The notes: a model not told the origin generated them from the letters alone. A stretch of DNA of 20,000 bases from an uncultured virus (IMG/VR IMGVR_UViG_3300044844_000310) (IMGVR_UViG_3300044844_000310), one strand, 5' to 3'. Shown: positions 1 through 20,000, counted from the first letter of the stretch. Program-made: numbers and translations.

Positions 1-36
1 CTCCTCATGTTTGTATGCGTAGTTACCCATTGTCAT
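1..36 (-). CDS. partial hypothetical protein (N-terminus; runs off the window)
   Basis: ATG at 36 (alternative 30) after a GGAGGGG purine run; frame open to position 1 (MTMGNYAYKHEE). Confidence 0.4.
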   Translation of the reverse strand, partial: MTMGNYAYKHEE

Positions 37-304
37 CCCCTCCTATCCCGTGGTGCTTTTCTGCGAAACGGATGCCAGCGGCGAAAACTATCGCGTCACA
101 ACGATTAAACTTCTCCGATTGTGCTTCGGCTTTAATCTCCTCCTCCGTCATCGGCTTTCTTGATTGCGAAGGTCTGGTGTAGAGGGGGATATTGTTTTCG
201 CCTATCATTGGTTCTGAATACATATAGCAAGTAACGTCTGTTCCTAATGCGTTCAGTTCATCTTGACTTGTCCACGCCACAGGATCAGCATATTTATTTT
301 TCAT
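23..304 (-). CDS. phage hypothetical protein (PVAW...PLY-type mosaic early protein)
   Basis: 93 aa ORF coupled to its neighbours; DPVAW, PLYTRP and FAEKHHGIG motifs typical of small phage early proteins. Confidence 0.75.
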   Translation of the reverse strand: MKNKYADPVAWTSQDELNALGTDVTCYMYSEPMIGENNIPLYTRPSQSRKPMTEEEIKAEAQSEKFNRCDAIVFAAGIRFAEKHHGIGGDDNG

Positions 305-791
305 CTGCCTTCCCCATCGCTTTCTTAAGTTGCCTCTTATTCATAGCGTTCAACCTATCTATCTGATCTATAAGTTCTCTCAAAAGTTTAAGCGTGTACC
401 ATCCCTCTAAATAAAATGACGCTACCTCTACAGTTTCAAATTCTTCGCCCCACGCCACAGGCTCCGCTTCTGGCTCGGCGGCGAGGAATTCTTCCTCCTC
501 AGATCTATCAGCTTCCTCGTTTTTGATAAAAACCGTTTGATTTGCATCAGCTCCATCGGCCATTCTTGATGGCGAGGGTATGGACGGGACAGGCATATAT
601 GCTTTGATCCTAAGAAAGTCCTTGTAGTCGATCCCCGCTAGGTTGCAAGCTCTGGCAAGTTCACACATTGGCTTCGCTTCTGACTCGGCAGCGAGGAAAG
701 CGCGGATGTCTTCTCTTAATTCCCTGCATTTTTTGCAAGTGCATTGCATAGTCTCAAGCGCCCGTCTCAGCAGTTCGGTTGCGGTAGTCAT
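294..791 (-). CDS. phage hypothetical protein with internal FLAAExEAxP duplication
   Basis: 165 aa; ATGA overlap with the upstream gene; CxCxxC near the N-terminus; EPVAW motif. Confidence 0.75.
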   Translation of the reverse strand: MTTATELLRRALETMQCTCKKCRELREDIRAFLAAESEAKPMCELARACNLAGIDYKDFLRIKAYMPVPSIPSPSRMADGADANQTVFIKNEEADRSEEEEFLAAEPEAEPVAWGEEFETVEVASFYLEGWYTLKLLRELIDQIDRLNAMNKRQLKKAMGKADEK

Positions 792-1057
792 GCTTCCTCC
801 GCAGGCTCATAGGTCGCCTCGAATATGTCGGGCTTGCATGGGTAGTGTTCGCCTTTAACTCCAGTGATGATCCAGTCTCCGGGGGTGACTTTCATGTTTC
901 CTTCAAGGGTCTTGACGTAAAAATCCTTGGACCGATAAAGAATTCCGGGGCTTATTGCCGATGACGTTGTACCAAGTGAACGCTTTACAGCAGGATGATC
1001 GCCGTCTTTGAACCATTGCGTAGCCTCAATCACTACGGGCTTCTTTCTAAATTTCAT
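788..1057 (-). CDS. conserved small phage protein (PGDYG-like family: RKKPVVIEA...TLEG...GDWII...YPCKPDIF..TY)
   Basis: 89 aa; recognisable, widespread phage family motifs. Confidence 0.85.
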   Translation of the reverse strand: MKFRKKPVVIEATQWFKDGDHPAVKRSLGTTSSAISPGILYRSKDFYVKTLEGNMKVTPGDWIITGVKGEHYPCKPDIFEATYEPAEEA

Positions 1058-1086
1058 TCCATCCCCCTGCCAATCTCAGCGGTTGC
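1054..1086. repeat. 33-bp direct repeat, copy 1 (copy 2 at 1403-1435)
   Basis: TCATTCCATCCCCCTGCCAATCTCAGCGGTTGC vs TCATTCCATCCCCCTACCAATCGCAGCCGCTGC, 29/33 identical. Confidence 0.85.
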
Positions 1087-1095
1087 GTTACTCAT
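1054..1095 (-). CDS. 13-aa mini-ORF MSNATAEIGRGME (relic copy of the C-terminus of 1403..1738)
   Basis: ATGA overlaps at both ends; lies on a 33-bp direct repeat. Confidence 0.4.
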   Translation of the reverse strand: MSNATAEIGRGME

Positions 1096-1406
1096 GCTTC
1101 ACCTCTGGCTTTGGCTAAGACTTTTGCAATCCTGTCTGCGTATTGCTTGTTGGTCTGCTCTTTCTCTGAATGACCCTTGGCTGCATGGTGTCCTTGGTAA
1201 AACCTGAACACGTTCATGGCCGCTTCAAGCTCGGCATACATCTCAGGCGCGGCGGCGATTAGGTGAGCTGTTTCTTTTTCAAAACCTCCGTCCCCACTTT
1301 CATCAACTGTGTCATTTCCTTCGGGGTCTGTAGCTATAACCCACCATCCAGCACATTCATATGGCTGTACGGCATACCACGGACCTTTTAGATTTGTCTT
1401 TCTCAT
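1092..1406 (-). CDS. phage hypothetical protein (GPW...HLIAAAPE...AKARGE family)
   Basis: 104 aa; widespread phage motif LIAAAPE(M/L). Confidence 0.85.
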   Translation of the reverse strand: MRKTNLKGPWYAVQPYECAGWWVIATDPEGNDTVDESGDGGFEKETAHLIAAAPEMYAELEAAMNVFRFYQGHHAAKGHSEKEQTNKQYADRIAKVLAKARGEA

Positions 1407-1738
1407 TCCATCCCCCTACCAATCGCAGCCGCTGCACGGACAATGGTTCTACGAGTTGCTGCATAGGGATCGTCATCAAGTTTTTCTAACCAATAAGATC
1501 GCATCCCGTTTCGTATCCTTGAATTGACTTGGTTTTCTTCCGGCACAACCATGAAATAAATTTGCAACTTCACAGCAAGGCGCAGAGCCTGAGCATCATC
1601 CTTTAATGGATTCCACTGTTCTTTTAGTCTCCCATCTTCAACAATGAAAAAAGACTTGCTAGGCCCAAAATGGCCTAACTCAATCTCAATCCCCGCCGCT
1701 TTCGCCGCGAGTTCTAGGAGTTCTTTGTCGTTATTCAT
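1403..1738 (-). CDS. phage protein, WNPLxDD..ALRLAVKL family (possibly ABA-sandwich/DUF2591-related)
   Basis: 111 aa; ELLELAAKAAG, WNPLKDDAQALRLAVKL, ATRRTIVRAAAAIG motifs. Confidence 0.8.
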   Translation of the reverse strand: MNNDKELLELAAKAAGIEIELGHFGPSKSFFIVEDGRLKEQWNPLKDDAQALRLAVKLQIYFMVVPEENQVNSRIRNGMRSYWLEKLDDDPYAATRRTIVRAAAAIGRGME

Positions 1739-1952
1739 TGGTTTCCTCCATCGCTTTCAGCGCGGCTTCGATCTTCGGTTTCACGGCCTGTATAAAAATG
1801 CGCTGATTAGTCCAAACTTTTGCGAACTCCAACGCCTCAACCAACCCAAGGGCTGTATCCTCGCGAACATAAGCGATATCTTCTTCCGACTGTTTTTCGA
1901 CATCCTCCCATTCCATGTGCCTAGACAACCAGATCTTCTTCGGTGCGTTCAT
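1731..1952 (-). CDS. hypothetical protein (APKKIWL...YVRED)
   Basis: 73 aa; overlaps both neighbours. Confidence 0.75.
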   Translation of the reverse strand: MNAPKKIWLSRHMEWEDVEKQSEEDIAYVREDTALGLVEALEFAKVWTNQRIFIQAVKPKIEAALKAMEETNE

Positions 1953-2236
1953 ATATCTTTCTCCCGTTCAGCGAGCATGGCATCTGCCATGAGGTATGAT
2001 ATTTTTGCGAACTCCTTTTCGTAGTCAGCAGAACCAAGCTCATTAACGAACCCCTGCATCGCCTTGGCTGCAAAGTAATCTCGAAGAGTCATGCCAGAAA
2101 CGCAGACATGTTCCAAACTGCTAGCAACTATTGGAAACGCCGGGCCTCCATTGTTCTTACTCATCACTCCGCCTGTTTTCTTAAGAGCATTAGCTGCCTC
2201 TTCCGCCCATGTATCAATTTTGTCTTCGATGTTCAT
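1949..2236 (-). CDS. phage protein, GGPAFP...GMTLRDYFAAKAMQG family
   Basis: widespread motif GMTLRDYFAAKAMQG...ADAMLAER; TGATG overlap puts the start at 2236. Confidence 0.85.
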   Translation of the reverse strand: MNIEDKIDTWAEEAANALKKTGGVMSKNNGGPAFPIVASSLEHVCVSGMTLRDYFAAKAMQGFVNELGSADYEKEFAKISYLMADAMLAEREKDI

Positions 2237-2466
2237 CACGGTGTCCCCAAATAAAAGAGATCGTCAATCACGCTACGCAACTGCATCCCTGTCCATCGTT
2301 TCCACTCGTCCCTGTCCGATCCATCAAGGGCCACTTCGAGTCCTTCAAGGATTTGCTTCCTGTCGTTAGAACGATAACCACCATTCATTAGAAACTCGAC
2401 TTCCTCCACAATGATCTGAATGTCCTCATCCCTGAACGGACGACCTTTTAGTTTATTCCCGTTCAT
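2236..2466 (-). CDS. hypothetical protein
   Basis: 76 aa ORF packed in the operon. Confidence 0.65.
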   Translation of the reverse strand: MNGNKLKGRPFRDEDIQIIVEEVEFLMNGGYRSNDRKQILEGLEVALDGSDRDEWKRWTGMQLRSVIDDLFYLGTP

Positions 2467-2668
2467 CTTCTACCTCTATCAGGTCATCCCACCTCATAAT
2501 GTGTAGGCAGGCCATGCACTTAACAGCATCTGTGGATGCTGTATCCTCGTCGTACATATCAATCAGTCCGTAACTATTACCCTCTTCATCAGATAGATAA
2601 CTGATTTGCCTCTGCGCGAACACCATGAACCGCCGGGCTTTTGCTTTGCATTCAGGGCATACCTTCAT
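2453..2668 (-). CDS. small zinc-ribbon protein (CPEC...CMAC)
   Basis: two CxxC pairs; start MKVCPEC at 2668 just after the upstream stop, with AGGGG RBS. Confidence 0.7.
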   Translation of the reverse strand: MKVCPECKAKARRFMVFAQRQISYLSDEEGNSYGLIDMYDEDTASTDAVKCMACLHIMRWDDLIEVEDERE

Positions 2669-2669
2669 C

Positions 2670-2873
2670 CTATTTCCCCTTGTAAACGTATTCCAAACAC
2701 TTAGCGCCCAGTCCATCCGGGCGGGTCATGGTGCACTCCCAATGCTTGGCGTCGAGGGTTACAGAGGGCGGGGCGGTTACATATAGCAAAAGACCTACAC
2801 CCCCGCTGAACATCAGCGCCCACAGCGCCCACGTATCACGAACAAACTCACCAAAACTAGCAATCTTCTTCAT
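2670..2873 (-). CDS. small single-pass membrane protein
   Basis: 67 aa; hydrophobic WALWALMFSGGVGLLLYV then a two-Cys domain; GGAGA RBS. Confidence 0.75.
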   Translation of the reverse strand: MKKIASFGEFVRDTWALWALMFSGGVGLLLYVTAPPSVTLDAKHWECTMTRPDGLGAKCLEYVYKGK

Positions 2874-2882
2874 ATCAATCTC

Positions 2883-2954
2883 CTAGCAACCTGCGAGGTA
2901 AGCCCACGCAACAAACATAAGGACAAGCATAGCCACCCATTCCGGCTCACTCAT
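2883..2954 (-). CDS. 23-aa hydrophobic peptide MSEPEWVAMLVLMFVAWAYLAGC
   Basis: not in the ORF track; TAATG overlap with the upstream stop; fills the gap exactly. Confidence 0.55.
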   Translation of the reverse strand: MSEPEWVAMLVLMFVAWAYLAGC

Positions 2955-3217
2955 TAGGCAATCCTCCAGACGCCTACATCACCGTGGTTGATCTCACGAA
3001 CTACGAACTTCTTGCTCTTAGCTGACGCATCCTTACTTCTTCTATACGCATGTACAGCAGCTCTGATGGAGCCGATCCCCTTGGGCGGAAGCTCCTCAAC
3101 AGGAACGATGAAGCACTCTCCAACGTGCAGTTCAACTATGGGGTACTTACGCATACGATCAGCTCGTGTGCTAGCGGGAACAGGGATATCGGTATAGATT
3201 TTGATAGTCATATTCAT
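2954..3217 (-). CDS. conserved basic phage protein (IPVP...KYP...VGECF.VP...KFVVR...VWR), putative DNA-binding
   Basis: 87 aa; recognisable family motifs; GGAG RBS. Confidence 0.75.
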   Translation of the reverse strand: MNMTIKIYTDIPVPASTRADRMRKYPIVELHVGECFIVPVEELPPKGIGSIRAAVHAYRRSKDASAKSKKFVVREINHGDVGVWRIA

Positions 3218-3231
3218 CTCCTAATAAAAAC

Positions 3232-3555
3232 TTAACAGTTGCTTAAGCAGGGGGGATTCGAACAGCACATGCTGTTGTCCCCTCGGTAGGGCTCGGGTGC
3301 ATCGTAGATCGGTAGGACAGGAGGCAGTCGGTCTTCTCCCTGCATATCAATCACGGTGACCCCTCTCGGGCTGATAATGCTATAGCCAGTAGCATTACGT
3401 TCAATGACGGTAGTTCCGCCACCATTCAGGTTAGTGATCGTGTAGCCATTGCTCGTCGGCTCGACGTTGGTCATTCCATACGGACCCCAGACAATCGTTG
3501 AATAGCAAGGCAACGTGACCACCAGAAAATACAAAGACCAGAGTATTCGCTTCAT
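3232..3555 (-). CDS. putative exported/membrane-anchored protein
   Basis: N-terminal MKRILWSLYFLVVTLPC signal-like segment; repeated G-Y-x-I beta motifs. Confidence 0.7.
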   Translation of the reverse strand: MKRILWSLYFLVVTLPCYSTIVWGPYGMTNVEPTSNGYTITNLNGGGTTVIERNATGYSIISPRGVTVIDMQGEDRLPPVLPIYDAPEPYRGDNSMCCSNPPCLSNC

Positions 3556-3752
3556 GTCAGTTCAATCCTCATCGTGCATCTATCGGTTTCTCGATCAATC
3601 AAAGTTGCTGTGTAGCTCCCTCGATAGGGCTCAGTGACTTCCTTGTCTTTCTCTATTTGCTTATACCGGGCACAGTGTTCTCGTCCTGTGCATCCCTCAC
3701 CTTGGCATCTTGTGTAATCGAAAGGCAGAAAAGCAAATGAGTGCGATCCCAT
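3552..3752 (-). CDS. small Cys-rich phage protein (DYTRCxGxxCxxRxxCxRY)
   Basis: 66 aa; four Cys; coupled overlaps. Confidence 0.7.
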   Translation of the reverse strand: MGSHSFAFLPFDYTRCQGEGCTGREHCARYKQIEKDKEVTEPYRGSYTATLIDRETDRCTMRIELT

Positions 3753-3937
3753 CAGAACTCTCCGTATTCATCTTCCCCATACGTCCGACTCTCCCTGACA
3801 ACCTCATCCTTGTCATTCACTAGGAGCACTCGGTTCGCAATCGGGCAAACATAAAAGTGGAGATCCCTGTATCGGTCAATGCGGTGCTCCTCTCCACACT
3901 TTTTGCACAATGCTGTCTCTTCAGTTATTTCGCTCAA
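3752..3937 (-). CDS. small putative zinc-binding protein
   Basis: 61 aa; CKKCGEEH...CP. Confidence 0.65.
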   Translation of the reverse strand: MSEITEETALCKKCGEEHRIDRYRDLHFYVCPIANRVLLVNDKDEVVRESRTYGEDEYGEF

Positions 3938-4182
3938 TGGAGTACTCCTGATTGGTTAATAGGTTTATTCACTTCATACATTTGCCTAAGCCAATGTAGA
4001 TACATTAGGAACTCCCTGTCCGTGCTCTTCGCCCCACTGTCGGGGAGAATGTCATCCGTAAAGACATCAACGAGGAACTGCCCAACCATAGTCAACACCT
4101 CGTCTGCAGGTATACCAATGAACAGCTCATTCAGTGCGTCATACATCTGTTGATCCTCTGTGCTCGACTCTTCTTCGGTCAT
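3934..4182 (-). CDS. acidic hypothetical protein
   Basis: 82 aa; ATGA overlaps. Confidence 0.7.
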   Translation of the reverse strand: MTEEESSTEDQQMYDALNELFIGIPADEVLTMVGQFLVDVFTDDILPDSGAKSTDREFLMYLHWLRQMYEVNKPINQSGVLH

Positions 4183-4532
4183 AGCAATCCTCGTCTGTCT
4201 AGGTAGAACACACTGCTGTTGTAACGGTAGCCCACGTTCTTAACCTCTTCCCCTGACTCAACTAGAAGTAGCAGGGATACGCTCTCCTCCATCCATAGAG
4301 GCAGTTTGCGTACAAAGTTCGTAGTCGCATCGCACATATCGTAGATTGAATACTCATTATCGAAGCGTTCAATCCGTATACGTGGCCCTAGCTCTAACTG
4401 CATGATGGCCTCCTTGGGGTACTCTTCATGTACCACCTTCTCTAAATGGTCTACACCGTATCCATTGTAGTAGCACACCTCATGGAGCATGTGATACGGA
4501 TACGCCCACTTAGATCTTTTGGAAGCCTTCAC
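4179..4532 (-). CDS. hypothetical protein with LPxW...L...V.xVGYR domain
   Basis: 117 aa; C-terminal motif shared with 10125..10808. Confidence 0.75.
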   Translation of the reverse strand: MKASKRSKWAYPYHMLHEVCYYNGYGVDHLEKVVHEEYPKEAIMQLELGPRIRIERFDNEYSIYDMCDATTNFVRKLPLWMEESVSLLLLVESGEEVKNVGYRYNSSVFYLDRRGLL

Positions 4533-5704
4533 GCATCAATCTCAAGGTAAACAGACGAACCTACCGGAGCCGTGATATCTCGCTCAGTAATGGCCCACAA
4601 CGTCGGAACAGAAAGCGACGATGGCCACGGTGTGTATCCATCCGTAAGGACAACAACAGCCTCGGGTTTGATGTTCCGTTCTTCAATGAACGAGAAGATC
4701 TGGCGCATATCCGTACCGCCACCACCCTTGAATGAACGCTTGCACATCAAGGAGCCGAAGTTCTCTCGGTCATAAACTTGATGTTCTTGCACTTTAGCAT
4801 CCACTTCAATCAGGTGCAATGCCTCCGGCGTAACACTTTCGCAAATGCCGATGATTTCGGAGAGGAATGAAGCTAGTTGTCTATCCTGAATAGATCCTGA
4901 CGTATCTACAGCCACAAGCAGAGGCCCCATAGACTCAGAGATTGTTGACGGCATGTAAATGTCCTGCGCAAGCCAACGTCGGCTAGGTCTACGCCATGTT
5001 GAGTCATCCTTACCCGTGCTCACTGCAGACATGAACTCACGCAACTGCTCACGCCAGTCCACCTTGGGCTTCATCAAATCATCGAATGAGCGATGCTGAT
5101 CACCTGCCATCTTCCCTGCAAGAAGCGCACCCTGTCGTACAGCTTGCTCGATCTCCTTACTCAGAACCTCCTGCTCTTCAGCACTCAGATCACTGAAGTC
5201 ATGGATATCAAACCCTTCAGCGCCCTCACCGTTCTCGCCACCTTGGTCCTGACCCTTACCGCCTTCCTTGAGCTTATCGAAGACCTCTTGCGTGCTCATA
5301 CCGCGAAACTTCTCATCAACAAGCGCTATCTTAGGAAGCTCGATGAAGTCGGGGTATTTTTTAGACATGTCTAAAATTTCAAGGTTGATCACATAGTCTG
5401 CAGAGATATTGGCAAGGCGAGCGTTCTCCTTCCACAGATGTTTCCAGAGCCAGTGATGCTGATAGACCTTGTGCAGATTCTCATGCAGGATCACAGCGTT
5501 TAGCTCCTTGTCCTCCAACCCTTCAACGAACGCCTTACCGTAGGTCACATCACGCCCATTGGTGTAAGCCGTAGGGCACTCCTCAGTCACATCAGTCCTA
5601 CCAACCATCAGAATAGATGAGAAGGCTACCGTAGCTTTGTGCGCCATCATTCGAACATGAGCACGCTGTACGCGTTGCTCTGATGTCAGCTTGTTCATCG
5701 TCAT
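4529..5704 (-). CDS. HExxH putative metallopeptidase + VWA domain protein (DUF2201-like)
   Basis: PTAYTNG, HENLH (HExxH), ADYVIN; C-terminal MIDAS VAVDTSGS, GGGGTD, VVLTDG. Confidence 0.9.
   Translation of the reverse strand: MTMNKLTSEQRVQRAHVRMMAHKATVAFSSILMVGRTDVTEECPTAYTNGRDVTYGKAFVEGLEDKELNAVILHENLHKVYQHHWLWKHLWKENARLANISADYVINLEILDMSKKYPDFIELPKIALVDEKFRGMSTQEVFDKLKEGGKGQDQGGENGEGAEGFDIHDFSDLSAEEQEVLSKEIEQAVRQGALLAGKMAGDQHRSFDDLMKPKVDWREQLREFMSAVSTGKDDSTWRRPSRRWLAQDIYMPSTISESMGPLLVAVDTSGSIQDRQLASFLSEIIGICESVTPEALHLIEVDAKVQEHQVYDRENFGSLMCKRSFKGGGGTDMRQIFSFIEERNIKPEAVVVLTDGYTPWPSSLSVPTLWAITERDITAPVGSSVYLEIDA
5358..5377. repeat. palindromic motif variant with 2-bp centre (inside CDS)
   Basis: TTTTTAGAC-AT-GTCTAAAAT. 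Confidence 0.55.
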
Positions 5705-6018
5705 TCTCCTTGTATCGCTATGAATTGTTGTGGTGAGAGGAACGTATCTCCTTGTGAGGTACGCACGGATTGTTCCCAGTCTGTTATTTGCTTGGGTGTA
5801 AGCCCGGTACAGTCATACTCAGGGAAGGAAGTCACGGTCACATCAGGAGTTTTGTAGTCCATGATGTACTTGATGTTTGGTTCATCCTGCCTATACGCAT
5901 CACCGATACCTATCCCATACTGAGCGAGAATCGCCTGTACCTTATGTGCTTGTTCAAGGGGCAGGACGACATTCCCACCCCAACTCAGGCTAAGCCTGCC
6001 GTAGACTTCCTTCTTCAT
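5701..6018 (-). CDS. hypothetical protein between the AAA+ and VWA genes
   Basis: 105 aa; GAGGTG RBS; ATGA overlap downstream. Confidence 0.75.
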   Translation of the reverse strand: MKKEVYGRLSLSWGGNVVLPLEQAHKVQAILAQYGIGIGDAYRQDEPNIKYIMDYKTPDVTVTSFPEYDCTGLTPKQITDWEQSVRTSQGDTFLSPQQFIAIQGE

Positions 6019-6026
6019 ACATCACC

Positions 6027-7106
6027 TCACTGGAACAAGAAGCTGTTCGACGAAGCCCATGACACGAATTCCCTATTGGTTGCCGCGAGTGCTCGCTTGT
6101 CACCCCGCATGATGGTCCGAGCAAACAGCGCTTGAGTCTCCTTGGTCATACGTCCACAGAAGAGCATCCAGTCTGCGAAGGTTTCGCGCTCGATTCTCAT
6201 GCAAGCCTTGGCTACCAACATACAAGCTGCAGCAGCAGACTTGGGTACCTTCACACCTTCGGGATCTTTCAGAATCTTTTCCCATGCAGGGAGCTCCTCA
6301 TCCAAACGGTGCATGGTCATGATGTCCATAGCTGCAGCCTCACCCACCGTACCGAACAGAGCATGGATACGCACATCATCTGACATGCCCTTGGTCTGAT
6401 TCAGAATACAGCTCGCCTTCTCCAGAGAACGTGGAGTCACGAACGCAGTCCGAGGTGACTTGGGATGGAAGATGTAGTTGTTATTGCCCGGATCTTCGAC
6501 AGACTCAAAGGACTCGAACATGTGCGGGAACTCCATCACCGTACCGACAATCACCGGATTCAATGCACGTGGGATGGCGAACTCCTCGATCCACTCCATG
6601 TGAGTAGGTTTGCGAATCTTGACCTGCGTCAGACGATTGCGAGCATGAGGTGGAATGTTATCGCCCAGACCTTCAACCGACAGGTTGGTAGTAGCAAAGA
6701 CCAGTGAGCCTTCGGGCAGTGTGTGGTTACCCAACTTGCGCTCAAGAATCAGTCGAAGGCAAGCGTTGAGCACTGCACGTGACGCCTTACCGATCTCATC
6801 AAGCATCAACACCACAGGTTTGTTGAAGTGGAACCCGAACTCCTCATTGGGAATGAACGAAGTCACCAGAGTCCCATCCAACGAACGCACATTAGGTACA
6901 GTGAAGTCACCCACATCCTTGGTAGGAATGTCGAAGTAGCAGTAGTGATAGGCATCGCCCAAGTCACGTTTGAGAGTGCTGAGGATAGAGGACTTGCCAA
7001 TACCCATCTCACCCGAGAACAGGAAGGTGACCGTATCACCAACAGACTTGACCAGATCAGTAGCTTCACGCAGTGAAACAGAAGCATAAGACTTTTCAAT
7101 TTTCAT
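6027..7106 (-). CDS. MoxR/CobS-like AAA+ ATPase
   Basis: Walker A GEMGIGKS, Walker B LMLDE, sensor-I ATTN, Arg finger ARNRL, TPRS motif; GGAGAG RBS. Confidence 0.9.
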   Translation of the reverse strand: MKIEKSYASVSLREATDLVKSVGDTVTFLFSGEMGIGKSSILSTLKRDLGDAYHYCYFDIPTKDVGDFTVPNVRSLDGTLVTSFIPNEEFGFHFNKPVVLMLDEIGKASRAVLNACLRLILERKLGNHTLPEGSLVFATTNLSVEGLGDNIPPHARNRLTQVKIRKPTHMEWIEEFAIPRALNPVIVGTVMEFPHMFESFESVEDPGNNNYIFHPKSPRTAFVTPRSLEKASCILNQTKGMSDDVRIHALFGTVGEAAAMDIMTMHRLDEELPAWEKILKDPEGVKVPKSAAAACMLVAKACMRIERETFADWMLFCGRMTKETQALFARTIMRGDKRALAATNREFVSWASSNSFLFQ

Positions 7107-7121
7107 ATCATCTCTCCAGTG

Positions 7122-7140
7122 TTTTTAGACCGTCTAAAAA
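7122..7140. repeat. 19-bp palindromic motif
   Basis: TTTTTAGAC-C-GTCTAAAAA, between a stop codon and the ATPase RBS. Confidence 0.95.
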
Positions 7141-7141
7141 A

Positions 7142-8008
7142 TCAAACAAAGTTAAACTTATCTAACAGGGCGTCTACCTCTTCCTTGGCATAGCCACGCA
7201 CTACGTCATCCTTACGCAGATCATTCACATCCAAGCCAACCAACGTCATCCGCATATCTTTCTTTAGCTGAATCAACTCAGGATCTTTTACCAAGTTGAA
7301 TCCATCCAGTGCATCGCACAGCTCAATCGCACTCTCCAGAGTGGACTCATGTACCCGCCCCTTCTTACCATCATCCTCAACACGAAGCTGATTACTGATC
7401 TTTGTAAGCGAAGTCTTGATACGATCCCTGACCTCAGCCATAGCCTCAGTCACACGCTCCTCCTGCCTACGAGCAAACTGCTCCCTCAGAATGTTTAACC
7501 CTTCCGTACCAATGTCCACACGGAAGTCACCCGCAGTAGGTAAAGGGTAGGTCGCATAACGCAACTCAAACTTGGCAGGGATCTCAGACGGATCTGGATA
7601 ATCACTGTGCTTGAACAGCGCACCCAACGAGAACTGCGCCGACTGAATCAACAGCGAATAGGATGTTACGAAGGCATTGACGAGGCTCTTGTAGTGGTCC
7701 TCATGCTCACCCAACTCCTTCATGTACCGCTCGAAACTAATGGCAGGTAGAAGGCGAGTGCCACTGTCGCTCCAAGGGAGCGTTCTTGAGGCATGCCACG
7801 CTCTAATGATCGAACCATACTTGTTGATGTTGATCAGCTCTTGAGATCCTGCCAACAAGTTTTTCTGGTAAACCCCGGCGTTTGCCGTTGTCGCACCTTT
7901 GTTCTGACCTACCTCATCGGACACTTCCCTGTCCTGCTTCTTGCCTGTCCATCCTCTGATGCTCAGGTCAACCAACATCGCGCTCGAAGCAATCGTTACA
8001 TCGTTCAT
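7142..8008 (-). CDS. DUF3150-like phage protein
   Basis: start revised to MNDVTI (GGGAG RBS); motifs LV.LSI..W.G.K.D, TLPW.D.G.RLLP, LG.LF...DYP, P.P..GDFR. Confidence 0.7.
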   Translation of the reverse strand: MNDVTIASSAMLVDLSIRGWTGKKQDREVSDEVGQNKGATTANAGVYQKNLLAGSQELININKYGSIIRAWHASRTLPWSDSGTRLLPAISFERYMKELGEHEDHYKSLVNAFVTSYSLLIQSAQFSLGALFKHSDYPDPSEIPAKFELRYATYPLPTAGDFRVDIGTEGLNILREQFARRQEERVTEAMAEVRDRIKTSLTKISNQLRVEDDGKKGRVHESTLESAIELCDALDGFNLVKDPELIQLKKDMRMTLVGLDVNDLRKDDVVRGYAKEEVDALLDKFNFV

Positions 8009-8021
8009 ATCAACTCCCGGT

Positions 8022-8040
8022 TTTTTGGACCGTCTAAAAA
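8022..8040. repeat. 19-bp palindromic motif (1 mismatch)
   Basis: TTTTTGGAC-C-GTCTAAAAA, just before the RBS of the DUF3150-like gene. Confidence 0.9.
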
Positions 8041-8093
8041 ATTCCCTCCGGTAAGGCCGGAGTACCTGTGGTTGATCTCTCAACTTAAATACT

Positions 8094-8122
8094 ATTCTAC
8101 ACTAACTTATATCTAATGTCAA
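8094..8122 (-). promoter_or_regulatory. sigma70 promoter P1
   Basis: TTGACA (8122-8117), 17 bp, TAGAAT (8099-8094). Confidence 0.85.
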
Positions 8123-8416
8123 GTTCGCCATAGTAACCAATGTATCCACCTCTATACCCATACGACATGCTGATTCAGGATCAACTGTCGTCCTACCTAC
8201 TGCATCCCATCCACTAACAAATGAGTAGTGTTTATCCTCAACCACCCGCCCGCGTTTGTCTTTATCATTCTTGTACTCTACCCATGACAAGCGCTGTAGA
8301 ACTGCAATGATTTCCTTACCCGTCGTGCGGTGTACTAACGTAATGCGTATCGTAGGAGTCGTGATGGCTCCTGTCTTATCTTTCTTATCAAACGCTGTTA
8401 CTTCCCACTCGTTCAT
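8102..8416 (-). CDS. hypothetical protein (paralog-like to 8413..8670)
   Basis: 104 aa; MxxWE start and GIx...LxxMAN end. Confidence 0.7.
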   Translation of the reverse strand: MNEWEVTAFDKKDKTGAITTPTIRITLVHRTTGKEIIAVLQRLSWVEYKNDKDKRGRVVEDKHYSFVSGWDAVGRTTVDPESACRMGIEVDTLVTMANLTLDIS

Positions 8417-8670
8417 GACTCTTCTCGCATCATGTTAGCCATTGCACGGAGTGCTGATAGGTCTATTCCTGCTCTTTCTAAGAAGTCTGGAGTCGCTGTG
8501 ATTGTTTTTCCTTCTTCTCCGGGCTTTGATATGCCCCCGACCTCACCCATCTCGGGGTTCCTTACGTTTTTACAGAATAGGGCCTTTGCTTTACCGTCGT
8601 TGGCTATCAACTCAAAGTCTACCCATCCGAACTTATCTGTATCTACACTAACAATCTCCCACTTGTCCAT
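8413..8670 (-). CDS. hypothetical protein
   Basis: 85 aa; GGAGG RBS. Confidence 0.75.
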   Translation of the reverse strand: MDKWEIVSVDTDKFGWVDFELIANDGKAKALFCKNVRNPEMGEVGGISKPGEEGKTITATPDFLERAGIDLSALRAMANMMREES

Positions 8671-8824
8671 ACATCCTCCGAAATTAGGACGGTTTCACCT
8701 GCAACCGAAAAGGGTCAGCCCCGAACTGGAGAGAATGCTACGGAGCACCGCATAGGTTCTGACTGACTGACATGGATGTTTCGTACCATCGGGCTCTCAT
8801 GCCTTACCCTTTTAATTTATCTAC

Positions 8825-9274
8825 TCACCACCAGTGTGGTTCATGACTGCGCTCCCATGATGCAAAGGGTTTGCTGTGATAGTAGGCACGGTAGGATTCT
8901 ACCGCGTCATTGGTTTTGTACTCGTCAGGCATAGCCAACGCGAACGGCGTCAGGCCCACAGAAGGAGTAGAAGCTAGTTCTTCTGAAGAAATTAGACCGT
9001 CTAAAATTTGTAGGCACTTGTGATCACGTGTGTGACCCCACCGCTGTTGCCACTCGGCATGAAGAGCATAGGCTAACTTGAATAGCCACAATGCGTTGTC
9101 GCGTGAACGCCCTGCCCATAGGGTACAGGGATGGTTGGCATGAGTGGGACGGTACGGACCACTGAGCACGGTCGAGAGCATCTGAGTGCTCTCTAAAATC
9201 ATTTTGTTCACATGCTTATCGCAATGATAAAACGCAGACACGGCAGGGTCATAGTCCAAGACAAAGATGTTCAT
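8825..9274 (-). CDS. pyrimidine dimer DNA glycosylase / endonuclease V-like protein
   Basis: MNIFVLD...HCDKHVNKMILES.QMLST...H.NHPC..W...AMPDEYK...YR.YY family signature. Confidence 0.8.
   Translation of the reverse strand: MNIFVLDYDPAVSAFYHCDKHVNKMILESTQMLSTVLSGPYRPTHANHPCTLWAGRSRDNALWLFKLAYALHAEWQQRWGHTRDHKCLQILDGLISSEELASTPSVGLTPFALAMPDEYKTNDAVESYRAYYHSKPFASWERSHEPHWW
8989..9007. repeat. 19-bp palindromic motif (core intact, inside CDS)
   Basis: AAATTAGAC-C-GTCTAAAAT. Confidence 0.75.
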
Positions 9275-9277
9275 CAC

Positions 9278-9541
9278 TCACTCCATAGGTTTCATCAATA
9301 GCAAGACGGGCTCGACCTCCTCGCACCTTCTCTGCACCCACACAGGGAACTCATTCCAGTCAACCTCCTGCCAGTCATGCCGATCTTTATCGTATGGATA
9401 CTCCTTGCTTATACCTAATGTGTAGCATTCTTTCATGCCTCCATGAGTCAGCCCGTATGCGTACGCTTCGCGCTCAGTTACCAGATCGACAAAAGGATGG
9501 CGATTGTTAATGACTTGATAGTGCTCTTCCCACTTAGGCAT
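9278..9541 (-). CDS. hypothetical protein
   Basis: 87 aa; GGAGG RBS; C-terminus resembles 11594..11863. Confidence 0.7.
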   Translation of the reverse strand: MPKWEEHYQVINNRHPFVDLVTEREAYAYGLTHGGMKECYTLGISKEYPYDKDRHDWQEVDWNEFPVWVQRRCEEVEPVLLLMKPME

Positions 9542-9542
9542 C

Positions 9543-9902
9543 TCACACCTCCCATGTAACTTTTACTACTTTAGATTTCTCCGAGTCATAACTTGCCCAC
9601 CCTTCCGCATCGTACTGATACTCAAAGAGCCTAGACCTAGACTCATCCGGGTACACCACCATCCATGCGTGCTTCTTCACCGGGAAATTAGCTAGACCAA
9701 CATCAGGAACAGTACCGGAGCGGAGCCGATACAAAAGCCTCGCCCTCTTCTCATGGTGCAACCAATGCACGAACCGCTCAAGCTCGGCGCGCGCCTCCTC
9801 ACGCTCGGAGTACTCCTCAGAATCATGGTGCCTGTCCTCATCCACAGTGTGGTCAAGGGTCAGCAGGTAATCCTCCATCATTTCATCCAGATCGCTATAC
9901 AT
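9543..9902 (-). CDS. hypothetical protein with acidic N-terminus
   Basis: 119 aa; GGAGGTGTGAGATG junction identical to the one at 9539-9552. Confidence 0.75.
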   Translation of the reverse strand: MYSDLDEMMEDYLLTLDHTVDEDRHHDSEEYSEREEARAELERFVHWLHHEKRARLLYRLRSGTVPDVGLANFPVKKHAWMVVYPDESRSRLFEYQYDAEGWASYDSEKSKVVKVTWEV

Positions 9903-9903
9903 C

Positions 9904-10128
9904 TCACACCTCCACTTCAGTTATCTCTGTCACCGTCGCACCATACAGCCTACCCCACCGAGCTGCGTGCACTTGAGCATCCTCGATGTACTTGAACCGT
10001 ATGTCCTCCATCCAGACATTCTGATCGTCGAGCCACACTGACACGAGGAACCGTATCTTGCTGTTGTAGCTGATTGGTGAACGTCTTGCGCGCTTGTACT
10101 CACGCTTGGCATCGCGTTCCATTTTCAT
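9904..10128 (-). CDS. hypothetical protein
   Basis: 74 aa; ATGA overlap. Confidence 0.7.
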   Translation of the reverse strand: MKMERDAKREYKRARRSPISYNSKIRFLVSVWLDDQNVWMEDIRFKYIEDAQVHAARWGRLYGATVTEITEVEV

Positions 10129-10808
10129 TGTTCATTCTCCTCACGTTTTACTGCATCAATAAAATAGAGCACAACGCTCTCATACACAGACCTGCGCTCA
10201 ACCTCGTCCCATCCCATGTACTTGCTGTGCGCCTTGCGATAACCCACACCTTCGACGTACCCATCCACATCCATGATCTTGAGCAGGGTCAATGCTTCCC
10301 TGTGCTTTTTTGTAAGCCTATCCACGTAGCGCTTCTGCACATTCGCTTGACGAGATAGAACCGTGTCGAAGAACTTGTTCTCATAGCTTGGGGGTGTGTT
10401 CCATCCGAACTCCAGCTTCTTCACTATCTGCACATACTCTTGGGGCCTATCGTCTGAGCGTGTGAGGGCAGGAGCGAATTCAAACTGAATGACATACAGA
10501 TCCTCCTTGGTTCTATAGTGCTTGGTCTTGTACCCCACGCCGGGAATCAGTGTGTCGTATGGAGCAGTGTGCAGTTGCACCAGCTTTTCCTTGTTTCCAT
10601 TGCGCAGGTACTTGATCGCCCGCTCCTGACTGGGTTTGCAGAAGCTCGCATAGAATGCACTCTCATCGCCTTCGCGTTTGTATTCACGCTGCTCCATCCA
10701 CTGTTTATATTGCGCTTCAAGGTTGCTGTACTTCACCGCAATGCGTGCCGTCGCAGGTAGGTCGTAGATGTTTTTCCACTGTGCCTCCCACCATTGTTTG
10801 TTACTCAT
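10125..10808 (-). CDS. hypothetical protein with two GVGY-motif repeats
   Basis: start revised to MSNKQWW (GGAGAG RBS at 10813-10818); IPGVGYK and VEGVGYR repeats. Confidence 0.75.
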   Translation of the reverse strand: MSNKQWWEAQWKNIYDLPATARIAVKYSNLEAQYKQWMEQREYKREGDESAFYASFCKPSQERAIKYLRNGNKEKLVQLHTAPYDTLIPGVGYKTKHYRTKEDLYVIQFEFAPALTRSDDRPQEYVQIVKKLEFGWNTPPSYENKFFDTVLSRQANVQKRYVDRLTKKHREALTLLKIMDVDGYVEGVGYRKAHSKYMGWDEVERRSVYESVVLYFIDAVKREENEQ

Positions 10809-10850
10809 CTCACTCTCCAAAAATTAGCAACTGTGGGGCTACGCCCCACG

Positions 10851-10869
10851 TTTTTAGACCGTCTAAAAA
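10851..10869. repeat. 19-bp palindromic motif flanked by two GC hairpins
   Basis: TTTTTAGAC-C-GTCTAAAAA. Confidence 0.95.
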
Positions 10870-10892
10870 ACGGTGCGAACTTGTTCGCACTA

Positions 10893-11159
10893 CTAAAAAT
10901 TAACTCTCAAGCACTCATCTCTAAGGCCCCACAACTCACGCTCGCTTGTCTCCTGCGTCATGGGATATTCGTTGTCTTTACTCCACACGCTCAGATGGCG
11001 TAGCGTTGTTCTGCTGTAATGATCGGATGTCTTTAGATACCCAAGCCCCGGCACATACGCACCCACTGGAGTCGCGTAGCTGATAAAGATCCGCGTGCCG
11101 TTCGTATACTGTTCTTCGTGGCATTGCTTGGCACCGAAGGTTTTGCGTTCGTAGTTCAT
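10893..11159 (-). CDS. conserved phage protein (SY.TPV...YS.TT.RH family)
   Basis: start revised to MNYERK (ATGA overlap, GGAGG RBS). Confidence 0.75.
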   Translation of the reverse strand: MNYERKTFGAKQCHEEQYTNGTRIFISYATPVGAYVPGLGYLKTSDHYSRTTLRHLSVWSKDNEYPMTQETSERELWGLRDECLRVNF

Positions 11160-11458
11160 TGCAGTCCCTCCGGTCCAAAAAAGTTTAGTTTCTCCTCGTC
11201 GGTCATCAATTCGTAGCAGATAGCCCACAAGTCACCATCCTGATGCAACCGCCACACGTTACCGTCTTTATGGTATTCAGCCTTGTCCAGAATCGCATCC
11301 CATGCTTCCCAATAGTCATCGCCCGGACCCGTCATGCAAGCAATGAACTCCCACGAATATGGGTCTAAACCCCAATCGTCAGCATTAAAAGAGTCAACAA
11401 AGTCTCGCGGTATGTAGATGCCACGGGCATCGCTCAAAAGATGGGCTACAGCATTCAT
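11156..11458 (-). CDS. conserved phage protein (RGIYIP..F...YWEAW...L.QDGDLW)
   Basis: start revised to MNAVAH; GGAGAG RBS adjoining the palindrome. Confidence 0.75.
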   Translation of the reverse strand: MNAVAHLLSDARGIYIPRDFVDSFNADDWGLDPYSWEFIACMTGPGDDYWEAWDAILDKAEYHKDGNVWRLHQDGDLWAICYELMTDEEKLNFFGPEGLQ

Positions 11459-11469
11459 GATTCTCTCCG

Positions 11470-11488
11470 TTTTTAGACCGTCTAAAAA
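11470..11488. repeat. 19-bp palindromic motif
   Basis: TTTTTAGAC-C-GTCTAAAAA, adjoining the GGAGAG RBS. Confidence 0.95.
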
Positions 11489-11543
11489 ACCCTTGGTAGG
11501 GCCAAGGTGCCCTGCGGGTGGCTGACCACCCGACTTGAGATAC

Positions 11544-11572
11544 ATTCTACAGTGTTTTTACTATCCTGTCAA
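11544..11572 (-). promoter_or_regulatory. sigma70 promoter P2
   Basis: TTGACA (11572-11567), 17 bp, TAGAAT (11549-11544). Confidence 0.85.
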
Positions 11573-11593
11573 GTTTTTGACAGTAGTGGTTTT

Positions 11594-11863
11594 TCATATC
11601 GTCATCAGGAGCAATGGCTGTAGTTCTTTCAATCTGGTGAGTATGTCCTCGGGGAAGTAGTCCTTCTCCCTCTCCCAGTCGATTTCTGTCTCTATACCGT
11701 GAGTGAACCCATTCTGCATGTGCCGTATGGCAGTTACTAATTTACCTTCAGCTCCCTCATAAAACCCCACGTACAAAGAATAGTCATCTTTACCTTTAGT
11801 CAGCATGACCCATGCTGACTTGCCCGGATCTACTTCACCCCAATGCTCTTTTATCTCACTCAT
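11594..11863 (-). CDS. hypothetical protein
   Basis: 89 aa; GGAGGAG RBS. Confidence 0.75.
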   Translation of the reverse strand: MSEIKEHWGEVDPGKSAWVMLTKGKDDYSLYVGFYEGAEGKLVTAIRHMQNGFTHGIETEIDWEREKDYFPEDILTRLKELQPLLLMTI

Positions 11864-11928
11864 GTCTCCTCCGTGGGGGCCACTGTTGTAGCCCCACGCT
11901 TTGCGTTCCTAGACTCTCTTAACTAGCT

Positions 11929-12792
11929 TCAATCTTCTTCGTCCTCCCACTGGTCTGCATCGTACGGCGTGCCGACGATAGCACTTGCGTTGATCTTAAG
12001 CGGGTTAAAAAAGTTGTTCTTGTAGAACGTACTGTGCGGAGAGACTGGTGATGATGGCGGTGCGTCCTTCGACCTCTTGAGAAAGTCCTTCATCTTCTCT
12101 CCTGTATTCAACACATCTACCTGCCACGGAATCTCTCCCGGCTTGGCAGTGCCCGATTCAAACGCGTCTAGCAAACGCATCATGGTTTCCTCGCTCACAA
12201 TACGCACGCTCTTCTCACGCGCACCCATGCGCTTCCATTGATCCCTTGTGTTGTGCAGGATGGCGGGAGTGAGTGGGGCTAGAAGATCGAACTTGTACGA
12301 TGCAGATGAATTCTTGATGACCTCACCCGTCTTTAGATCCGTCACCCCTCGCATGTAGTGCGAAGATGATCCTCCTGCAGCTATCGTTCGATAGTCATTC
12401 TTGTACTCGATCTCATAGTTCTGCATGTCCAGCCTGATATTGGAACTGGGCAAAATGATATGGTGCTTTAACGTGTGTTCATAGCCATGGGCTTCTGATC
12501 CTCCGTAGACTTCAAGGCCGTATGCCTCGCTCCCTGTTCGGGCATTGGTGGTCGTAACTGAGTTGCCTTTGTACCTTCCTTCACGCAGAGATTGGTTCTG
12601 GCGCAGGGTGTGAAGCATGTAGTCGATCTCGGGATAGTACACACCTTCGTCGTAGAGAGAAGAGGATCTACGAGTGTTCTTTGTCTCATAAATGGGAGAC
12701 AGGTGGCCTTCAGATTGGAGCCTAGCGAGGAAAATTGGGTATAGCGAAATCTCAAGACTCTCAAGAAGCTCAGGGGATATGGGTTTAGACAT
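11929..12792 (-). CDS. hypothetical protein (287 aa)
   Basis: long ORF on the operon strand; no recognisable motif; weak RBS. Confidence 0.7.
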   Translation of the reverse strand: MSKPISPELLESLEISLYPIFLARLQSEGHLSPIYETKNTRRSSSLYDEGVYYPEIDYMLHTLRQNQSLREGRYKGNSVTTTNARTGSEAYGLEVYGGSEAHGYEHTLKHHIILPSSNIRLDMQNYEIEYKNDYRTIAAGGSSSHYMRGVTDLKTGEVIKNSSASYKFDLLAPLTPAILHNTRDQWKRMGAREKSVRIVSEETMMRLLDAFESGTAKPGEIPWQVDVLNTGEKMKDFLKRSKDAPPSSPVSPHSTFYKNNFFNPLKINASAIVGTPYDADQWEDEED

Positions 12793-12977
12793 GGATCTAA
12801 TCTCTTAAAAGTGGTTAATGAGCTCATAGTTTGGCGTGGTAAGAGATGGGAGTCAAGCGAAAAAATGAGACGATTGAGGCGAATGGTCTTTTTGGTGTTT
12901 TTTGGGGGCTTGAGAATGAGACTTTTAGAATGTGGAAAATTGTCTTAGAAAGCCACCAATGTGTTGAGGTTCTGTAG

Positions 12978-12996
12978 TTTTTAGACGGTCTAAAAA
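12978..12996. repeat. 19-bp palindromic motif (opposite orientation)
   Basis: TTTTTAGAC-G-GTCTAAAAA. Confidence 0.95.
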
Positions 12997-13063
12997 GTGA
13001 GAACTGAGAGACTTGAGAAATGGGGTTTGGTCGATTTTGGGCCTATCTATCTTATAAAATTTG

Positions 13064-13076
13064 TAAGTTGTTGATT
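13064..13076 (-). promoter_or_regulatory. IHF-binding consensus site
   Basis: minus strand AATCAA-CAAC-TTA matches WATCAANNNNTTR; lies in a long non-coding AT-rich region. Confidence 0.55.
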
Positions 13077-13312
13077 GTTGGTGTGATATGAGAGATATGA
13101 TGGATATAAGTTAGATATGCCGAAATATAGCCACTTACTTGAACACTGAACGGATCAAAGCCCCCCTGAAAGGAAGCCCTTTTCACTTACTATATATATT
13201 AATCTATATATATTATTATTATTATTTCTCTTAGGCTTTAAAGCGCCCGCGCCCCTGCCTTTCCCCTGCGCCTTGGCCCTCCGTCCTAGAAATACAACTA
13301 GCTTCTTCCTCG

Positions 13313-13331
13313 TTTTTAGACCGTCTAAAAA
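13313..13331. repeat. 19-bp palindromic motif between two ~30-bp direct repeats
   Basis: TTTTTAGAC-C-GTCTAAAAA; flanked by CCCTCCGTCCTAGAAA..AACTAGCTTC at 13277-13305 and 13333-13363. Confidence 0.95.
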
Positions 13332-13401
13332 ACCCTCCGTCCTAGAAACTAAGAACTAGCTTCATGGGCGCGCCCGCGCGCCGTGCCCGAATCGCGGGCA
13401 C

Positions 13402-13426
13402 AAAAAAGCCCCGCCGGAGCGGGGCT
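13402..13426 (-). terminator. Rho-independent terminator
   Basis: minus strand AGCCCCGC-TCCG-GCGGGGCT-TTTTT. Confidence 0.9.
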
Positions 13427-13438
13427 GAGAGGGAGGAA

Positions 13439-13513
13439 CTAAGGGATCAGGTCACACAATGCGGGAATGACAATCAAACCCACAATCACAAACCACAGCA
13501 GATACTTATCCAT
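13439..13513 (-). CDS. 24-aa membrane peptide MDKYLLWFVIVGLIVIPALCDLIP
   Basis: not in the ORF track; overlaps the stop of 13506..14240 and ends just before the terminator; alternative start 13525. Confidence 0.55.
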   Translation of the reverse strand: MDKYLLWFVIVGLIVIPALCDLIP

Positions 13514-14240
13514 TCTTGGCACCATTTTTCTTTGTTGACTCGGCGACAACCCTGCGAGCTTCGACTAGCTCTTTAAGAAGGGTGCCCGCTTCGAGCTTAT
13601 GGCGCTTCTCAATTTCCTCGAAGGCAATAGCGGTGAGCTTAAAGTTCATGAACTGGGTGCACGCTTGCACCCACAAGTCGGCGGGATTCATATCAGGCAC
13701 CGACACATTGACACTAATAGACTCAGGCGAGCCCTTCACGGCGGGTTTTGGTTGCACCAAGGGAGTCGGCGCACTTTGTGCGGTTTGTGGCTCAGCGGGC
13801 ACTGTAGGCACTTGCGCGGTCGGTTCACTAGTCGGTGCGGGCTCAGGCGCCTTTTCAGCATGTACTTTCTTATACGTGTTAGGCACTACGATGCCCGCCC
13901 AATTAACCCATGTCTTTGCTTTGCGCAATCTGTCAGCATTCTGTTGAGTGGGAAGGATCTTATATTCAAAGGCGGTCTTGAGCACACCAAGCAAACCATC
14001 CACGTCTGAGATCTTAGCATCTTCAATGGCGGTCTTGATGTCAGCCTTGATTGCAGTCCACTTGTGTGCACTAAAAGCCTTGAATACTGGCACGATTGCC
14101 TTTCGAAGCTCACCATTCTTTGAGATCAGCTCAGCTTGTTCATCTTTCAGCTTGTCGAGGCGCGCGCTGTTGGTCTGGTAGGCGGTGCAATCAGTCACAA
14201 AAGAAACCAACAAGGCCTTATCGTTTGCGTTCATGGTCAT
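13506..14240 (-). CDS. hypothetical protein with Pro/Ala/Thr-rich linker; first gene of the leftward unit
   Basis: start revised to MTMNAND (GGAG 8 nt upstream); helical N- and C-terminal parts joined by a PEPAPTSEPTAQVPTVPAEP linker. Confidence 0.8.
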   Translation of the reverse strand: MTMNANDKALLVSFVTDCTAYQTNSARLDKLKDEQAELISKNGELRKAIVPVFKAFSAHKWTAIKADIKTAIEDAKISDVDGLLGVLKTAFEYKILPTQQNADRLRKAKTWVNWAGIVVPNTYKKVHAEKAPEPAPTSEPTAQVPTVPAEPQTAQSAPTPLVQPKPAVKGSPESISVNVSVPDMNPADLWVQACTQFMNFKLTAIAFEEIEKRHKLEAGTLLKELVEARRVVAESTKKNGAKNG

Positions 14241-14291
14241 GGTACTTACTCCAAAAAGAAACCCGAGAAGCCGTCTCGGTGCGGTGTGCAT

Positions 14292-14322
14292 ATTCTAACC
14301 CATATGCAAGGGATACTGTCAA
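14292..14322 (-). promoter_or_regulatory. sigma70 promoter P3 (19-bp spacer)
   Basis: TTGACA (14322-14317), 19 bp, TAGAAT (14297-14292). Confidence 0.65.
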
Positions 14323-14329
14323 GCTCTCA

Positions 14330-14348
14330 AATTTAGACAGTCTAAAAA
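14330..14348. repeat. 19-bp palindromic motif upstream of the P3 -35 box
   Basis: AATTTAGAC-A-GTCTAAAAA. Confidence 0.85.
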
Positions 14349-14753
14349 CTGAGAGGCCCTAATCAGAATGTATATTATAAAGAATAAAATCAGATTATAC
14401 CATAAAAACATAGTGAGCACAAGCTAACGGTATAAACAGTTTATACAGTTTATACAGAAAAACCCGATTTTCTCAGAGAACTAGCTTCGGCGAACCCCAC
14501 GCCACCCGGTACCCCCCGCACAGCGTTGGGACTCCGTCCCGATCTATAGACTGTATTTCCATCTCTAACCCAGCAAAATTTCAAGCAAAATCTACATCGT
14601 TCTATATATTTCTTATTTTTCTCAAATAAGTCAGACCCCCCCTCCCCCCACCCCTGCTTTCCCCTTTTTCTCCTGCGAGGAGTCCCTAACCATCCCTTGC
14701 GTCTGAAAATTTTTGTGTTATTTTGTAGGTCTGGCTACTGCCTGCTACACACA

Positions 14754-15263
14754 ATGGATATAACGCCATACAATTTCGCCATTCCCCTGATGGTTCAGGG
14801 TGACCCAGACCCGATGCTCTTTATGGAGGGCAGTGCGGTTGTCTCCGATCCGGTCAAAGATGCCAAATGGGCGAAAGCTGCGGAAAGCGCCATCCGTGCC
14901 AATCCCTCGGCTAAAACAGAAATCCTCCACGCGGCCCCCAGTGCCCCTGCACTCCGCTCACTCCAGCGTTCAATGGAGAAGTATGACGGCCCGATGCCCG
15001 TCAATAAGGAGCAGTGGCAGAACTTCGTCCTGCAGAAATACTACGAGCAGGCCAACGATATCGATCCCAAGATAAGCAAACCCGCGCTAGATGCCCTTGC
15101 ACGTACCAACGTAGTGGGGCTTAATCAGGATGTGCAGGAAGTCAACATCAGCGTGCGTAGCACCGTCGAGATCGAAAGCGAACTATTACAGGTTGTAAAC
15201 AGCCTGCTGAATAAGCCCAAAGAGAAGGTGCTCGATGCAGAGGAAGGAGAATGGACGGAATAA
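14754..15263 (+). CDS. putative terminase small subunit
   Basis: directly upstream of and overlapping TerL; ALDALAR..VGL C-terminal motif; ATG at 14754 preferred to TTG 14697; called mainly on position. Confidence 0.55.
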   Translation: MDITPYNFAIPLMVQGDPDPMLFMEGSAVVSDPVKDAKWAKAAESAIRANPSAKTEILHAAPSAPALRSLQRSMEKYDGPMPVNKEQWQNFVLQKYYEQANDIDPKISKPALDALARTNVVGLNQDVQEVNISVRSTVEIESELLQVVNSLLNKPKEKVLDAEEGEWTE

Positions 15264-16762
15264 CCCCCGAACAACTCCAAGCCGCTCTTGCTGCAGCCTC
15301 CCCTGCCCAGCAGATCAAGGTTCAAAAACTCGTTGAAGAGCTCAACAAGCGCAAGCGGCGAGAAGAGGCGCAGGATGATTTCCTAGCGTTCGTTAGAACG
15401 CAGTGGCCTGATTTCATATCAGGTGCCCATCACAGGCGCATTGCCAAGCTCTTTGAGGCGGTAGCCCGAGGAGAAAAGAAACGAATCATCATCAACTTAG
15501 CGCCACGACATACCAAATCTGAGTTTGCGTCCTTCCTGTTTCCCGCATGGTTCCTTGGTAAAAACCCCAAGAAGAAGGTGATGCAGGTCTCCAATACGGC
15601 TGAGCTCGCTGAAGGTTTTGGTCGTAAAGTGCGAAATCTGCTGGAGACGGAGGAGTACCGTGAAATTTTTCCAGATGTGGAGCTCAGATCGGATTCGAAG
15701 GCTGCGGGACGCTGGAACACAAATTTTGGTGGTGATTACTACGCTACTGGTGTTGGCGCTGCTTTGGCTGGTCGCGGCGCTGATATTGTCATTATCGATG
15801 ACCCTCATACAGAACAGGAAGCTCTTCAAGCCGCCTTCAACCCCGGCGTGTATGACAAAGTGTACGAGTGGTACACAACGGGACCCAGACAGCGTTTACA
15901 GCCGGGCGGTGCCATTATTATTGTCCAGACACGCTGGTCAATGCGCGACCTGACAGGTCAGATCCTAGAAAACGCAATACAAAGACCGGGCGCTGACAAA
16001 TGGGAGGTGTTTGAGTTTCCCGCCATTCTCCCTTCAGGTGCTCCGCTTTGGCCTGAGTTTTGGTCACAAGAAGCCCTTGAAGCCATCAGAGCTGAAATTC
16101 CAGCAGGCAAATGGCAGGCGCAGTACCAGCAGAACCCAACGTCCGATGAGACGGCCATTATCAAACGCGACTCATGGAATACATGGACCAAGGATGACCC
16201 GCCTGACTGTGAGTACACGCTGATGAGTTTCGACTGTGCGTTTGAAGCGAAGCAAACGGCTGACTACAGTGCCATGACCCTGTGGGGAGTATGGACCAAC
16301 GAAGAGGATAGTGAGGACCACGTGATTCTTCTTGATGCGTGGCGGGGCAAGTTGGAGTTTCCTGAGTTAAAGGCGAAGGCGTTGGAGCTGTATAAGGACG
16401 CTGAGCCGGACAGTGTGATCATCGAAAAGAAAGCGACCGGAGCGCCATTGATCTACGAGCTACGTCGTATGGGTATCCCCGTGCAAGAGTTCACACCATC
16501 GAGGGGCAATGACAAGATTGCACGACTTAATGCCATATCGGACATCTTTGCTTCAGGGCGGGTCTGGGCGCCAGACCGCAGGTGGGCGGAGGAGGTCATT
16601 GAGGAGGTAGCGAGTTTTCCAAACGGTAGAAACGACGACTATGTAGATACCGTCTCGCAGGCGCTGAACAGGATAAGGAAGGGAGGTATGGTGCGTACGC
16701 GCCATGACGAGAGAGATGATGACTATTACGCCTACCGCGGGCGTAAAGCAGCGTATTACTAG
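15251..16762 (+). CDS. terL: terminase large subunit (Terminase_6-like)
   Basis: IINLAPRHTKS P-loop, G.GAD.VIIDD Walker B, QTRW coupling motif, YQQNP, RNase H-like C-terminal domain (SFD, ADYSA, IEKKA.G, DDYVD). Confidence 0.95.
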   Translation: MDGITPEQLQAALAAASPAQQIKVQKLVEELNKRKRREEAQDDFLAFVRTQWPDFISGAHHRRIAKLFEAVARGEKKRIIINLAPRHTKSEFASFLFPAWFLGKNPKKKVMQVSNTAELAEGFGRKVRNLLETEEYREIFPDVELRSDSKAAGRWNTNFGGDYYATGVGAALAGRGADIVIIDDPHTEQEALQAAFNPGVYDKVYEWYTTGPRQRLQPGGAIIIVQTRWSMRDLTGQILENAIQRPGADKWEVFEFPAILPSGAPLWPEFWSQEALEAIRAEIPAGKWQAQYQQNPTSDETAIIKRDSWNTWTKDDPPDCEYTLMSFDCAFEAKQTADYSAMTLWGVWTNEEDSEDHVILLDAWRGKLEFPELKAKALELYKDAEPDSVIIEKKATGAPLIYELRRMGIPVQEFTPSRGNDKIARLNAISDIFASGRVWAPDRRWAEEVIEEVASFPNGRNDDYVDTVSQALNRIRKGGMVRTRHDERDDDYYAYRGRKAAYY

Positions 16763-16770
16763 GAGGAGAT

Positions 16771-17118
16771 ATGAAACAAGAGAAACTGTGCGAGACCGAG
16801 GATATGACGGACAAGGATTACACCCGTTACTATGCTGATCCCATAGAGCAGCAGAAGTTTAATGAGGATATGGGGGTAGAGAACGTGAAGCAGATGATTG
16901 CAGGCATAGCGAACACTAGGCAAGTGGCGGGCAATCACTACAAGAAAATGGACATTCAACCGTGGGATGTTGTTGATTACGGACCCAAACAGCAGGCGAT
17001 TGGGTTTTATAGGTACAATGCGCTCAAATACGTGATGCGTGCTGGCGAGAAAGGCGATTTTAAGGAAGATATTGCCAAAGCCCAGCATTACCTTGAGAAG
17101 CTCCTCGAAATTTTATAG
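16771..17118 (+). CDS. DUF3310 (SaV / T7 gp1.7-like) protein
   Basis: QVAGNHY, IQPWD, NALKYVMRAGEKG...EDIAKA.HYL motifs; GGAGGAG RBS. Confidence 0.85.
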   Translation: MKQEKLCETEDMTDKDYTRYYADPIEQQKFNEDMGVENVKQMIAGIANTRQVAGNHYKKMDIQPWDVVDYGPKQQAIGFYRYNALKYVMRAGEKGDFKEDIAKAQHYLEKLLEIL

Positions 17119-17126
17119 GTAGCCCC

Positions 17127-19607
17127 ATGCCCATCGAAAGAACCCCGCAGAATAGCCCGATTCAGGATTTTATTGAGCAGAACCAACGTGCTCAGAGCCC
17201 GTTTCTTACGGAAGCTGATGACCAGCCGATTGAAATTACCATCGGTCCTGAAGACGGTGTAGAGGTTGCTGATATCGATATGACGGAGCTTGAGGCTCCC
17301 AGTTTCGATGCAAACCTTGCGGAGTTCATGGATGAGGGGGATTTGACCTCTCTCAGCTCAGATTTGATGGACGACTTCGAAAACGACAAAGCGTCGAGGA
17401 AAGAGTGGGAGGAAACCTATAAAACGGGGCTTGATCTGCTGGGTATCAAGATCGAAGAGCGGTCTGAGCCTTGGGATGGAGCTTGTGGGGTGTACCACCC
17501 GATGCTGACGGAAGCAGCAATTAGGTTCCAGTCGGAGATGATTTCAGAGACTTTCCCTGCACAGGGTCCCGTCAAGGCGCGGATCATTGGGAAAGCAGAC
17601 CGAGAGGTCGAAAGGGCGGCGCAGCGCGTCGTTCAGGACATGAATTACCAGCTCACTGAGAAAATGGTGGAGTTCAGACCCGAGCACGAGAAGATGCTGT
17701 GGTCCCTGTCATTGGCAGGTGCGAGCTTCAAGAAGGTGTATTTCGACCCGTCGATCAACCGTCAGGTCAGCATGTTTGTGCCAGCAGAGGACATTTACCT
17801 CTCTTATGGTGCCTCTAACGCGAACAACGCAGAACGCATCACCCACCTGATGCGAAAGACCAAAAACGAGGTTAGGAAGTTACAATATGCTGGGTTCTAC
17901 AGGGACGTAGAGCTCTCTGCTCCGACCAAGGACATCAACGATATTCAGCGCCGGAAAGATGAGGACGCGGGGTTCAGCGCGATTAAGGATGATCGGTACC
18001 AGCTCCTTGAGATGCAGGTTGAGCTAGACCTGCCGGGGTTTGAAGATACGGACCCAGAGACTGATGAAGAGACAGGCATCGCACTGCCTTACGTGGTTAC
18101 GCTTGAAAAGAGCAGCGGTGAGATTCTTGCCATCCGCAGAAACTACGAAGAACACGACGAACTCAAGCAGCCGCGTCAGCACATCGTCCAGTACACCTAT
18201 ATTCCCAACGACTCTGGCCCTTACGGGTACGGTCTCATTCACCTAATTGGTGGGTTCGCCAAGGGCGCGACTTCGATTTTGCGGCAGCTCGTAGATGCGG
18301 GCACTCTCTCAAACCTTCCGGGTGGCTTCAAGACCAAGGGTCTTCGTGTCAAAGGAGATGACACACCCATCATGCCGGGGGAATTTCGAGATGTCGATGT
18401 AGCGTCGGGCACCATGCGCGACAACATCATGCCGCTCCCTTATAAGGAGCCTTCGGCTACGCTCTATCAGCTTTTGCAGAATGTGGTTGAAGAAGGGCGC
18501 CGTCTTGCTGCAGTGGCAGACGTAGACTTTGGAAAGATTCAGGGCGAAGCCCCGGTCGGCACCACGCTGGCAATTCTTGAACGTACCTTGAAGGTGATGT
18601 CTGCTGTTCAGGCGCGTGTACACGCTTCGATGGCACAGGAATTTAAGCTGATCGCTGCTCTTATCCGAGACTATACTGCGCCTACTTATAGCTACATACC
18701 GGACGACCATGCGGGAGCACAGGCGAAGAAGGAAGATTACGAGAAAACTGACATTATTCCGGTTTCGGACCCGAATGCGACTACGATGGCGCAGAGGATC
18801 ATCCAGTACCAAGCCGCGATTCAGCTCGCGCAGCAAGCGCCCCAAATCTACAATCTCCCGTTACTGCATCGTCAGATGCTCGAAGTTATGGGCATCAAGG
18901 ACGCCGACAAAATTGTTGAAACGGAAGAGGACTTTAAGCCCACGGACCCGGTAACGGAGAACATGGAGATGTTGAAGATGAAAGGCGCCAAAGCCTTCAT
19001 CGACCAGAATCACGACGCCCATATCGCCGTGCATAACGCCTTCCTGCAGAATCCTCAGATCGCGCAGCAGATGGGACAAAACCCACAAGCGCAGGCCATC
19101 ATGCAGGCATTCCAAGCGCATATCGCAGAACACGTAGGCTTCGCCTATCGCAAACAGATCGAAGTACAACTCGGGGTGCCCCTCCCCCCGCCAGACGAAG
19201 AAATGTCACCGGAACTGGAAGCGCAGGTTGCTCCGCTTCTGGCGCAAGCCTCTCAGCAGGTACTCGCAAACGCTCAGCAACAGGCACAAGCCCAAGCCGC
19301 ACAACAAGCCGCTCAAGATCCCGTCGTTCAGCAACAGCAGCAGGAGCTTCAGCTCAAGCAGCAAGAATTGGCTGACAAGAAAGAGATTGAGATGGCGAAG
19401 ATCCAGAAAGATCTCATCATCGCGGATAAGGTAGATGCCACCAAGATCCAGATTCAGGAGATGAAGGACCACGCGACTGGGTTCCAGACGGGCTTTAGTG
19501 CAGTAAGAGAAGCTGCAGCCAAGGACGCAGAACGTTCGCATGGTAGCTCGGAGAAGGATAAAGATCGCGAATTTTCGGCTTTTCAAGCCGCACAACCCAA
19601 GGAGTAA
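17127..19607 (+). CDS. portal protein (P22-like/podovirus type, long Gln-rich C-terminal coiled coil)
   Basis: 826 aa after TerL; D..SR.EWE..Y..GL.LLG, HP.L.EA...FQ, FKKVY.D, YG.GL.HL.GG, LVDAGTL.N.P.GF motifs. Confidence 0.9.
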   Translation: MPIERTPQNSPIQDFIEQNQRAQSPFLTEADDQPIEITIGPEDGVEVADIDMTELEAPSFDANLAEFMDEGDLTSLSSDLMDDFENDKASRKEWEETYKTGLDLLGIKIEERSEPWDGACGVYHPMLTEAAIRFQSEMISETFPAQGPVKARIIGKADREVERAAQRVVQDMNYQLTEKMVEFRPEHEKMLWSLSLAGASFKKVYFDPSINRQVSMFVPAEDIYLSYGASNANNAERITHLMRKTKNEVRKLQYAGFYRDVELSAPTKDINDIQRRKDEDAGFSAIKDDRYQLLEMQVELDLPGFEDTDPETDEETGIALPYVVTLEKSSGEILAIRRNYEEHDELKQPRQHIVQYTYIPNDSGPYGYGLIHLIGGFAKGATSILRQLVDAGTLSNLPGGFKTKGLRVKGDDTPIMPGEFRDVDVASGTMRDNIMPLPYKEPSATLYQLLQNVVEEGRRLAAVADVDFGKIQGEAPVGTTLAILERTLKVMSAVQARVHASMAQEFKLIAALIRDYTAPTYSYIPDDHAGAQAKKEDYEKTDIIPVSDPNATTMAQRIIQYQAAIQLAQQAPQIYNLPLLHRQMLEVMGIKDADKIVETEEDFKPTDPVTENMEMLKMKGAKAFIDQNHDAHIAVHNAFLQNPQIAQQMGQNPQAQAIMQAFQAHIAEHVGFAYRKQIEVQLGVPLPPPDEEMSPELEAQVAPLLAQASQQVLANAQQQAQAQAAQQAAQDPVVQQQQQELQLKQQELADKKEIEMAKIQKDLIIADKVDATKIQIQEMKDHATGFQTGFSAVREAAAKDAERSHGSSEKDKDREFSAFQAAQPKE

Positions 19608-19610
19608 CAC

Positions 19611-19793
19611 ATGACTGAGCTTGATATCTTAGAAAAAGACTTAACTGCAGCACTCACATTGCGTGAAGACGCCCTTGTTAAAGGGTCTGTTGGGTCTTGG
19701 GAAGAGTTCAAGTACATGACCGGCGTAGTCGCTGGTCTCAAAGGCGCGCTGGAAGCGGTAAAAACCGCGCAGAAACGTCACGAAGAACTGTAA
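19611..19793 (+). CDS. small conserved head-module protein
   Basis: 60 aa; AAGGAG RBS; 'L..G....EEFKY..G...GL' pattern often seen after this portal type. Confidence 0.75.
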   Translation: MTELDILEKDLTAALTLREDALVKGSVGSWEEFKYMTGVVAGLKGALEAVKTAQKRHEEL

Positions 19794-19872
19794 AAAAGTC
19801 CTTAAAAACCCTCGGCTACTGGGCGTCGGGGGTTCGCATACCGCGAAAATATGCCCTGCTTATGGAGTATTT

Positions 19873-20000
19873 ATGTCCGCTACAGCGATTGATGCTGAAA
19901 AAACCCAAGAAACCGCTGCGAATCTTGCAGATCGTTTGCCGGTACCCGCAGGGTACAAGATGTTGATCATCAAACCTGAAATCGAGGAAAAGTCAGAAGG
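19873..20000 (+). CDS. GroES-like co-chaperonin (partial, N-terminus)
   Basis: GGAG RBS at 19864; MSATAIDAEKTQETAANLADRLPVPAGYKMLIIKPEIEEKSE(G) matches the LP.P.GY..LI....EEK..GG start of phage GroES-like proteins. Confidence 0.65.
   Translation, partial: MSATAIDAEKTQETAANLADRLPVPAGYKMLIIKPEIEEKSE

Follow-up and report, generated by a model that had tools for sequence, protein, structure and literature searches.

The leader of gene 32 in phages T4, T2 and RB69 carries the founder of the CPK-1 type pseudoknots, an H-type fold with coaxial stems, a first loop of 1-2 nt over a second stem of 6-7 bp, no nucleotide between the stems (PMC11262651) and U/A-rich RNA nearby. It serves a single gene as the autogenous operator of gp32, and a 2010 review regards it as possibly the only viral pseudoknot in translational autoregulation (PMC3014915). 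The gene 32 mRNA is described there as the most stable of T4. RNase E cuts it at -71, 4 nt upstream of the knot at -67 (PMC3014915). T4-type phages also carry PeSL cassettes, in which a sigma70 promoter, a structure and a Shine-Dalgarno (SD) sequence recur in variable early regions. Their stem-loops are located within the promoter, upstream of it or directly ahead of the start site, and are reported to terminate upstream transcripts, and the word pseudoknot is absent from that account (PMC2839356). Structured RNA is found just after early promoters in HK022 put, lambda nut and rrn boxA/boxB. The put RNA is a double hairpin of ~65 nt in which sequence-specific residues are required (PMC8632103, PMC9378689); it suppresses terminators and binds the beta' zinc-binding domain (PMC9378689). 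In E. coli, 5' leader pseudoknots of tisB +42 and timP act in cis on the downstream start (PMC7708055, PMC11228461).

The window, meaning the whole 20,000-nt stretch of uncultured phage DNA analyzed here, contains three cassettes of promoter, structure and SD on the minus strand. Unlike that of PeSL, their structure lies inside the transcript, 7-36 nt past the -10 box in leaders of this clade, and is knotted. The gene 32 knot shares the H-type design, the coaxial stems predicted here and the phage leader location, but the present element has a first stem of 3 bp and a last loop of 2 nt, and occurs at three promoters and the helicase gene of one phage, before unrelated genes. Leaders P1 and P2 have two tandem structures, as put does; the upstream one is missing at P3 and in the leaders of relatives G002 and G004, leaving a conserved unit of 21-22 nt. 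The tisB and timP knots differ in belonging to single-locus toxin mRNAs with a sequestered ribosome-binding site and an antisense RNA. The closest known phages compared were the HTVC023P-type phages, distantly related with terminases 50-54% identical, and MinM2/Pag-Yong1; MinM2 has an ATPase, VWA and DUF3150 block in common with the window phage. A descriptor of the knot had no match in 35 kb of HTVC023P, and its 2 matches in DSL-LC04 and 10 in MinM2 are raw counts.

A probable small pseudoknot in three leaders

The three leader hairpins are very probably halves of a 22-base H-type RNA pseudoknot at the start of the phage's early messages. Three bases lying 1-2 nt 5' of each hairpin stem can pair with loop bases 1-3, giving a stem 1 (S1) of 3 bp, a loop (L1) of 1-2 nt, a stem 2 (S2) of 6 bp, no linker between the stems and a loop (L3) of 2 nt, 21-22 nt in total. 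The S1 pairs are AGG/CCU at P1, GGG/CCC at P2 and CCG/CGG at P3. On the minus strand, the P1 pseudoknot occupies 8046..8067 (S1a 8067-8065, L1 8064-8063, S2a 8062-8057, S1b 8056-8054, L3 8053-8052, S2b 8051-8046) and the P2 pseudoknot 11491..11512 (S1a 11512-11510, L1 11509-11508, S2a 11507-11502, S1b 11501-11499, L3 11498-11497, S2b 11496-11491). The P3 pseudoknot, at 14263..14284, starts 7 nt past the -10 box, at the inferred +1/+2 of the transcript. Both stems are predicted to stack coaxially into nine pairs.

A sequence-only reading of this DNA had reported a 6-bp stem with a 5-nt loop as the structure shared by the leaders. All of its quoted sequences were located on the minus strand where it had placed them, with the stems at 8062-8046, 11507-11491 and 14279-14263 and the first hairpins at 8084-8071 (P1) and 11532-11515 (P2), and the three compensatory pairs that it counted between the P1 and P2 stems are real. 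Each stem is, however, stem 2 of a pseudoknot whose stem 1 had been missed. The 5'-terminal hairpins of P1 (8071..8084, minus) and P2 (11515..11532, minus; 7 bp) are variable, and the former is missing from several relatives. A resemblance between the P2 stem-loop and an LldR-type operator was dropped, as the stems vary freely.

A plain hairpin of 6 bp and 5 nt is no rarity: the window has 34 strand-hairpins of this kind, and its shuffles average 20. The added S1 pairing is present in 3 of these 34, exactly P1, P2 and P3, against a shuffle mean of 0.12 and maximum of 2 (0 of 100 shuffles reach 3), a control that is partly circular because the descriptor was written after these three sites were seen. 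The folding tool modeled plain secondary structure without pseudoknots; it gave unremarkable z-scores for the leaders (0 to -1.8) and hairpin energies of only -5.8 to -9.6 kcal/mol. A 2-nt L3 spanning a 3-bp S1 is tight, and this counts against the fold. Comparison with Rfam, which the sequence-only reading had proposed, yielded no catalogued family: the window and 11 homologous loci gave nothing near gathering score, and the 3 and 5 sub-threshold matches were not credible.

Conservation and placement in related phages

Among related loci that hold the palindrome described below, 17 of 21 promoter-leader hairpins carry the S1 pairing, at an offset of 1 nt (n = 7) or 2 nt (n = 10), against a background of 77/2272 hairpins elsewhere. 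None of the 21 pairs at offsets 0 or 3-8, and mirror geometries occur at most once. The element thereby agrees with the CPK-1 class in its L1 of 1-2 nt, pairing being confined to offsets 1 and 2 among offsets 0-8, and in the absence of a nucleotide between the stems, since in those 17 the 5' flank is paired to loop bases 1-3, and pairing to loop bases 3-5 occurs in 0/21. Stem 2 is likewise 6 bp at the three window sites and at 14 aligned sites, a length that is part of the descriptor. At the 14 sites, which were chosen by the descriptor, 126 of 126 cells pair, eight of the nine pairs change on both sides and the junction G-C pair is invariant (14/14). Stem 1 swaps between AGG/CCU and GGG/CCC, always paired, across the P1, P2, ATPase and helicase positions (the L275 row was left out of this comparison); these switches are possibly not independent, since recombination may homogenize cassettes. 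By sequence comparison, compensatory changes in stem 1 as well as stem 2 maintain the pseudoknot, and the earlier proposal of a conserved structured leader RNA is borne out and strengthened.

The fold varies at its edges. Stem 2 has 5 bp in L323, L1 has 3-4 nt in the P3 leader of L022 and in two helicase copies, and 5 of 22 sites with promoter and palindrome lack the knot. When P3 genes were picked by protein homology, the knot was scored at 6 of 12 loci (4 distinct); at the other six none was scored, and these were read, by eye alone, as a shorter-stem variant. Four P3 variants have stems of 4-5 bp. Three further descriptor matches are uncertain: position 14613 of L159, which overlaps a likely start site, 12745 of L069, and 3104 of L151, which competes with a UUCG hairpin.

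The knot lies close to the 5' end inferred for early transcripts and, at fewer sites, in intergenic positions just before a ribosome-binding site. In four close phages, a promoterless knot with no U-run lies directly before the helicase gene and ends 12-13 nt 5' of its start codon; overall, the distance from knot to start codon ranges from 11 to >60 nt. Internal copies are preceded by U-rich tracts. The unit of promoter and knot heads different genes in relatives and moves between genes. Relatives G001 and L074 stood in for the phage beyond the window, and a pattern scan for the P1/P2-type knot returned only 3 stretches in 2 known contigs.

Promoters, palindromes and downstream genes

The promoters P1 (8094..8122, minus) and P2 (11544..11572, minus) are sigma70-type with 17-nt spacers and 11/12 matches, in keeping with the strength that had been ascribed to all three. 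That ascription is not supported for P3 (14292..14322, minus; -35 at 14322-14317, -10 at 14297-14292), a promoter-like site that the sigma70 scan did not list and whose 19-nt spacer recurs in L022 and L179. The first gene after P1 (7142..8008, minus; SD 8018-8014) encodes 288 aa, 30% identical to a MinM2 protein annotated as DUF3150; that after P2 (11156..11458, minus; SD 11468-11463) encodes 100 aa of PHROG 21544, of unknown function; and that after P3 (13506..14240, minus) encodes 244 aa without family or fold match and is closed by a canonical intrinsic terminator-like site at 13399..13426 (minus). Genes behind knots are mutually unrelated, and none matches a gp32-like family.

A 19-bp palindrome occurs in eight window copies at no more than one mismatch, six of them without an adjoining knot. 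The two that follow knots lie at 8022..8040 (P1; 1 mismatch) and 11470..11488 (P2), and their left arm is the U-tract of these leaders, as the sequence-only reading had noted. Another copy, at 14330..14348, is upstream of the P3 -35 box. The others are at 7122..7140 between the DUF3150-like and ATPase genes, at 8991..9005 (core) within the coding sequence 8825-9277, at 10851..10869 flanked by two plain hairpins outside the knot family, and at 12978..12996 and 13313..13331 in a large intergenic gap. The palindrome is probably a module apart from the knot, a putative DNA site for a phage protein, and probably supplies U's only incidentally. Exact searches of bacterial and archaeal genomes gave 40 single matches; no record matched twice, so nothing at this stringency points to a host regulon.

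At least 5 U's directly follow stem 2 at 16 of 28 sites, and 12 of these 16 runs are a palindrome arm; the remaining 12 of 28 knots lack 5 U's within 0-2 nt, so that a U-run directly after the stem is not conserved with it. The gap at the P1 position is 4 nt in the window, and not the single G that had been described, and 12 nt in L017. P3-type leaders retain 5-7 U's in 8 nt without a palindrome; in the window this spacer is 14253..14261 (minus), between the P3 knot and the SD at 14252-14249.

Readings of function

It is fairly likely that the knot acts post-transcriptionally, on stability or translation, and we tentatively favor protection from decay as its main job. The knot would be a constitutive cis element that prolongs the life of the downstream message. 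At P3, nine coaxial pairs would sequester the 5' end; at P1 and P2, the knot would be an obstacle to an RNase E-type nuclease whose scanning depends on the 5' end; and at internal copies, a cut in the preceding U-rich tract would leave the knot at a new 5' end, where it would again obstruct scanning. Protection may be reinforced by docking of ribosomal protein S1, and ribosome loading is possibly helped. Scanning RNase E bypasses a stem-loop but is impeded by coaxial pairing, as in a pseudoknot, with little effect of composition (PMC9943677). The position of the P3 knot 7 nt past the -10 box and that of the internal copies after U-rich tracts would count in favor of protection, as would the arrangement of cut site and knot in gene 32. 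Against it, the T4 review ties gene 32 stability to translation and not to the knot (PMC3014915). Longer pairing also protects better, and a knot of 11 bp impeded scanning only modestly (PMC9943677), so a 9-bp knot should protect weakly. RNase E itself is an assumption about the host. The fixed 3+6 geometry and the invariant junction pair are better explained by a partner that recognizes the knot than by passive obstruction.

Such a partner could be ribosomal protein S1, recruited by the knot and the adjoining U-rich strand to load the 30S subunit on early messages, while the palindrome may fold the start region; we consider this possible but unlikely. The 5' H-type pseudoknot of tisB is reported to be required for binding of protein S1 and 30S, and protein S1 to bind pseudoknots in SELEX, tmRNA, preQ1 and rpsO RNAs (PMC7708055). 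A standby site of the tisB type combines a 5' pseudoknot with a single-stranded region; here, P3-type knots are followed by a U-rich strand and then the SD, and P1/P2-type knots by the palindrome. The U-rich spacer and SD of the P3 type would fit docking, as would the fixed geometry and the short distance of the helicase copies from the start codon. Yet most leaders have good SD sequences, and the knot is not associated with SD loss (9/16 vs 24/38, p = 0.76; the start calls were noisy). The stems of the tisB knot are of other lengths (stem 1 of 9, stem 2 of 5), and a compact, stably folded preQ1 knot is described as not bound by protein S1 (PMC7038950).

The knot also sits right after early promoters and travels with them between genes, and in G001 the promoter pattern had no sense-strand match over the 39 kb downstream. 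An exact boxA-like 11-mer occurs in 11 more distant loci and in none of the palindrome-clade records checked. These observations would suit an RNA-only or factor-assisted antitermination or anti-pausing element on host RNA polymerase, put-like or replacing boxA, which we regard as improbable. In a specific form, itself quite improbable, the knot would be a protein-free signal that makes long early transcripts termination-resistant, put-like at a third of the size and with a different fold; as part of the same joint reading, and no less improbable, the clade would use it where more distant relatives carry boxA-like sites. The analogy to put and nut, made in the sequence-only reading, fails on the defining features that were checked and stays a minority rival. 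The knot has 22 nt and one invariant pair, against the long, sequence-specific put; promoterless knots lie right beside ribosome-binding sites; a knot-like match and the boxA-like motif occur together in L151; and a canonical terminator closes the P3 gene. Lambda nut needs boxA, boxB and the N protein, none of which was found here: the three leaders have no match to the boxA consensus (two 1-mismatch matches lie elsewhere in the window), and no N-like family with an arginine-rich motif was identified among the 37 window proteins, most of them without annotation.

It is similarly doubtful that the knot serves a phage RNA-binding protein as a translational operator, in the way that the T4 leader pseudoknot serves gp32, with joint shutdown of early genes. 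The CPK-1-type geometry is common to the T2 gene 32 knot (PMC11262651, PMC3835772), a U/A-rich stretch follows many copies, and two clade-restricted early proteins are candidates. The gene 32 operator lies on the mRNA of its own binding protein, whereas here the genes behind the knot are unrelated, no RNA-binding protein was found among the phage proteins searched, and the palindrome is already a candidate shut-off site at the same leaders. Proteins encoded at 11929-12792, 13506-14240 and 5701-6018 are restricted to the clade. The two candidates have 9 and 33 homologues without Pfam domains and no usable atlas match; one model is poor (pLDDT 38) and the other (69.8) had no fold match at E<=0.001, and the protein at 2954-3217 has no convincing solved relative.

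An attenuator or terminator yielding leader RNAs of 35-60 nt, as first proposed, is very unlikely: all three window sites fit a loose terminator pattern (20 such sites in the window vs 17.0 expected), many stems precede U's, including those of P3-type leaders, and PeSL stem-loops terminate (PMC2839356), but the reading is weak because the P1/P2 U-tract is a palindrome arm and 12/28 knots lack a U-run, as do the promoterless helicase copies; the hairpins are weak, the four P3 variants have short stems, the S1 pairing is left unexplained and no conserved alternative antiterminator fold was seen in the leaders. The palindrome would not act as an RNA antiterminator there, since polymerase on its left arm has yet to transcribe the right one. 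Weak termination may occur at P3-type leaders; the knot is likelier to protect or present the message than to end its transcription.

None of the titles and abstracts searched describes the motif, and four short motifs had no match in 6 supplementary files of PMC10690425. The element is a very small H-type knot that recurs at several promoters and at one internal gene, conserved in its structure and not in its sequence. Because its second stem is invisible to standard folding and covariance tools, knots of this kind probably pass for plain hairpins or terminators in many phage genomes. The natural compensatory variants are a ready mutant series for asking whether a 9-bp knot stabilizes mRNA, loads ribosomes or affects polymerase, and any positive answer, if true, would provide a 22-nt portable expression part.

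Phage and promoter setting

The window comes from an uncultured tailed phage whose terminase (15251-16762) shares 54% identity with those of phages 023Pt_psg01 and HTVC027P and 51% with that of HTVC023P. Divergent from the packaging genes is a minus-strand block of small uncharacterized genes, accompanied by an ATPase, a VWA protein and a DUF3150-like gene. Because the window's leftmost ORFs have identical translations in the longer record G001, where polymerase, helicase and primase-like genes follow, G001 was assumed to derive from this phage or from one almost identical to it.

The stems, loops and U-runs quoted in the sequence-only reading were all found. A strong promoter had been placed at each leader; P1 and P2 fit this (11/12 sigma70 matches). 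P3 has a 19-nt spacer and was not among the sites that the promoter scan listed. The P3 promoter-like site (14292-14322, minus strand) has this spacer in common with related records L022 and L179, and may be activator-dependent or weak. An extended -10 promoter-like site was identified by eye upstream of P3 (14394-14422, minus strand), as also in P3 orthologues; this candidate promoter would put the palindrome at 14330-14348 into the transcript. Hairpins with a 6-bp stem and 5-nt loop number 34 across the strands of the window (shuffle mean 20), and terminator-like sites 20 (17.0 expected); by themselves, these patterns are unremarkable.

A predicted pseudoknot in the leaders

Comparison of P1, P2 and their homologues revealed that the third loop base covaries with the base five positions 5' of the stem, AGG being paired with loop CCU and GGG with CCC. 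A 3-bp pairing (S1) of the 5' flank with the loop was therefore predicted, and P3, unrelated in letters, obeys it (CCG with CGG). The resulting segment order, S1a-L1-S2a-S1b-L3-S2b, with a 6-bp S2, an L1 of 1-2 nt and zero linker, is that of a predicted H-type pseudoknot, hereafter the knot, and its geometry is that of CPK-1 (definition in PMC11262651; see also PMC3835772). The leader structure proposed earlier is kept across relatives, but a plain hairpin misses S1, and the fold is predicted to be a pseudoknot.

A strict descriptor matched exactly P1, P2 and P3 in the window (stems at 8062-8046, 11507-11491 and 14279-14263, minus strand; 3/34 hairpins), against an average of 0.12 matches over 100 shuffles, no shuffle yielding as many as three. 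Since this descriptor was composed after the sites had been seen, S1 was retested on hairpins picked without it, and occurred in 17/28 hairpins of 135 distinct promoter leaders versus 77/2272 hairpins elsewhere. At palindrome-holding loci, 17 of 21 promoter-leader hairpins have S1 (three of them the window's P1-P3), at offset 1 in seven and offset 2 in ten; among these 21, offsets 0 and 3-8 gave none and mirror geometries at most one. When 294 palindrome site-orientations were scanned with a broad descriptor, a knot lay within 70 nt upstream of the palindrome in 17/22 with a promoter versus 3/272 without, many of the 272 being chance matches in unrelated contigs. Fourteen sites with a 2-nt L1, chosen by descriptor so that their alignment describes the pairing rather than testing it independently, had 126/126 cells paired. 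Both partners vary in 8/9 of their pairs; four versions of the outer S1 pair occur, and the junction G-C is invariant. AGG/CCU and GGG/CCC are both represented at four positions (P1, P2, ATPase and helicase), and switches between them may be non-independent through inter-cassette recombination.

At 12 loci found by P3 protein alignment, independently of the descriptor, a knot was scored 5' of the gene in six (4 distinct sequences) and not in the other six (4 distinct), which, read by eye, contain a variant form whose S2 is 4-5 bp long and whose S1 is centred on CG. Ahead of the helicase gene, the knot ends 12-13 nt 5' of the start codon in the four closest records (G001, L323, L155 and L156; 74-100% identity), with an L1 of 2-4 nt and with promoter and U-run both absent. 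A wider scan of 19 of 24 helicase-gene loci gave two knots (both among the closest four), one weak distant match and 16 loci without. A longer-knot search scored 26 of the 135 leaders, compared with 12 when they were reverse-complemented and 2.3% when they were shuffled; longer knots are predicted at a few promoters in distant relatives, e.g. L078. Larger H-type knots are predicted directly after promoters at L078 4307 (-), L022 4137 (+) and L237 847 (-). The descriptor had no match in 35 kb of HTVC023P; raw, uncalibrated matches numbered 2 in DSL-LC04 and 10 in MinM2.

The Rfam comparison proposed earlier gave no match for the window and homologous loci, and a literature search, in which two catalogue supplements were covered partly or not at all, found no description of the motif. 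PeSL cassettes (PMC2839356, PMC4122927) have a similar layout but differ from the knot leaders in structure and its position. We conclude that the predicted leader pseudoknot is very probably real and that it is uncatalogued.

The palindrome as a separate module

As had been proposed, a palindrome's left arm forms the U-tract of P1 and P2. This 19-bp palindrome has eight copies in the window at up to one mismatch, spanning 7122 to 14348; beyond the P1 and P2 leaders, it is found 5' of the P3 -35 box, within the large intergenic gap and inside a coding sequence. Each of five related records has 2-8 copies, and in more distant relatives different palindromes occupy the corresponding place. A search of bacterial and archaeal genomes returned 40 matches, each in a different record. 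In the simplest reading, the palindrome is a putative DNA site for a phage protein; an RNA hairpin is also possible because variants with a 2-nt centre (records L355 and L356) or a G-T pair occur.

Copies within coding sequences (L023 6830 and 8800; window 8991-9005) are gained or lost between orthologous genes. L023 also has low-complexity repeats (15613-16105) that yield proline/leucine-rich open frames on both strands. Early leaders of L025-L071 and L105-L148 carry, 5' of ribosome-binding sites, a palindrome particular to each relative group, and L046 has two different ones; some are embedded in longer imperfect hairpins, so that DNA operator and RNA hairpin are both possible. The gene-free gap at 12860-13400, bounded by a terminator on one side and a promoter lacking a knot on the other, contains short repeats and AT-rich runs as well as two palindromes, and is a candidate origin-like region.

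Candidate roles of the knot

In palindrome-clade leaders, 7-36 nt separate the -10 box from the knot, which in P3 begins at ~+1/+2. A 5'-terminal hairpin often precedes the knot, whose distance from the start codon varies (11 to >60 nt). Promoter and knot move together between genes in relatives, and U-rich tracts precede internal knot copies. Protection of the message from RNase E-type decay is tentatively ranked first because it is the sole model found that would explain a knot over a hairpin, 5' and internal placement, and freedom from a fixed sequence. PMC9943677 describes RNase E scanning as impeded by coaxial pairing, e.g. pseudoknots, whereas simple stem-loops do not hinder it; longer pairing protects more, and at 11 bp the effect is modest. 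PMC3014915 describes T4 gene 32 mRNA as cut at -71, with a knot at -67 and unusual stability.

Docking of the knot to S1/30S (PMC7708055, PMC11228461 and PMC7038950) follows close behind as a less probable role, although SD loss and the knot do not track each other. Put-like antitermination appears unlikely: the knot's position and 11 more distant loci with a boxA-like motif favor it, but the knot's size relative to put (PMC8632103 and PMC9378689), the internal copies, and the joint occurrence of a knot-like match and a boxA-like motif in L151 count against it. The exact 11-mer lies at L025 4380, L026 64, L040 7512, L041 7376, L046 1690, L047 1850, L053 7506, L122 909, L133 10129, L142 7060 and L151 3057, in several loci with a small hairpin upstream and the clade's palindrome or an SD downstream. 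We take it to be akin to the boxA of rRNA operons, and its presence suggests that antitermination in these relatives draws on the Nus system of the host.

Slightly more doubtful still is a gene-32-like operator, in which the knot would be the binding site of a phage protein; no candidate with a supporting family or fold match was found. Two early proteins (11929-12792 and 13506-14240, minus strand), present in knot-bearing relatives and absent from the more distant loci searched, are candidate palindrome or knot binders, and family and fold searches gave no match for them. The attenuator or terminator of the sequence-only reading fares worst: among 28 knot sites (three uncertain; hairpin energies -5.8 to -9.6 kcal/mol), at least five U within 0-2 nt of the stem occur at 16, in 12 via the palindrome arm, and are missing from 12, and termination leaves S1 pairing unexplained, although P3-type leaders keep a U-rich run and weak termination there is possible.

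If the knot serves in decay protection, it would impede RNase E-type scanning, and the phage message would thereby be protected from decay.
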